This document shows, in pieces, positions 1-64,000 of a DNA stretch of 64,000 nt (within the stretch, counting starts at the first letter, position 1; every line of letters starts with the position of its first letter). Source of the DNA: Planctomycetota bacterium (GTDB taxonomy: Bacteria > Planctomycetota > PLA2 > JAEUHO01); contig CBDCWP010000044.1 of the NCBI GenBank assembly GCA_965223505.1, positions 96,001 through 160,000 of the forward strand. The letters are read 5' to 3'. Below the pieces are notes generated by a model. The model saw nothing but the letters and a program-made list of their open reading frames with translations, was not told where the DNA came from and did no database searches. A program made the translations under genes and the position numbers.

Positions 1-1
1 G

Positions 2-628
2 GAAGAGGTCAAGCACCGCCTGCTCGCGCAGCGTGTCGCGCCGGGCGTCCTGCTCAGCAACGTCTTCGCGGAGCTCGAGAACAACCTCAAGGACAGCAAG
101 GCGCAGGACATCTACATCAAGGAGATCGACCTGCGGGTGCGCGAGGAGACCAATGCGTTCCAGTACTACAAGCCGCTCCAGGAGAAGAAGAACGCGACGG
201 GCTACAAGGCGACGACGCGCACGCGCTATCAGAAGCGCGACGCGACGGTACGGGTGCTCGGGCGCATCGGCGGCCGCAACGCGGCCCAGCTCTACCAGGA
301 CTTCTATCAGGCGTGCCTGAACAACAAGCGCGGCCTGGTCGTGGAGGCGCCCGAGGGTCTGCGCCCGGGGCGCGGCGGACGCGCGAGCGAGTTCGAGCTG
401 CTGTTTCGGCCCGGCCACTCGCTGCAGCTGGAGCAGGAGAGCGGTCAGCCGCTCGAGATCGTCATGCGCGATCTGAAGCTCGACGACCCCGAGGATCCGA
501 CGAAGTTCGTCGGGCGCCGCGCGGACGGCGTCCCCATCGAGATCGAGATCGAGAAAGTGGACCGCTCACAACGCAGGCGGCTCCTGGAAGACCTCCAGAG
601 CGCGGCGAAGCCGGCGGAAGGGAACTAG
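2..628 (+). CDS. 5'-truncated pilus/T2SS assembly protein (PilM/PilN-like position), C-terminal part
   Basis: Frame of ORF 137..628 is open back to base 2 (EEVKHRLLAQRVAPGVLLSNVFAELE...IYIKEIDL). It lies upstream of a PilO-like gene and a prepilin cluster. Family assignment is mainly from context. Confidence 0.5.
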   Translation, partial: EEVKHRLLAQRVAPGVLLSNVFAELENNLKDSKAQDIYIKEIDLRVREETNAFQYYKPLQEKKNATGYKATTRTRYQKRDATVRVLGRIGGRNAAQLYQDFYQACLNNKRGLVVEAPEGLRPGRGGRASEFELLFRPGHSLQLEQESGQPLEIVMRDLKLDDPEDPTKFVGRRADGVPIEIEIEKVDRSQRRRLLEDLQSAAKPAEGN

Positions 629-630
629 CC

Positions 631-1581
631 ATGGACGAGCTCTGGCAGCGCTATCGAACGTTCTGGACGCCGGTTCTCATCGGCCTCGGCATCTTCCTGG
701 TGGGCATCATCGCCGTGCACATCATGACGGACGACCCCGACGACGCGAAAGCGACGCTCAAGCGCGAGAAGAACAAGCTCACGAGCAAGAAGCAGCCGTC
801 GAACAAGAAGATCAAGGATCTCAAGCTTCGCGGCGACGCGCTGAAGGATCGCGTCGCCGCCTGGTCGCAGCGACTCGATCAGACCTCCGGGGCGGAGGGC
901 GACGTCATCTCGCTCGCCGTGGACCAGGCGCTTCGGGCCGCCATCCTGCGCGGTGCGAGTGTGGACGAGGCGCGTAGCGACGCGTCGCTCGCCGCGCGTT
1001 ACTTCGACGGCGACGATGTCGCTGCGGCGAAGGCGCGCCGGCGCTTCGAGAACATGCGCCAGGAGCGCATCGACCTGCTGCGGACCGCGGATCCCAACGT
1101 GGGCTTCAGCCGTCTACTGATCGACGTCTACAACGAGATGCGCGCCCGGGCGAACCGCCAGGACGTCGACATCAAGGCCGATCGGTTCGGGTTCGCGTCG
1201 GTCACGTCGGTCAACCGCGCGTCCCTGCCCCAGCGGCTGCTCAATCTCGCGCTGGTCGCGCGCATCGTCAGCGCCGCCATCGAGAACGGCGTCGAGTCGA
1301 TCCAGCAGATCCAGGTGGATCGCGCGGCGCCGGGCCGCCCGGACGCGTTCCTGCACGAGTGGGGCGTTCGCGTCCTGATGGTCGGCGACATGGCCGCCTG
1401 CAAGCGCGTGCTCGACCTCCTGACCGATCCGTCGGCGCCCGTGGCGATGGCCAACACGCGTCTCTCCATTCCGAAGAACACGTCGCCGCTCACCGGATTG
1501 GTCGAGCTCGACGTGAAGGCCTACAGCGTCGTGGTCAACGCCGACGCGTCGCTCAACCTCGAATCGGAGGAAGAAGAATGA
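631..1581 (+). CDS. Bitopic membrane protein, PilO/GspM-like
   Basis: ATG at 631 directly after the previous stop. N-terminal TM helix (FWTPVLIGLGIFLVGIIAV), coiled-coil, and a C-terminal beta-alpha-beta-beta pattern. Operon context. Confidence 0.5.
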   Translation: MDELWQRYRTFWTPVLIGLGIFLVGIIAVHIMTDDPDDAKATLKREKNKLTSKKQPSNKKIKDLKLRGDALKDRVAAWSQRLDQTSGAEGDVISLAVDQALRAAILRGASVDEARSDASLAARYFDGDDVAAAKARRRFENMRQERIDLLRTADPNVGFSRLLIDVYNEMRARANRQDVDIKADRFGFASVTSVNRASLPQRLLNLALVARIVSAAIENGVESIQQIQVDRAAPGRPDAFLHEWGVRVLMVGDMAACKRVLDLLTDPSAPVAMANTRLSIPKNTSPLTGLVELDVKAYSVVVNADASLNLESEEEE

Positions 1582-4559
1582 TCGTCCTCGCAGGTGCGGG
1601 AAGTTTCTTTCTCTACATGTTGCTCGGCCTGGGCGCGCTCGTGTTCACGGCGATGCTCGACGGCAAGCTCGGCAAGGAGAAAGCGCTCCTCGTCTACGCC
1701 GTTCTCCTGCTCGTCTTGACCTTCGTGAACGCGCCGGAGGCGCCCGCCGTCGGGCAGCTTCGTGCGGGCGACGAGAACCAGGTGCCGGCGAAGCAGCTCG
1801 ACGCGGTCGGTGATCCCTTCAAGCGACCCGACTACGACTACGATGTCGGCCGCAACGTGTTCCGCGAGTACTCGGACACGCGTCCGCTGCCGCCGGAGCC
1901 GCTCCCGACGCCGCCGTGGATCGAGTTCGCGTTCCCGCTGCCGCCCACGATTCCCGGTCCCGCGCCGGCGCATCGCCGGGTGCTGCGCGGAGAGCTTCCG
2001 GCGCTGAGCGCCGGTGACGGCAGCACGATCGCGGCCATTCCCGAGGCCGTATTCACGGAGTACGAGCCGCAGCCCGAAGACGTCTACGACTGGATCGTGG
2101 ATGGCGGCAAGACGTACTACGTCTACATCCTCGCCATCGACCCGGGTGACGGGCGCTGGGTGGAAGAGAAGGATCCGGGCTTCGACACGCTTAAGTTCCA
2201 GCTCGCCGGCAACGCGCCCGAGAAGGCGAACATGACCGTGAAGTACGCCGTGGTCGGCACAAAGGAAAAGGCCGCCAAGAAGCTGGAGCGCACGGCCGTG
2301 CTCGCGGCGCGCAAGGAGTTCCAGTCCGAGCTCGAGGCCTCGAAGTTCGAAGAGTGGGGCCTGCGTCGCACGGTCGACAACATGTACGTCGAGGCCTTGC
2401 GCAGCTCGGGTCTGAACCTCGATCTCAAGAACGCCAGCATCTCGGCGCTTCGACGCGCGGCGGAGAAGATGGCGGCGGTCGGCAAGACCGGCAAGGAGTC
2501 GAAGGAAGGGTGGCGTCGCGCGGCGACCCTGCTCGAGAAGGCGCTCGCCGAGGCGCGCGTGGCCGCGGCGCCCGCGTTGCGAGCGGACATCCTGCTGTCG
2601 CTGCTCGAGGCCTACCGGGCGTTGAAGGACGACAAGGCGATCCTGACGGCGCTCGCGGAATACGTCCGCACGAGTCCGCGTAGTCAGGAGCCGTGGCTGT
2701 GGCTCGGCGACTTCAGTTTGGCCGAGCAAGGGTTGGCGGACGTGTCGCTGGACTACTACCTGGCGGCGCGCGAGCGCAATGCGGTGAACCCGTACGCGCA
2801 CATCGGCGAGGGCAACGCCCGCGCCTTTGCCGGCGATCACGCCGAAGCGCTCCGCGCCTATCGCAAGGCCGGCGGCTCGGCGCTCGCCAGCTTGAAGCGC
2901 GGCGAGGCGCTGCTTCGTCTGGGCGAGCTCGACAACGCGCGCAGCGAGATCGACAGCGCGCTGGCGAGTGATCCGGCCTACGCGCCGGCCATCCTCGTGC
3001 GCGGCGCGATCTACTACGCCAAGGGCGATCTCGAAACCGCACGGACGTCGTTCGAGCGGGTCGCGACCATGGACGCGGCACGCGACGAGCGGGCAATGGC
3101 CTGCTTCAACCTCGGGCTCACGTGCGTGCGCATGGGGCAGAACGATGCCGCCATCGCGGCGTTCGACGCGTGCGAGAAGGCCATGCAGCTCGGCGCCGCG
3201 CCCGGTCCCTTCCCGGACGAGACCGTGTCGCCCGCGTTGGGCCGCGCGTTCGTGGCGCTCGGGCAGGGCAACATGGGCGAGGTGCGCGCGCAGCTGGGCG
3301 TCGCGCGGCAGGAAGCGCCGCTGTCCTCGTACGTCGAGTTCCTCGCCGGCGTGCTCGGGTACGCCGAGGGAAACACGACGTCGTCGATTCGGGCATTGAC
3401 CAGCGCGCTGGCGCGCGCGAACGACTACCGTGAGCTCGACGGCTGGCTGGCGAAGACGTACCTGGACATCGCGGAGCAGCAGGTCGCGACGGGCGCCGAG
3501 CCGTCCGCGTACAACGAGACGTTCCGCAAGGCCGTGGCGTTCGCGAAGCGGGCCGCCGACAACGAGGAAGACGCGGACAAGCGCGCGACGAAGATGCGCC
3601 TGCGTCAAGCGCTCATCGAGCTGGCCGCGGCCCACGTCCCGACGAAGCAACGCTTCTCGACGGCGTTGGCGACCGCGGACTACGTCATCAAGCGCGTGCC
3701 CGGTGCGCGCGACAACCCCGCGGCGCACGCCATTCGCGGGTACTGCCACTACGGCCTCGGCGGCGACGAGAACGTGAAGCAGTGCATGCGCGACTTCCAG
3801 AAGGTGCTCGACGACGTCCCGGAAGAGGACCAGGGCTACTGGAAGAAGTGGCGTCAGTACGCCGACGCGCGACTCAAACAGGTCAAGCACTGGGACTCGC
3901 TCGAAGAGAAGACGATTCGCTTCGAGGGCACACGGTTGAGCAGCGACTGGGACTACTCCGAAAAGAACGGCGTGCGGATCCTCATCGACGAGGGCACGCT
4001 CGTCTTCAAGGACGAGTCCTCGCGCGACGGCACGTACCTCGAGCCGACGGTCTACATGTTCAATGCCAACGGCAGCGCGATGTTCAAGCGCGAGGCGTTT
4101 GAAGAGGTCACGATGATGGTGCGCGCCCCGAAGCAGATTCAGGGCGTCTCTTCCAACAACGTGACGTTCGGCGTCCAGGTCCGCAGCGGCGGTAGCGGCA
4201 GCAAGGCGCGCACGCCGGGCATCGGCATCTTCTTCGACAAGGCGAAGGTCGCCGTGCGCGTGGGCGGCGGCCAGAACGACGGACTCAAGGACGGCTTGCC
4301 GAAGCGCACGTGGGTCGGACGGGAAGCCGAGCAGGAATGGCCGAGCAACGACTGGGTCGAGGTGCGCATCGCGCGGCTGGATGCCGACAAGGGGCTGATG
4401 GCCGTCTTCTTGAACGGCGAAGAGGTGTTCCGCGACAACGTGTCGGGTTTCAAGCGAACGCGCGGCAAGGCGTCGCTGTGGATCGGCGGGTGGTCCAACC
4501 AGGCCGAGGAATTCCACATCGAGGTCAAGGACATTCGGGTGATTCGGAGGAAGGGCTGA
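1578..4559 (+). CDS. Membrane-anchored TPR-repeat protein with C-terminal beta-sandwich (ConA/LamG-like) domain
   Basis: ATGA overlap at 1578-1581; two N-terminal TM helices; many TPR-like motifs (e.g. AILVRGAIYYAKGDLETARTSFER, ACFNLGLTCVRMGQNDAAIAAFD); beta-rich C-terminus (WVEVRIAR...MAVFLNGEEV). Confidence 0.7.
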   Translation: MIVLAGAGSFFLYMLLGLGALVFTAMLDGKLGKEKALLVYAVLLLVLTFVNAPEAPAVGQLRAGDENQVPAKQLDAVGDPFKRPDYDYDVGRNVFREYSDTRPLPPEPLPTPPWIEFAFPLPPTIPGPAPAHRRVLRGELPALSAGDGSTIAAIPEAVFTEYEPQPEDVYDWIVDGGKTYYVYILAIDPGDGRWVEEKDPGFDTLKFQLAGNAPEKANMTVKYAVVGTKEKAAKKLERTAVLAARKEFQSELEASKFEEWGLRRTVDNMYVEALRSSGLNLDLKNASISALRRAAEKMAAVGKTGKESKEGWRRAATLLEKALAEARVAAAPALRADILLSLLEAYRALKDDKAILTALAEYVRTSPRSQEPWLWLGDFSLAEQGLADVSLDYYLAARERNAVNPYAHIGEGNARAFAGDHAEALRAYRKAGGSALASLKRGEALLRLGELDNARSEIDSALASDPAYAPAILVRGAIYYAKGDLETARTSFERVATMDAARDERAMACFNLGLTCVRMGQNDAAIAAFDACEKAMQLGAAPGPFPDETVSPALGRAFVALGQGNMGEVRAQLGVARQEAPLSSYVEFLAGVLGYAEGNTTSSIRALTSALARANDYRELDGWLAKTYLDIAEQQVATGAEPSAYNETFRKAVAFAKRAADNEEDADKRATKMRLRQALIELAAAHVPTKQRFSTALATADYVIKRVPGARDNPAAHAIRGYCHYGLGGDENVKQCMRDFQKVLDDVPEEDQGYWKKWRQYADARLKQVKHWDSLEEKTIRFEGTRLSSDWDYSEKNGVRILIDEGTLVFKDESSRDGTYLEPTVYMFNANGSAMFKREAFEEVTMMVRAPKQIQGVSSNNVTFGVQVRSGGSGSKARTPGIGIFFDKAKVAVRVGGGQNDGLKDGLPKRTWVGREAEQEWPSNDWVEVRIARLDADKGLMAVFLNGEEVFRDNVSGFKRTRGKASLWIGGWSNQAEEFHIEVKDIRVIRRKG

Positions 4560-5224
4560 TGCGCAACAAGACGCACTCGCAACGCGGATTCTCGTTCATC
4601 GAGATCCTCATCGTGATGGGGATCATCGCCACGTTGGCCGGCCTCACGATCGTCGCCGTCCAGATCTTCGCCCGCGAAGGTCCCGAGATGCAGACGAAGA
4701 CGTCGCTGCAGAAGGTGCAGGCGTTGATCGACACGGTGAAGCGGCAGTTCGAGATCTACCCGCCGCTGGACATCACGCGCTGCCCGAACCTCTACATGCA
4801 GGGGCCGGACAAGATCCGACCGCCGGGGAACGATTCGAACGCCGGCATCGAGGTCGTGTACCAGTCGATCTACTGGGACGGCATGAACGTCGAAGCCGGA
4901 TTCGGCGACGCGGAGCTCGGCAACACCGACGAGGACGAGCTCGGCAAGGCCGTGATCTCGTCGGGGAACCCCGCGTTGCTCGAGATCGTGGACGCGTGGG
5001 GCAACCCGCTCGTCTACATTCCGGCGACGGAGTACGCGAAGGTCGAGTCGAACCCGGTGCACATCATCCTCGGGGACCTGGACCGCGGAGGCGAGCTCGT
5101 CGAAGCGCGACCCTGGAAGAGCGAGCATGGTGGGTACGCCCGTCCGAACTCGTTCCAGCTCTACAGCATGGGGCCGGACGGCGAACCGAACACCGAGGAC
5201 GACATCAAGGCTTGGGAAGGCTAG
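4559..5224 (+). CDS. Prepilin-type N-terminal cleavage/methylation protein, GspG-like pseudopilin
   Basis: QRG|FSFIEILIVMGII class III signal peptide; GspG-type C-terminal motifs DAWGNPLVY and SMGPDGEPNTEDDI; TGATG coupling to the upstream gene. Confidence 0.85.
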   Translation: MRNKTHSQRGFSFIEILIVMGIIATLAGLTIVAVQIFAREGPEMQTKTSLQKVQALIDTVKRQFEIYPPLDITRCPNLYMQGPDKIRPPGNDSNAGIEVVYQSIYWDGMNVEAGFGDAELGNTDEDELGKAVISSGNPALLEIVDAWGNPLVYIPATEYAKVESNPVHIILGDLDRGGELVEARPWKSEHGGYARPNSFQLYSMGPDGEPNTEDDIKAWEG

Positions 5225-5898
5225 CCATCGCAGACGTACGCGCCACGATCCGACGCCGAGCGCAGCGAGGGTACTCGTTCGTCGAGGTGCTCATCGTCAT
5301 GGCGATCATCGCCGTGTTGACGACGCTTTCCATTGCGGCGTTGCGCGTCTGGCAGACGCAGCAGGCGCAGAGTGAGACGAACGAGGCGATTCGGCGGACG
5401 TCGTTCCTGATCACGGACGTCGAGCAACGGCGGGACATGATCCCGCCGATGCGGCTTCGCGACCTGGCGCGGCTGTTCCCGGACGGACCGCGCCCGATCT
5501 CGTCGGACAACGACACCAACGAAGGGATCGAGACGGTGGTGCAGGCCGGAACCGGACCGGGCGTCGCGTCCCGTGTCGATCTTGCCGACCGCATGCTCGG
5601 GAACACGGATAGGGACGTGCTTTCGCGCGTATTCAGCGCGTTGGGACACGCGACGTTGCTCGAGGTGCTGGACGCGTGGGGCAACCCGCTCGTCTACATC
5701 CCGCACATGGAGTACGGCAAGGTCGCGAAGCATCCGGTCACATACGTGCTCGAGAGCGGCGAGGAGGTGGAGGTGCGGCCGTGGCGAAGCGCCTACGGCC
5801 ACTTCGAGCATCCCCATTCGTTCCAGCTCTTCAGCATGGGCCCGGACCGTACGCCCAACACGGACGACGACATTCGGTGGGGGAGGAGCGAGTCGTGA
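5212..5898 (+). CDS. Second GspG-like pseudopilin (tandem paralog); start codon uncertain
   Basis: QRG|YSFVEVLIVMAII; DAWGNPLVYIP and SMGPDRTPNTDDDI motifs. The nearest plausible in-frame start is TTG at 5212. Confidence 0.75.
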   Translation: MGRLAIADVRATIRRRAQRGYSFVEVLIVMAIIAVLTTLSIAALRVWQTQQAQSETNEAIRRTSFLITDVEQRRDMIPPMRLRDLARLFPDGPRPISSDNDTNEGIETVVQAGTGPGVASRVDLADRMLGNTDRDVLSRVFSALGHATLLEVLDAWGNPLVYIPHMEYGKVAKHPVTYVLESGEEVEVRPWRSAYGHFEHPHSFQLFSMGPDRTPNTDDDIRWGRSES

Positions 5899-7100
5899 TG
5901 AGACGTCGGCGCCCCCAGCGGGGCTCTTCGTTCATCGAACTGCTGATGGTCATGGGCGGCATGGCGATCCTGATGGGATTGGCCGTGGGGTTCTTGAGCA
6001 ACATCGGCGGCGCCACGCACCTGGCGCAGGCGAAGGCGCTCATGGTCGAGGCGGCCTACGAGTGCATCGGCAAGAGCAGCGGCGGCGGACGGGCCACGTT
6101 CACGTTGCGCGAGTCGCCCGACGAGGGTCTGCAGCTGCGCGCGATCACGGCATCGCCGGTGCTCACGCACCAGTTCGAGGACCTGCAGTTCGCCAGCGGC
6201 GCGCGCGAGCCGCAGGTGCTCGGCAACGTCGAGTCCGTGCGGGGCGGGCGGACCGGCAAGGCGGCCAAGTTCTCGAGCGGCGGCTATCTCGAATTCGGCG
6301 CCGAGTCGGGCTTCGCGATGACCGAGGGCCTCGAGCTGGAGGCGTGGATCAAGCCCGCCGCCGGCCCGCAGCGGATGTACATCATCCGGGCCGCTTCGCA
6401 TGACGAGGACGTCTACGCCGTCACCCTCGAGCAAGAGGGCCAGGGCAGCGTCTACAAGCTGCAGCTGCAGCTCAAGCTGCGCGGCGCGGAGGAGAGCGAG
6501 CGCACGCCCGGTCTGGTGAAGACGATCCGCACCGAGGGCGCGCCGGTCGTCGCGGACGGCAGCTGGCAGCACATCTCCGTGCGCTTCGACGGCGTCGCCG
6601 CGTCGTTCCGCGTCAACGGCATCGACGTGCCATCCGACGACACCAAGACGAAGCGGCGGGACACCGCGACGGCCGACGTCGCCGAGATGTCCCGCATCGT
6701 GATTCCGGAGTCCGGGGTCCTCAAGCTGACGATCTCCGCGCCGAGCAGCTCGTTCAAGGGCCTCATCGACGGGCTGCAGCTGCGGGGCGTCTTCCGCATC
6801 GTCGAGCAGGAGCTGCCGGGCCGACTGACCGTCATCGCGCCGAAGCTGCCGATCTTCGTCGAGTATGCGAACGGCCGTCTCGACCCCGCGTATCACACGG
6901 ACGCCGTGACGATCCGCTTTCGCGACGAGGCGAACCCCGGCGGCGTCCCGCTGCGCTTGACGTTGGACACGTACGACGTCGAAGCCAAGTTCACCCGGCG
7001 CACGTCCGACGCCGTGCGGCGCTCGTCCGGCGGCGCCGACGACGAGCCCGATCCGGGATCGACGCTCGACCGGCTGAAGAAGAACCAGGGAGGCGGCTAG
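5898..7100 (+). CDS. Prepilin-type protein with LamG/ConA-like domain (minor pilin)
   Basis: QRG|SSFIELLMVMGG N-terminus; LamG-like motifs (LEAWIKP, WQHISVRFDG, FRVNG, FKGLIDGL). Confidence 0.75.
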   Translation: MRRRRPQRGSSFIELLMVMGGMAILMGLAVGFLSNIGGATHLAQAKALMVEAAYECIGKSSGGGRATFTLRESPDEGLQLRAITASPVLTHQFEDLQFASGAREPQVLGNVESVRGGRTGKAAKFSSGGYLEFGAESGFAMTEGLELEAWIKPAAGPQRMYIIRAASHDEDVYAVTLEQEGQGSVYKLQLQLKLRGAEESERTPGLVKTIRTEGAPVVADGSWQHISVRFDGVAASFRVNGIDVPSDDTKTKRRDTATADVAEMSRIVIPESGVLKLTISAPSSSFKGLIDGLQLRGVFRIVEQELPGRLTVIAPKLPIFVEYANGRLDPAYHTDAVTIRFRDEANPGGVPLRLTLDTYDVEAKFTRRTSDAVRRSSGGADDEPDPGSTLDRLKKNQGGG

Positions 7101-7102
7101 CG

Positions 7103-8365
7103 ATGCGCGCTTCCACCCAACGCAGCGAACGCGGCTTCACGATGCTCGAGCTGATCATCGCGATGGCCATCTTCACGTTGCTCGGAACGATGGTCATCAT
7201 GATGATGCGCCAGAGTCTCGACATCTTCTATCAAGGCATCAAAGAGGACGCGCTGTTCAACCGCATGGACACGGCGCTTCCGGTGGTCGCGGAAGACATC
7301 GAGTCGATCTACATCGGCGACGAGTTCGACCCGCCGCCGCCGCCGCTGACCGAAGAGCAGCGCCTCGAGCTCGACCGCATGGGGCAGAAAGAGCGGCCGC
7401 GGGGCAAGCCGTCGGTCGTGCGCATGCGCTCGGGCACGATCATCCTCCAGCAGCAGCCGGAGGGACCGCTCAAGGACTATCCGATGCGTTGGTTCGCGCT
7501 CATCGCGGATCGCACCGGGAGGGTCGATCCGATCCTCGTCAAGGCCGGCAACTACGCCGGGCCCGAGGCCGTCGACTACACGCCGAAGACCGCCAAGGCC
7601 TACCAGCTCGACCGCAGCATCCGCTTCAAGGCCACGGGCGGGTTGATGGAGGTTTGCTACATCGCGGTGCCGGACGAGCGGTTCCCCGAGCTGCTCAGCC
7701 TGTACCGCGGCTACCGCGCGCCGATCGGCGACCCGAAGCACAGCCTGCTGATTCCCGAGAACCTCGACACGATCGAGGAGATCAAGGAACGCTGCACGCT
7801 CGTCGCCAGGGGCCTCCTCTACTTCAACGTCACGTGGCGACGGATCCACGCGACCTCGTGGGAGGAAGACGCCACCGCCGTGGGACAGGACGCGCCGTAC
7901 GTGGGATCGATCTGGGATTCGACGCGCGCGATCGACAAGACGTTTCCCTTGTACGCCGGCGCCGACAGCCTCGTCGACCCCAGCGACGACGTGTTTCCCG
8001 GGTTCGTTCGGCTGCAGCTGTCGTTGAGCCCCGGGGGCAACGCGGGCTACGGCAAGGGCGAGCTCACGCTGGAGAGCGGGATCGGCCCCGACGACACGGA
8101 GCTCTCGGTCTCGGACCCGCAAAAGCTGCTGCAGGGACGCGGCAACGAGCGCTACCTGAAGATCGGCACCGAGTGGATGAGCTACGGCCCGCGTGACGTC
8201 AACACCCAGAAGAAGACGGTGCGTGTCGATCGGGGCGCGCGCGGGACCACCAAGCAGTCGCACGACGCCGGTTGGATCCACGTCGGCATGGACGCCGCGC
8301 AAGAGATCAAGATGCCCGTGTACCGCGACAGCTACACGGTCGGCGTCGGGGAGAAGGGACCGTGA
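7103..8365 (+). CDS. Prepilin-type protein (GspJ/PilW-like minor pilin)
   Basis: ERG|FTMLELIIAMAIFTLL class III signal peptide. Confidence 0.8.
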   Translation: MRASTQRSERGFTMLELIIAMAIFTLLGTMVIMMMRQSLDIFYQGIKEDALFNRMDTALPVVAEDIESIYIGDEFDPPPPPLTEEQRLELDRMGQKERPRGKPSVVRMRSGTIILQQQPEGPLKDYPMRWFALIADRTGRVDPILVKAGNYAGPEAVDYTPKTAKAYQLDRSIRFKATGGLMEVCYIAVPDERFPELLSLYRGYRAPIGDPKHSLLIPENLDTIEEIKERCTLVARGLLYFNVTWRRIHATSWEEDATAVGQDAPYVGSIWDSTRAIDKTFPLYAGADSLVDPSDDVFPGFVRLQLSLSPGGNAGYGKGELTLESGIGPDDTELSVSDPQKLLQGRGNERYLKIGTEWMSYGPRDVNTQKKTVRVDRGARGTTKQSHDAGWIHVGMDAAQEIKMPVYRDSYTVGVGEKGP

Positions 8366-8784
8366 TGCGGCAGCCGCCTCCCACCCACGCGCAACGCGGA
8401 TTCTCGTTTCTCGAGGTGTTGATCGCGATGTCGATCCTCATCGTGGGAAGCGTTTCGATCTTGTCGCTCTTCGTCATCGGCGTTCACAACCAGGTGGAGC
8501 GCCGGATCGAGAAGCGACTCGAGGAGGTGCGTCCGGAGGTCATGACGATCGTCCAGGAAGCGGTCGACACGCTCGCCTCCGACGCCAAGCTCACCGAAAA
8601 CACCGTGAAGGGCCGTCCGCTGTCGAAGCGCGGCTACACGGTGGACGTTCGTTGGACGCCGAATCCGTTCGGCGGCCCGGGATGGTTCGCCCACGCGGTC
8701 ATCCTCTTCCGTGACGAGCCGGTCGCGACGCTGAAACCGATCCCGGTGACGCGTTCGACGCTCAATCCGAACAAGCCGAAGTGA
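8365..8784 (+). CDS. Prepilin-type protein (GspI/PilV-like minor pilin)
   Basis: QRG|FSFLEVLIAMSILIVG; short (139 aa); overlapping TGATG start. Confidence 0.8.
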   Translation: MRQPPPTHAQRGFSFLEVLIAMSILIVGSVSILSLFVIGVHNQVERRIEKRLEEVRPEVMTIVQEAVDTLASDAKLTENTVKGRPLSKRGYTVDVRWTPNPFGGPGWFAHAVILFRDEPVATLKPIPVTRSTLNPNKPK

Positions 8785-10313
8785 AAGAGACGAACCCGCG
8801 GAGAATGGAGTTCGATATGCGCGCGACAAACAAGACCTGGGCACGGCCGCTGACCGTGTGTGCGTTCGCATTGGTGTTTTCCCTCGTCATGCAGCCGCTG
8901 CTCGCTCCTCCCGCGGCGGCCGACGTGGTGCACCTGCGAACGGGCGAGGCCATCAAGGGCCGCGCGATCCAGGAGGACAGCGACGAGCAGAAGTTGATCA
9001 TCATCGACTACAAGACCGGTGCGCGCCGCAGTCTCTCGTGGCAAGCGGTCGATCCCGCCGACAGGGACCGCATCCAGGACGAGTGGGGCTGGAAGAACAA
9101 GTCGCAGCGCACGATCTCCGGCCATCGCGTGACGCAGAAGTTCTCCAACGGCTCGACCGACGATCTGCTCGGTCTGGTCGAGAGCGGCTGGAAGGACGGA
9201 TCGTTCACGGGCGGGCCGGTCAAGCTCCGCCGTCGCGGGCAGGTGCTCGACATTCCCGTCGATCAGATCGTCGAGGTGACCGACGAGGAGATGGATCCGC
9301 GCGACATCTGGACGCCGGAACAGCTCTACGACCAGTTCCTCGACGAACTGCGCGCCGATTCCAAGGTGAACGTCGACGACATGGACTCGCGCACGCACTT
9401 CCGCGCGGCGCAGTACGCCGAGTGGGCGGAGGCGCTGGAGATCGCGCTCAAGCACTACCAGACGTGCGCGGCCGACCCGGACTTCCTCCAGGCGGGCGTT
9501 GCGAAGGACCGTGCTGCGCGCGTCGAGAGTCTGCTGCGCGACCAGGAAGCACTCGCGACGATTCGCGACATCAAGATGCGGCTTGCGATGAACAACTTCC
9601 GCAAGTGCAAAGAGCTGCTCGACACCTTCGGGGAGGTCCACGCGGACGCCAGCGAGGCGGTCATGTCGCGTGTCGAGCGCTTGCGCAACGAGTTCACGAA
9701 GAAGCGCACCGAGTACTTCCAACAGGAGGCGAAGCGCGCCTTCGTCAAGATCTGCGAGAAGATGATCGAGAAGAAGGTGAAGGAGAAGGACATCGGCCTG
9801 ACCGACGCCACGGCGTGGACGCGCAAGCAGCTGCCCGAAGACGCGTTCAAGGCATTGGCCGAGCGCATGGGCAAGCGCGACGACGTGACCCCCGAAGAGG
9901 CGCAGACCTTCTGGGACGGACGCAAGAAGCGCCAGTGGACGAACCGCAGCTACGGCGCGGGGACGTTCATCGTGAAGCCGCCGCAGATCAAGCCGCCGTC
10001 GAGCAAGCCGCGCGGGGGCGGGGGCAACCGTCAAGGCGGGGGTGGAGCGGCGCCGCGCATCAAGATTCCGAAGCCGCCGACACGTGATCAGTGGTGGGCG
10101 AAGGCGAAGTCGAAGGAACGCGCCTCCTGGGTGATGGCGTACTTCGCGCAGAACTCCGGCCTGTTCGAGGTCGGCGATCCCAAGTTCTCGCCCTGCAAGC
10201 TGTGCCACGGCGCGGGGCTGCTGCACAAGCAGATGCAGACGGGGGCGACGCTCTCGTACCTCTGCATCCGCTGCGGCGGCGCGCAGCAGGACATGAAGGT
10301 GCACTTCAGATAG
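8781..10313 (+). CDS. Exported hypothetical protein with C-terminal CxxCxGxG...CxxC motif (alternative start 8817)
   Basis: Signal peptide ending PAAA-DVVHLRTG; C-terminal CKLCHGAG...CIRCGG; strong GC3 codon bias. Confidence 0.7.
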   Translation: MKETNPRRMEFDMRATNKTWARPLTVCAFALVFSLVMQPLLAPPAAADVVHLRTGEAIKGRAIQEDSDEQKLIIIDYKTGARRSLSWQAVDPADRDRIQDEWGWKNKSQRTISGHRVTQKFSNGSTDDLLGLVESGWKDGSFTGGPVKLRRRGQVLDIPVDQIVEVTDEEMDPRDIWTPEQLYDQFLDELRADSKVNVDDMDSRTHFRAAQYAEWAEALEIALKHYQTCAADPDFLQAGVAKDRAARVESLLRDQEALATIRDIKMRLAMNNFRKCKELLDTFGEVHADASEAVMSRVERLRNEFTKKRTEYFQQEAKRAFVKICEKMIEKKVKEKDIGLTDATAWTRKQLPEDAFKALAERMGKRDDVTPEEAQTFWDGRKKRQWTNRSYGAGTFIVKPPQIKPPSSKPRGGGGNRQGGGGAAPRIKIPKPPTRDQWWAKAKSKERASWVMAYFAQNSGLFEVGDPKFSPCKLCHGAGLLHKQMQTGATLSYLCIRCGGAQQDMKVHFR

Positions 10314-10397
10314 GCCGGGAGCGCCGTCTCTGCCCGACCCGAGCCCTCCACGTCGGGTTTTGAAGACCTGCCGGTGCGTGCTGGCTACACTGGAGGG

Positions 10398-11090
10398 ATG
10401 ATGCCTCGACTCGGTACGCTGTGCGCCTTGCTTGCCGTTCTCTTGCTTTGCACCAGCGTCGCGTTCGCGCGCGGCGGCCGTGGCCCGGGCGGCAACAACA
10501 ACCCGAACCCGGCAAAGGGGGAAGAGGGCGCCGACCCGAACGATCCGAACGCGAAGCCCAAGCCCGAGCCGTTGCCGGAGAGCACGGTGCAACGGCTGCG
10601 GGGCCGCTTGGCGAAGCTGGGTGAGCGGCTGCTGGAGCTGAAGCAGCTCGCGGACAGCGATCCGCGCGAGATGGAGATCCGCAAGTACCGCGAGTTCAAG
10701 CTCGCCGCGTTCAAAGACAAGAAGCGCAGTCCGAAGGCGGAAGATCTGATCGCCTGGATGTTCGAGCCGGACAAGAAGACGAAGAAGTTGGCGCCGTTCA
10801 CGTTGCGCGAGGCGGCACTGAAGGCGTTGGTCGACCAGAAGATGCGCGATCCGGATCTTTCGTCGTCGGACTCGGGCTCGCGCGGCAGTCCGCGGGCCAA
10901 GCTGTGCAAGGACGAGGTCGTGAAGCACCTGAAGGACGACGACCCGACGACGCGCGAGCTGGCGAACCAGCTGTTGAACCAGCTTTGGACGCGCCCGCCG
11001 GAGCCGGCGATCATCAACTACGATGCCCGCGTCGAGGAGACGTGGAAGCCGGCCATCAGGGCCTGGAACAAGCACCTCAAGAAGAAGTAG
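10398..11090 (+). CDS. Exported hypothetical protein, HEAT-like C-terminus
   Basis: GGAGG ahead of ATG 10398; signal peptide ending AFA; VKHLKDDDPTTRELANQLL is a HEAT-like motif. Confidence 0.65.
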   Translation: MMPRLGTLCALLAVLLLCTSVAFARGGRGPGGNNNPNPAKGEEGADPNDPNAKPKPEPLPESTVQRLRGRLAKLGERLLELKQLADSDPREMEIRKYREFKLAAFKDKKRSPKAEDLIAWMFEPDKKTKKLAPFTLREAALKALVDQKMRDPDLSSSDSGSRGSPRAKLCKDEVVKHLKDDDPTTRELANQLLNQLWTRPPEPAIINYDARVEETWKPAIRAWNKHLKKK

Positions 11091-11120
11091 GGGCGGGGGC
11101 GAGGCCCCGCCCGCCCGTTT
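11087..11120 (+). terminator. GC-rich hairpin after stop codon (terminator or GTAG-type REP-like)
   Basis: GTAG-GGGCGGGGGC-GAG-GCCCCGCCC...GTTT directly after the end of the operon. Confidence 0.4.
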
Positions 11121-11245
11121 GGACACCTCGGTTGTGCGTCGCATACGGTGATCGATCGCCGTCGATTGCGTCCATGGCGAGCATCTTCGGCATCGCGAGG
11201 GCATCGGGCACGGCTTCGACACCGGGTTGTCGGTACGCTGAGCCC

Positions 11246-12157
11246 ATGTCCCAGCATGCTTGGTTCGTCGTTCTGCTCCTGCTCTTCCTTCTGGTGCCGT
11301 CGTCGGCGACCGCCGAGCCCAGCCGACACGTCGCCACCCTCGACGGCCGCGGCCTGTCCAAAGACCGGCTGATCCAATACTGGTTCGATCGCTATCCGGC
11401 CGAGTACGGCCGCACGCTCACCGAGCTCATCGAAGCCTACGTCGTAGCGGACGGCGCCCGCGCCGCGGGACTCGACGTGCCCCGGGCCACACTGGACAAG
11501 GCCGTCGACGACGAGGTCGCCGCGCGCCGCAAGTGGCAACGCGAGCTCTACGGCGACGGCGCCGACCTCGCCGCCTGGGTGCGCAACGGGTACGGCATGT
11601 CGATCGACGCCTGGCAGCGCACCATCCTCCGGCCGCGTCTGCGCGCGCGCATGCTGAAGCAGCGCGTCATTCGGGCCGACACACGCCGGGAGCTGCTGGT
11701 CTACGCGCGCATCATCATCGTCGCCGACGAGACGCGTGCGCGCCGGATCGCCGCCAAGCTGCGCAACGGCGCCGACTTCAGCCTCACGGCGCTCAAGCAG
11801 AGCGAGCACGAGACGAAGAAGGCCGGCGGCACCCTGCCGCCGATCGCCCGCGGCGACATGGCGCGCTTCCCCGTCATCGAGCGACGGCTCTTCGAGGCCC
11901 GACCGGGGCAGCTGATCGGTCCCTTGCGCGTGCAGATCGACGGCGCACCGCAGTGGCAGATCTACAAGCTCATTCGTCGCAGCGAGCCATGGCACGACAC
12001 CGGTCCCGCGCTGCGCGCTCGCATCGAAACGGACCTCGCCGACCTGCCCGTCACGCGCGGCGAGCTGGAACGCTGGCAGGCGCGGATCCGCCGCAAGCAT
12101 CGCATCGAGCTGTTCGCGCCGAACGGTCGTCCTTGGTCCCCGCCCAGCGGCGGGTAG
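11246..12157 (+). CDS. Exported parvulin/PpiC-type peptidyl-prolyl isomerase (PrsA/SurA-like)
   Basis: Signal peptide; rotamase motif ARRIAAKLRNGADFSLTALKQSE...GGTLP...LFEARPGQLIGP. Confidence 0.75.
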   Translation: MSQHAWFVVLLLLFLLVPSSATAEPSRHVATLDGRGLSKDRLIQYWFDRYPAEYGRTLTELIEAYVVADGARAAGLDVPRATLDKAVDDEVAARRKWQRELYGDGADLAAWVRNGYGMSIDAWQRTILRPRLRARMLKQRVIRADTRRELLVYARIIIVADETRARRIAAKLRNGADFSLTALKQSEHETKKAGGTLPPIARGDMARFPVIERRLFEARPGQLIGPLRVQIDGAPQWQIYKLIRRSEPWHDTGPALRARIETDLADLPVTRGELERWQARIRRKHRIELFAPNGRPWSPPSGG

Positions 12158-12215
12158 CCCGCGCCGTGAGCGCGAGGCTCGCGCCGTGGGATCCCTCGTT
12201 TAGCCTTCAGGCCTC

Positions 12216-12887
12216 ATGCCCGAGTCGACGACGTCACCCGAGAACAGCACCGAGCCCGAGGCGCACCGCGACGAAGCGGCCGCGTCGCAGGACGCGACCC
12301 AATCGCAGCCGGCGGACGCGGAGCCGGCGAAGTCCGCCGACGAGGGGAAGAAGTGGAAGCCGCCGCCCCCGGCGCGGCTCGAGGGAGCGGTCGAAGCGCT
12401 GCTCCTGACGTCGGGCGACGTCGTGAAGTGGGAGCGGTTGCGGGATCTCCTCGGGCTGGATTCCCTCGTGCACGTCAAGGAGGCGGTCGGCCGCATCAAG
12501 AAACGCTGGGAGACAGCGAAGCTGGCGATGGAGCTCGAGGAGGTCGCAGGGGGCGTACGCGCCGTGACGCGGCCGGAGTTCGCGGAGTACGTCGACCGGC
12601 TCCGGCGCCGTCCCGCATCCGACAAGCTCAGCCGCAGTCTGCTCGAGACGCTCTCGATCGTCGCCTACAAGCAGCCGGTTCCCCGGGCGGAGGTGGAGCG
12701 GATTCGCGGTGTTCAGGGCGGCGACGCCCTGCGCGCGTTGTTGGAGCGGCGCCTGATCAAGGTGGCCGGCCGTAGCGATCAGCCCGGCCGCCCGCTGCTG
12801 TACGGAACGACGCAGCGCTTCCTGACGCTGTTCGGCCTGCGCAGCCTCAAGGACCTGCCGTCGGGCGGGGATCTCAAGCGTCTGTAG
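12216..12887 (+). CDS. scpB: SMC-Scp complex subunit ScpB
   Basis: LEGAVEALL, LSRSLLETLSIVAYKQPV.RAEVERIRGV, PGRPLLYGTTQRFL.LFGLRSLKDLP. Confidence 0.93.
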   Translation: MPESTTSPENSTEPEAHRDEAAASQDATQSQPADAEPAKSADEGKKWKPPPPARLEGAVEALLLTSGDVVKWERLRDLLGLDSLVHVKEAVGRIKKRWETAKLAMELEEVAGGVRAVTRPEFAEYVDRLRRRPASDKLSRSLLETLSIVAYKQPVPRAEVERIRGVQGGDALRALLERRLIKVAGRSDQPGRPLLYGTTQRFLTLFGLRSLKDLPSGGDLKRL

Positions 12888-13113
12888 CTTCCCCGGGACC
12901 CGCGGCCGCTCCCGTCCTCGAAGCCGGGACCCGGTCTCGGGATCGGCCGCGGGACCGGGTCGTCCTGCGGATTCGTACGGCCGGAACCGGGTGCCGGCGC
13001 CAGGAATCCCACCCGCCGACGCCCGTTACTAGACGGGCGCGCAATGTGGCCCCGCCCGGCGCCACCGGTACACTCGCACGCTTGCCATCCCAATTCCGCC
13101 CTCGGAGGCTGCC

Positions 13114-16100
13114 ATGGCCAAGATCGCCAAGGCGATGAAGAAATACGAGCGCAACTTCCTCATCGGCCTGGTCGTGCTCCTGCTCGCGACGTTCTCGATC
13201 GGAGGCGCCCAGACCTGCGCCGAGCAGCAGGGCGGCGTGAGCGACTACCAGCTCGGAGGCACCTTCAAGGTGTCGCCTTCGGAGCGCATGGAGATCTCCA
13301 ACGAGGAGTACGAGACCCGCTACCGCGAGTACCGCCGGCTCATGTCGGCGATCTACTCGCCCTCGCTCGCGTTCGGGATCCCCGGCCAGGACCGCGAAGA
13401 TCCCTTCAAATCGACGTGGGCGCACATCCTCGCCTACGAGGCCGCGAAGCACGCAGGGTACCGCGTCGGCGAGCAGCAGCTGCGCCGAGCGGTCAAGGAA
13501 GTCGTGAGCCGTCGCATGGGGATGGAGTACTCCGACGTCACCCACCAGCGCTTCCTGCAGCAGCGATTCCACGGAAGTCCCAGCGACTTCCAGGAGGCGT
13601 TGCGGCAGATCGTGTTGAAGGACTCGTTCGTCACGCCGCTGGTCGAGTCGGCGCGATACCAGACGACCTACGCCGACGCGTTCGAAGAGTGGAAGAACGA
13701 GCGCGAGCGGATCGACCTCCGCTATGTCGCGCTCGCGGCGGAACCGTTCGCCGACTCGGTGGAACGCGTCGAGCGGACGCGCGCGACGATCGAGAAGCAG
13801 GAGACCCGCCTGCGGCGCCTCTCGGCGGTCGCGGTCGAGGTTCGCCGATACGACAACCTGATCAAGAGCTACTTCGAGAAGAACGAGAAGTACCCCGCCG
13901 ACTTCGCGGAGCTCCTGACGGCGCAGGGACCCGGCCGGGCGACGAACACGCCGGTCGACGGTTGGGGCAACGATCTACGCTACACGCTCGAGAACGACAC
14001 TCCCGATCTTCGAAGCGCAGGTCCGGACGGCGCGTTCGACACCGCCGACGACGTCACGCCGCAGCTTCAAAAGCGGTTCGAGACCCTCAAGTCGTTGTTC
14101 AACCTCGCGGACGCGCTGCAGCGTTCGTTCAAGGCCACGGAAGCGTGGCCCGAGGGCACGGCAGCCTTGCTCGAGCCGCCGAAGCCCGGACAGCTCGCCA
14201 TCCTGAAGGCGCTGCCCAAGGACGGCTGGGATCGTGACATCGCCTACGCGCTGAAGGATGGCGTCCCGACGTTGACGGCGCTGGGGGAGGACGGCGAAGC
14301 CGGCGGCGAGGACGACATCACGGTCACCGCGGTCGAGGAGGGAGCGGCCGTCGTCTCGCCCGGCTCGTTCCTGGCCGCCCACGTGATCGCGGACACGAAC
14401 GACAGCTGGGAGCGGCCGATCCGCATGCGGCTGCGCTCTGCCGAACCGCTCTCGTTCAGGGTCTGGAGCGCGGGGCCCGACGGTGAGGACGAGAACGACG
14501 ACGACGTCGACCGCGGCAACGGCGCCGAGATCCGGAACTTCTTTTCGGCGCCGGCGGTGAAGGCCAAATTCCGTCTCGAGCCGCGGCGCATGATGGAGGC
14601 CCTCTACGTGCACCTGCCGCTGCTGAGCGACGAGGTGTTCGAGAAGCTCTGGGAGGCCTTCCCCCAGCACCGCCCCGACGACGAGGAGAAGCTCTACGCG
14701 TACTGGAGCGACTATCGCACTGGCGGAATCGTCTACAAGGCCGCCATGCCCGGCGATGCCGAGAACGGCCACGGCAGCGAGCTGATCCAGCGTCTGCGCG
14801 AGGAGGGCGAGCTTGCCGAAGATGCCGAGACGTACCTGGTCCCCAAGGGCGAGTTCCTCGCGGCGCCGCTGAAGCCGATCGAGCCCAAGGACGACGACGG
14901 GGAGGGCGAGGACGCCGGCGACGACGACGGCGGGGACGACGAACCCGGCAAGCAGGGAGGTGACGACGGCGACGACGGGGACGGCGAAGAAGACGACGAC
15001 GAAGAGCCGAATCCGGGCGACGGTGAGCCCCAGCCGGGCGACGAAGAGGCCAAGCCGGAGGAGAGCGCGGACGCGAAGCTGCGCAAGGAGTACACCGAGA
15101 ACGGCTGGCGCGAGATCGTCATCCGCGAAGAGTTCATGGAGCGCTTGCTCAACGATCTGCTCGTGCGCTGCGACAAGAGCGCCAAGGCGGTCGCCGAGTG
15201 GGAGCGTAAGAAGAACCAGCCGGGCGGCGTCGGCGTCCTGGCGCGCCCCGAAGAGGTGACGTTCGAGACGTTGCTTGCGGGCGAGCTCAGCGAGTTCCTC
15301 GTAGGCGCGGCCGAAGCGGACAAGGGGCTGCAGTCATTCCGCTACTGGAAGACGGACAAGCACCTCACGCGCGAGGAGGTCGAGGCGCATCCGCATCTCG
15401 GGCACCCGAACCTCTCCGTGATGATGTCGAGCCGGCGGGGCGAGGGCGAGTACTCGCCGGCCGCGATCCAACTGCACTCGCGCCGGACCAAGGCGCTGGT
15501 TCGCAATCTCGAGCATCTGCCCGCCGAGGACCCGCCGCTCGAGGACGTCTACGACGGCGTCTTCGAGGAGTACCTGAAGAAGAAGCGCCTCGACCGCGCG
15601 GTCGAAGAGCTGAAGAAGCTGCAGGAGTTGGTTGGTCAGAAGGAGTCGGAGGACGCCGACGGCGGGTGGGACGCCGCCCTCAAGGCGTGGGGCGATCGCA
15701 TCGCCGTTCCGTACGTCGTGGAGTCGACGGGCCTGTTCCTCGGTAGCTCGCCGCCCGATCCGATCGAGGTCGACGACGACGCCACCGACGAGGCCTCGAT
15801 GGCGACCAAGCGCCGCAACTACGTCTTGCGCACCGGCTACTCGACCGTACGTCCCTCCGCTTCGAAACAGGACACCGTCGAAGCGGCGCCGGGTACGTTC
15901 GGGCGCCGGATCCTCCAGGATCGCCCGACCGCCGAAGGCGGAACCGAGAGCGCGTTCCTGATTCGCGTGGCCGACCGCCGGTATCCGAGCAAGGCCGAGC
16001 TGTCGCCGGAGCGCTATGCGCGTTTCCTCGTGAACAAGATCTTCGGTGGGCCCGAAAACCGATCACCGCGGATCCGGTTGGGGGACATGACCGGCTCGTA

Positions 16101-16203
16101 CTTCGAGGCGCTTTCGCGACACTTCGACCTCGAGAGCATGCAACGCAGCTACGACCTGGGCACCAACAAGGACCTGGACTTCAACCTGGATCGTACGGAG
16201 TAG
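13114..16203 (+). CDS. Large membrane-anchored protein: SurA/PpiD-like N-terminal region, three GspG-like modules and an acidic linker
   Basis: GGAGG RBS; N-terminal anchor; LAYEAAKHAGYRVGEQQL resembles SurA_N; three D.W....Y...S.GPDG....DD repeats; D/E/G-rich tract at about 14890-15070. Confidence 0.65.
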   Translation: MAKIAKAMKKYERNFLIGLVVLLLATFSIGGAQTCAEQQGGVSDYQLGGTFKVSPSERMEISNEEYETRYREYRRLMSAIYSPSLAFGIPGQDREDPFKSTWAHILAYEAAKHAGYRVGEQQLRRAVKEVVSRRMGMEYSDVTHQRFLQQRFHGSPSDFQEALRQIVLKDSFVTPLVESARYQTTYADAFEEWKNERERIDLRYVALAAEPFADSVERVERTRATIEKQETRLRRLSAVAVEVRRYDNLIKSYFEKNEKYPADFAELLTAQGPGRATNTPVDGWGNDLRYTLENDTPDLRSAGPDGAFDTADDVTPQLQKRFETLKSLFNLADALQRSFKATEAWPEGTAALLEPPKPGQLAILKALPKDGWDRDIAYALKDGVPTLTALGEDGEAGGEDDITVTAVEEGAAVVSPGSFLAAHVIADTNDSWERPIRMRLRSAEPLSFRVWSAGPDGEDENDDDVDRGNGAEIRNFFSAPAVKAKFRLEPRRMMEALYVHLPLLSDEVFEKLWEAFPQHRPDDEEKLYAYWSDYRTGGIVYKAAMPGDAENGHGSELIQRLREEGELAEDAETYLVPKGEFLAAPLKPIEPKDDDGEGEDAGDDDGGDDEPGKQGGDDGDDGDGEEDDDEEPNPGDGEPQPGDEEAKPEESADAKLRKEYTENGWREIVIREEFMERLLNDLLVRCDKSAKAVAEWERKKNQPGGVGVLARPEEVTFETLLAGELSEFLVGAAEADKGLQSFRYWKTDKHLTREEVEAHPHLGHPNLSVMMSSRRGEGEYSPAAIQLHSRRTKALVRNLEHLPAEDPPLEDVYDGVFEEYLKKKRLDRAVEELKKLQELVGQKESEDADGGWDAALKAWGDRIAVPYVVESTGLFLGSSPPDPIEVDDDATDEASMATKRRNYVLRTGYSTVRPSASKQDTVEAAPGTFGRRILQDRPTAEGGTESAFLIRVADRRYPSKAELSPERYARFLVNKIFGGPENRSPRIRLGDMTGSYFEALSRHFDLESMQRSYDLGTNKDLDFNLDRTE

Positions 16204-16215
16204 TCGCGCGTTCCG

Positions 16216-16428
16216 TTACGGAACCGGATCGAGCCCTCCGCCGCCGCCCGGCCGGCAGCGCAACAACCTTCGTGTCGTGAGCCAGAGCCCGCGCACCACG
16301 CCGTGCTTGCGCACGGCGCCCATGGCGTACTCCGAACAGGTGGGCTCGAAGCGGCACGCCGCTGGCAGGAGCGGCGACAGCAGTCCCTTGTACAGACGCA
16401 GCACCAGCAGCACGCCGCTGCGAATCAT
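16216..16428 (-). CDS. yidD: Membrane protein insertion efficiency factor YidD
   Basis: LYKGLLSPLLPAACRFEPTCSEYA...G.WL..RRLLRC.P...GG.DPVP. Confidence 0.93.
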   Translation of the reverse strand: MIRSGVLLVLRLYKGLLSPLLPAACRFEPTCSEYAMGAVRKHGVVRGLWLTTRRLLRCRPGGGGGLDPVP

Positions 16429-16793
16429 CGCGTCGCCCCACGGGCCCGCGGAGGTGCGGGACGCCGCCGCTTCACGGACGCGATGTCTTCACGTAGGCCG
16501 TCGAACGTCGGCTCGGCGAGCGACTTGCGCGGCGAGACCAGGAAATCGTACGGCCCCAGCTCGGACGCCAGGGCTCGGAACGCTTCGCGCACGAGCCGAC
16601 GAAAGCGGTTGCGGCGAACGGCGTTGCCGTATCGCCGCGGTGTCGAGATCCCCAGGCGCGGTCCGGCGCCCTCGTTGGGGAGCCGCCGCACGAGGCACTC
16701 GCGACCGGGGTAGACCTCGCCCCGCCGCAGCACCGCCTGATATTCGGTGCGTGTTCGTAGTCGCGCGGTTTTGGGGTAGCCCTGATCGGCCAT
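16425..16793 (-). CDS. rnpA: Ribonuclease P protein component
   Basis: YPKTARLRTRTEY, RLGIS, GNAVRRNRFRRLVREAFR (RNR motif); overlaps the yidD start. Confidence 0.92.
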   Translation of the reverse strand: MADQGYPKTARLRTRTEYQAVLRRGEVYPGRECLVRRLPNEGAGPRLGISTPRRYGNAVRRNRFRRLVREAFRALASELGPYDFLVSPRKSLAEPTFDGLREDIASVKRRRPAPPRARGATR

Positions 16794-16895
16794 GGAGGCA
16801 GACTCCCGGCGCTCCGGCTCCAGGCCGGGGCAGCCACTCCCGATCCTTATAGGATGGCTACCCGGTCGCGGCACGCTGCGACCGCCCCGAACGCC

Positions 16896-17525
16896 ATGCG
16901 AATCCTGCTGCCCCTCTCCGTGATCCTGATCGGCGCGGTCGTCGCGGCCTGCGCCGTGTCCCCGAATTCCGCGCCCAGGGCCGCGGCGCCGACGAACGTG
17001 GTGGACGCATCGCAGACCGCCGTCCACGGCGATCCCGTGGCGCGGCTCGCCAGTGCCGACTTCGTCGAGCGCTCGCGCGCGTCCGAGGTGTTGGTTCGGG
17101 CCGGAGCGTCGGCGCTTCCGGCGCTCGGCGCCGCCGGCGCGCAGCCGGTTACGGTTGCGGGCGGTTCACGGGTGAGCACGACGGAGCCCGTCGTGCGTGC
17201 GATCCTGGCCGAAGCCGACATGGACGTACTGGCGTCGCAGCTGCGTGCGCCGTGGCCCAACGTGCGCCGCGCGGCCGCGGAAGAGCTGGGGCTGCGCGGT
17301 AGCTGGGATCCGATCCCCGAGTTGATCGTACGACTCGAAGACGGCGACGCCGGTGTGCGCGCAGCCTCCGCCCAGTCGCTGCGACGTCTGACGAACAACT
17401 TCTTCGGCTTCAAGGCGCTCGCCGACAGCGCGTCACGCAAGGCCGCGACCGATCGGTGGGCCACGTGGTGGTCGTCCGAGGGCGTGAACGCCGAGCGCCG
17501 GACGGCCAGCACCTCGGGTCGCTGA
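16896..17525 (+). CDS. HEAT-repeat lipoprotein
   Basis: Lipobox VAAC; HEAT repeats (VRRAAAEELG, LIVRLEDGDAGVRAASAQSL). Confidence 0.7.
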   Translation: MRILLPLSVILIGAVVAACAVSPNSAPRAAAPTNVVDASQTAVHGDPVARLASADFVERSRASEVLVRAGASALPALGAAGAQPVTVAGGSRVSTTEPVVRAILAEADMDVLASQLRAPWPNVRRAAAEELGLRGSWDPIPELIVRLEDGDAGVRAASAQSLRRLTNNFFGFKALADSASRKAATDRWATWWSSEGVNAERRTASTSGR

Positions 17526-17562
17526 CGCGGATGCCGAGCGTGCGCGAGGTACGATCCCGCCC

Positions 17563-18672
17563 GTGAACCGGCGTTTCCTGTACTACGGCGAAGTGCTCTT
17601 GCGCCTCTTGCCCGAGGACGACTACGCGGTGCATCTCGAGGCTCTCGCGGAAGCGCTGCCGATCGAAGTGGCGGCGACGGACGCGTCGGGCCGGGTGATC
17701 GTCTGGAACGCGGCGCTCGCCGAAGCGGCCGGCTCGCGCGACGACGCCCTCGGACGTCCCCTCGTCGAGGCGCTGCCGTGGCTGCAAGACGACCCCAATG
17801 TCGACTGGGCCGCCGTCCTGCGCGACGTGCTCGCCGGCGGCGGGCCGCAGACGTTCGCGCGGCAGCCGCTCGGTCCGCGCGTCGTTCGCGCAACCATCGG
17901 CCCGATGCGCGGCGCGGGAACGCGGGTTCTGGGCGCCGTGCTCTCCCTCGAAGACATCACCCACGGTGCACGCGAGGAGGAGCGGCGGCGCATGCGCGAC
18001 CGCACCCACGCCGTTCACGATCTCGGCGCCGGGATCGCGCACGAGGTGCGCAATCCGCTGAACGCGCTCTCGCTCAACCTACAGCTGCTGCGGGAGCGGC
18101 TCAGTGATCCCAACGAGAGCCGCGAGAGCGTCCTGGCGCGCGTCGAGAAGATGATCGCCGAGACGGGCCGCATGGAGACGCTCATCGGTCACCTGCTCGA
18201 GGTGAGCCGCGGCGGCGCGCTGGAACGCACGCCGGAACGGGTCGATCCGCTGGTCACCGGCGTGCTCGAGCGGCTCGAGGGCACGGCGCGGGCGGCCGGA
18301 TGCAGCCTGCACTTCGAGGGGCACTCGGATCGCACCTTGCCCGTGGATCGCGTCCGGATCGAGCGGGCGCTGCACAACCTCGTGCGCAACGCCATCGAGG
18401 CGTCGGCGGAAGGCGGACGCCATGTCTGGATCACCACGCGCGACGATCCCCACAGCACGGTCGTCGTGATCGACGACGACGGCCCGGGCATCCGGCCGGA
18501 AGACCGCTCGCAGGTCTTCGTGCTGTACACGACCGGAAAGCGCAGCGGCACCGGGCTCGGCTTGCCGCTCGCACGCGAGGACGTCATTCGACACGGCGGT
18601 GAGATCGAAGTGCTTTCCCGGCCCGGCGGCGGCGCGCGGTTCGTCGTCCACCTGCCGTTGGGGACCGACTAG
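17563..18672 (+). CDS. PAS-domain sensor histidine kinase (NtrB-like)
   Basis: PAS; H-box AHEVRNPL; N-box NLVRNAIEA; G1 DDGPGI; G2 GTGLGL. Confidence 0.92.
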   Translation: MNRRFLYYGEVLLRLLPEDDYAVHLEALAEALPIEVAATDASGRVIVWNAALAEAAGSRDDALGRPLVEALPWLQDDPNVDWAAVLRDVLAGGGPQTFARQPLGPRVVRATIGPMRGAGTRVLGAVLSLEDITHGAREEERRRMRDRTHAVHDLGAGIAHEVRNPLNALSLNLQLLRERLSDPNESRESVLARVEKMIAETGRMETLIGHLLEVSRGGALERTPERVDPLVTGVLERLEGTARAAGCSLHFEGHSDRTLPVDRVRIERALHNLVRNAIEASAEGGRHVWITTRDDPHSTVVVIDDDGPGIRPEDRSQVFVLYTTGKRSGTGLGLPLAREDVIRHGGEIEVLSRPGGGARFVVHLPLGTD

Positions 18673-20055
18673 ATGGCTCGACTCCTCATCGTCGAAGACG
18701 AGAAGCACGCCCGCGAGGCGCTCGGCGAGGTCTTCGCGGACGAACACGACGTCCGGCTCGTCGAGGACGTGGACGGCGCGCTGCAGGCGCTCGAGCAGCA
18801 CGTCCCGGACTTGATCCTCACGGACGTCGTCCTGCCGGGCGACCGGGACGGTCTCGACCTGCTCCGCGAGGTCAAGCGAGCGTATCCCGGCACGCCGGTC
18901 ATCGTCATGACCGCCTACGGGAGCGTCGAGAAGGCGGTGCGCGCCATGCGCGACGGCGCACACGACTTCCTCGAGAAGCCCTTGGACCTGTCCCGCCTGC
19001 GCAACCTCGTCGCGTCGACCCTGCGTGTACCTCAGGAGGCGCCGCACAGCGAGGCGTACCGCCGGGATCTCTCGAGGGCAGGCGTGCCGGACGGCTTCAT
19101 CGGGTCGGCCCCGGCGATCCTGGATCTGTTCGAGCTCGTCTCGAAGGCCGCGCCGACGAACGCCACGGTCCTGATCCTGGGGGAGTCCGGCACGGGCAAG
19201 GAGCTGGTGGCCGAGGCCATTCACAAGGCCAGCAGCCGCGCGCGCGGACCGTTCATCAAGGTCAACTGCGCGGCATTGCCGGAGGGACTGCTCGAAAGCG
19301 AGCTGTTCGGACACGTCAAGGGCGCGTTCACCGGGGCGGTGAGCGACCGTGCCGGACGCTTCGAAGCCGCGAGCGGCGGGACCCTGTTCCTGGACGAGGT
19401 CGGCGAAATCCCGTTGCACACCCAGGTGAAGCTCTTGCGTGTGCTGCAGAACCGAGAGGTGGAGCGTGTCGGTGACAACCGTTCCCAGCCGGTGGACGTG
19501 CGACTCGTCGCGGCGACGAACGCCGACCTCGACCAGCGCGTTCGCACCGGGGCGTTTCGCGACGACTTCTACTTCCGTTTGAAGGTCGTGACCTTGCGCA
19601 TGCCCGCGCTGCGCGAGCGGCGCGGCGACATCCCGGCGCTGGCCGAGCACTTCCGCGCGTTGTACGGCGAGCGGCACGGCCGCGATGTCGCGTCGATCTC
19701 ATCCGATGCGATGGAGGTGCTTCGCAGTCACGACTGGCCGGGCAACGTGCGCGAGCTCGAAAACGTGATCGAGGCCGCCGTCGTGCTCACGGAGGGCGCG
19801 GAGATCACACCCGACGTCCTGCCGGTGGAGGTCGGCGGTGCGCAGCGCGTCGAGGATCTTCCGGACGGCGACGTCATTCGCATTCGGGCCGGTACGTCCC
19901 TGCCGGATGCCGAGAAGACGATCATCCTCGATACGCTCGAACGAACCGGCGGAAACAAGACAGCGGCGGCGCGCATCCTCGGGATCGGCCTGCGCACGCT
20001 GTACCGCAAGCTGGAACAGTACGAGGCGGACGGCGAGCGTTCCGCCGCGCCGTAG
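18673..20055 (+). CDS. Sigma-54-dependent response regulator (NtrC family)
   Basis: Receiver domain, [30 protein letters not shown], Fis HTH. Confidence 0.95.
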
Positions 20056-20154
20056 GTCCACAGTTTGCGCAAGCGCGCGATGTAGCCTGTGTTCATGCAA
20101 CATGCGGGCTCAGCGCAACCGTGAGGTTCGCGGCGCGTGTTCGAGGAGATCGTG

Positions 20155-21138
20155 ATGCGTACCGCAATCGCACTGCTTTGCGTCTTCGCGTTGGGTTGGA
20201 CGGCCTCTCGATGGCACGACCCGGCGCCGGCGTCGGCCGCGGGTCCCGGGGACTTCAGCGACGTCATCGAGACGGCGGGACCGTCGATCGTGCACGTCAC
20301 CAACCGCCTGAAGCGCGGCGCCATGCCCAAGTCGCGCGACGACGCCGTCGGCGCCGGATTCCTGGTCTCCGCCGACGGGTTGATCGTCACCAGCCGGCAC
20401 GTGCTGAGCGGGGCGGACGTGGTCGTCGTTGGGGTCCCGGGGCGGGGCGTTCACCGCGCCGAGGTGCTCGGTGTCGATGACGCCACGGACATCGCGCTTT
20501 TGCGCGTCCCGGTTCGCGGGTGTCGTCCGCTGCCCGTCGGCCGGCCGGCTTCGCTGCGCCTCGGGCAGTGGGTGCTCGCCGCAGGGAGTCCCTACCGCCT
20601 GGCGCACTCCTGGTCCGCAGGCATCGTCAGCGGTCTGCATCGCAAGGGCATCGGCGTCAACCCGCGCGGCTACGAGAGTTACATCCAGACCGACGCCGCA
20701 GCGCACCTCGGCAACTCCGGCGGACCGTTGCTCGACATGAGCGGCAGCGTGGTCGGCGTGGTCACGGCGACGTTCTCCGGAAAGGGCGGCTATCAGGGCA
20801 TCACGTTGGCCATACCGATCGACGTCGTCATGCAGACGGTCCGGCGCATGCAGGGCGGCGGCGGGACGCCGCCGACGCTGGGGTTGCGCGGACGCGACGT
20901 CACGATCGCCGGACGGGCCGGCCTCCAGATCACGGGATTCGATCCCGGCTCGCCCGCGGCCCGTGCCGGACTCGCGGTCGGCGATCTCATCGTCGCCTTC
21001 GAGGGGAAGCCGATTGGATCAGCCGCCGAGCTTCGCCGTGCCGTGGGGATGCTCGAGCGCGGCGCGCGTGTGACGATCAGGTATCGACGTCCGCCGACTT
21101 CGACGAAGTCGACGGACGTTCAGGTCACGCTCAGGTAG
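20155..21138 (+). CDS. HtrA/DegP-family serine protease with one PDZ domain
   Basis: Signal peptide; triad TSRHV / TDIALL / GNSGGPL; IQTDAA; PDZ GSPAARAGL.VGDLI. Confidence 0.9.
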   Translation: MRTAIALLCVFALGWTASRWHDPAPASAAGPGDFSDVIETAGPSIVHVTNRLKRGAMPKSRDDAVGAGFLVSADGLIVTSRHVLSGADVVVVGVPGRGVHRAEVLGVDDATDIALLRVPVRGCRPLPVGRPASLRLGQWVLAAGSPYRLAHSWSAGIVSGLHRKGIGVNPRGYESYIQTDAAAHLGNSGGPLLDMSGSVVGVVTATFSGKGGYQGITLAIPIDVVMQTVRRMQGGGGTPPTLGLRGRDVTIAGRAGLQITGFDPGSPAARAGLAVGDLIVAFEGKPIGSAAELRRAVGMLERGARVTIRYRRPPTSTKSTDVQVTLR

Positions 21139-21198
21139 CCGCAGCACGACTTGCACGCGTAGCGAGAGCGTCGCTCAGCGCAGCAAGAGCATCGCGGG

Positions 21199-21807
21199 CT
21201 AGTAGCGACGGAGAATGCCGCGAACCACGCCGCGGATGTCGAGCTGCTGCGGCGGACGCACGTAGATCGGCTCCATCGCGCTGTTGCTCGGCTGCAGACG
21301 CATGGTCTGCCCGTCCGCTTCGCGATAGAGACGCTTCAACGTCGCTTCGCCGTCGACGATCGCCACGACGATGTCGCCGTCGCGCGCCTGCAGCGTGCTG
21401 TCGACCATGACGAGGTCGCCGTCGGCGATGTGATCCTCGATCATGCTCTGACCCACGACCCGCAGGAGATACGACTCGCGACCGGGCTCGATCGGCAGGA
21501 GCTCGTCCAGCGTGTAGATCTCGGGGTCTTCGACCGCCTCGATGGGGCGGCCGGCCGCGATGCGACCCAGCACCTTGACCGTCGGATCGGGCAGGTAGTC
21601 CCGATCGAGGATCTCGATGGAGCGCGAGCGCTGCGGCAGTTTGCGGATGGCGCCCTTCTTCACGAGCGCCGCAACGTGCTGATGCACGGTGACCCGGTGT
21701 ACCCCCAGCGAGTTCCCAATCTCCTCCAGTGTCGGAGAAGTGTTGTTCTGCTGACGGTAGTCCCGGATGAAGCTCATGATTTGGAGCTGCTTCGGTGTGT
21801 AGTTCAT
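21199..21807 (-). CDS. lexA: SOS transcriptional repressor LexA
   Basis: MNYTPKQLQI...SPTLEEIG wHTH; Ala-Gly cleavage site IAAGRP; catalytic GQSM and TLKR. Confidence 0.95.
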   Translation of the reverse strand: MNYTPKQLQIMSFIRDYRQQNNTSPTLEEIGNSLGVHRVTVHQHVAALVKKGAIRKLPQRSRSIEILDRDYLPDPTVKVLGRIAAGRPIEAVEDPEIYTLDELLPIEPGRESYLLRVVGQSMIEDHIADGDLVMVDSTLQARDGDIVVAIVDGEATLKRLYREADGQTMRLQPSNSAMEPIYVRPPQQLDIRGVVRGILRRY

Positions 21808-22008
21808 GTCCGGTCCCTCCCAACGGTCTGGATCGGTCGCACCCGCGAATCCCTTTGGGCATTGTTCTGTTGGAACCGCGTAAGGAGCACGTGGGGCGAT
21901 CCGGAGGGGGTGAAGTGATTGGGCGAACAACGTCCTATCGGCATTTGCAGGGTTGGATACCTCCAGAATCCGGGTCCTTTACATTTCGTCCTCGAAATCG
22001 ACCACTCG

Positions 22009-22233
22009 TCAGGCGCAGAGGGCCAATAACAGGGCTGTGGCGAGACCCGCCGCCGCCACGGCCTCGGCGAGCCGACCTCCTCCGTCGCGGGACGGAACGG
22101 AGGCAACGGACCCGGCCTGCGGGAAGGGTCGTCCGTACGGTCCGGGATCCGCTGCCTCCTGAACGAAGCGCCGCGCGCGCGAATCGCGCTTCGTTGCGAG
22201 GGCTCGGAGGATGTCGGGCTGGGTGAGTTCCAT
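22009..22233 (-). CDS. Possible small protein with C-terminal hydrophobic helix, upstream of lexA
   Basis: 74-aa ORF with ATG, an AGGA-like RBS and an AT-rich promoter-like region upstream; no recognisable homology. Confidence 0.35.
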   Translation of the reverse strand: MELTQPDILRALATKRDSRARRFVQEAADPGPYGRPFPQAGSVASVPSRDGGGRLAEAVAAAGLATALLLALCA

Positions 22234-22514
22234 ACGTTCATCCTAACCTAACGAGACACGTACACAAGATATTTGTTCGTATTTGCGTAGCGTCGATTTG
22301 AGCATCTTCGTTCCCAAGATCGTCCCGCTGTCTGCCTCGACCCCTCTCCCTCCCTCTCCCGCCCCCGCTCCCTCCGGCGCCCCCGCTCCCTCTCCGGCCA
22401 CGCTCCCGCTCCCGCTCCTGCATCCAAAAGAAGAGCGCCGGCGATTCGTGATTCCTCGTGACGTGTGCTTCACCATTCGCATCTAGCCTTCGCCGCTCGC
22501 GTGGGAGATCAGAC

Positions 22515-24818
22515 ATGGTTCGACGCACGGCGCTGTGGATGCTCCTGCCGCTGTTGGCGGCCTGCAGCGTGCGCCTGCCGCTTCCCGAGCGCCTGGGCGG
22601 CAGCGCGGGCCGCGCTCCGCTCTGGCCGGCCGCGGGCGCACCGATCCCGCCGTTGGTCCAGGAAGCGCGCACGGACGTGCGTGAGCACCGTCGCGGCGAG
22701 GCGCGCCGCAAGCTCGAGGAGGCCGGCGGCCTGGACCCGGCCCATCCCGAGCGCAGCTGGCTGCTCACGGCGCTTTGGACCGAGGACTGCGGTACGGCCC
22801 ACGCACGAAGCGAGACCGCGAAACTCCCCGCCGGGCCGTTCACCGCGGCCCTGCGCGCGCTCGCCGCCGAAGATCCCGCGCAAGCCCTCGACGACCTGCG
22901 GCCGTACCACCCGTGCGCCTGCCCCTGGGTGCACCTGGCGGCCGGCATCAACCACGGACGTCTGGGCGACACGAAGCGCGCGCTGTCGTCGGGACGCTTT
23001 GCCCTGCGCGGTGCGCCGGACCTGGTCCGCATGGAGGCGCACATGACGCGCGCGCGCGCACACCTTGCGGAGGGACGCGTGGAGGCGGCGGCGCGCTCGG
23101 CCGAGCTCGCCGACGTCCAGGGCGCCGATGCGCGCGTACCCGCGTTGCGTGCGCAGATCGCGCGCGCCACGGGGGCGCTGGACGAGGCAGCGGCGCATCT
23201 GCTCGACGCGATCGAGCGAGCGCCCGGCTCCGAGGTCCTTCCGCGTCGGCTCGCCGATCTGCTCCGGGATCGCGATGTAACGCTCGACTGGGAGGAGATG
23301 GAGCGCCGCTTCGCCGGGGCTGCGTCTACGAATCCCGAGCGGATCGCCTTGCGGGGCTGGATCGCCGGCAAGACCGGGCGGCGCAGCGATGCGATCTCGC
23401 ACTACCGCAGCGCGATCGAGCACAAGGCGGTGCCCGTACCCATCGATCGCGACCTGCGACGCGTTCTCTTCGAGGACGGCAGGTACGCCGAGGGGATCGA
23501 TCTGCTGCGTGCAGCCGTGCCGCCGGACGTGCTCAACGACCGCCGCAATCTGCGGAAGCCGCACTGGGACGCACTCTGGAACGCCGCTGCGGACGCCGAG
23601 GACGTTCGCGCTCCCGACGCCGCACGCGCCGCACTCGGCAAGGCGCTCGTCGGCGTGGGCGCGCTGCCGGAGGCGCTCTCCGTGCTGGCCGAGGTCGACA
23701 GTGACGACGCGCGCTCGCTCGCTGCGCGGGTCCAGGGGCATGTGGACTTCGAGAACGCGCTGCGCGAGATGATGGAAGCCGAGTACCGGGTCGGCATTCG
23801 ACAAGACGAGCCGGCGTCCTTCGAACAGGTCCTTCGACGCATCGCCGCGCTTGCCCGAACGCACGTCGCACCCGAGGACCGCGCCGCCTTCCGCAACCCG
23901 GCGCGCGGACTCAAGTCGTTCCCCTTCGTCGGTACGTGGCTCGATCACCACACCCACACGTCGAGCCCCGTCGTCGCGCACTTTCGCAAGTACGGACGAT
24001 TCGCGATGCTCGGTCAGCGTAGCGGCAGCCCGTCCGAAGCGATCGTCATGTCGATGGCGTCGCTCACCTGTCTGGAGCCGCTGCAGACGGCCGGCGGCAC
24101 CGTGCCGCACGACGTCGCGATCGGGTACGACCGAACGTTGCAGGGGTTCACGGGCGCCCAGGGCGGCGAGATCGGCGGCGCGTGCCTCGCGGACGGCATC
24201 TGGCTCGACGCGGACTCGGCGCGCATGGTCGAGTACGAGATTCGGCGCGCGCTCGAACGCGACGAGCACTTGCTGGCGACCGCCAACCGCGTCCGCCCGC
24301 CGCTCGCCAACACGATCGACGGACCGTTCGCGATGGGGGACGAAGGGTGCGCCGTCGTGCGTCTCATTGCCCGCTACGTGGAGCGTCGCAAGGACTCGGT
24401 GTGGGGCAGCTTCGGGACGCTCCGCGCCCACGAGTTCGGACACGCGCTCGACATCCACCGGCACCTGCCCGTCTTGCAGGGGCTGCCCGCGAGCCTCGCG
24501 CTGCTGTTCCGCAACGGGCTGTCGCCGACCAAGATCGAGATGGAGCTCGAGGAGCGCGCGCAGCTGACCGCGTGTGTCTTCGCGCCGGATCCGGACCTCG
24601 CGCTGGCCGAGATGCTGCTCGCGTTTCCCGTGACCGAGCGCGTCCCCGAGGTGCACGCCGGCGGGTACCGCGACGGCGTCGCGCGGATCTGCCGGCACGT
24701 CTACGCGCGGCCCGATCTCTACCCGCAGATCGACCGCTCGCGCCGCATCGTGGCGCAGCTCGACCAACTCACGAACGAGCAGATCCGCAGGGCGGCCCGC
24801 GCCGCGCTGCGCCGGTAG
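22515..24818 (+). CDS. TPR lipoprotein with C-terminal HExxH zincin-like motif
   Basis: GGAGA RBS; lipobox LAAC; helical TPR-like repeats; RAHEFGH followed by ELEERA (possible third ligand). Confidence 0.7.
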   Translation: MVRRTALWMLLPLLAACSVRLPLPERLGGSAGRAPLWPAAGAPIPPLVQEARTDVREHRRGEARRKLEEAGGLDPAHPERSWLLTALWTEDCGTAHARSETAKLPAGPFTAALRALAAEDPAQALDDLRPYHPCACPWVHLAAGINHGRLGDTKRALSSGRFALRGAPDLVRMEAHMTRARAHLAEGRVEAAARSAELADVQGADARVPALRAQIARATGALDEAAAHLLDAIERAPGSEVLPRRLADLLRDRDVTLDWEEMERRFAGAASTNPERIALRGWIAGKTGRRSDAISHYRSAIEHKAVPVPIDRDLRRVLFEDGRYAEGIDLLRAAVPPDVLNDRRNLRKPHWDALWNAAADAEDVRAPDAARAALGKALVGVGALPEALSVLAEVDSDDARSLAARVQGHVDFENALREMMEAEYRVGIRQDEPASFEQVLRRIAALARTHVAPEDRAAFRNPARGLKSFPFVGTWLDHHTHTSSPVVAHFRKYGRFAMLGQRSGSPSEAIVMSMASLTCLEPLQTAGGTVPHDVAIGYDRTLQGFTGAQGGEIGGACLADGIWLDADSARMVEYEIRRALERDEHLLATANRVRPPLANTIDGPFAMGDEGCAVVRLIARYVERRKDSVWGSFGTLRAHEFGHALDIHRHLPVLQGLPASLALLFRNGLSPTKIEMELEERAQLTACVFAPDPDLALAEMLLAFPVTERVPEVHAGGYRDGVARICRHVYARPDLYPQIDRSRRIVAQLDQLTNEQIRRAARAALRR

Positions 24819-24888
24819 GGTGGGGCCGCCCGGGGCGCGCGACGACTCGGTCCGTCGCTCCCCGCCGCGGAGGTGGTACGCTCGATCC

Positions 24889-27800
24889 ATGGCTTCGCAG
24901 CGAGCCCGCGCCGGTCGTTCTGCACACCGCCCGCGGGCGGTGTGGTGGATCCCGGTCTGCTTGCTCGTCTGGTGTGCCGGCAGCCGCGCCGAAGACGAAC
25001 CGCAAGACACGAAGCCGCCGGTCGAGGTCATTCGCCTCGCGAACATCCAAGCGGACCCGGGCGGCGACGCCGAGCGGCTCGCCCGGCAGGCCGTCACGGC
25101 GTTCGGCGAGCAACGCTTCGACGACGCGTATCACGAGCTCGTCGCGCTCGCCGAACAGCACCCGCGCGTGCCCGTCGCGGTCCGGCCCATGGCCCAACCC
25201 TTCGGCGGCGAGGACGACGACGCGCTGCGCTGGCCCGCCAGGCTCGCAGCGAACGTCATGCTCGCGCGCCTGCCCGAGCCCGTGCAGGAGCGCTTGCAGG
25301 CGCGTTGGGGCGCGGCAGCGCGGATCCTGTTCGACCGCGTCCGCCGGAACGATCGCGACGCCCTCCAGACGCTTGCGTACGACTTCGGTGCGCTGAAGGC
25401 AGGCGGCTACGCGCTGCGCCTGCTCGCCGATCACGCGCTCGCCGCCGGTGACTTCGCCGCCGTCGCGAGGCACCTGGAGACCTGGTTCGTGCTGCGGCCC
25501 GCCGCGTCCGTGTCGCAGCGGTTGGCGGTGACCGCGCGGTTGGGTTCGGCCTACATCGCCCTCGACGACGCCGGCGGTCTCAAGCGCCTCGTTCGCGCGC
25601 AGGACGACCTGCTTGGAGAGCGCATCGAGATCGGCGGGACGCCGACGACCTTGAGTCGCTTCCTCGCGCGCAAGCGCAAGCCCGACCTTCGCGCGGAGCA
25701 CGTCGACGCCAAGCTGCCCGACGCGGTCCGGCTCCTCTGGACGCGATCCGTGCGTGACACGCGTTGGCTGCGTCCGCGCGCGCAGCGGCCGTTCGTGCAA
25801 CATCGCCCCGTCGTCGCCGGCGCACTCGCCGAGCCGGACACGCTCGTTCTCCACGAAGGCCGGACGGTTCGCCGCGTCGATCCGGTGACCGGCGCGGAGC
25901 TATGGCGCTACCCGCGGGTTCCGCATCCGAGGCTGCACGCACCGTCGTCGCGGTACTGGCCGCACGATCTGCCCATGCGCGACGTCACCCGCGCGGGCAA
26001 TCTGGTCTTCGTGGCGCTGGGGCACTCGTCCGCCGCCGGCCAATACCCCTTCCTGGCCGAGATGATCGACCCCAACGAGTTCGGGCAGGAGCTGCGCGTT
26101 CGGCTGCTCGCGCTCGACGTCCGCACGGGTGACGTCCGGTGGATGAGCGGAGCGCCCACGGACACGCATCCGATTCTCGGCGACCGCGCGACGGGCTGCG
26201 CGTCGCCGCCGCTGATCGTCGGCGACAAGCTCTACTGCGTGTTCGCGCGCGGCCGCGGCATCGGCGAGTTCTTCCTCGCCTGCCTCGACGCTCGAACCGG
26301 CGAGCCGCACTGGGTCACCGGCATCGCGGGGGGAAGCAGCGGCCGGACGCCGGACACCTCCGAGATCGAGCGCTTCGCCGGGCAATTCCTCGAGGCGTTG
26401 CCGTGGGGGGCGCGGCCTTCACTCGCCGACGACGAAGTCTGCGTGCTCACCCACGCCGGCTTCGCAGCCGGAGTGGGAGCCCGCAAGGGCACGCTTCGTT
26501 GGCTGCGCGCGCTGCCGCGCTACGACCAACGCACGCAAATCGACGCGAGGGCGGGCCACAGCGCGCGCAACGCGCCGCTCGCCTGGGGCGACAGCTGGAT
26601 TCTCGCACCGTTGGACTGTCCGCGGCTGCTGTGCATCGCGCGCGGCACCGGCGCGCTGCGGTGGCACGTCGGTCAACCCTCCGCCGATCAGGCGCCGCCG
26701 TGGCGCGATCTGCTGGGTGTCGGATACGACCCCGCCGGCCGTGCCCTCTTGCGCTTGAACGACGCGCGCCTGACGCGTCTCGATCCGCGCAACGGACAGT
26801 TCCCTCCGATCGAGCTGAGCGGACAGTGGAACTTCGGCATGACCGGACCCCTGGCCGTGCGGCCGTTCGAACAGGACGGACAGATCGTGACGGTACAAAA
26901 CGGACTGCTGCAGGCACTTGCCTGGAGTCCGCGCACGGCCGCGCCGGCGGGTGTCGCACCGGAGCCGGTGACCGTGGAGCTGCCGGACGGATGCCCGCGA
27001 TACGGCGACGTCTATCGCTGCGGCGACATCTGGCTGGTGCTCAACGACGACCGGGTCGCCGCCTTCGCGGACGCGGGGTACGAGCCGGATGCCGGCGGCG
27101 CGGGGACCGGACCGATCGCCAGCGTGCGTGCGGCCCAGCGCTCGCGCCTCGACGACGATCCCGCGGCGTTCGAGAGGGCGCTGACCGCGATCGAGGCGAT
27201 GTCCGACGCCGACGAACGCGCGATCGCGTTCCGCGGCGCCGCCCGCGTGCTCCGTCATTGGCTGTGGCGCCGCACCCTGGACACGGACTCGCTGGGCGAG
27301 CCGGCGGTCCGGCGCCTCGTTCGCACGGCGGCGACGTGGGTCGCACGCTTCCCGTCCGACCTGCGCGGCGAGCTGTACGCGCAGGTGATCGACGCGCTCG
27401 TCGAACATCGTCAAACGTCACGCGCCGTCCGCCTGATCGACGAGTGGATCGCGGACCCGGGCTCGCGCCTGATTCTGCATCCCGACGATGCCGATTTGCG
27501 CTTCGAGCGCGAAGACGGGACGCTGCGACGGTCCGTGCCGCCCGAGCCGGACGACGAAGGCGGCGTCAGGCTGCGCGGCGATCTTCTCGCAGCGTCCTAT
27601 CTGCGCAAGCTCCGCGCCCGGCCCTTCGCGCAACAGTCGCTGACGCTGCGCGACGCGGAACACGCGCTCACCATGGGCAAGGCGCTGGAGGCCGACGAGA
27701 AGACGCTGCGCGAAGCGATTCGTCACGCCGTGGGATCCGAAGCCGCCGCCCGCGGACGGCTCGCGCTCCTGGCCCGCATGGAGCGGGACGCGCGGTGGAC

Positions 27801-29721
27801 CGCGGCGGCGGCCGTCTCGGCCGACCGGCGGCTCGATCCGACGCCCCGTCAGCGCGCGCGGGCGCAGGCATTCCTGCGCGATGCCGCGCGCTGGCAGATG
27901 AAGGAGTCCGGGTGGTGGGCGGATCGCAGCGCGCCCGATCACGCGCGTTCGCTCGCGGCGGACCTGGTGCAGTGGGCGCCCGCAGGTGTGCAGGACGTGC
28001 TGGGTCGCACTCCGGCGCGCTGGCGGCAGCTGCTGCGGGACACCTACGCCGTCGAGCCGGTCCGCAGCGATCCGGCGCCCTTCGACATCGACGCGTGGCG
28101 GGGCCTACCGGATCCCACCAGCCGCGATGCGTTGTCCGGCGTCCGGTTTGCGGGTTTGCACGGACCGGGGATGACGAGCTGGGACGAAGACAACCTCGTC
28201 CTCGTGCGCGGTTTGAGCGTCGAGGTGTGGTCGGCACAGCGCGGCGAGCGGCGAGGCGCGCTGCCGGGGAACGACGAGGGGTGGTTCGGCGGCAGCTTGA
28301 ACGGCGTGCACGCCTGCGTGCCGGGCGGCGGCATTCTCGTCACGAACGTGGTCGCGGCGGAACCGGCGGACAAGTCCGGCGTGCACAGCGGCGACTGGAT
28401 TCGCACGTGGAACGGCGAGCCGGTCGCGGACATGCCCGCGTTCATGCGTCGCGTGTCCGAGACCGCGCCGGGCCGCACGGTCCCGGTCGAGGTCTATCGC
28501 AACGGCAAGCTGATCCTGGAGAAGTTCACGGCCGGTCGCCGTCCCGTCGAGGAGAAGCCGCCGATGGAGTACGGCGAGCTCTGGGTCGCCGAAGACGGCC
28601 GCGTGCTGTTCCCGGGCCGGCGCGGCTTGAGCTGGGTCGATCCGGTCGCGCTGACCCGCGAGCCGGCGTGGACCTGGGACGGCGACGGCGTCGTGCGGCG
28701 CGTGCGGGTCATCGGCGGCGAGGCCTACGTGCACGTCGAGCGTCGCGACTTGGGCGACTTCGTGGTGCGCGTCGACATGGAGCGCGGCGAAGAGCTGTGG
28801 CGGCGTCGCGTGGACGGGCGGGTGCTCGACATGCAGGCCACCGGCAGCGCGTTGTGGGTGCGGGTGACCCGGCCCGCGGCCGGTTGGCTCCTGGATCGTC
28901 ATGACGGCACCGTGCGCGGCGCGTATCGCGCCATTGACATGCGCCGTGACGAGTACCGGCGCACTTGGGTGCCCGGGCACGCGACGGACGCGGCCCCGGC
29001 CGGCCGAGCGTTCGTCGTCGACGGCGACGTCTTCGATCCGATCCTGCACTACATCAACACGACGACGGGCCTCGTCGAACACAGCGAGGAGTGGACCGCG
29101 CCGGAGCCGCAGTTCGACCCGATGGTCTCCGCGGACGCCTTCGTGGCCGTCATTCGCGGCGCCAGCAATTTCCACTTCCACGTGGCCGACCCGCTCGGCC
29201 GCACGCCGCCCGAGAGTCACTCACAGACCGTCGAGAGCACGCTGCTGTTCGTGGACCAGACGAACGGCGGTCGCTTCAGTGCGGATGCGCGAATCCGTGT
29301 GCTCGGCAATCGCGTCTACATCGTGCGCAACACGCCGGCGCACAAGGTCACGGTCTGGATCGCCGAGCTGGACGTCTCGGAGCTTCCGGAGCGTGTCGGC
29401 CGTCCGTCCTCCAGCGCGCCGCAGCGCGCCGGCCAGCCGCTGAAGATCCAGACGCGCGCGATGATGCTCTCCGGCGCCCGCTACTGGCCCTACGTGTTGC
29501 AGATCGACCCGACGTTCGAAGGCGTCTTCGTGACGGCGGCGTTTCTCGGCAACGATCACGACGTCCACGTCAGCTTCATCACGCCGACCATGACGGCGCG
29601 GCCGTTCTTCGACGGCAAAGTGCAGGACGCACGCCGTCACGGTCCGGTGCGATCCGGCAACCGCGTCGTGATTCCGCACGACCGCGGCGCGCGCATCGTC
29701 GGCCTCGCGAAACCCGAGTAG
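24889..29721 (+). CDS. Large exported PQQ-like beta-propeller protein with PDZ domain
   Basis: Signal peptide ending SRA-ED; repeated A.D..TG...W blades; PDZ (VTNVVAAEPADKSGVHSGDWI...VEVYRNG). Confidence 0.8.
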   Translation: MASQRARAGRSAHRPRAVWWIPVCLLVWCAGSRAEDEPQDTKPPVEVIRLANIQADPGGDAERLARQAVTAFGEQRFDDAYHELVALAEQHPRVPVAVRPMAQPFGGEDDDALRWPARLAANVMLARLPEPVQERLQARWGAAARILFDRVRRNDRDALQTLAYDFGALKAGGYALRLLADHALAAGDFAAVARHLETWFVLRPAASVSQRLAVTARLGSAYIALDDAGGLKRLVRAQDDLLGERIEIGGTPTTLSRFLARKRKPDLRAEHVDAKLPDAVRLLWTRSVRDTRWLRPRAQRPFVQHRPVVAGALAEPDTLVLHEGRTVRRVDPVTGAELWRYPRVPHPRLHAPSSRYWPHDLPMRDVTRAGNLVFVALGHSSAAGQYPFLAEMIDPNEFGQELRVRLLALDVRTGDVRWMSGAPTDTHPILGDRATGCASPPLIVGDKLYCVFARGRGIGEFFLACLDARTGEPHWVTGIAGGSSGRTPDTSEIERFAGQFLEALPWGARPSLADDEVCVLTHAGFAAGVGARKGTLRWLRALPRYDQRTQIDARAGHSARNAPLAWGDSWILAPLDCPRLLCIARGTGALRWHVGQPSADQAPPWRDLLGVGYDPAGRALLRLNDARLTRLDPRNGQFPPIELSGQWNFGMTGPLAVRPFEQDGQIVTVQNGLLQALAWSPRTAAPAGVAPEPVTVELPDGCPRYGDVYRCGDIWLVLNDDRVAAFADAGYEPDAGGAGTGPIASVRAAQRSRLDDDPAAFERALTAIEAMSDADERAIAFRGAARVLRHWLWRRTLDTDSLGEPAVRRLVRTAATWVARFPSDLRGELYAQVIDALVEHRQTSRAVRLIDEWIADPGSRLILHPDDADLRFEREDGTLRRSVPPEPDDEGGVRLRGDLLAASYLRKLRARPFAQQSLTLRDAEHALTMGKALEADEKTLREAIRHAVGSEAAARGRLALLARMERDARWTAAAAVSADRRLDPTPRQRARAQAFLRDAARWQMKESGWWADRSAPDHARSLAADLVQWAPAGVQDVLGRTPARWRQLLRDTYAVEPVRSDPAPFDIDAWRGLPDPTSRDALSGVRFAGLHGPGMTSWDEDNLVLVRGLSVEVWSAQRGERRGALPGNDEGWFGGSLNGVHACVPGGGILVTNVVAAEPADKSGVHSGDWIRTWNGEPVADMPAFMRRVSETAPGRTVPVEVYRNGKLILEKFTAGRRPVEEKPPMEYGELWVAEDGRVLFPGRRGLSWVDPVALTREPAWTWDGDGVVRRVRVIGGEAYVHVERRDLGDFVVRVDMERGEELWRRRVDGRVLDMQATGSALWVRVTRPAAGWLLDRHDGTVRGAYRAIDMRRDEYRRTWVPGHATDAAPAGRAFVVDGDVFDPILHYINTTTGLVEHSEEWTAPEPQFDPMVSADAFVAVIRGASNFHFHVADPLGRTPPESHSQTVESTLLFVDQTNGGRFSADARIRVLGNRVYIVRNTPAHKVTVWIAELDVSELPERVGRPSSSAPQRAGQPLKIQTRAMMLSGARYWPYVLQIDPTFEGVFVTAAFLGNDHDVHVSFITPTMTARPFFDGKVQDARRHGPVRSGNRVVIPHDRGARIVGLAKPE

Positions 29722-29782
29722 CGCTGGGGTCGCGAGCGCGTGCCCGGCGCGACGAGAGGATTGCCGGGCGCAGCCGCAGAGC

Positions 29783-30247
29783 CTAGTTCGCCGCGACGAG
29801 CAGCTCGACGACCTCTTCGGGCGTCGCGTCCCCGATCACCTTCGCGCGCACCTCCTCGAGCTTGAGGCGCTTGGACAGCTGCGCGAGCAGCTCGAGATAC
29901 GGCTGTTGGGCGTCTTGCGGTCCGGCGATCAACACCGCGATGTGCACCGGCTTGGCGTCGATCGAGCCGAATTCGATGCCGGCCTGCTGCCGACCGACCG
30001 CCACCACGAATTCGGAAACGCTCGGGATGCGCGCGTGGGGGATCGCGATGCCGAGGCCGATGCCGGTGCTCAGCAGATTCTCGCGTTCACGGACCGCCGC
30101 GAGCAGCGCGTCGCGGTCGCCCACGCCGTCGGTTGCCGCCACTGCGTCCACGAGCTCAACCAACGCCTGGTCCTTGGTGCGTGCCGTCAAGTTCACCACA
30201 CGCGAAGGATCGAGGTGGTGCTTGAGGTCGACTTTCGCTCGCTCCAT
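29783..30247 (-). CDS. ptsN: PTS EIIA (Ntr/Fru-type) protein
   Basis: RENLLSTGIGLGIAIPHAR phospho-His signature; FGSIDAKPVH. Confidence 0.85.
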   Translation of the reverse strand: MERAKVDLKHHLDPSRVVNLTARTKDQALVELVDAVAATDGVGDRDALLAAVRERENLLSTGIGLGIAIPHARIPSVSEFVVAVGRQQAGIEFGSIDAKPVHIAVLIAGPQDAQQPYLELLAQLSKRLKLEEVRAKVIGDATPEEVVELLVAAN

Positions 30248-30298
30248 CGATGCGATCCTCGTTCGCGGCTTCCGGAATCGTTCCGCGCGCCGTGCAAG

Positions 30299-30700
30299 CT
30301 ACCGGTGTTTGCGTCCGCAGGAAACATTGCGTCGAACGATCACGCGGGATCGTCCGTCGTCGAAGAGCACCGTCACGAGATCGACGCGGACGACGCCCGC
30401 TTGGAACCGCGGCAGCCTGCGAAGGTACCGGGCGATCTCCGCGAGGCGCCGGCGTTTGCGACGATCGACCCGCGCGGCAAGTGTCGAAGGCGTGCACCCG
30501 GTTCCGCTCTTCACCTCGACGACCACGCACTGGCCCGCATGGCGTGCCAGCAGATCGACCTCGCCCGCGGGCGTGCGCCACCGGCGCGCGAGGATGCGGT
30601 AGCCCAACCGGCGGAGGTGGCGTTCCGCCAGGCGTTCACCACGCAAACCCAGGCGCGCCGCGGGCGAGCGATTCCGTCTTCGGATCGAGAACCACCGCAA
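30299..30700 (-). CDS. yraN: YraN family (UPF0102) putative endonuclease
   Basis: G.RGERLA..HL...GYRIL.R.W....GEVDL.A.....VVVEVK, RVDLV. Confidence 0.88.
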   Translation of the reverse strand: MRWFSIRRRNRSPAARLGLRGERLAERHLRRLGYRILARRWRTPAGEVDLLARHAGQCVVVEVKSGTGCTPSTLAARVDRRKRRRLAEIARYLRRLPRFQAGVVRVDLVTVLFDDGRSRVIVRRNVSCGRKHR

Positions 30701-30749
30701 CGCGACCCCGTCTCGTTTGGGGGCGTCATCGCGCGACGGGGCGAGGGGG

Positions 30750-31202
30750 TTACTCCTCGACGGTCGATTCCACGACCTCCGCCGGCGCCTCGACGGGCTC
30801 CGGCTCGGGGTCCTTCGCCGGGGCCGCGCGCTTCGCGGACGTGGCCGCCGGCGGGCGCTTGCCGAGCACCTCGCGCAGGCGCGTCGCCTTGCCGACGCGG
30901 TCGCGCAGGTAGTAGAGGCGTGCCCGACGCACCTTGCCGTGCCGCGTCACCTTGATGCCGGCGATGATGGGGCTGTGGATCGGGAAGATCCGCTCGACGC
31001 CCTCGCCCTGGACGATGCGGCGCACCGTGAACGTCTTGCCGAGGCCGCCGCCGCGGATGCGAATCACCGTGCCGCTGAAGGTCTGGACGCGCTCTTTGCC
31101 GCCCTCTTTGATCTTGACCGCGACGTCCACGGAGTCGCCGACGGAGATCTCAGGAAGGTCGTCGCGGTAGTAGTCCGTTTCCGCTTGTCGGATGCGGGAC
31201 AT
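30750..31202 (-). CDS. rplS: 50S ribosomal protein L19
   Basis: [45 protein letters not shown]. Confidence 0.97.
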
Positions 31203-31358
31203 GTCTGCCTCCTTGGACGGCGCGGGCGGCGGTTCACGCGCCTTGCGGCCGATTCATCGAGCCAAGCCCCGGATCGTACCGGAGGTTCCCGCGCGGCCTC
31301 ATCTTTCCTCTGCCCCGATTCGTACGCGGTTCGCCCGTCCCGGCTACAACGGGCGGCC

Positions 31359-32066
31359 GTGCACGTCTCGATCGTGACCCTGTTCCCGGAGCTGTTCGAG
31401 CCCTACCTGCGGTCCACGGTGCTGGGGCGCGCCGTGCAGGCCGATCGGATTCGGGTCGATCTCGTGCCCCTGCGGGCGTTCGGCGAGGGCCGTCACAAGA
31501 TCGTCGACGACCGCCCGTTCGGCGGGGGGCCGGGGATGGTGCTGATGGCCGAGCCCGTCATTCGGGCGGTCGAGGCGGCGCGCGAGGCCCACGGTCCCAG
31601 GGCGCGCACTCTGCTGCTCAGCCCCCAGGGCCGCACCTTCGACCAGCCGCTGGCCGAGTCGCTCGCCGAGGCGCCGGACGGCTTCATCCTGCTTTGCGGG
31701 CGCTACGAGGGGATCGACGAACGCGCCATCGAGGTCCTGGCGCCCGAGGAGGTCTCCGTCGGCGACTTCGTACTGTCCGGCGGGGAGGCCGCGGCCCTGG
31801 TCGTGCTCGACGCCACGGCGCGCCTCGTGCCCGGGGTGCTGGGCCACGAGGGCAGCTCCAAGGCGGACTCGTTCTCCGGCGCCGACCGCATCCTCGACCA
31901 TCCGCACTACACGCGCCCGCTCGAGGTGCGCGGCCTCGGCGTCCCCGAGGTCCTGCGAAGCGGCGACCACGGCGCGATCGCGGCGTGGCGCCGGGACCGA
32001 GCGCTGGAACGTACCAAGGCCCGACGGCCGGACCTGATGCCGCCCTCCGACGATTCGGAGCGATAA
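31359..32066 (+). CDS. trmD: tRNA (guanine37-N1)-methyltransferase
   Basis: GTG start; TLFPE, VDDRPFGGGPGMV, LSPQG, CGRYEGIDER, GDFVLSGGE, HYTRP, SGDH. Confidence 0.96.
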   Translation: MHVSIVTLFPELFEPYLRSTVLGRAVQADRIRVDLVPLRAFGEGRHKIVDDRPFGGGPGMVLMAEPVIRAVEAAREAHGPRARTLLLSPQGRTFDQPLAESLAEAPDGFILLCGRYEGIDERAIEVLAPEEVSVGDFVLSGGEAAALVVLDATARLVPGVLGHEGSSKADSFSGADRILDHPHYTRPLEVRGLGVPEVLRSGDHGAIAAWRRDRALERTKARRPDLMPPSDDSER

Positions 32067-32086
32067 TCGGCGGCGAGGAGACGGAC

Positions 32087-32790
32087 ATGTTCACCGGGAT
32101 CGTCACCCATCGGGGCCGCGTCGTGAACGCCGAGACGGTCGGCGACGGCGACGCCGCGCTACGGCGCTTGACCCTGGACACGAAGACGCCGCTCGAAGGG
32201 GTGGCGGTCGGTGACTCCATCGCCCTCGACGGCTGCTGCTTGACCGTGGTTCGGATCGACGGATCTCGGCTCGACTTCGAAGCGGTGCCGGAGACCCTGC
32301 GGTTGACGACGCTCGGCGAGCGCAGCGCGGGCGACGAGGTGAACCTCGAGACCGCCCTCAAGGCGGGGGACGTCATGGGCGGGCACTGGGTCCAGGGACA
32401 CGTCGACGGAACCGGCCGCATCACCGAGGTCCGGCAGGTCGGCGACGACGTCCGCATGGTGGTCGAAGTGCCGTCCCGACTGCACGAGGGGTTGATCGCG
32501 AAGGGGTCCGTGACCGTCGACGGCGTGAGCCTCACCGTCGGCGAGGTGTGGCGGGAGGGCGGCGAGCACGCGCGCGCGGCCGGTTCAGCGTCTACCTCAT
32601 TCCGCATACCCTTGCGGTGACGGGCCTCGGCGGGCGCGCGCCCGGGGATCGCGTGAACATCGAGGTCGATGTCGTCGGCCGCTGGGTGGCCCATCACGTA
32701 CGCCGCGCGATGGAGGGCCTCGCACGGCCGACCGATGAGGAGCGTAGGACGAAGGTGACGTCCGAGCCGGCGGGGGAGAGAGCGCATGAG
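32087..32790 (+). pseudogene. ribE: Riboflavin synthase alpha chain, frameshifted at about 32570-32585 (probably a sequencing error); 3' end uncertain
   Basis: MFTGIV, GDSIALDGCCLTV, GGHWVQGHVDG and KGSVTVDGVSLTV are in one frame. FSVYLIPHTL...VNIEVD continues in another frame after a (CG)n run. Confidence 0.85.
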
Positions 32791-33388
32791 CACTTCGAAA
32801 ACTGTCTACTTCCTGGCCTTGGTGGCCCTGGTCGGGCTCGGCACGGCGTGCCAGGGCGCAGGCTTCAGCAACCTGCCTGCGCGATCGGGCGCTACCGCCG
32901 AACCGGACGTGACGTCTCAGCGATACCGACCTGCAGGGTGTGGATCAATACTTCGCCTCGGGTCCCCAGGGCGCGAACTCGCGCTGGATCCTCGGCGGAC
33001 AACGTCGAGATCGTCGCCAGCACCGAGTACTTCTCGAACATCCTGTCGCTGAACCGCGGCCATTTCGTCAATCGGACGACCCGCGTCGAAGGCAACGAGA
33101 CGGTCGAGACGTTGCGCTTCCTCGGTGCGCCAAACCAGCGCAGCGCCATGACGAGCCCGCGCGCCCAGATCGGTACGGGGCATCACGGTGACGGCGCGCG
33201 ACACGCTGACCGTGCGGATGACGAAGACCCAGGATCCGAACGTGCCCGTGCGCATCCGGATCACCGCGACCGGCAACGCGTCGCGCGGTCACAAGGACGA
33301 CGTCAAGCTGCGCGGCCCGCAGCTTGCGATGGGGGGCAACCTCGTCCGGCAGGGTGAGCGCTGGGTCTGGATGCCGATCGACGGGTAG
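32786..33388 (+). pseudogene. Putative lipoprotein broken by about 3 frameshifts
   Basis: Lipobox GTAC after a hydrophobic leader. Coding-like segments lie in successive frames (VDQYFASGPQGANSRWIL / ADNVEIVASTEY...QIGTG / ITVTARDTLTVRM...WMPIDG*). Confidence 0.5.
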
Positions 33389-33406
33389 CGAGACGCGAGA
33401 CCCCGG

Positions 33407-34040
33407 TCAGGGCTGCGGGAACTCGTTCAGCCAGTCGTCGTACTCGTCCTTGAGACCGTCGTACTCGCGCGATCCCTGGGTGCGCAGGTATTCCATCCGC
33501 TCCTTTGGCCGATGCCAGGAACGCTTTGCGCGCCTTCGCGTAGCCCGCGTCGGCCTCGCCGGCGAGATGGCGCTCGCGCAGGACGTACAGGCGCGCGCGC
33601 TCGATGGTGGCCGGACTCGCCAGCGGCGGATCCAGCCGGCCGAGCAGCTCGAGCCGTTCCCGCTCGCGATCGAACAGCGCCGCCATGTGCGCGTGGTAGG
33701 TCGCGTCGTCGATCTCGGCGAGCTGGCGGCGCGCGACCCAGAAGCGGATTTCGATCCGCTCCACGTCACGCAACGACCCTTCGCCCGCCCGGTACGGCCG
33801 CGAGCGCGTCGCGCATGCGCACGGCGAGCTCGTTGCGCCGTTCGCCGCAGCGCGTTCCCGACGTCCGAAAACGGATCGTCGATCACGGAGAGCCCAATCG
33901 GCCGTCGCGCCCGGATCGGCGACGACGGGGTCGCGCGGCGGCGTCTCGAAGTCGATGAGCTCGACGGCGGTCGGCTGCCACAGCAGATAGCCGGCCACCC
34001 CGCAGACGATCAAGCCGAGAACGATGAGCAGCGCACGCAC
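33407..34040 (-). pseudogene. Membrane-anchored hypothetical protein with at least one frameshift
   Basis: N-terminal TM MRALLIVLGLIVCGVAGYLLW; a natural-looking C-terminus KERMEYLRTQGSREYDGLKDEYDDWLNEFPQP* is in another frame. Confidence 0.5.
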
Positions 34041-34117
34041 GGACGCAAGCTACCAGAGGGGCGAGCGCGCCGCAGGGGCGGGGCTCGACCCCGCCCCGCG
34101 AGGACCGGACGGCGACC

Positions 34118-34296
34118 AACCCCTGCCGGTCACGAAGGATCGGGGAGGACGAGTTGCGCTCGACCCCCTCCAGTCACGCCGGATACGGTGCCAGGCCAGC
34201 GATCGTTTCGTTCTCGCATTCCCCGTTACCGACCACCGGAACGCCCGGTCCTTGGATCCGTGGCCGCGAAAACGCAACGATCGAGCCAGGCACCCT
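34118..34296. repeat. Structured intergenic repeat, copy 1
   Basis: Two ACCCC..CCRGTCACG boxes 44 nt apart, followed by a long imperfect inverted repeat at 34187-34294. Second copy at 38688-38880. Confidence 0.8.
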
Positions 34297-34355
34297 GCGC
34301 ACTCGTGCCGCGCGCGAACCATGAACAGCGGCGCGCGACGGACTACGATCGGAGG

Positions 34356-35355
34356 ATGCCTGGAACCGTCACGATCCACACGTTCGAGAGCAAACGCCCT
34401 GAAGGGCAACGCACTCGAAGATCCGCACGTTCGGCGCGTGCCCGTCTACCTGCCCCCCGGCTACGACGACGGCGATGCACGCTATCCCGTTCTCTACGCA
34501 CTCGCCGGCTTCACCGGTAGTGGGCTCTCGTACTTGAACTACGACTGGTATCAGGAAAACCTGCCCGACCGGATGGACCGGCTCATCGAACAGGAGGGCA
34601 TGCCGCCGGCCGTCGTCGTCATGGTCGACGGCATGACCTCGATCGGCGGGAACCAGTACATCGACTCCTCGGCCGTGGGTTCCTACGCGACGCACGTCAA
34701 CACCGAGCTCGTGCCCTGGGCCGAGTCGACGTTTCGACTGCGCGAAGGCCGCGATCACCGCGGCTGCTTCGGCAAGTCCAGCGGCGGCTACGGCTCGATG
34801 ATGATGGCGCTCGAGCACGCGGACGTGTTCGCCGCGGCCGCGAGCCACTCCGGCGACTGCTACTTCGAGTACTGCTACGCACCGGACTTCCCCGCCGCGG
34901 CGGACGGGCTGCGGCGCGAAGGCGGCCTCTCGACGTTCCTAGAGAAGCTGAAGTCCAAGGCGTGGCCGAAATTCCCTCCGAGTTTGTTCCACACGCTGAA
35001 CGTCGTGGCGATGGCGCACTTCTACGGGCCGAACCCCGACGCACGACACGGCTTCGATCTTCCCTTCGACGAGCGGACGGGGGAGCGCCGCGACGACGTC
35101 ATGGCGCGTTGGAAGCAACGCGATCCGGCGGCGCTCGTCGAGAAGCACGCCGAGGCGCTGCGCTCGTTGAAGCTGCTCTGGATCGAGTGCGGCGACCACG
35201 ACGAGTGGAAGCTCCACCACGGCGCGCGGATCGTGCGCGAGCGGCTGCGGGACGCGGGTGTCGATCACGTCTACGAAGAGTTCGACGACGACCACAAGTC
35301 GCTGAACTATCGGTACGATCGGACGATTCCGGCGCTGGTGCGCGCTTTGTCGTAG
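34356..35355 (+). CDS. Alpha/beta-hydrolase esterase (Fes/enterochelin-esterase-like); +1 frameshift at about 34392
   Basis: GGAGG-ATG MPGTVTIHTFES then, after one extra A, NALKGN...VYLPPGY...YPVLY.L.G; nucleophile GKSSGG; C-terminal D and H. Confidence 0.85.
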
Positions 35356-35465
35356 TTCAGGCCGGACCGGGGCGGAAGGTCTCTCACCCTGTGCCTACGA
35401 CCGGTGTTTTCCGGGGCCTTGGGATAGACTGGAAGCTGCTTCGGTCCTTCCCTGAGGTACCCGCC

Positions 35466-37019
35466 ATGCCCGCATGCTTCGACCTTCGCCGCGCACTCCT
35501 GCTGCTGGCTGTCTTCGCCCTGTTCGCCTGCCTCGCGTCGGGCCAGCCCCAGACGGCGTTCGCCGAGGAGAAGAAACCGGATGGCGAGGAGAAGGACGGC
35601 GAGGACGACGGGAACGAGCCGGGGGCGAACCTCGGCGAGCGCGACGTCTCCTTCATGAAGAAGGTCAACTGGGCGATCGAGTACGGCGTCAACTGGCTGA
35701 AGGCGAAGCCCGCGATCTTCGAGATGAAGAAGGGCGACGAGGCCGCGCACTGGGGCCTGGTGAAGGGCACGCGGATCTACGGCGGCGGCCAGGGTCCGCA
35801 GTACCGGCACCCGGCCGGTCCGACGGCGCTCGCGCTCTACACGCTGCTCAAGTGCGGCGTCGACCCGAAGGATCCCGTGATCGTCAAGGGCTTCAACTGG
35901 CTCAAGCTCTTGCATCGCGTCACGCCGAAATACGACGGCGTGGACGCGGGCGGAAAGTCGTGGACGCACACGCAGGCGGCGGGCTCGTACGAGTACTCCG
36001 TGATGATCCTCGCGCTGACGGCGAAGTGGGACCAGTACAAGAAGTCGTCGGCGAGCAAGACGGCGCAGCGCAAGGGCAAGCTCAAGATTCGCGACCGCGA
36101 AGACAAGGAGTGGTTGATCGAGCTCGTCGAGGGCCTGGTCGCGCGGCGCGGGCTCCCGGACGGCACGGGCGGCTCCGACGGAGCGCACGGCTGGCGGTAC
36201 AACGTTCCCAAGCTCACGCTGAGCGGCGGCAACCAGACCTGGACCCGCAACTCCGGCATGGGGCACATTGCCAATCAGGATCTCTCGAGCACGCAGCTCG
36301 CCGCGCTGGCGCTGTCGAGCGCGCACCGCTTCGGCGTGAAACCGAAGACCGCCGACGTCTGGATCGACATCGTCAAGTTCACGTTGGACCACCAGGAGCC
36401 GAAGGGGCCCGAGCACGAGCGCCACGATCCGGTGTACGACGGCAACAAGTACGCCAAGCCGATGGATCACGCGCGCGGCTTCTGCTACATCAAGGACAGC
36501 CCGGAAGGCAGTGAAGGCAAGGCGACGGGCTCGATGACGGCGTGCGGCGTGACGAACCTCTTGATCGCCGCGGAGATCTTGAGCACCGACAAGAAGTACA
36601 AGAAGACGTGGGAGAAGGCGATGCTCTCGCGCAAGGTGAACAAGGGCATCTGGGACGGCATTGCCTGGCTGGACAAGCACTGGACGAAGTTCGAGAACCC
36701 GTACAGCAAGTACGGCTACCACATCTACTACTGGTACGCGATCGAGCGTGCGATGGACATCCTCAACAAGAAGCTCTGTGGTTCGCACCTCTGGTACAAG
36801 ACCGGCGCGGAGGCGTTGCTGGCCAACCAGAACCCGGTGCGGGTGAAGGTGCGGGTCGGCAAGAAGCAGAAGCTCGAGGAGGTCGACGGGACGTTCTGGC
36901 AGACGAACTCGACGCACGAGCCGAAGGACGTGATCGACACGTGCTTCGCGTTGCTGTTCCTGAAGCGCGCGACGCGGGGCTTCCTGCCGACACCGGGACC
37001 GGTGGTGACGGGGGAGTAG
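35466..37019 (+). CDS. Exported prenyltransferase/squalene-cyclase-like (alpha/alpha toroid) repeat protein
   Basis: Signal peptide ending AFA; GVNWLK, TALALYTLL..G, GWRY, DLSSTQLAALAL, SMTACG, YYWYAIER, DTCFALLFL. Confidence 0.7.
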   Translation: MPACFDLRRALLLLAVFALFACLASGQPQTAFAEEKKPDGEEKDGEDDGNEPGANLGERDVSFMKKVNWAIEYGVNWLKAKPAIFEMKKGDEAAHWGLVKGTRIYGGGQGPQYRHPAGPTALALYTLLKCGVDPKDPVIVKGFNWLKLLHRVTPKYDGVDAGGKSWTHTQAAGSYEYSVMILALTAKWDQYKKSSASKTAQRKGKLKIRDREDKEWLIELVEGLVARRGLPDGTGGSDGAHGWRYNVPKLTLSGGNQTWTRNSGMGHIANQDLSSTQLAALALSSAHRFGVKPKTADVWIDIVKFTLDHQEPKGPEHERHDPVYDGNKYAKPMDHARGFCYIKDSPEGSEGKATGSMTACGVTNLLIAAEILSTDKKYKKTWEKAMLSRKVNKGIWDGIAWLDKHWTKFENPYSKYGYHIYYWYAIERAMDILNKKLCGSHLWYKTGAEALLANQNPVRVKVRVGKKQKLEEVDGTFWQTNSTHEPKDVIDTCFALLFLKRATRGFLPTPGPVVTGE

Positions 37020-37144
37020 CTTCCTCGCGGCCTTCGGCCGCGACCGTTCCCTCGCTCCGCTCGGACCTCGGGCTTCGCCCTCGGTAGACCCGCGCTTCGC
37101 GCGTGTCCGAACTGGAAGCTTCTTCTTCAAGGGGGGCATGGCCC

Positions 37145-38594
37145 CATCGCCGTCAATTTAGGCCGCTGGTTGCGCTAATTCTGGCCTGATTCAACTCCGA
37201 TCCCTCAGGTGAGGAGGGCGCGGTGGCGAAGGCCAATCGAGATGATCAAGTCGATCTCGTCTGCGTGGCCGAGCTGCTCCATGAGCACCTGAACGGGTCG
37301 CTGGTGGCGGCTGCGTTCGAGGATCTCCGAGATGGCGAGCGCGAGCGCGTCTGGACGCTGCAACAGATGGTGGCGTTCTGGACAGCTGTGATCTTGCGGG
37401 CGCCTGAGTCGCTCAGCCAAGCGCTTCGAGAGGCGGCTGGGGATCGGTCGTCCGGATACCCGCCGGTGGAAACCTCCAACCAGGCGTTCTTCCAGCGCTG
37501 TGGCAACCTGCGATGGGAGTTCTTCGCGAAGGTGTTTCGGGCCTTCGTTGAGAGTGTGAGCTCTTCGGAGCCGGCTCGGTTTGCCCAACGCCACCAGGAT
37601 GTTGCTGAGCGCTTCGACCGCATCCTGATCCTGGATGGCTCGAACCTCGATCCCGTAGCGCGGCGTTTGAAGATCACGTGGGAGGATACGGCAACGCCGA
37701 TCCCCGGTTCGATGCTCGCGTGCTACGACCTCATGCGAGGCAGCCTGGCCGATCTGCGCTACTCCCATACGTTGAAGAAAGGCGAGCTGATTTCCGCTCG
37801 CGAGGTGCTCGGGCAGCTTCCCAAGGGCAGCCTGGTTCTCGGGGACCGTCTGTACGGAACACCGAAGTTTCTCTCAGAAGCCCAAGAAGCTAGCCTTTAC
37901 GGGGTGTTTCGGCGCCAGCGACATGCTCATGTGGAGGTGCAGGAGGACTTGGGCAGTTGCGCCTACGGCGGGGGCACGCTCCAGGACAAAGCCGTCACGT
38001 TCGGCAAGCAAGCCAGGCTTGCGGCTCGGCTGATTCGGCTCTCGCTGGGAGAGAAGACCTACGAGTTCGCAACCAACGTCCTGGATCCCGAGCGCCTATC
38101 CGCAGCGGAGATCGCAGAGCTGTACGCCGATCGCTGGGAGGTCGAGCGCATGTTCTACGACCTCAAGGAGGTACTCAACCTCCATCGCTTCTACTGCGGC
38201 AACGCGAACGCGATCGCGATGCAACTCTATGCGTCCGCGATCGTGCACACCGCGATGCGCATAGCCCAGGGCCGAATCGCGCACGAAGCTGCTGTCGAGC
38301 CGGAAGACATCTCCGAGGCGAAGCTCTTTCCGCTCCTCGGCGCCACCTCAGCCACCCTGGTGACCCTCGAGATGGGGTTCTTGCTCACCGAGCGCGCCAA
38401 CCCCGGAGTGAAGCTGCGCAAGCCCGACTGGCATGACGCCTGCTGCCTCCAAGTGCCACTTTGGAGGATCCTCGCCGACAAGACCCGCGGCAACCGACCC
38501 CGCGACACCTGCCGGCCGGACTGGCGGGGACGATGGAGGGAACTGCCGCCACCACCAGGTGCCCCGCGGGGGCCTCCTTAAGTTGACGGCGATG
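37145..38594 (+). mobile_element. IS4-family insertion sequence, 1450 bp
   Basis: Terminal IRs CATCGCCGTCAAtTTAgG and CATCGCCGTCAAcTTAaG (reverse complement of the right end); 11-bp direct repeats GGGCATGGCCC at 37134-37144 and 38595-38605; codon usage differs from flanks. Confidence 0.95.
37223..38581 (+). CDS. IS4-family DDE transposase
   Basis: ILDGS, LGDRLYG and the YREK signature YADRWEVERMFYDLK; stop codon lies inside the right IR. Confidence 0.93.
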   Translation: MAKANRDDQVDLVCVAELLHEHLNGSLVAAAFEDLRDGERERVWTLQQMVAFWTAVILRAPESLSQALREAAGDRSSGYPPVETSNQAFFQRCGNLRWEFFAKVFRAFVESVSSSEPARFAQRHQDVAERFDRILILDGSNLDPVARRLKITWEDTATPIPGSMLACYDLMRGSLADLRYSHTLKKGELISAREVLGQLPKGSLVLGDRLYGTPKFLSEAQEASLYGVFRRQRHAHVEVQEDLGSCAYGGGTLQDKAVTFGKQARLAARLIRLSLGEKTYEFATNVLDPERLSAAEIAELYADRWEVERMFYDLKEVLNLHRFYCGNANAIAMQLYASAIVHTAMRIAQGRIAHEAAVEPEDISEAKLFPLLGATSATLVTLEMGFLLTERANPGVKLRKPDWHDACCLQVPLWRILADKTRGNRPRDTCRPDWRGRWRELPPPPGAPRGPP

Positions 38595-38687
38595 GGGCAT
38601 GGCCCCCCTTTCGGGCTCCGCTCCGCTACGCCCTATCCCCCTCTGTGGCGCCTGCGGCGCACCCGGGGTGCCGCCTGCCGGCAGCAC

Positions 38688-38880
38688 GACCCCTCTCCAG
38701 TCACGCGCGAACCGTGTGCGGGCCGGCGAACAACCCCTCTCCGGTCACGCCCGATACGGTGCCAGGCTAGCGATTGTCTCGTTTTCGCAGTACCTCCCCA
38801 ACCGTCCCACCACACCGCCATCCCCCGCAACTCAACAGCCGCGAAAACGCAACAATCGAGCCAGGCACCCTACGCGTATC
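38688..38880. repeat. Structured intergenic repeat, copy 2
   Basis: Same boxes at 38689 and 38733 (44 nt apart) and inverted repeat at 38758-38869; arms conserved, spacer and loop unrelated to copy 1. Confidence 0.8.
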
Positions 38881-38992
38881 GTCCCGCACGCGAACCGCGC
38901 CCGGCGCGCGCAGTTCCGGGCCGTCGTTCGCTCAAAACAAGACGCCGCGATCCAGCGCCGTACGATCCCGCCAACGCCCCCCGGAGAAGCAC

Positions 38993-40149
<1,157 letters not shown>

Positions 40150-40153
<4 letters not shown>

Positions 40154-41124
40154 GCATTCTCGTCGGCAAGAACACACGCGTCGTCACGCAGGGCATCACC
40201 GGCGAGTTCGGGATGCTGCACACGCTCGCCTGCAAGAAGTACGGCACGAACATCGTCGCCGGCTGTACGCCGGGCAAAGGCGGCAAGAAGGTCAAGGGGA
40301 TTCCGGTCTACGACACGATGTCGGAGGCGGTCGAGCGGTCGGGCGCCAACACGAGCATGATCTTCGTGCCGGCGCCGTTCGCCGCGGACGCGGTCGAGGA
40401 GGCCGTCGACGCCGGCATCGAGCTGATCGTCTGCATCACCGAGGGCGTCCCCGCGCTCGACGAGGTACGCATGAAGCTCGTCGTCGAGGCGGCCGGCGCG
40501 CGCATGATCGGCCCCAACTGCCCCGGGGTGATCAGCCCGCGCGAACGCGCGAAGGTCGGCATCATGCCGGGCGACATCCACAAGCCCGGCAAGGTCGGCG
40601 TCGTCTCGCGCTCCGGTACGCTCACCTACGAAGCGGTCTGGCAGCTCTCCGAGCTCGGCCTTGGTCAGAGCACTTGCATCGGCATCGGCGGCGATCCCGT
40701 CATCGGGACGACGCACACGGACGTGCTCGCGATGTTCCAGGAAGACAAGGGCACCGAGGCGATCGTCATGATCGGCGAGATCGGCGGCACCGCGGAAGAG
40801 GAGGCGGCCGCCTTCATCAAGGCCAACGTCGACAAGCCGGTCGTCGGCTTCGTCGCCGGCGCGACGGCGCCGCCCGGCAAGCGCATGGGGCACGCCGGCG
40901 CGATCATCGCGGGCGGCAAGGGCACGGCGGCCGAGAAGAAGGACGCATTGCGCGCGGCCGGCATCTACGTGGCGGAGAGCCCGGCGGAGATGGGATCGAC
41001 GATGGTCGAGGCGTTGCGCACGTTCCGCAAGCGCAAGCGCGCTTCGAAGAAGCGCGCCGGATCTCGCAAGAAGACCGCGCGCAAGAAGACGGCCAAGAAG
41101 AGGTCGCGCGCGAAGGCACGGTAG
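40150..41124 (+). CDS. sucD: Succinyl-CoA ligase alpha subunit with basic C-terminal extension
   Basis: GTGA overlap; [29 protein letters not shown] phospho-His. Confidence 0.97.
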
Positions 41125-41134
41125 ACTTCGGCGC

Positions 41135-41908
41135 ATGCCGCGCCTCGTCGACTGTCCCGGCCACGTCCGCTTGACGGCGGGCTGTTTTGCGCTGCTCATC
41201 CTCGGCTTCGGGTTGCTCGCCCAGGTCAACCTCTGGGTGCAGGACGGCGGAGGCTCGGCGCCGGGCCCCGAGCAGATCCTCTGGAAGTACAACGGCAAAC
41301 CGGACAGCACGAAGCTGCACATGGTGCTCGACCCCGCGTTGCCCGAGGACGACGATCACGCGATGTGGCCGTTCCTGGGCGCGACGCCCGCGGAGATCGA
41401 GACGCGCCGGAAACAGATTTTCGACTGGATCGACGCGGGCGCGCCCAACGACGACGTCTTCAAGAGCACGTTGCGACCGATCTTCGCCGGCGAGGAGACG
41501 TGCGGACAGTGCCACGCGCCCGACGGCACCATGGCGAGCCTGCCGTTCGAGTACTACGACGAGGTGCTCGTCGTCGCGCAGCCGGACCGCGGCATGCCGC
41601 TCGGGCAGCTGACGATCAGCGCGCACAACCATCTCTTCGGCTTCGCGGTCATGGCGTTGCTGCTCTCCCTCGGCCTGTGCATGACCCGGGTCGGTGGGCG
41701 CCTGCGGACCGTGCTCATCCTCGCGGCCTTCGTCGGCCCTGCGTTGGACATCGGCTCGTGGTTCCTCACCAAGTACGTCGGCGCGCCGTTCCATCTCACG
41801 GTGATGGCGGGCGGCGCGCTCTTCGGGCTCTCGACCATGGCCATGGCGCTGTTGATCCTGGCGGACGCGCTGCGCCTGCGGTCGGACGGGGGAAATGACG
41901 ACGCGTAG
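41135..41908 (+). CDS. Membrane protein with one c-type heme motif
   Basis: CGQCH in a soluble loop; HNHLFG then 3 C-terminal TM helices; one N-terminal TM. Confidence 0.7.
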   Translation: MPRLVDCPGHVRLTAGCFALLILGFGLLAQVNLWVQDGGGSAPGPEQILWKYNGKPDSTKLHMVLDPALPEDDDHAMWPFLGATPAEIETRRKQIFDWIDAGAPNDDVFKSTLRPIFAGEETCGQCHAPDGTMASLPFEYYDEVLVVAQPDRGMPLGQLTISAHNHLFGFAVMALLLSLGLCMTRVGGRLRTVLILAAFVGPALDIGSWFLTKYVGAPFHLTVMAGGALFGLSTMAMALLILADALRLRSDGGNDDA

Positions 41909-43676
41909 ACCCGGTCTGGTCGTGGTCCTCGTCGCCGTGGGGTTGGCGTGCGCCGTCGGACTGCCGGGCGTTTGCGCGGGCGAGAAGCTCACGCCGCCGC
42001 CGCCGCCCGATCGCGGCTTCTACGTGCAGCATCTCGCGGCGTGGGTCGAGGACAAGTGCATGGACTGCCATCGCGGCGGCGGGGGCGCGCTTCGATTCGA
42101 CAAGCCTCGCGCGGGGCAGAGCGAGCTCGAGCGGCGGCGCTCGGACTTCGAACGCATCCGCGCGTTCGTCAATCCCAACGTGCCGTGGGAGAGCCGGCTG
42201 TACCTCAAGCTCTTGCATCCCGCGGACGGTGGCGACCCGCACGTCGGCGGTCCGTTCGTCGGCGTCGACGACGAGGAGCACGACACGCTGCTCGACTTCG
42301 TGTCCGGTGCGACGCTGAGCAATCTGCCGCCCGAGGTCTACCTGGGGGAGACGAGCATTCTCGCCAAACCGGGTGAGGAGGTCGTCATCGACGGCCGCGA
42401 CTCCTACGACCGCGATCGCGAGGACATGGACAAGCTCGTGTACTGGTGGGAGCTGTACGCGAAACCCCCGGGCTCGAGCGCACAGCTGCCCGACAAGCGC
42501 GCTTCGCGGTTCGTCTTCGAGCCCGACATGGGCGGCAGCTACGTGTTCCGATTGCGCGTGAGCGACGGCAAGGTCTGGAGCGCGCCCCGCGACGTCGCGG
42601 TCGAGGTCTTCCACCACGTCCATGCCGAGAAACGGGACCCGGGGGGCATCTCCGGGCTCGAGAAGCTCGATGTCGGTCGATTGCAGAGGATTCGCCGCTT
42701 GTATCTCGACGTCTACGGGCGCGGCCCGACGCCCAGCGAGGCGATCACCGAGAGCGGCAACGGCATCAAGCTGCTGGTGAGCACGATCCTCGTGCGGGCG
42801 GAGTCGGGTCGCGCCTGGTACCAGGCGCTGACGGCGCGCTACGGGCTCTACGGCGACCACCGCCCCGTCAGCGACGAGGCGATCGCGCTCCCGTTGCGCA
42901 TTCCGGCCGAGGTCACGCCGCCGGCCGTCGCCGAAGCGGTGTTGTTGCGCGACCCCGCGTTCCTGCGCAGACATCCCCCCGGCCGCGCCTTGGCGCATGC
43001 GCTCATCGGCCTGGGCCTCGGTCGCCCGCCGTCGGACGCGGAGGTGGCCGCGGCGATCGAGCTGGCGAACGAACGCGAGACCGAGATGCCGGGCCTCGGC
43101 CGCGTCGTGTCGTCGCGCGACTGGATCGAGAAGGTGCTGGCCTCGCCCGCGTTCGAGCACGCCGCGGTCGTGCGCCGCCTCGGCCGCTTCCTCGACAGCG
43201 GCGACGCGGCCTCCCGTTCCGGCGCGGCGCTGACCGCGATCCAGACCGGCGGCGGCGCCTGGCGCGCGTTCCAGGAGAAGATCCTGCTCTCGGAGGCGTA
43301 CCTCGGTCGCAAGCGCCTGCGTCCCAAGGACGACCTCACGTTCGTGCGCAGCCTCTTCTACGACCTCCTCGAACGCAAGCCGACCGACCGCGAGCTCGCC
43401 GCCATGCTGCACGCGGTCGGCCAGCTGCCCGGCCGCGGCGCCCCGCTCGCCGCGCTCGCGAAGGTGATGATCGACTCGGGCGACGTGCCGCTGCCGCTGT
43501 TGGTTCACATCAAGGACGCGCCGCGCTGGATCAAGGATCGTTTCCTGCGCTACCTCGGCCGGCCGCCGCGGGCGAAGGAGCTCGAGGCGTACGGGAAGGC
43601 GCTGCTGCATCCGTCCGGTGGGCCCTGGTTGGTCCTGCAAGGGTTGCTCACCACGCCGGAGTACGCGTGCCGATGA
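41895..43676 (+). CDS. Exported monoheme cytochrome c plus PKD/Ig-like plus DUF1549/1553-like protein
   Basis: Signal peptide; CMDCH...HVGG; IDGRDSYD.D...Y.W...YVFRLRVSDG (PKD-like); RRLYLDVYGRGPT and related repeated LGRPP...E helices. Confidence 0.65.
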   Translation: MTTRRPGLVVVLVAVGLACAVGLPGVCAGEKLTPPPPPDRGFYVQHLAAWVEDKCMDCHRGGGGALRFDKPRAGQSELERRRSDFERIRAFVNPNVPWESRLYLKLLHPADGGDPHVGGPFVGVDDEEHDTLLDFVSGATLSNLPPEVYLGETSILAKPGEEVVIDGRDSYDRDREDMDKLVYWWELYAKPPGSSAQLPDKRASRFVFEPDMGGSYVFRLRVSDGKVWSAPRDVAVEVFHHVHAEKRDPGGISGLEKLDVGRLQRIRRLYLDVYGRGPTPSEAITESGNGIKLLVSTILVRAESGRAWYQALTARYGLYGDHRPVSDEAIALPLRIPAEVTPPAVAEAVLLRDPAFLRRHPPGRALAHALIGLGLGRPPSDAEVAAAIELANERETEMPGLGRVVSSRDWIEKVLASPAFEHAAVVRRLGRFLDSGDAASRSGAALTAIQTGGGAWRAFQEKILLSEAYLGRKRLRPKDDLTFVRSLFYDLLERKPTDRELAAMLHAVGQLPGRGAPLAALAKVMIDSGDVPLPLLVHIKDAPRWIKDRFLRYLGRPPRAKELEAYGKALLHPSGGPWLVLQGLLTTPEYACR

Positions 43677-44806
43677 CCGTTCGCCGCCGCCAACCCTGGA
43701 TCGTCGTCGCGTTGCTGCTGGCGCTTTGCGGCGTGCCGCCCGCGGCGGACGACGCGCAGCCCGCGTACGTCATCGTCGTGATCTTCGGCGGCGGCGTGCG
43801 TCAGCAAGAGCTGCTCGACGAGAAGCTCATGCCGAACGTCGCCGCGTTGGCTGCGCAAGGCGTTGTCGTGGATCGCGTGCGCTGCGACGCGAGCAGCGCG
43901 TACGACGGCGCGACGCGCATCCTCACCGGCCGTGACGACGGCATGCCCGCCGCCAACCAACACCCCACGCAGCCGACGCTCATGGAATACGTCCGCGTCG
44001 CGACCGGGGTCGGACCGGAGAAGGTGTGGTTCGTGTCCTTCGAAGGCGAAGACCAGTTGCGACTCGCGCACTCGCTGCACACGGACTTCGGCCCGGCCGT
44101 GGGTCCCTCCGTCACGCACGGCATGGGGCCGTTCGGGCAGCCGCTGACCGGCTTCCTGGATCGCATGGGTCGGCCGGACCCGATGCCGGACGACGCGTGG
44201 ACGCTTTTGCGCGCGTTGCGTGCCGACAACCGCCGCTTTGTCGCACGTTGGCTGCCGCGCGAGGTGCGCGCCGGCACGCCGGCGTCGGAGCGCGTCGAGC
44301 GCTCGCTGCTGCGCGAGATCGACCGGCGCTCGCTGCTGGTGCGCGGTCCGAACCCGCGCGACGAGCGTGCGTGGCGCTGTGCACTGACGGTCATCGGCGT
44401 GCACCAGCCGAAGCTCACCGTCATTCGACTCGGGGAAGCGGAGCAAGCCCAGAGCGGCGTCGCGGCGTATCGCAAGGTGTTGCGCGCCAACGACGGCGGC
44501 CTGGGCCGGGTTCGCCAGATCGTGGCGGCCGATCCGAAGATGGCCGACCGAACCCTCTGGGTGCTCACGGCCGATCACGGCCGCAACGAGAAGCCGAATG
44601 CGCGCGGCGGCTTCGACGCCGACGACGACAGCAAGAGCCACCGCGAGCTCTCCGTCGTGCTGAGCGGTCCGGGCTTGAAACCCCGCGGACGCATGAAGGG
44701 CAAGCGTCGGCTCGAAGACCTGTGCGCGACGGTCGCCGCGCTGATGGGGGTGCCGACGCCGCACGCGCAGGGCGCCGCGTGGACGCCGATCTTCGCGAAG
44801 CGCTAG
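43673..44806 (+). CDS. Exported alkaline-phosphatase/sulfatase-superfamily protein
   Basis: ATGA overlap; signal peptide; VIVVIFGGGVR..E...MPNV, TLWVLTADHGR, DLCATVAALMGV. Confidence 0.7.
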   Translation: MTVRRRQPWIVVALLLALCGVPPAADDAQPAYVIVVIFGGGVRQQELLDEKLMPNVAALAAQGVVVDRVRCDASSAYDGATRILTGRDDGMPAANQHPTQPTLMEYVRVATGVGPEKVWFVSFEGEDQLRLAHSLHTDFGPAVGPSVTHGMGPFGQPLTGFLDRMGRPDPMPDDAWTLLRALRADNRRFVARWLPREVRAGTPASERVERSLLREIDRRSLLVRGPNPRDERAWRCALTVIGVHQPKLTVIRLGEAEQAQSGVAAYRKVLRANDGGLGRVRQIVAADPKMADRTLWVLTADHGRNEKPNARGGFDADDDSKSHRELSVVLSGPGLKPRGRMKGKRRLEDLCATVAALMGVPTPHAQGAAWTPIFAKR

Positions 44807-44920
44807 GCGCTCTCTATCGAACCGAGCCCAGGCTCTGGACAGCCGGCCGCTGTCCACAGCGCGACCTACCATCTGCGAGGAACGATTCCCCTCGGGACGC
44901 GACGGCGCGCGGCGCTTGGC

Positions 44921-47716
44921 GTGCGCGTGGCGCTCTCGACTCGGGTACGATCGTCCCGAGAGAGAGTCACGATGAAGCTCACCCTCCCCGACAGCGTGGC
45001 CGGAACCCAGGATGCGATCTTCATCATGGAGGTCGAGTTCCCGATCGCCACGGTCGAGCGCAGCGTCGAGGTGACGACGTCCGGTCCGATCGAGGCCATG
45101 GATCTGCAAGGCAGCAAGGCCGGCGGGTCGTACCAGGTGCCGGTCGGTCTCGAGCGCTTGCACGTGCCGTTGCGCGTCGCCGCGTCCGGCGGAGCGGACG
45201 CATCCGTGCACGTGCGTTGCACCGAGGGACCCGAGGCGGGACAAGCCGCGTCACGTCCCGTACGACTCGAGGCGATCGCGGCCGCGCAGGGGAAGAGCAA
45301 GGGCGCGAAGGTGGCGCTCGCCGTCTTGTTGCTCGCGGCGCTCGGCGTCGGCGGCTTCGTGCTCGGGCCGAAGCTGCTCGGCGGTGCGCACGAGGTGCCC
45401 GAGGTGCAGGGCCGGTCGTTGGCCGAGGCGCGTCTGGCCATGTCGAAGGCCGGCTATCTGGTCAAGGCGACGCTGGAAACGGTGGACGACGCGAAGATGC
45501 ACGGCCGCGTGCTGCGAACGATCCCGTCGTCCGGCACGGGTCTCGACCGCGGCAAGACGGTCGAGGTCGTCGTCGGTCGATCGGGCGACGTGCTCGTCCG
45601 CGTTCCGAGCGTGGTCGGACTCGCGGACCGCGCCGCGGAGAACGCGATCACGACCGTCGGACTCCAGGCCGACGTCAAGTACGACCCTGCGCCTTCCGAC
45701 GCGATGGTGGACAAGGTCTTCAAGACCACGCCCGCCGCGGGCAAGTACGTCGCGCGCGGCGCGTCGGTCGAGCTCTGGGTCGGCACGAAACCGACCGGTA
45801 CGACGGAACCCGTGACGATTCCCGATGTGCCGGATCCGGGTGCGACCGATCCGGGTGCGACCGATCCGGGTGCGACCGATCCGGGTGCGACCGATCCGGG
45901 TGCGACCGATCCGGGTGCGACCGATCCGGGCACGACCGATCCGGGTGCGACCGATCCGGGTGCGACCGATCCGGGGACGACGGATCCGGGGATGGGCGCG
46001 CCGCTGGAGGGACAGGTCGAGGTGCCCGACCTCACCGGTCTCGAGCGCGAGCAGGCCGAAAAGGACCTCGTGCGTATCGGGCTCTACGCGATCGTCGATT
46101 ACGAAGAAGCGCCGGATGCCGCCATGACGGGCCGGGTGCTTCGCCAGTCGCCGGCGGCGGGAACGATGATCGACCCGACGGAGCAGGTGTTCCTGACCGT
46201 CGGCACCAAGCCCGACGACGGCGGCATGGAAGACCCCGCCAAGCCGGATCCGGGTACGACCGACCCGGGTGCGACCGATCCGGGCACGACGGATCCGGGT
46301 GCGACGGATCCGGGTGCGACGGATCCGGGTGCGACGGATCCGGGTGCGACGGATCCGGGTGCGACGGATCCGGGTGCGACGGATCCGGGTGCGACGGATC
46401 CGGGTGCGACGGATCCGGGTACGACCGATCCGGGTGCGACCGATCCGGGTGCGACGGATCCGGGAACGGCCGATCCGGGCAAGCCGGATTCCGGTACGAG
46501 CGATCCGGGGACGACCGAACCGAACCCCTGGGACGTACCCGCGCCCGGCGCGGGGACCACCGATCCGAGCGTCGAGGATCCGGGAACGACCGATCCGGGA
46601 ACCACGGATTCAGGTTCCACGGATCCGGGCGCCGGCGATCCGGGCGCGACCGCGCCCGGCGTCGCCGATCCCGACGACGGACCGAGCGAGAACACGGCGC
46701 CGGTTCCCGACCTCGTGGCCCTGAACCGGGACGAAGCCGAGGGCATCGTGCGGCGTGCGGGCTTCGAGGCCCGGATCCTGCTCGAGACCAACGACGACGT
46801 GGACGACGGCATCGTGCTCAGCCAGAACCCCGGCGCCGGCGAGCGCCTCGCGTTGGGTGAAGAGGTGGAAATCATCGTCGCGCGGCAACCGCCCGCCGAC
46901 GGCGTCTCGGTGCCCGACGTCATCGGGCTGACGCGCACCGATGCCGAGCGGCGCCTGCGCAAGCAGGGCTTTCTCGTGCGCGTGAGCTACGGGGGCGGCG
47001 GTACGCAGCCGCCGGGTCACGTCGATGCGCAGGCGCCCGAGCCCGGCGCTTCGGCCGAGCGGCGAACGTGGGTCGAGCTCGTCGTCATTCAGCGTGACGG
47101 GGGCGCGCCGCGCATTCCCACCGGCGGCCCGCCGCCGCGGATCGCGTCGGGGGAGGCCGCAGGCACGCCGCCCGCGCCGGACCCCGACGCCCTCGTGCGG
47201 CCGCCCGCCGTCGGAGACGGGGCCGCACGCGTGCCCGCGCCGACGCCGCGCGGCAACGCCGAACGCGCCGTGCGCCTCCCGCCGCGCGACGCGCCCAAGA
47301 CCGTGACCGTGCCGCACCTCGTCGACATGGAGGCGGAGACGGCGATCACCCTGGCGCTCGAAGCGGGGTTGATCCCCATCATCCAGGTCGATCGGACGAG
47401 CGAAGCGCCGCAGGGTCAGATCACGCGCCAACGACCCGCCTCGGAGACGATGGCGCTCCCGGGGGATCTGCTACGCCTGCGCGTCGGGATCGGTGACGGC
47501 GTCCTGGAGCGCATGGTCGACCTTCCGACGGTCGCCATGGTCAAGTTGACCACCGCGAAGCGCATGCTCGCGCGCCTGGGCGTTCGGGTGAACGTCGTCG
47601 AGATCGCCAACAAGAAGCACCCCTACGCCGGCACCAAGCGCGTCGCCGCGCAGTACCCGGTCTCGCTCGTACCGCGTTCGGCAGGCAACACGGTCACGCT
47701 CTGGATCGTCGAGTAG
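44921..47716 (+). CDS. Membrane-anchored multi-PASTA protein (7 PASTA domains) with DPG(A/T)T repeats; alternative start 44972
   Basis: One TM (VALAVLLLAALGVGGFVLG); seven VP.v.G....A...L...G repeats; no kinase domain. Confidence 0.85.
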   Translation: MRVALSTRVRSSRERVTMKLTLPDSVAGTQDAIFIMEVEFPIATVERSVEVTTSGPIEAMDLQGSKAGGSYQVPVGLERLHVPLRVAASGGADASVHVRCTEGPEAGQAASRPVRLEAIAAAQGKSKGAKVALAVLLLAALGVGGFVLGPKLLGGAHEVPEVQGRSLAEARLAMSKAGYLVKATLETVDDAKMHGRVLRTIPSSGTGLDRGKTVEVVVGRSGDVLVRVPSVVGLADRAAENAITTVGLQADVKYDPAPSDAMVDKVFKTTPAAGKYVARGASVELWVGTKPTGTTEPVTIPDVPDPGATDPGATDPGATDPGATDPGATDPGATDPGTTDPGATDPGATDPGTTDPGMGAPLEGQVEVPDLTGLEREQAEKDLVRIGLYAIVDYEEAPDAAMTGRVLRQSPAAGTMIDPTEQVFLTVGTKPDDGGMEDPAKPDPGTTDPGATDPGTTDPGATDPGATDPGATDPGATDPGATDPGATDPGATDPGATDPGTTDPGATDPGATDPGTADPGKPDSGTSDPGTTEPNPWDVPAPGAGTTDPSVEDPGTTDPGTTDSGSTDPGAGDPGATAPGVADPDDGPSENTAPVPDLVALNRDEAEGIVRRAGFEARILLETNDDVDDGIVLSQNPGAGERLALGEEVEIIVARQPPADGVSVPDVIGLTRTDAERRLRKQGFLVRVSYGGGGTQPPGHVDAQAPEPGASAERRTWVELVVIQRDGGAPRIPTGGPPPRIASGEAAGTPPAPDPDALVRPPAVGDGAARVPAPTPRGNAERAVRLPPRDAPKTVTVPHLVDMEAETAITLALEAGLIPIIQVDRTSEAPQGQITRQRPASETMALPGDLLRLRVGIGDGVLERMVDLPTVAMVKLTTAKRMLARLGVRVNVVEIANKKHPYAGTKRVAAQYPVSLVPRSAGNTVTLWIVE
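45833..45991 (+). repeat. 15-bp coding tandem repeat (GATCCGGGTGCGACC), about 10.5 units
   Basis: Directly visible; encodes DPGAT/DPGTT. Confidence 0.95.
46247..46480 (+). repeat. 15-bp coding tandem repeat (GATCCGGGTGCGACG), about 15.5 units, with degenerate copies to about 46650
   Basis: Directly visible; encodes DPGAT/DPGTT. Confidence 0.95.
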
Positions 47717-47762
47717 CGTCGTCCTTGCTGCGGCGCACGAGCATCCGCCGGACGAGCCGGAC

Positions 47763-47978
47763 CTACTCGTCGGACTTGCTTCGCAGTCCGGCGGTCGCCT
47801 GCATGACGCCGACCGCGAGCGCGCAGAGGCCGACGAGCACGATGAACACCAGCCCCGCGACGTTCCACGCGCGGACCTCTTCGAGATCGCCGTAGAGGAG
47901 CAGTCCCAGCACGCCGCCGATCACGACGCTCAACACCGCGCAAATCCAGAGCATGCGCTTCGCAAGGTCGTTGGTCAT
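47763..47978 (-). CDS. Small two-TM membrane protein
   Basis: MTNDLAKRMLWICAVLSVVIGGVLGLLL...VAGLVFIVLVGLCALAVGV; GGAGA upstream. Confidence 0.6.
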   Translation of the reverse strand: MTNDLAKRMLWICAVLSVVIGGVLGLLLYGDLEEVRAWNVAGLVFIVLVGLCALAVGVMQATAGLRSKSDE

Positions 47979-48075
47979 CTCGCGATCTCCGGTCTCGAGG
48001 TGCGAGAAGTGTAGCGCTTGCGCCCGTCGTGTTGGAGCGATTCGTTCACCTCGCGCAGTGGATCGGTTTGCGCCT

Positions 48076-49587
48076 TCACCTGTCTTCGGGGGGCGGAGGC
48101 GGAAGCCACGCACCGGCTTCGGGTCCCGCGGCCGCGTCCAGACCGCGACCTCCGCCGCGCCCGCGGCGTCCTCCGCGTCGGCGCCCGCGCCCGCCGCGAC
48201 GCCGGCCTCTCGGCTGCGGCCGTCGGGGTCCGCCCGGACGCGCCCCGGCCTCCTCGGCGCGCTTGCGCCAGGTCGAGGCCTCGTCGGTGCGCGCGTCCCG
48301 CGCCATGAGGTCGAGCTCGAACAGCTGCACCGCGTCGAAGAACGCCGGGCGGTGCAGCATCCGCCGTTGCGCCTGGGCCCGGTTGGGTGGATCGCGCAGC
48401 GATCCGAGCAGCCACAGCATCTCGCGCAGCCGCGCGGACACCGCGCGCGGGATGCTCATACGTTGCGCCACCGGACGGAACGTTTCCTCGACGTGGTCGT
48501 GGAAGGCGTTGAACCCCTGCCCGGGTGCTCGTCGCCACGTCTCGATCAGCCACGGGCCGAAGAGCACGGCGAGCGCAAGGGCGTCGGGCGCTTCGTGCGC
48601 TGCCAGTCCCCACCGATCCGCCGCGCCGAGCAGGTTCCACGTGGCGTGCGCCACGGTTGTCGTGACCGGCTCGCCCTTGCTGGCCTCCTCGTGGGTGCCG
48701 CCGCCGCGCCTCGGCCATTCCGCCGGCTCGTCCAGGTACGCGCACAGCTCGGGCAGCCAGTGGTCGAGCACCCCGAGGTCCCACAGCGCGCGCATCGTCT
48801 CGCGCGCGCTTCCGCGACCGAGGATCTTCGTCAGCTCGATGTACAGCCGCGCCTGGCTGGCGCGCTCGAGCAGTGCGGCGTGTTCGCGAATCGACGTCTC
48901 GAGCGAGGGCTCGATCTCGAAGTCCATTCGATGCGCGAAGTGAACCGCGCGCAACATGCGCACGGGATCCTCGTCGATGCGCACCTCGGGCACGCCGATG
49001 CAGCGCACGACCCCCGCATCGACGTCCGCGAGGCCGCCGACCCAATCGATCACCTCGTCGGCGACGGGGTCGTAGAAGAGCGCGTTGATCGTGAAGTCGC
49101 GCCGGTTGGCGTCTTCCGGCGCCGTGCCGAAGATGTTCTCGACGGAGTGCCGCCAGTCGCCGCGCCGGCCGTACGACGCATCGGCGTCGACGTCCTTCGC
49201 GTCGTGCTTGTCGGGATCGCCGCGAAACGTCGCGGTCTCCACGATGTAGTTGCCGGGAAAGAGGATGTGCGCGAGGCGGAAACGGCGTCCGATCACGCGC
49301 GCACTGCGGAACAGGCGCTTGATCCGGTTGGGCCGCGCGTCGGTTGCGACGTCGAAGTCCTTCGGTTCGAGCCCGGACAGCAGGTCGCGCACGCACCCGC
49401 CGACGAGATAGGCTTCGTGGCCGGACTGCTGTAGCCGGCGCACGACGAAGACGGCGCGGTCGTCGAGCAGCTTGCGGGGAATCAGCCCGGAGCGGACTTC
49501 GGGCTTCGAGGGCTCGTCCTCGTCCTTCCCGCCGTCCCCCGTGGCGTCAGCCGGCGGCTGGGCGTCCGTGTCGAGGTCCCTGTGCAT
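48076..49587 (-). CDS. pcnB: Poly(A) polymerase I (class II nucleotidyltransferase); start uncertain (49587 or 49617)
   Basis: VGGCVRDLL...KDFDVAT, PAP-specific VIGRRFRLAHI, RRDFTINAL, EDPVRMLRA; Arg-rich tail. Confidence 0.9.
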   Translation of the reverse strand: MHRDLDTDAQPPADATGDGGKDEDEPSKPEVRSGLIPRKLLDDRAVFVVRRLQQSGHEAYLVGGCVRDLLSGLEPKDFDVATDARPNRIKRLFRSARVIGRRFRLAHILFPGNYIVETATFRGDPDKHDAKDVDADASYGRRGDWRHSVENIFGTAPEDANRRDFTINALFYDPVADEVIDWVGGLADVDAGVVRCIGVPEVRIDEDPVRMLRAVHFAHRMDFEIEPSLETSIREHAALLERASQARLYIELTKILGRGSARETMRALWDLGVLDHWLPELCAYLDEPAEWPRRGGGTHEEASKGEPVTTTVAHATWNLLGAADRWGLAAHEAPDALALAVLFGPWLIETWRRAPGQGFNAFHDHVEETFRPVAQRMSIPRAVSARLREMLWLLGSLRDPPNRAQAQRRMLHRPAFFDAVQLFELDLMARDARTDEASTWRKRAEEAGARPGGPRRPQPRGRRRGGRGRRRGGRRGRGGGRGLDAAAGPEAGAWLPPPPPEDR

Positions 49588-49900
49588 GGAGCGACATGGT
49601 ATCCGCCGCGGCGCCAACGGTCGGATCCGGACCGTCCGTTGGGTAGTGGGTCAGTTTGCAGATCCGCGCGGGCATGCGGCTTGCCGGATGCTCGACGGCG
49701 CGTCGCCGACCGCTCCGCTCTCGTCCTTGCGTGGACTCCCACGCGGCGTCCTCGTCGGCTTTGCGGCGGCATGCCGACCACGACCGAGCGCTCCCTGAGA
49801 CGACTTCCGGCGGAGCCGATCTACCGCTTCGTCGGAGTGCCCCACTACCGTCCGTTGCTGCCACTACCACCTTCACGGCCCAGGTCCTATCCTGACGCCC

Positions 49901-50440
49901 ATGAACGGCCTCCGGTTCGCGCTCTTGCTGTCCGTCGTCGCGCTCGGCGCATGCGCCACGGTGACGAGCCTCGACGAGGAGCATGCGGCCCTCAACTCCC
50001 AGGAGCGCACCCTCGTGCGCGAACAGGCCGCGAAGGCGATCGAGGCCGGCGAGTGGGAGGCGGCCTGGGATCAGGAAGTCCACGCCGGGGCCGATCGGGA
50101 CCGGCTCGAGGACATCGCGTTCGGCGCGTTGAAGGACGAGAGCGGCTACGCCGAGTCGATGTACGCGGAGCTGCGCCGCAAGTGGGGCCCGCTCTCCGCG
50201 CGGTCCCGTGCGGCGATCGACACGCTCGTCGTCGATACGGTGGCCGAGCGCAACTGGGAGCGCGCGATGGACATCGAGATCATGACGGCGGACGACCCGC
50301 CGAAGCCCGGTGATCCCGTGGAGCGTACGACCCTGAGCAAGGCATGGGCGCTCTACCGCGCCGCCCCGCCCAACAAGGCGTCCGACCTGCGCGAGATGAT
50401 CCAGGATGCCCGCGACGAGGCATTGGAATCGGACGAATAG
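49901..50440 (+). CDS. Hypothetical lipoprotein
   Basis: Lipobox LGAC; helical body. Confidence 0.7.
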   Translation: MNGLRFALLLSVVALGACATVTSLDEEHAALNSQERTLVREQAAKAIEAGEWEAAWDQEVHAGADRDRLEDIAFGALKDESGYAESMYAELRRKWGPLSARSRAAIDTLVVDTVAERNWERAMDIEIMTADDPPKPGDPVERTTLSKAWALYRAAPPNKASDLREMIQDARDEALESDE

Positions 50441-50558
50441 TCGTCCGCGGCGGTGCTCGTGACGAACACGACGCATTCGCGCGGTACATCGACGCGTCGC
50501 GCACCCCCCGCGAGGAGACGACGTTGAACCGCCACGCGCCGCTCGCAATTCGAGGACT

Positions 50559-51539
50559 GTGTTGATCCGGCTGGCCGTCGCCGGCGCGGGGGATTGGGGA
50601 CGCAACCACGTTCGCGTGCTCGCCAACCTGCCGGGCGTACGACTGGATTGGATCGCCGATCCCGACGTGGGACGCTGGCCCGCGGCGCAGGCGCTCGCGC
50701 CGCGCGCGACGTGTGTCGGGGACGTCGGCGAGGCGCTGCACGACGACCGGCTCGATGGCGTGGTCGTCTCGAGTCCGGGCCCGACGCACGGCCGCGTGGC
50801 CCGTGCCGCGCTTCGCGCGGGCAAGCACGTGCTCGTCGAGAAACCGTTGACACCGACCGGCGAGGAGTCGTGGGACCTCGTGCGCCGGGCCCGCCGTGCG
50901 GACCGGCTGCTCGGCGTCGGGCACCTGCTTCTGTATCACCCGGCTGTGCGGGCGCTGAAGCGGGAGATCGACATCGGACGACTGGGTGCGGTTCGCTACA
51001 TGCACTGCCAGCGGACGAATCTGGGCCGAATCCGCCGCGACGAGGGCGCGCTGGTCAGCCTCGCGCCCCACGACATCAGCGTGATGGTGCACTTGCTCGG
51101 CGACTGGCCGGTGGGGGTGTCCGCAAGGGGCGCCGTCTGCGCCCAGCCGGAGTTCGAGGACATCGTGTTCGTCACCCTGCGCTTCGGCGGCGGCCGCCTG
51201 GGCAACATCCACCTCTCGTGGCTGGATCCCCTCAAGGTGCGCCGGATCAGTGTCGTGGGCGAGGGCCGCATGGCGGTCTTCGACGACATGAGCGACGACA
51301 AGCTGCGGGTCGTATCGCGCGTCGACGGAAGCGGCCCCATCCGCAACCGCGTCCGGCGTCCGCGGGTGTCGGCCGCCGAGCCGCTGCGCGAGGAGCTGCG
51401 TGCGTTCGTGAGCGCCATCCGCGACGGCGGGGACATGCCCACGCCCGGGGAAGACGGCGCCCGCGTCGTTCGCGTTTTGGAAGCCGCGCAGCGGTCGATC
51501 GACGCCGATGGGCGGGAGTTTCGGGTGCGAATCCGGTGA
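50559..51539 (+). CDS. Gfo/Idh/MocA oxidoreductase (WbpB/WlbA-like NDP-sugar dehydrogenase)
   Basis: GAGDWG, GKHVLVEKP, LAPHDIS, SWLDPLKVR. Confidence 0.9.
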   Translation: MLIRLAVAGAGDWGRNHVRVLANLPGVRLDWIADPDVGRWPAAQALAPRATCVGDVGEALHDDRLDGVVVSSPGPTHGRVARAALRAGKHVLVEKPLTPTGEESWDLVRRARRADRLLGVGHLLLYHPAVRALKREIDIGRLGAVRYMHCQRTNLGRIRRDEGALVSLAPHDISVMVHLLGDWPVGVSARGAVCAQPEFEDIVFVTLRFGGGRLGNIHLSWLDPLKVRRISVVGEGRMAVFDDMSDDKLRVVSRVDGSGPIRNRVRRPRVSAAEPLREELRAFVSAIRDGGDMPTPGEDGARVVRVLEAAQRSIDADGREFRVRIR

Positions 51540-51641
51540 TTCGGCCGCCACTTTTTGTGAAGATTCCAGAAGGGCGCGGGATACAGAGGCCCAAGCGTGA
51601 CGAAGGTCGCGCACCTTGAGGCCGACTTCAGGGCACCACAC

Positions 51642-52838
51642 ATGACGCTACCGGCTCACCGTTCGATTTCTCCCGGCGACCTGGCGGCGCCCGCGGCGGC
51701 GCTCGGTGTGCCGTTGATGGACCCCAGACGCATCTACGAGCAGTGGGGCCCGCAGGCCGAGGCCAGCATCGTCGAGATCCTCCGCAGCCACGCCTACGTC
51801 AAGGGGAAGCACGTCGCGGGGCTCGAAGAGGAGTTCTCTGCCTACGTCGGGACCCGGCACGCGGTGGCCGTGGACTCGTGCACCGACGCCCTCTATCTCG
51901 TCCTGCGCGCCGTGTTGCAGGGCCGGCCGAAGGACCAGCGCGAGGTGGTGCTGCCGACGTTCACCTTCGTCGCCACCGCCGGCGCGGTCGTGAACGCCGG
52001 CGGCCGACCCGTGTTCGCCGACGTCTGCCCCGAGACGCACAACATGGATCCCGAGTCGCTCGCGGCCCGTATGTCGCCGCGCACGGCCGCCGTGATTCCG
52101 GTGCACATCTTCGGCAACCCCATGGACGTGGACGCGCTGCGCGACGTCGTTCGCGGGGCGCCGGGACGGAACGGCTCGACCGGGGAAGACGTGTTCATGC
52201 TCGAGGACGCCGCCCAGGCCGTCCACGCCTCCGTTGCGGGCCGCAGAGCCGGCGCCCTGGCCGACGCGGGGACGTTCTCGTTCTATCCGTCGAAGAACGT
52301 GGCCGCGGCCGGCGACGGCGGCATCGTCACGACCGACGACGACGGCGTCGCCGACACCGTTCGCGCGCTGCGCGACCACGGTCAAACCCGCAAGCTCTAC
52401 GATCACGACTTCGTCGGCACCAACAGCCGCATGGACGAGATCCAGGCCGCCGTCATTCGCGTGAAGCTGCCGCTCGTCGACGAGTGGACTCGCCAGCGTC
52501 AGGCGATCGCACAGCGCTACGACGCCGCGTTCGAAGGGCTTCCGATTCGCCGGCAGCGCGTGGCGCCGCACGCGGCGTCGGCGTACCACCTCTACACGAT
52601 TCGCGTGGACGACCGCGACGAGGTGCGCGAGCGGCTCCGGCAACAGGGCATCGCGACCGGCGTCTACTACCCGATGCCCCTGCACCGGCAATCGTGCTTT
52701 GCGCGCTTCGCGCCGGACGATTGTCCGGAGGCCGACGCCCTCGCATCGGACGTATTGTCGCTGCCGTGTTTCCCCGGCCTCGCGGTGGACGAGCAGACGC
52801 GCGTCATCGAGGCCCTGCGCCGCGTTCTCGCGCGCTAG
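51642..52838 (+). CDS. DegT/DnrJ/EryC1/StrS PLP-dependent aminotransferase
   Basis: FTFVATA, EDAAQA, SFYPSKN (PLP Lys), GDGG, NSRMDEIQAA. Confidence 0.93.
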   Translation: MTLPAHRSISPGDLAAPAAALGVPLMDPRRIYEQWGPQAEASIVEILRSHAYVKGKHVAGLEEEFSAYVGTRHAVAVDSCTDALYLVLRAVLQGRPKDQREVVLPTFTFVATAGAVVNAGGRPVFADVCPETHNMDPESLAARMSPRTAAVIPVHIFGNPMDVDALRDVVRGAPGRNGSTGEDVFMLEDAAQAVHASVAGRRAGALADAGTFSFYPSKNVAAAGDGGIVTTDDDGVADTVRALRDHGQTRKLYDHDFVGTNSRMDEIQAAVIRVKLPLVDEWTRQRQAIAQRYDAAFEGLPIRRQRVAPHAASAYHLYTIRVDDRDEVRERLRQQGIATGVYYPMPLHRQSCFARFAPDDCPEADALASDVLSLPCFPGLAVDEQTRVIEALRRVLAR

Positions 52839-52971
52839 CGGCGTTCGCTCGTCCACGTTTTCGGACCCACGTCGAGATAAGTGAACGGCCCGGCGGCGGC
52901 GGGCGACGGCAAAGCCCTGATTCTTGCGGGTTGCGTCGAGGGCACGGTCCGTGCGAGGGAAGCGGACGAAC

Positions 52972-53340
52972 ATGCCCGTAGTCGAAGCTCATACTCCCGA
53001 GCGGCGGAGAGATCGCCGCATTCCCATGACCGCTCGCGTGCGGATTGCGCCGCGCGAAGCCGGGTCCGGACTGCAGGCCGAGCTCGTGGACGTGAGCGCC
53101 GGGGGTCTGCGCGCCCAATGCCGGCCGCCGCCGGCCCTCATGGCGGGCACCGAGGTCGAGGTGGAGATCCGGGTCCACGTGTCCCAGCGGGCGAAGCAGC
53201 AGCCCATGGTCAACCTGCGTGGGACGGGCGTGGTCGTTCGGATCGAGGCGGAAGAAGGCTCGGAGCCCTACGAAGCCGCGCTGCGTTTCACCGGCCCGCT
53301 GGAGCTCCGCGAGCCGTTCGCGCAACTGCTCCTGTTCTAG
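52972..53340 (+). CDS. Single-domain PilZ c-di-GMP-binding protein
   Basis: RRRDRR (RxxxR) and DVSAGG (DxSxxG) motifs. Confidence 0.85.
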   Translation: MPVVEAHTPERRRDRRIPMTARVRIAPREAGSGLQAELVDVSAGGLRAQCRPPPALMAGTEVEVEIRVHVSQRAKQQPMVNLRGTGVVVRIEAEEGSEPYEAALRFTGPLELREPFAQLLLF

Positions 53341-53380
53341 GGGCGCGGATCGTTCGGCCGCCGTCGGTCTCGACGAACCG

Positions 53381-54760
53381 CTACTGGCCGTTGTTGCCGC
53401 GGTTCTTCGCGAGGAGGCCGTACTTGCGCATCTTGTTGAACAGCGTCGTACGGTTGATCATCAACGCGGCCGCTGTCTCCTGACGGTTCCAGCCGTGGCT
53501 GCGCAGGGTCCGCTCGATGATCTCGCGCTCCGGGATCTCCAACGCCTTGCGCAACGGCAGCGTCTGTCCCGGTTCGGGCGCCGAGACCGAGCGCGTCATC
53601 TCCGGCGGCAGGTCGCGCGGCGTCAGCGCGTCCGTGCGGCAGAGAATCACGCCGCGCTCGATCACGTTCTCGAGCTCTCGAATGTTGCCGGGCCACGCGT
53701 GCGCCTGCAGGATCGTCATCGCGTTGTCGTCGATGTGCATCACCGGCTTGTTGTTGTCGTCCGCGAAACGGCGCAGGAAGTGCGCGGCCAACAGCGGGAT
53801 GTCGCCGAGCCGCTCGCGCAGCGGCGGCAGATGCACCGGCACGACACTGATCCGATAGAAGAGGTCGCGGCGGAACGAGCCGTCCTCGACCTTCGCTTCC
53901 AAGTCCTCGTTGGTCGCCAGCACGAGGCGCACGTCGACCTTCACGGTCTCTTCGCTGCCCACGGGCTCGAACGTGCGCTCCTGGATCACACGCAGCAACC
54001 GCACCTGCAGTGCCGGGCTGGCCGTTCCGATCTCATCGAGGAACAGCGTGCCGCCGTCCGCCGCCTGGAAACGACCCGAGCGTGAGCTCGTCGCTCCCGT
54101 GAACGCCCCCTTGGCGTGACCGAAGAGCTCGCTCTCGAGCAGGCCCTCGGGCAATGCGCCGCAGTTCACTTCGACGAACGGCTTTTCCGCGCGATTCGAT
54201 GCATCGTGCACCGCGCGCGCCACCATCGACTTGCCCGTCCCGCTCTCGCCCGTGATCAAGACGGTCGCCCGCGTGGCGGCGACCGCGTCCACGGTCTCGA
54301 AGAGCTTGACGAAATTGGGATCCTTGCCGACCGCCTCGCGCGGGCCCTTGGCATGGGCGAGCTGGGCGCGCAGGTCGGCGTTCTCGGTGCGCAGGCGAAC
54401 CGACTCCACGGCGCGATCGATCACGACGACCATCTCGTCGTCGAGCACCGGCTTGGTGACGTAGTCGAAGGCGCCTTCCTTCATGCCGCGCACGGCGTTC
54501 TCGATCGTGCCGTAGCCCGTGATGAGGATCACCTCGGTGTTCGGGTGCTCTTGCTTGACGCGGCGCAGCACCTCGAAACCGTCGGCGCCCGGCATGTTGA
54601 TGTCGGAGATGACCACGTCGAAGTCCTTCTCGCCCAGCTGACGCAGCGCCTCCTCGGCGTCGCTGGCGGCCTCGACCTCGTGACCGTGCTTGCGCAGCAG
54701 AATGCGCAGCGTGCGCGGCACCAGCGGATCGTCATCGACAATGAGAATGCGAGCGGACAC
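53381..54760 (-). CDS. Sigma-54-dependent response regulator (NtrC/AtoC family)
   Basis: AGGAG-GTG start; receiver, GESGTGKS, GAFTGA, WPGNIREL, HTH. Confidence 0.95.
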   Translation of the reverse strand: MSARILIVDDDPLVPRTLRILLRKHGHEVEAASDAEEALRQLGEKDFDVVISDINMPGADGFEVLRRVKQEHPNTEVILITGYGTIENAVRGMKEGAFDYVTKPVLDDEMVVVIDRAVESVRLRTENADLRAQLAHAKGPREAVGKDPNFVKLFETVDAVAATRATVLITGESGTGKSMVARAVHDASNRAEKPFVEVNCGALPEGLLESELFGHAKGAFTGATSSRSGRFQAADGGTLFLDEIGTASPALQVRLLRVIQERTFEPVGSEETVKVDVRLVLATNEDLEAKVEDGSFRRDLFYRISVVPVHLPPLRERLGDIPLLAAHFLRRFADDNNKPVMHIDDNAMTILQAHAWPGNIRELENVIERGVILCRTDALTPRDLPPEMTRSVSAPEPGQTLPLRKALEIPEREIIERTLRSHGWNRQETAAALMINRTTLFNKMRKYGLLAKNRGNNGQ

Positions 54761-54768
54761 GCGTACTC

Positions 54769-55914
54769 CTACAAGGCTTCCGTCAACGCCCGTTGCGCGG
54801 GCAGGGATACGGTGACGACGGTGCCGCCGTCCATGGGGCAATCCACGCGGATCGTTCCACCGAACTTCTCGATCAGTCGGGCCGAGATCGGCAGCCCGAG
54901 TCCCGTCCCCTTCCCGGGGTCCTTCGTCGTGAAGAAGGGCTCGAACACGCGCGGCAGGACGTCCTCTGCGATCCCCGGGCCGCGGTCGTGGACCTCGATC
55001 ACGAGCCGGTCGTCGTCACGCGATGCACGCACGGTGACCGGGCCGTCGCCGCCGCCCGCATCACACGCGTTGCGCAGCAAGTTCGTCAGCACCTGGTGCA
55101 GGCCGCGCGGGACCGGGATCTTCGAGACGTCACCGCGCAGGTCGCGCTCCATCTCCGGCGAGTCGTCGCCCAGCGCGAGCTGCACGGACGACACCGACTC
55201 ATCGACCAGCGTTTCGAGCGGCTGGGGCGCCTGCTCCACCGCGGCGTTGCGCGAGAAGGTCAACAGGCTCTGCACGATGTCGGCCATGCGCAGTAGGCCA
55301 GCGTGCGCCAGGTCCAGGTACTCGCTCGACTCGGCGTCGTCGTTCAGACGGTCCTGCGTCATGCGCACGCAGCGCAACACCGCGTCGAGGGGGTTGTTCA
55401 GCTCGTGCGCGACGCCGGCGGCGAGCTTGCCGATCATCGCGAGCTTCTCCTGCACCTGCAGGCGCTTGCGCAGATCCTGGTTGGCGTGCAGCGCGTTGTG
55501 GTGCTCGAGCGCCTTCTCGACGGTCGCCGTGATCTCGTCCGCGCGGCAGGGCTTGGTCAGCACGTCGAACGCGCCCAGGCGCATGAGCTCGACCGTGCGT
55601 TCGACCGTGCCGTAGCCGGTGAGCACCACGGGGACGATCGACGGCCAACTCTCGTGCAGCTTGGCGATGAGCTCCTGCCCGTTCATCGGGCTCATCTGCA
55701 TGTCGGTCAACACGACGTGCGGCGGGTTCTCCCGGCAGGCCGCGAGCGCCGTCTCTCCGCCGTCCGCGATCGTCACGCGGTGGCCGGCAATCTCGAGGAC
55801 CTCCCGAAGGAAGTCGCGAACGACCTGCTTGTCGTCCACGATGAGCACGTGCGTCGCACGCACGTCGGTCTCCGGAGGCTGGGCCGTGCCGTTGTTGGCG
55901 GGTTTCCCGTCCAT
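54769..55914 (-). CDS. Receiver-histidine kinase hybrid
   Basis: Receiver (IVDD, TDMQM, KP); AHELNNPL; NLLRNA; DRGPGI; FEPFFTTK; GTGLGL. Confidence 0.92.
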   Translation of the reverse strand: MDGKPANNGTAQPPETDVRATHVLIVDDKQVVRDFLREVLEIAGHRVTIADGGETALAACRENPPHVVLTDMQMSPMNGQELIAKLHESWPSIVPVVLTGYGTVERTVELMRLGAFDVLTKPCRADEITATVEKALEHHNALHANQDLRKRLQVQEKLAMIGKLAAGVAHELNNPLDAVLRCVRMTQDRLNDDAESSEYLDLAHAGLLRMADIVQSLLTFSRNAAVEQAPQPLETLVDESVSSVQLALGDDSPEMERDLRGDVSKIPVPRGLHQVLTNLLRNACDAGGGDGPVTVRASRDDDRLVIEVHDRGPGIAEDVLPRVFEPFFTTKDPGKGTGLGLPISARLIEKFGGTIRVDCPMDGGTVVTVSLPAQRALTEAL

Positions 55915-56055
55915 CGAGTACGCCTGGTGAGAAGTTTGGACACGCACCTTTCGACCCGATGGCCCCTGGATCTTGAGGGAATGGGCCAGGTGGGCGTGAC
56001 GTGTCGTGAAGATTCGACTCGCCGGCGGACTTCGTACGCTGTTCGCCCGCGGGCG

Positions 56056-57522
56056 CTACCGGGTGCGAATTCGGTCCCGGCCGCTGTTCTTGGCCTCGTA
56101 GAGGGCCTCGTCGGCCGCTTTCAGCAGCTGATCGGCTTCCGTTCGGCCGGGGATCAGCGCGGCCATGCCGCCGGACACCGTGATCCGGGTGTGGGGCTGG
56201 CCGGGTCCCAGGGGGACGGTGCGCTGCGCGACCGCCCTGCGGGCCCGCTCCAGCGCCGCCAACGCCATCTCGGCGTGCCCGGCCGCGTTGCCGGGCAGCA
56301 GCACGGCGAACTCCTCTCCGCCCCAGCGGCAGACGAGGTCGGAGTCGCGGAACGCGGACGCGAGCCGCCGTGCCACGGCCACCAGGGCCAGGTCGCCCGC
56401 TTGATGCCCGAAGCGGTCGTTCAGGGCCTTGAAGTGATCGATGTCGATCAGGCCGACGACGAGCCCCGTGCCGGCGCGCGTCGCGCGCTCGAGCTCGCGG
56501 CCCAACGCGCGCTCGAACGCCCGGCGATTGGGCAGGCCGGTCAACTCGTCGCGCGCCGAGAGGTGCTCGGCGCGTCGGAGCCGGCGTGCGTTGTGCAGCG
56601 CGGTGCCGGCACGCCGGCACATGTGCGACCAGGCTGCCAGCGCGTCGGCGTCCGGGGGGCCGTCGTGCGGAAAGCCCGTGAGGTTCAGCACGCCCTCGAC
56701 CTGTCCGTCGCCGCCGAGGGGCAAGACGACGTACGCGGCGCCTGCGTACCCCCGCGCGCCGCCCTTCGAGCCGCGGCCGGTGAGGGCGCGACCCAACGCC
56801 GCCGCGCGGCCTGCGATGCCCGAGCCGATGCTGCAGCGGACCTTGCCGATCAGGGCGTCGTTCCAGCCGACGGCGGCGTCGAGACGCAGCGTGCTACGTC
56901 CGTGCTCGCGGACCATGAGGCTGGCGCGTGCCGCGTCGGACGCCTCGACGAGCGCGTCGAGGATGTACGTCGTCAGCGCCGCCGGGTCGGACATGCGCTG
57001 AAGGCAACCGTCGGTGAACGCTGCCGGGTCCGGGGCCGGATCCCGCGGTGTGCGCTCGATCGCGTCCGTTTCGACGTCCGCGCGCGGCAGCGGTGCCTGT
57101 GATCGAACGCTCTCGGTGGCGGGCGGCGGCAGCGCCGCGTCCGGGGGCGCCGGATCGACGACCGTGACCTCGAGGGCGCGCAACGCGCGGCGCACGGCCT
57201 TCGAGCGGGGAAACCCGAGCACGAGCAGCGCGGCGTCGCCTAGCGCGCGCCGCAGATTGCGAACGGCGGCCCGCGGACGATCGACCAACGCACTCGGCTC
57301 GACGAGGCACCCGTCGAACGCGTGCTGGCTCAGGGCGACGAGGGCGGCGTGCACGTCGTCGGCTTCGGTCACGTGCAGCGCGGCGTCGTGCGCGGCGCCG
57401 AGGCTCTTGCGCAACGACGTCGGCGCGTCGTCGATCCCGACGAGCAGCCAGCGCGCGGGCGCGGTCGGCGGCCGTCCCCTCGGGGTGTCGCCGATGAGAT
57501 GTGCCAACACGTCCGGCGTCAT
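56056..57522 (-). CDS. Diguanylate cyclase (degenerate receiver plus GAF plus GGDEF)
   Basis: DELTGLPNRR, DIDHFK.LND.FGH..GD, RDSD I-site, GGEEF, ADEALYEAK..GR. Confidence 0.92.
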   Translation of the reverse strand: MTPDVLAHLIGDTPRGRPPTAPARWLLVGIDDAPTSLRKSLGAAHDAALHVTEADDVHAALVALSQHAFDGCLVEPSALVDRPRAAVRNLRRALGDAALLVLGFPRSKAVRRALRALEVTVVDPAPPDAALPPPATESVRSQAPLPRADVETDAIERTPRDPAPDPAAFTDGCLQRMSDPAALTTYILDALVEASDAARASLMVREHGRSTLRLDAAVGWNDALIGKVRCSIGSGIAGRAAALGRALTGRGSKGGARGYAGAAYVVLPLGGDGQVEGVLNLTGFPHDGPPDADALAAWSHMCRRAGTALHNARRLRRAEHLSARDELTGLPNRRAFERALGRELERATRAGTGLVVGLIDIDHFKALNDRFGHQAGDLALVAVARRLASAFRDSDLVCRWGGEEFAVLLPGNAAGHAEMALAALERARRAVAQRTVPLGPGQPHTRITVSGGMAALIPGRTEADQLLKAADEALYEAKNSGRDRIRTR

Positions 57523-57530
57523 GGCGTTGC

Positions 57531-59108
57531 TCAGATCTGGTCGGGCGGAAGCGACAGGAGGCCGTCGACGGCCTTCTGGACGAATTGGGAGCCGGCGTTC
57601 GCGGCGATCTCGGCCAGCGCGTCCCGTTTCGAGCGGGACGGCCGGTAGGGCCGGGGGCTGATCATCGCGTCGTAGGCCTCGGCGACGCCGATGATGCCGG
57701 CGCCGAGCGGGATCTCGTCGCCGGAGAGGCCGTCGGGGTAGCCGCCGCCGTCGGGCCGCTCGCGGTGATGCCGCACGAATGCCGCGGCCTCGCCGAACGG
57801 GGCCAGGATCCGGGCGCCGACCACCGGATGCGACTGGACGACTTCGCGCTCGGCCGCCGTGAGCGGGCCGCTGCGCGACAGCACGTGATCGGGGATGCCC
57901 ACCTCGCCGACGTCGTGCAGGCGGGCGGCCGTGCGAATGACCGACCGCAGCCGGGGCGACAGCTCGAGCCGCTGCGCGATCCGATCGGCGATCCGCGCCA
58001 CGCGGTCGGAGTGACCGGGGTAGAAGCCGCCGCGGCCTTCCAGCGTGTCGACGATGCCCGCGGCGACGCGCAGCGCATTCGCTTCGGCCGCCTTGCGGTT
58101 GAGCTCCGACTCGATCGCCGCGCCGAGCGTTTGCGGCACGAGCGACAACAGGTATTCGTCGCCGGCGGCGTCGCAGGAATCCGACGCCGGACGCAGGATC
58201 GTGAGGCCGCCCATCGGCCGACCGGCGACGTCCACGGCCGCGGCCAACCCCTCCATCGGGGCGCCGAACCCGAGGACGAGGTCGCGCAGCACGCCGTTGG
58301 AACGGTTGCGCGCGCGCTGGAGCAGGTCCGGGCCCATGGTCGAGAGCACGCGGTCCGGCAGCGCCCCCGACTTGTGCTCGGCCACGTGGATGCCTTCGTT
58401 CAGATCGATTTCGATGCGCGTCAAGACGCCGCCGAACCGGCGCGACAGGATGCCGGCCGTCGTCTGCAGCACACGTTCGAGGTCGCGGTTGCGCGAGAGC
58501 AGATGCGACAGCTCGCGCAGGAACTGGAGATCACGCACGCGGCGTTCGAGATCCCGGCGGGACAGGCGCAGGTCTTCCTGCGCGCGCTCGAGCTCCTGCT
58601 CGGTCTGCCGGTGCCGGCGCCGCAGCGAGTCGGCCTCTTCACGCACGCGGTCGACCGCGTCCTTCTCGGTGCGCGCGATGCGCCGGGCGGTGAGCACGCG
58701 GCCCACGACGCTGCGCAGGTCCTCGAGGCCGAACGGCTTGGTGAGGTAGTCGTCGGCGCCGTAGCGCAGCGCCTGGACGGCCGTCTCGGTGGACGAGAAC
58801 GCGGTGATCAGGATGCTGCCGAGATCGGGGCGGATCTGCTTCGCCGACCGGATCAGATCGAGCCCGTTCATGCGCGGCATCTTGAGGTCGGTCAGCAGGA
58901 TGCTGACGTCCTGCTCGCGGATGTCCGCCAGCGCGGCGCGTCCGTCGGGGCGGACCGTGACGCGGTACCCTTCCCGGCGCAGCGCGGTCGAGACGAGCTC
59001 GCGGATCTGGGGTTCGTCGTCGACCACCAGGACGTGCGGGCCCGCGTCTTCACCACCCGGCCGGGGCGGGTTCGCAGGGGTTGCCTCGGCTTCGTCGTTC
59101 GGCCGCAT
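57531..59108 (-). CDS. Receiver plus HD-GYP domain protein
   Basis: Receiver (VVDDE, TDLKMP, KP); HSDRV, LHDVG, HP..GA, DGGGYPDGL; some metal ligands are substituted. Confidence 0.88.
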   Translation of the reverse strand: MRPNDEAEATPANPPRPGGEDAGPHVLVVDDEPQIRELVSTALRREGYRVTVRPDGRAALADIREQDVSILLTDLKMPRMNGLDLIRSAKQIRPDLGSILITAFSSTETAVQALRYGADDYLTKPFGLEDLRSVVGRVLTARRIARTEKDAVDRVREEADSLRRRHRQTEQELERAQEDLRLSRRDLERRVRDLQFLRELSHLLSRNRDLERVLQTTAGILSRRFGGVLTRIEIDLNEGIHVAEHKSGALPDRVLSTMGPDLLQRARNRSNGVLRDLVLGFGAPMEGLAAAVDVAGRPMGGLTILRPASDSCDAAGDEYLLSLVPQTLGAAIESELNRKAAEANALRVAAGIVDTLEGRGGFYPGHSDRVARIADRIAQRLELSPRLRSVIRTAARLHDVGEVGIPDHVLSRSGPLTAAEREVVQSHPVVGARILAPFGEAAAFVRHHRERPDGGGYPDGLSGDEIPLGAGIIGVAEAYDAMISPRPYRPSRSKRDALAEIAANAGSQFVQKAVDGLLSLPPDQI

Positions 59109-59290
59109 ACCTCGCTGGATCGGCTCGGATCCTGTAGGACTTCGGCCTCTTTTGCCGCCTGGAATGGGGGCCAAAGCACCGCGGGAACGGACGATGGGCC
59201 CACGCCGGCGCGATTGGACCGTCCGGTCGGACGATCGGGCCGTTATAGGATGGTGGAGGCTTTGTTCCGGGCGCGGCTGGAGTTTCGTAG

Positions 59291-60151
59291 ATGCGCAAGA
59301 ATGTCCTGTTGATGAGCGTCCTGGCGCTCGGAATGGTCCTGACCCTGAGTCCCGGGCTCGCCTGGGGGTGAGGCTGAGGCGCCGGCGGCGGAGGGGGCGG
59401 TCGCTCCCCGTCCATCGGACCCTCGCCCGTCGGGCCGGGCGGTAGCCCGACGACACCCGGTGGATCCCCCTCGGGGCGCGGACGCAGCGTCGGCGCGGCG
59501 CCGCGGCTGACCCACTTCAAGTGGGACGTCGTCGAGATCGGCCCCATGCGCGCGGTCACCGGCGAAGAGGACGAAGAAGCCATCACGCCCGAGAAGCACC
59601 TGCGCAAGGTGCTCGGCTTCGACAAGGCCAGCCGCTACGGCGACAAGCGCCCGACGCTCGTCTACTTCCACTGGCCCCACGAGGACGGCAAGGAAGGCAA
59701 GATCTCCGAGAAGACGTGCCGGATCCTCGACGACGAGGAAGCCGCGCGCTGGTCGCTGTTGTTCCGTTGCGTGCAGATCGACATGGGCACCTCCAAGGAG
59801 GAGTTCACCGAGCTGCTCGGCGCGAAGGACAAGCCGTCGTTCGCCATGATGGACGCCGAGGCCAACATCGTCTTCGAGTTCCCCGCCCACAAGAGCGCGC
59901 GCAAGGTCTCGCAGTCGCTCGAGCAGGGACTGAAGAAGTTCCCCGCGTACTACAAGAAGGTGAAGGCGGACCTGAAGCAGCAGACCAAGTGGATGGCGGA
60001 AGCCAAGAAGCTGCAGAAGGCGAAGAAGCACAAGGAAGCGCTCACCCTCATCGACAAGGTGCGCTTCTCGAACCTGCGGGTCGGCGACGAGTTCGACAAG
60101 GCGCAGGACGTCGGCCGCACGCTCGCCGCGAAGATCTCGCGCCAGAGCTAG
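59291..60151 (+). CDS. Candidate exported selenoprotein (U-G-U after signal peptide) with thioredoxin-like domain
   Basis: ATG 59291 encodes MRKNVLLMSVLALGMVLTLSPGLAWG, then TGA(59369)-GGC-TGA(59375). An open G/P/S-rich linker follows, in frame with ORF 59546..60151 (KRPTLVYFHW...FRCVQID...PSFAMMDAE). The CDS downstream of 59546 is high confidence; Sec readthrough is inferred. Confidence 0.6.
59385..59413 (+). promoter_or_regulatory. Candidate bacterial SECIS hairpin
   Basis: GGGGGC-[GGTC]-GCTCCC stem-loop with a G-first apical loop at 59399, 21 nt after the second TGA and 27 nt after the first. Confidence 0.45.
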
Positions 60152-60173
60152 GGCTCTTCTCAAATCAGCACGC

Positions 60174-61247
60174 CTACCCCGTCAAGGGTAGGCGTAGCGC
60201 CAGCACGGCGCCCTCGTCCGTGGCCCGAACGGCGAGGTTGCCGCCGTGCCCCGCGGCGACCGCGTCGGCGAGCGCGAGCCCCGGGTAGGGCAGGCGCGTC
60301 TCTTCGTGGCTCCAGATGACCGTGCGGCGGTAGTCCGCCAGCTCGCGCTCGTTCAGCATCACGCCGCGGCCGCGAAGCGCTGCCTCGAGCAGGGGCCGGG
60401 ACGATCCGGGCGCGCGTTGCGGCGGCAACGTCCGGACCCGGCCCTCCACCTTCACCGGCGCGTCGCTCGACTGGGCGGCGAGGAAGGTGAGGGCGCTGCC
60501 GAACGCGCCGGTCACCTGTTCCGCGTCCACCGGCAACGGCGGGCCGTCTTCCGGCGGCAGGCCCGTCGTCTGTACCGTGCCGGCGTCGACGGCGGCGTCG
60601 AGCGAGCCGCGCAGCAGCGGGCCGAGCGAGGTCTCGGTCTTCTGCGGCGTCCCCAGGTAGCCGAAGTCGCCGAGGATGTCGACCACGTCGCGCACGCGTC
60701 GCACCTCCGCCTGTAGCTTGTCCCGGTGCGCCTGCGGCACGTCGCCCTCGCCGAGCAGGGACAGCACCTGAAGCGGGTTGTTGACCGCGTGGGAGACCTC
60801 CGAGGCGAGACGCGAGAGCGCTCCGGTGTCCGTCGCGGGCGCTGCCGCCGCGGGCGCGGGAACCAGCAACCGGCGCGCGACGAGCGTGAGCTCCTTGTCG
60901 TAGAACGGCAGGTGAACGTAGGCGTCGGCGCCCGCGGTGAGCGCGCGCAGGGCGGCCCGGCGCTCGCCCTCGGGCATCAGCAGCAGGATGCGCGTGTGTG
61001 GGGCGCGCTTGCGGACCGTCGAGACGAACCCCGCGTCGCGGCGGCGGAAGTTCTCGAGGGAGAGCACGACCAGGTCGCTCGGCTGCTCCACGAATCGCGC
61101 CGTGCCCTCGTACGGCTCGCGCGCTGCCCGCACCGTGCACCCGGCGCGCCGCAGCGCCCGCGCGGCGCTCTTGCGGCCGGGACCCTTGCCCATGACGAGC
61201 AGGGCCGTGTACGGCGTCTCCGACGAGGGCGAGGGGGTGGGAGCCAA
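60174..61247 (-). CDS. Degenerate receiver plus HisKA plus degenerate HATPase (pseudo-kinase); start uncertain
   Basis: VSHAVNNPL H-box retained; receiver phospho-Asp position reads VVLSLE; no N/G1 boxes, only PGLALA...HGG. Confidence 0.7.
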   Translation of the reverse strand: MAPTPSPSSETPYTALLVMGKGPGRKSAARALRRAGCTVRAAREPYEGTARFVEQPSDLVVLSLENFRRRDAGFVSTVRKRAPHTRILLLMPEGERRAALRALTAGADAYVHLPFYDKELTLVARRLLVPAPAAAAPATDTGALSRLASEVSHAVNNPLQVLSLLGEGDVPQAHRDKLQAEVRRVRDVVDILGDFGYLGTPQKTETSLGPLLRGSLDAAVDAGTVQTTGLPPEDGPPLPVDAEQVTGAFGSALTFLAAQSSDAPVKVEGRVRTLPPQRAPGSSRPLLEAALRGRGVMLNERELADYRRTVIWSHEETRLPYPGLALADAVAAGHGGNLAVRATDEGAVLALRLPLTG

Positions 61248-61435
61248 GCGTGCATCCAGGCCGGACGGGTGGTGCGGACCCCGCCCATTCTTTGAATCGT
61301 CGCACATGATGCGGCACTGAGGGGACTCTCCGGCCGCCGGATCGCCGGTTCCTTCGAACCGGACCGGACGGCTGGAAGCCGCAGCCCTACAATCCGCGGG
61401 CCCTTTTCGACGAACCCGCCCCGGGAGACCTGCCG

Positions 61436-62791
<1,356 letters not shown>

Positions 62792-62825
62792 GCGGGCGTC
62801 GCCCTGCCGGACCCGACCCGGGCTA

Positions 62826-62864
62826 CCGCGGGACGTCTCCCGAGACGTCTCCCGCCTCCCGCGG
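62826..62864. terminator. Inverted repeat between convergent genes (possible bidirectional terminator)
   Basis: CCGCGGGA...TCCCGCGG enclosing a duplicated GACGTCTCCCG. Confidence 0.3.
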
Positions 62865-62867
62865 CTC

Positions 62868-64000
62868 CTAGAACTCAGCCCCGAAAGCAACGACGATCTG
62901 CCGTCCGGGCTCGTTCTGCCCCGACCCGTGAATGCGGTAGTTCTCGTCGAACAGGTTCTCGACCCCCAGCGTCACGAACCGCCCCTCTCGAAGCAAGTAG
63001 CCGGCGCGGACGTTGAAGACGCTCCACGACGGCGTTCCCCCCGGAGGGATCCGGCGCGAGTCCGTCTCGTCGCGGAACGAGAGCTTGTCCGCCTTCGCCG
63101 AGTACAGCCACTCCGCCTGGCCCCACAACCGCGAAGTCGGACGCCCGTAGCGAACGGCCAGCGTGCTCGCGAACGGCATGTTGCGGCTGAGCGGGCGCTT
63201 CACGAGATTGCCGGCGGTGTCGAGCTGATCGACCTCGCTGTCCATCCACGTCGCGTTGGCGAACGCCATCCAACAGCAGTGGAATCGCCACGCGACCTCT
63301 GCCTCGAAGCCCCATGCGTACCCGTCGCCGATGTTGTCCTTGCGCACCTCCGGAACGCCCATGATCGACGCGCCGGTGGGGGAGCGAATGATCGCGTCGT
63401 CGAGCACCGTGTACCAGAGGGCCGTGTAGCCGCTGATCGCCGGGTAGTCCCACTTCACGCCGGCTTCGAACGACAGGTACTTCTCCGACGAGAGGCCCGG
63501 CGCCGGCGTCTCCACGACGCTCGTCGAGTCCAGCGCCGTCAGGTCGTGCAACGTCGGCGCACGGAACGCCTGGGACACCCCGCCGAAGACGTTCACCCGA
63601 CGGTTGATGTGATAGATCGCCCGCAGGCTCGCGACGAAGTCGGTCCAATCGTTCGAGACCGAGATGATGTTGCCCGGTGTTGCCGGGTCGTTGCCCGCCA
63701 CCGCCGGATCGTCGACGCGGTCCGCCGACGCTACGGCGTGGGTCAGGCGCCCGCCCAGGAAGACGTCGAGGAAGCCGAAGCTCATCTGGTCCTGCAGGTA
63801 GACGCCCAGCAGGTCGTACGTGCCGTCATCGCCGAGCGGCCCCTGGACGTGCGAGAGCGTCGGAACCCCGGCCACCAAGTCGTCCCGGAACGTTCGGACC
63901 TCGTCGTGATAGAACTCCGCGCCGTACGTGAGCCGGCCGAAGCGCGTCGGGCTCTCGAGCTGGACTTGGACGCCGTACTGATCGACCTCGAAACCGCTCA
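62868..64000 (-). CDS. TonB-dependent receptor, C-terminal barrel part (5' end outside window)
   Basis: SQAFRAPT, EAGVK, GVENLFDENY...G...PGR, terminal Phe. Confidence 0.92.
   Translation of the reverse strand, partial: SGFEVDQYGVQVQLESPTRFGRLTYGAEFYHDEVRTFRDDLVAGVPTLSHVQGPLGDDGTYDLLGVYLQDQMSFGFLDVFLGGRLTHAVASADRVDDPAVAGNDPATPGNIISVSNDWTDFVASLRAIYHINRRVNVFGGVSQAFRAPTLHDLTALDSTSVVETPAPGLSSEKYLSFEAGVKWDYPAISGYTALWYTVLDDAIIRSPTGASIMGVPEVRKDNIGDGYAWGFEAEVAWRFHCCWMAFANATWMDSEVDQLDTAGNLVKRPLSRNMPFASTLAVRYGRPTSRLWGQAEWLYSAKADKLSFRDETDSRRIPPGGTPSWSVFNVRAGYLLREGRFVTLGVENLFDENYRIHGSGQNEPGRQIVVAFGAEF

Follow-up and report, generated by a model that had tools for sequence, protein, structure and literature searches.

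Within the window (the whole 64-kb stretch of DNA analysed), one reading frame on the forward (+) strand runs from ATG to TAG over 286 codons (59291..60151), and all features of this gene given below lie on the same strand. ATG 59291 is the first start codon past an in-frame TAG (59288-59290), and a Shine-Dalgarno-like GGAG (59279..59282) stands 8 nt on its 5′ side. The ATG codes for MRKNVLLMSVLALGMVLTLSPGLAWG, followed by TGA (59369-59371), GGC and a second TGA (59375-59377), and the frame read through both codons reaches TAG (60149..60151), taken as the true stop codon from the sequence and its translation, to give 286 residues with U27 and U29. A preliminary description of this DNA had listed ATG 59291, a signal peptide, TGA-GGC-TGA and a frame open to TAG over 286 codons, and each of these statements holds. 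The gene-caller version of the gene is the ORF at 59546-60151 (201 aa).

The signal peptide occupies 26 codons (59291..59368) and consists of an MRK n-region, a hydrophobic core (maximum Kyte-Doolittle 11-residue mean, 2.55; two K/R residues ahead of the core) and a c-region ending G-L-A-W-G. Cleavage of the exported protein by signal peptidase I is predicted; A-x-A or A-x-G at 1-3 residues before the following motif would fit this enzyme. The two in-frame UGAs come next (candidate Sec27, 59369..59371; candidate Sec29, 59375..59377), and are followed by a flexible linker rich in Gly, Pro, Ser and Thr (residues 30-64, 59378..59482) that holds no in-frame ATG, GTG or TTG. Linker sequence and length differ among homologues; in the AF2 model the linker has a pLDDT of 43-55, and the N-terminal arm is disordered (pLDDT < 55). 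GC3 in the read-through frame is 0.88 in the signal peptide, 0.86 in the linker and 0.96 in the ORF. A promoter and terminator scan of 59000-60400 gave no match.

Residues 71-286 were modelled by AF2 with a pLDDT of about 95 or above. The N-terminal segment of this folded part (starting RSVGAAPRLTHFKW, 59483..59641), with a strand at residues 79-81 and two short helices, lies mostly 5′ of ATG 59546, and its T74 and W78 are nearly invariant (alignment A1). The core (residues 118-214, 59642..59932) was assigned to the thioredoxin fold from AF2, Foldseek, hhalign to Thioredoxin_7 proteins and invariant columns. AF2 placed strands at 122-127, 159-164, 183-187 and 193-198 with helices between them and the invariant P182 before strand 3, that is, in the beta-alpha-beta-alpha-beta-beta-alpha order of this fold. 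C143, C160, E149, R153 and P182 are conserved in the core. All of the top Foldseek matches were thioredoxin-fold proteins (thioredoxins, DsbD-C and DsbH), and hhalign to proteins of the Thioredoxin_7+TPR type gave 90-94% probability. The CxxC or CxxS expected at the start of helix 1 is absent; FHWPHED is found instead, FHWPH (59666-59680) occupying the position of the WCxxC of relatives, and the WCxxC of the Thioredoxin_7+TPR protein P0140 was aligned by hhalign, with gaps, to H130-E131. The domain is therefore a relative of Thioredoxin_7 by fold and profile, not a canonical oxidoreductase member, and the three methods (AF2, Foldseek and hhalign) agree with the earlier suggestion of a thioredoxin-like domain without its own CxxC. 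A three-helix, TPR-like tail (residues 218-285, 59942..60145; AF2 helices 218-243, 247-258 and 266-285) closes the protein, and the hhalign match to P0140 extends into it. Among curated models, there was no Pfam match above the cut-offs and no cut-off of NCBIfam release 20.0 was reached by the 16 family members (best chance matches, E of at least 0.007); a PDB sequence search returned no matching chain.

The comparison covered 16 genes, namely that of the window and those of 15 homologous loci from Planctomycetota in which the upstream DNA was present; L012 was kept outside the motif counts because its contig ends before the region. A signal peptide and an in-frame TGA in the same frame as the domain were found in 15/15 of the loci with upstream DNA, an equivalent N-terminus in all 16 family members, and a GGAG- or GAGG-type site 5-8 nt 5′ of the signal-peptide start in 16/16 genes. 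TGA is present at the motif in every one of the 16 genes, and no other codon interrupts the frame. The motif is G-U-G-U-G in eight genes (the window and seven loci), C-U-G in six and G-U-C-G in two. At the first UGA of the window gene, TGA is found in seven other loci and Cys in the six C-U loci; the second is kept as TGA in the seven other U-G-U loci, and the position next to it is U in the C-U loci and C in the U-C loci. The preliminary description had proposed a comparison of homologues for TGA-x-TGA or Cys at this site, and the outcome, with TGA-x-TGA in seven loci, C-U in six, U-C in two and CC or C in distant relatives, bore out its reading.

For bacterial selenoproteins, section 5 of bioRxiv 10.1101/2022.07.06.499078 asks for an in-frame TGA at one site in orthologues of different organisms, with 10 or more examples and TGA in 100% of them at each position proposed as Sec. 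Further marks of such genes are homologues in which Cys replaces Sec, and sequence similarity on both sides of the Sec site. In this family, the required number of orthologues with TGA at every proposed site is present, both positions exchange among the C-U, U-C and U-G-U types, and the site is flanked in 16/16 genes by the signal peptide on the 5′ side and by the G-rich linker and the conserved domain on the 3′ side. Distant full-length relatives read AFAQ-CC-GGG, AFAQ-C-GGGG, APS-C-GGGGG and AEA-C-TG at the site. In these, Cys stands directly past the signal peptide as CC in P0139 and as a single C in P0110, P0081 and P0067, in an approximate alignment in which the single-Cys relatives are matched to U only inexactly because the motif region is of low complexity. 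In P0110 and P0081, Gly follows the Cys, where the C-U loci carry U, and two further relatives (P0084 and P0091) have the signal peptide and no Cys motif.

A bacterial lipoprotein carries a lipobox of the pattern [LVI][ASTVI][GAS]-C, whose Cys becomes residue 1 of the mature protein. This class was considered and rejected for the family, as no lipobox is present: Cys or Sec is preceded by A-W-G, E-G-G, A-D-A-G, R-A-D or F-A-Q, and the would-be lipobox Cys position is Sec, not Cys, in 10/16 genes.

Truncation by gene callers, also anticipated in the preliminary description, is general: 52/52 database homologues begin 3′ of the motif and have no signal peptide, and most of the 38 strong matches in an exhaustive search are likewise truncated and signal-less. 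The conserved sequence RSVGAAPRLTxFxW stands 5′ of ATG 59546, and no start codon is found from there back to the TGAs; conserved sequence in a start-less stretch means that the TGAs must be read through. Comparison of the 16 genes shows that translation starts at ATG 59291 and has to pass the two UGAs to reach the conserved domain. The stretch 59291-60151 is thus most probably one gene for an exported selenoprotein with two Sec residues, cut by gene callers to its last 201 codons; this grading applies to the selenoprotein gene model and not to its function.

A SECIS-like hairpin with a 6-bp stem (59393..59408; arms 59393-98 and 59403-08) and the loop GGUC (59399-59402) lies downstream of the two UGAs. 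The published bacterial SECIS model (consensus in the Fig. 2 legend of PMC13188914) has a loop of 3-9 nt, a stem of 4-16 bp, G in the first two loop positions, a distance of 16-37 nt from the UGA and an MFE of -7.5 kcal/mol or lower. The window hairpin agrees with this model for both UGAs (21 and 27 nt, -9.5 kcal/mol); its G-starting 4-nt loop and its two distances are exactly as first described, and the proposal that one SECIS serves two UGAs is in line with distances that both fall inside the published range of 16-37 nt. Across the family, the distance to the hairpin is 16-21 nt when measured from the last UGA and 24-27 nt when measured from the first one. With contiguous stems, the model was passed in 12/16 genes, and the remaining 4/16 form this GGUC hairpin with a 5-bp stem and fall short in energy alone (cut-off, -7.5 kcal/mol); with bulges allowed, the local MFE is -17 kcal/mol or lower in 16/16 genes.

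The core GC-GGUC-GC is invariant in 12 of the 16 genes, and the loops of the two U-C loci differ (GGC and GGA). The inner five pairs form in all 10 distinct sequences, compensatory changes included, with a covariation score of 0.339 versus 0.152 in shuffles (as high in 0/500 shuffles). The loop codon is GGT at 11/11 in-frame sites, compared with 57/485 Gly codons overall, and in L008 the same hairpin is held in another codon phase, coding A-V-A instead of G-G-R. Among 1129 TGAs in the window, only two have a hairpin with a GGUC loop as their best hairpin, and they are the two described here. The energy of the hairpin is no lower than expected by chance (z-score versus shuffles, 0.43), and 145/1129 arbitrary window TGAs (12.8%) passed the published SECIS model. 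Since its stability is not significant alone, the significance of the hairpin rests on the comparison with the 15 independent loci. Runs of GC-rich Gly codons readily form hairpins.

In bacteria, Sec is inserted at an in-frame UGA followed immediately by a SECIS. By this established mechanism, SelB with Sec-tRNA(Sec) would be recruited by the hairpin with the GGUC loop, 21 and 27 nt past the two UGAs, and selenocysteine would be inserted at each of these codons, which stand six bases apart. Once exported and freed of its signal peptide, the mature protein would start within 1-3 residues of U-G-U, which a tether of about 35 Gly/Pro/Ser residues would join to the CxxC-less Thioredoxin_7-type domain and its TPR-like helical tail. 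The two selenols, or Cys and Sec in the sister clades, could then alternate between the reduced state and a diselenide or selenenylsulfide, and by swinging, the arm may bring them to partner proteins of the periplasm or into the substrate groove of its own thioredoxin-like domain. From this analysis, a tethered redox centre would be the most likely function, an assignment that is made tentatively. A fuller and more tentative reading is that Sec-Gly-Sec may be a tethered diselenide centre that functionally replaces the lost CxxC, as a periplasmic counterpart of the swinging arm of thioredoxin reductase, with one GGUC-loop SECIS for both UGAs and with nearly all members dependent on selenium; near-universal selenium dependence is proposed because full-length Cys-only forms occur solely among distant relatives.

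The swinging arm meant here is the C-terminal Gly-Cys-Sec-Gly extension of animal thioredoxin reductase, in which Cys and Sec likewise stand side by side between Gly residues on a flexible chain end; literal G-C-U-G occurs in L009, L010, L011, L013 and L014. In the portion of PMC10298544 that treats the reductase, its motif is described as forming a selenenylsulfide that passes electrons to substrates. There are also differences: the arm in the present family is N-terminal and the protein is exported rather than cytosolic, the body is a CxxC-less thioredoxin fold rather than a flavoprotein, and the window gene carries G-U-G-U-G instead of GCUG. Redox centres of the thioredoxin reductase type have GCUG at the C-terminus of a pyridine-nucleotide disulfide oxidoreductase, and the present family falls outside this type. 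The parallel is confined to mechanism, and the proteins are not homologous.

With the same gene model, U-G-U, C-U and U-C may instead form a ligand site for a soft metal or metalloid (Hg, Cu, Ni, As or an organometallic compound) rather than a redox couple, which is possible yet doubtful. In some enzymes, Ni or Cu is bound by a Cys-Gly-Cys tripeptide, and His127 and His130, invariant in 58 sequences, stand at the former CxxC position, where they may complete such a site. The distant relative P0139 has a Cys-rich and Gly-rich N-terminus (QCCGGGCP...GGGCPTGKCP). Against this, genes for metal transport, chaperones or resistance do not recur beside the gene across the 15 loci, and no metal-binding family was matched. 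The CU and CC motifs of the SAO system and of the N-terminal extension of HgcA are read as metal or organometallic sites in the text available of bioRxiv 10.1101/2022.07.06.499078, where both the HgcA extension and the SAO proteins are reported to have been found through entries truncated at a Cys-aligned TGA. As far as that text goes, these systems share with the present family the adjacent Cys-Sec dipeptide and, for HgcA, a motif placed in a stretch at the N-terminus that gene callers leave out, and the U-x-U form is not described there. Their folds and gene contexts are unrelated to those found here, and their NCBIfam models match 0/16 of the present proteins.

Genes with two close UGAs that presumably share a single SECIS downstream are also known for the UxxU selenoproteins listed in the table of PMC13188914 (a Prx-like oxidoreductase, a putative mercuric reductase-like metal-binding protein and an FmdB-family protein), in which, as tabulated, the spacing differs (UxxU) and the residues lie within a folded active site. 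The available text of this review contains no UxU, UGU or GCUG motif and does not mention Planctomycetes.

If the TGAs were true stops, a 26-codon leader ORF would end at 59371 and a separate cytoplasmic protein would be made from ATG 59546 or from a non-canonical start upstream of it. This is the outcome under the standard code and the one shown by every database entry, and no Sec machinery was seen: selA, selB, selD and tRNA-Sec were found neither within the 64-kb window nor in the DNA flanking the 16 loci. Rfam at gathering thresholds gave no match in the window, and ARAGORN detected no tRNA in the window and a single kind, tRNA-Ile, in the 16 loci. Among 33 ORFs of the window with GC3 support and 33 locus-flanking ORFs, Pfam identified no sel gene and no neighbour conserved between loci; an ATPase of the ClpC type lies upstream in L003, L005 and L006 only. 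Several Planctomycetes are reported to have Sec-insertion genes in the relevant portion of PMC4807772. Termination at the TGAs is nevertheless very unlikely, because none of ATG, GTG and TTG occurs in the window from the TGAs to the conserved block, a start at ATG 59546 would remove a conserved and confidently folded strand, and 59546 has no GGAG-type site, whereas 16/16 signal-peptide starts have one. Moreover, leader, TGAs and domain share one frame in 16/16 loci, and the conserved signal peptide would serve no end if the product were only 26 residues long.

Decoding of the UGAs as another amino acid, by near-cognate tRNAs (Trp, Cys or Arg) or by local reassignment to Gly, would agree with the position of the motif inside a poly-Gly run and with the Gly after the single Cys of P0110 and P0081. 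It is highly improbable, since both positions alternate with Cys, not with Gly, among the TGA-bearing loci, and leaky decoding would not need a conserved, covarying hairpin that has a G-rich loop and lies at the distance of a SECIS. In this genome TGA works as an ordinary stop codon, closing 9/34 window ORFs, and in L008, L009, L013 and L014 the family gene itself truly ends with it; TGA is therefore not reassigned.

The chance that the gene is a pseudogene or carries compensating indels near the G5 run, with the alternative reading WGGEAEAPAAEGAVAP (WGGEAEAP...), is practically negligible: a homopolymer (59364-59368) does lie directly 5′ of the first TGA and GC at codon position 2 does peak in 59378-59460, but this peak is accounted for by Gly and Pro codons, the alternative frame meets a TGA at about 59508 so that a second shift would be needed, purifying selection is evident throughout (GC3 0.86-0.96, conserved domain), and an identical in-frame TGA-GGN-TGA occurs in seven independently assembled MAGs, with one TGA at the site in eight more. 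Because the frame is kept in independent assemblies while the codons next to the TGAs vary synonymously (GGG/GGC before, GGC/GGT between), this frameshift reading, which the preliminary description had named as one possible refutation, is excluded.

The selenoprotein gene model being preferred, the genes very probably represent a previously undescribed selenoprotein family present in many Planctomycetota genomes. As the database entries are all truncated, signal-less "hypothetical proteins", the location, length and chemistry annotated for them would be wrong. If the model is true, a selenoprotein family would be added to a phylum with a barely described selenoproteome, together with a U-x-U motif that is not found in the family table of a 2026 review, and the reactive selenols would sit on a terminal tether outside the cytoplasm instead of in a folded active site. 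The family would then offer a natural system for how one bacterial SECIS serves two closely spaced UGAs and for what a diselenide or selenenylsulfide can do beyond a disulfide in an oxidising compartment, and a worked example of selenoprotein discovery from start-less conserved sequence 5′ of called genes. A window scan for other in-frame TGAs with two-sided coding signal gave three matches (53481 +, 63610 + and 41358 -), all of them artefacts because each is antisense to a real gene; the scan filter also missed the gene at 59291-60151, owing to the high GC at codon position 2 of its Gly-rich linker.

Among proteins of known type, the best full-length structural match is E. coli YbbN (CnoX), which likewise combines a CxxC-less thioredoxin fold with a helical repeat tail. 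YbbN is cytoplasmic and is not known to carry a signal peptide or Sec. Foldseek matches of this type (3qou, E 3.3e-4; 3qdn, E 5e-4) covered 183-187 aligned columns with a TM-score of 0.29, an rmsd of about 10 A and 13-15% identity, from which the domain arrangement is considered unlike that of YbbN. Exported proteins of the Thioredoxin_7/DsbH type, some with a C-terminal TPR (PF13899, PF03190), have the same fold and domain order with detectable homology, and Thioredoxin_7 relatives share the Cys of FxCV in strand 2 (C160 here). They differ from the present family in that their WCxxC is replaced here by HWPHED and the reactive Sec or Cys would sit instead on the N-terminal tether past the signal peptide. 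PF13899 was carried by 15/61 of the weaker profile matches scanned, and the nearest named ESM Atlas clusters, retrieved with the 201-aa ORF as query, contain these domains too and are frequent among Planctomycetota, with scores of 0.86-0.88 that serve as leads only.

The candidate exported selenoprotein gene (59291-60151, +), which together with its homologues is referred to here as the family, starts at ATG 59291, preceded by an in-frame TAG and, 8 bases upstream, by GGAG, and its translation begins with a signal peptide of 26 residues ending in L-A-W-G. The first TGA (59369, residue 27) is followed by GGC and the second TGA (59375, residue 29), after which the frame is open to the true stop (TAG 60149-60151), giving 286 residues in total, exactly as in the preliminary description. 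GC3 in this frame was 0.88 for the signal peptide, 0.86 for the linker, and 0.96 for the gene-caller ORF (59546-60151, +, 201 aa), the sole ORF listed for the gene. A homology search with the read-through protein yielded 53 proteins, including that of the window itself, and all named entries were hypothetical proteins of Planctomycetota. The N-terminus of all 52 foreign homologues lay in the Gly/Pro/Ser linker, and a signal peptide was present in 0/52 of these database proteins, the pattern expected if an upstream stop codon had halted the gene callers; the truncation foreseen for this gene is thus seen both in the window ORF list and in the databases. In the homologue alignment, the conserved RSVGAAPRLTxFxW reaches about 20 residues upstream of ATG 59546, and no ATG, GTG or TTG was found in the window frame between the TGAs and this block. 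The window TGAs must thus be read through for translation to reach the conserved domain.

Sixteen family loci (L001-L016), all in Planctomycetota MAGs, were obtained by a scan of GTDB species-representative genomes. The frame of each match was extended upstream with TGA shown as U (Sec); L012, cut by a contig end, was left out. In 15/15 loci with upstream DNA, the reading opens at Met or Val and runs through a hydrophobic signal peptide to an in-frame TGA. The motif was G-U-G-U-G in L001-L007, the same as in the window, (G/D)-C-U-G in L008, L009, L010, L011, L013, and L014, and G-U-C-G in L015 and L016; the homologues, for which either TGA-x-TGA or Cys forms had been anticipated, therefore show U-G-U in seven loci, C-U in six, and U-C in two. 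Codon differences next to the TGAs are synonymous (GGG/GGC before, GGC/GGT between), which marks this frame as the coding one. In all 16 genes (the window gene and these 15), a GGAG/GAGG-type site lies 5-8 nt upstream of the signal-peptide start, and the N-terminus has one or more K/R ahead of a hydrophobic core (maximum 11-residue Kyte-Doolittle mean, 2.08-3.09). TGA is also used as an ordinary stop, ending 9 of 34 GC3-supported window ORFs and the family gene itself in L008, L009, L013, and L014. The motif types cluster on the tree (7 changes vs. a shuffled mean of 12.5; 0/200 shuffles as low), with support of 100/100 for the U-C pair, 89/95 for five of the six C-U loci, and 98/98 for six of the eight U-G-U loci; the placement of the window gene, L007, and L008 was not resolved.

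By folding, the window hairpin (+; stem, 59393-98/59403-08) has the loop GGUC at 59399-59402, 21 and 27 nt downstream of the two TGAs, in agreement with the position originally described. The GGUC loop is likewise that of the E. coli fdhF SECIS, the G-U of which is contacted by SelB. The bacterial SECIS consensus comprises a 3-9 nt loop, a 4-16 bp stem, G in the first two loop positions, a UGA-to-loop distance of 16-37 nt, and an MFE of ≤-7.5 kcal/mol (PMC13188914). With contiguous stems, 12/16 genes pass; L002, L003, L005, and L006 form the same GGUC hairpin on a stem of 5 bp and miss the consensus on energy alone, and in L001 the consensus-passing register is a 7-nt loop containing GGUC. When bulges were allowed, folding of the 48 nt that follow the last UGA gave -17.1 to -33.6 kcal/mol across 16/16 genes. 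The hairpin lies 16-21 nt from the last UGA and, in the U-G-U genes, 24-27 nt from the first. An invariant GC-GGUC-GC core is common to 12 genes, the loop is CGGGU in L010 and L011, and in the U-C genes stems of 8-9 bp carry GGC or GGA loops. In an alignment of 12 sequences (10 distinct rows), the five inner stem pairs were paired in every row, with changes on both sides at three pairs, and the covariation score was 0.339 vs. 0.152 in shuffles (0/500 as high), exceeding all slid registers. The loop codon was GGT at 11/11 in-frame sites vs. 57 of 485 Gly codons in the family genes, and was the only GGT of the gene in L009 and L013; the L008 hairpin stands in another codon phase and encodes A-V-A, not G-G-R. 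This fixed codon and the different phase in L008 argue for selection acting on the hairpin RNA, not on the peptide. As a control, 145/1129 window TGAs pass the SECIS model, so the hairpin alone is weak evidence; among the same 1129 TGAs, the best hairpin has a GGUC loop only at the two of the family gene.

AlphaFold2 on a 58-sequence alignment gave a mean pLDDT of 84.4 (<50 for residues 1-37, ≤55 for blocks up to 70, and 95-99 for most of 71-286), and the model consists of a thioredoxin-type beta-alpha-beta-alpha-beta-beta-alpha core (122-214) and three long helices (218-285). Foldseek against the PDB returned thioredoxin-fold proteins only, with E. coli YbbN (3qou, E 3.3e-4) first and its Salmonella homologue second, both combining a Trx domain without CxxC with TPR; further matches were atypical thioredoxins, DsbD-C, DsbH, and an exported cytochrome c biogenesis-related domain. 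Sequence searches of Pfam, NCBIfam, and the PDB gave no match to the family protein. Thioredoxin_7 was found in 15 of 61 weaker profile matches scanned, three of these also having TPRs, and hhalign of the family against two Thioredoxin_7 matches gave probabilities of 90% and 94%. Since the WCxxC of one relative (P0140) falls on H130-E131, the family lacks the active-site cysteines and has FHWPH in their place; the proposed thioredoxin-like domain without its own CxxC is supported by fold and alignment together. Invariant or nearly so are H127, H130, E149, R153, P182, C143, and C160; the positions of C143 and C160 at the far ends of helix 1 and strand 2 make this pair a candidate for a structural disulfide. 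A Thioredoxin_7+TPR protein (P0165) has a single Cys at the active-site position (FHVTYQQWC), and may represent a transitional form between relatives with the canonical CxxC and the family without it.

When 1.84 billion representatives were searched exhaustively with a profile, 119 proteins matched at E ≤1e-3, 38 of them at ≤1e-30, most again beginning downstream of the motif, and 13 sequences were fetched for N-terminal inspection. Four of them were full-length with Cys straight after the signal peptide, as Cys-Cys in P0139 (AFAQ-CC-GGGC) or as a single Cys in P0110 (AFAQ-C-GGGG), P0081 (APS-C-GGGGG), and P0067 (AEA-C-TGAGGG); two (P0084 and P0091) had the signal peptide and no Cys motif. With Cys present both in TGA-bearing loci and in these distant relatives, whose alignments at the low-complexity motif are only approximate, Sec alternates with Cys at both levels. 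The Gly-rich arm of P0139 after the signal peptide contains five Cys (QCC-GGG-C-P...GGG-C-PTGK-C-P), and suggests a metal-binding tail more than a simple redox pair.

Comparison across the loci thus shows one gene for an exported protein, whose UGA(s) are read through ahead of a conserved hairpin and a CxxC-less thioredoxin-like domain. By the established bacterial pathway, SelB on the hairpin would bring Sec-tRNA(Sec) to both UGAs, and the phylum Planctomycetes includes Sec-decoding members (PMC4807772). Because A-x-A or A-x-G sits 1-3 residues before the motif, cleavage by signal peptidase I would produce a tether about 35 residues long with the Sec/Cys pair at its very N-terminal end. Animal thioredoxin reductase has a Gly-flanked adjacent Cys-Sec as its redox-active terminus (PMC10298544), the same arrangement as the family Cys-Sec. 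On account of this likeness and the tether to an oxidoreductase fold that lost its cysteines, a tethered redox couple is tentatively favoured as the most likely function. The main rival, a soft-metal site, is considered somewhat less likely; it draws on the CU/CC motifs of SAO and HgcA proteins, which have been so interpreted (bioRxiv 10.1101/2022.07.06.499078), on the invariant His pair, and on the Cys-rich arm of P0139.

The terms UxU, UGU, GCUG, and Planctomycetes were absent from the searched text of a 2026 review of prokaryotic selenoproteomes (PMC13188914), and Planctomycetes are mentioned neither in the deep-Sep paper nor in the BSepDB paper, its supplementary family list aside. Nothing matching came from full-text literature searches on selenoproteins of Planctomycetota, on diselenide or two-Sec proteins of bacteria, or on Gly-Cys-Sec-Gly at an N-terminus, and NCBIfam release 20.0, which holds curated selenoprotein models, matches 0/16 family members. 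Because these searches gave no counterpart, the family is treated as an undescribed selenoprotein family, a claim on which the BSepDB supplementary list may bear. The decoding mechanism is ordinary; the novelty is in the predicted architecture, an exported thioredoxin fold without CxxC that carries Sec on an N-terminal tether, with two UGAs one codon apart.

Gene context gives no help on function, because each clade has different ones beside the gene. In the window, the family gene adjoins a c-di-GMP and sigma-54 signalling cluster (52924-59107, both strands), in which Pfam scanning of ORFs identified a PilZ protein (52924-53340, +), a REC-sigma54 activator (53381-54841, -), a GAF-GGDEF cyclase (56056-57522, -), and a REC-HD-GYP-type protein (57531 onward, -); a second REC-sigma54 activator (61436-62791, +) lies beyond the family gene. 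The family gene, first described as divergent from the c-di-GMP cluster, is divergent from the HD-GYP gene, and this pairing is absent from the other 15 loci. The listed 641-aa ORF (57531-59456, -; GTG 59456) overlaps the signal peptide, TGAs, and hairpin in antisense; its REC domain starts only at residue 142, and its first 110-120 residues are Arg/Pro/Ser-rich and look non-coding. Translation of the HD-GYP gene probably begins near 59107, at the Met of MRPNDEAE, so that about 180 bp would separate it from the family gene. Between the convergent stops of the family gene (60151) and a minus-strand ORF (60174) is a perfect inverted repeat of 9 bp (CGCCTACCC ... GGGTAGGCG, 60172-60198); it resembles a terminator, but lacks a T run and was not called by the terminator scan. 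The coding signal of this convergent 377-aa ORF (60174-61307, -), which adjoins the sigma-54 activator, is strong (GC3 0.92), and Pfam gave no match to it at E ≤1e-5. Three closely related loci of the U-G-U type share a ClpC-type AAA+ ATPase (Clp_N, two AAA domains, UVR motif; L003 2951-5899, L005 3003-5675, and L006 2829-5675, all -) on the upstream side of the family gene and divergent from it, and an ATP:guanido phosphotransferase (McsB-like) lies downstream in L005; synteny of close relatives, with no functional link, is the probable explanation. Both U-C-type genes adjoin molybdo- or tungsto-enzyme genes, namely an aldehyde:ferredoxin oxidoreductase fused to ThiS (L015 5851-8292, -) and the 2Fe-2S and molybdopterin subunits of a xanthine-dehydrogenase-type enzyme (L016 1445-4724, +).
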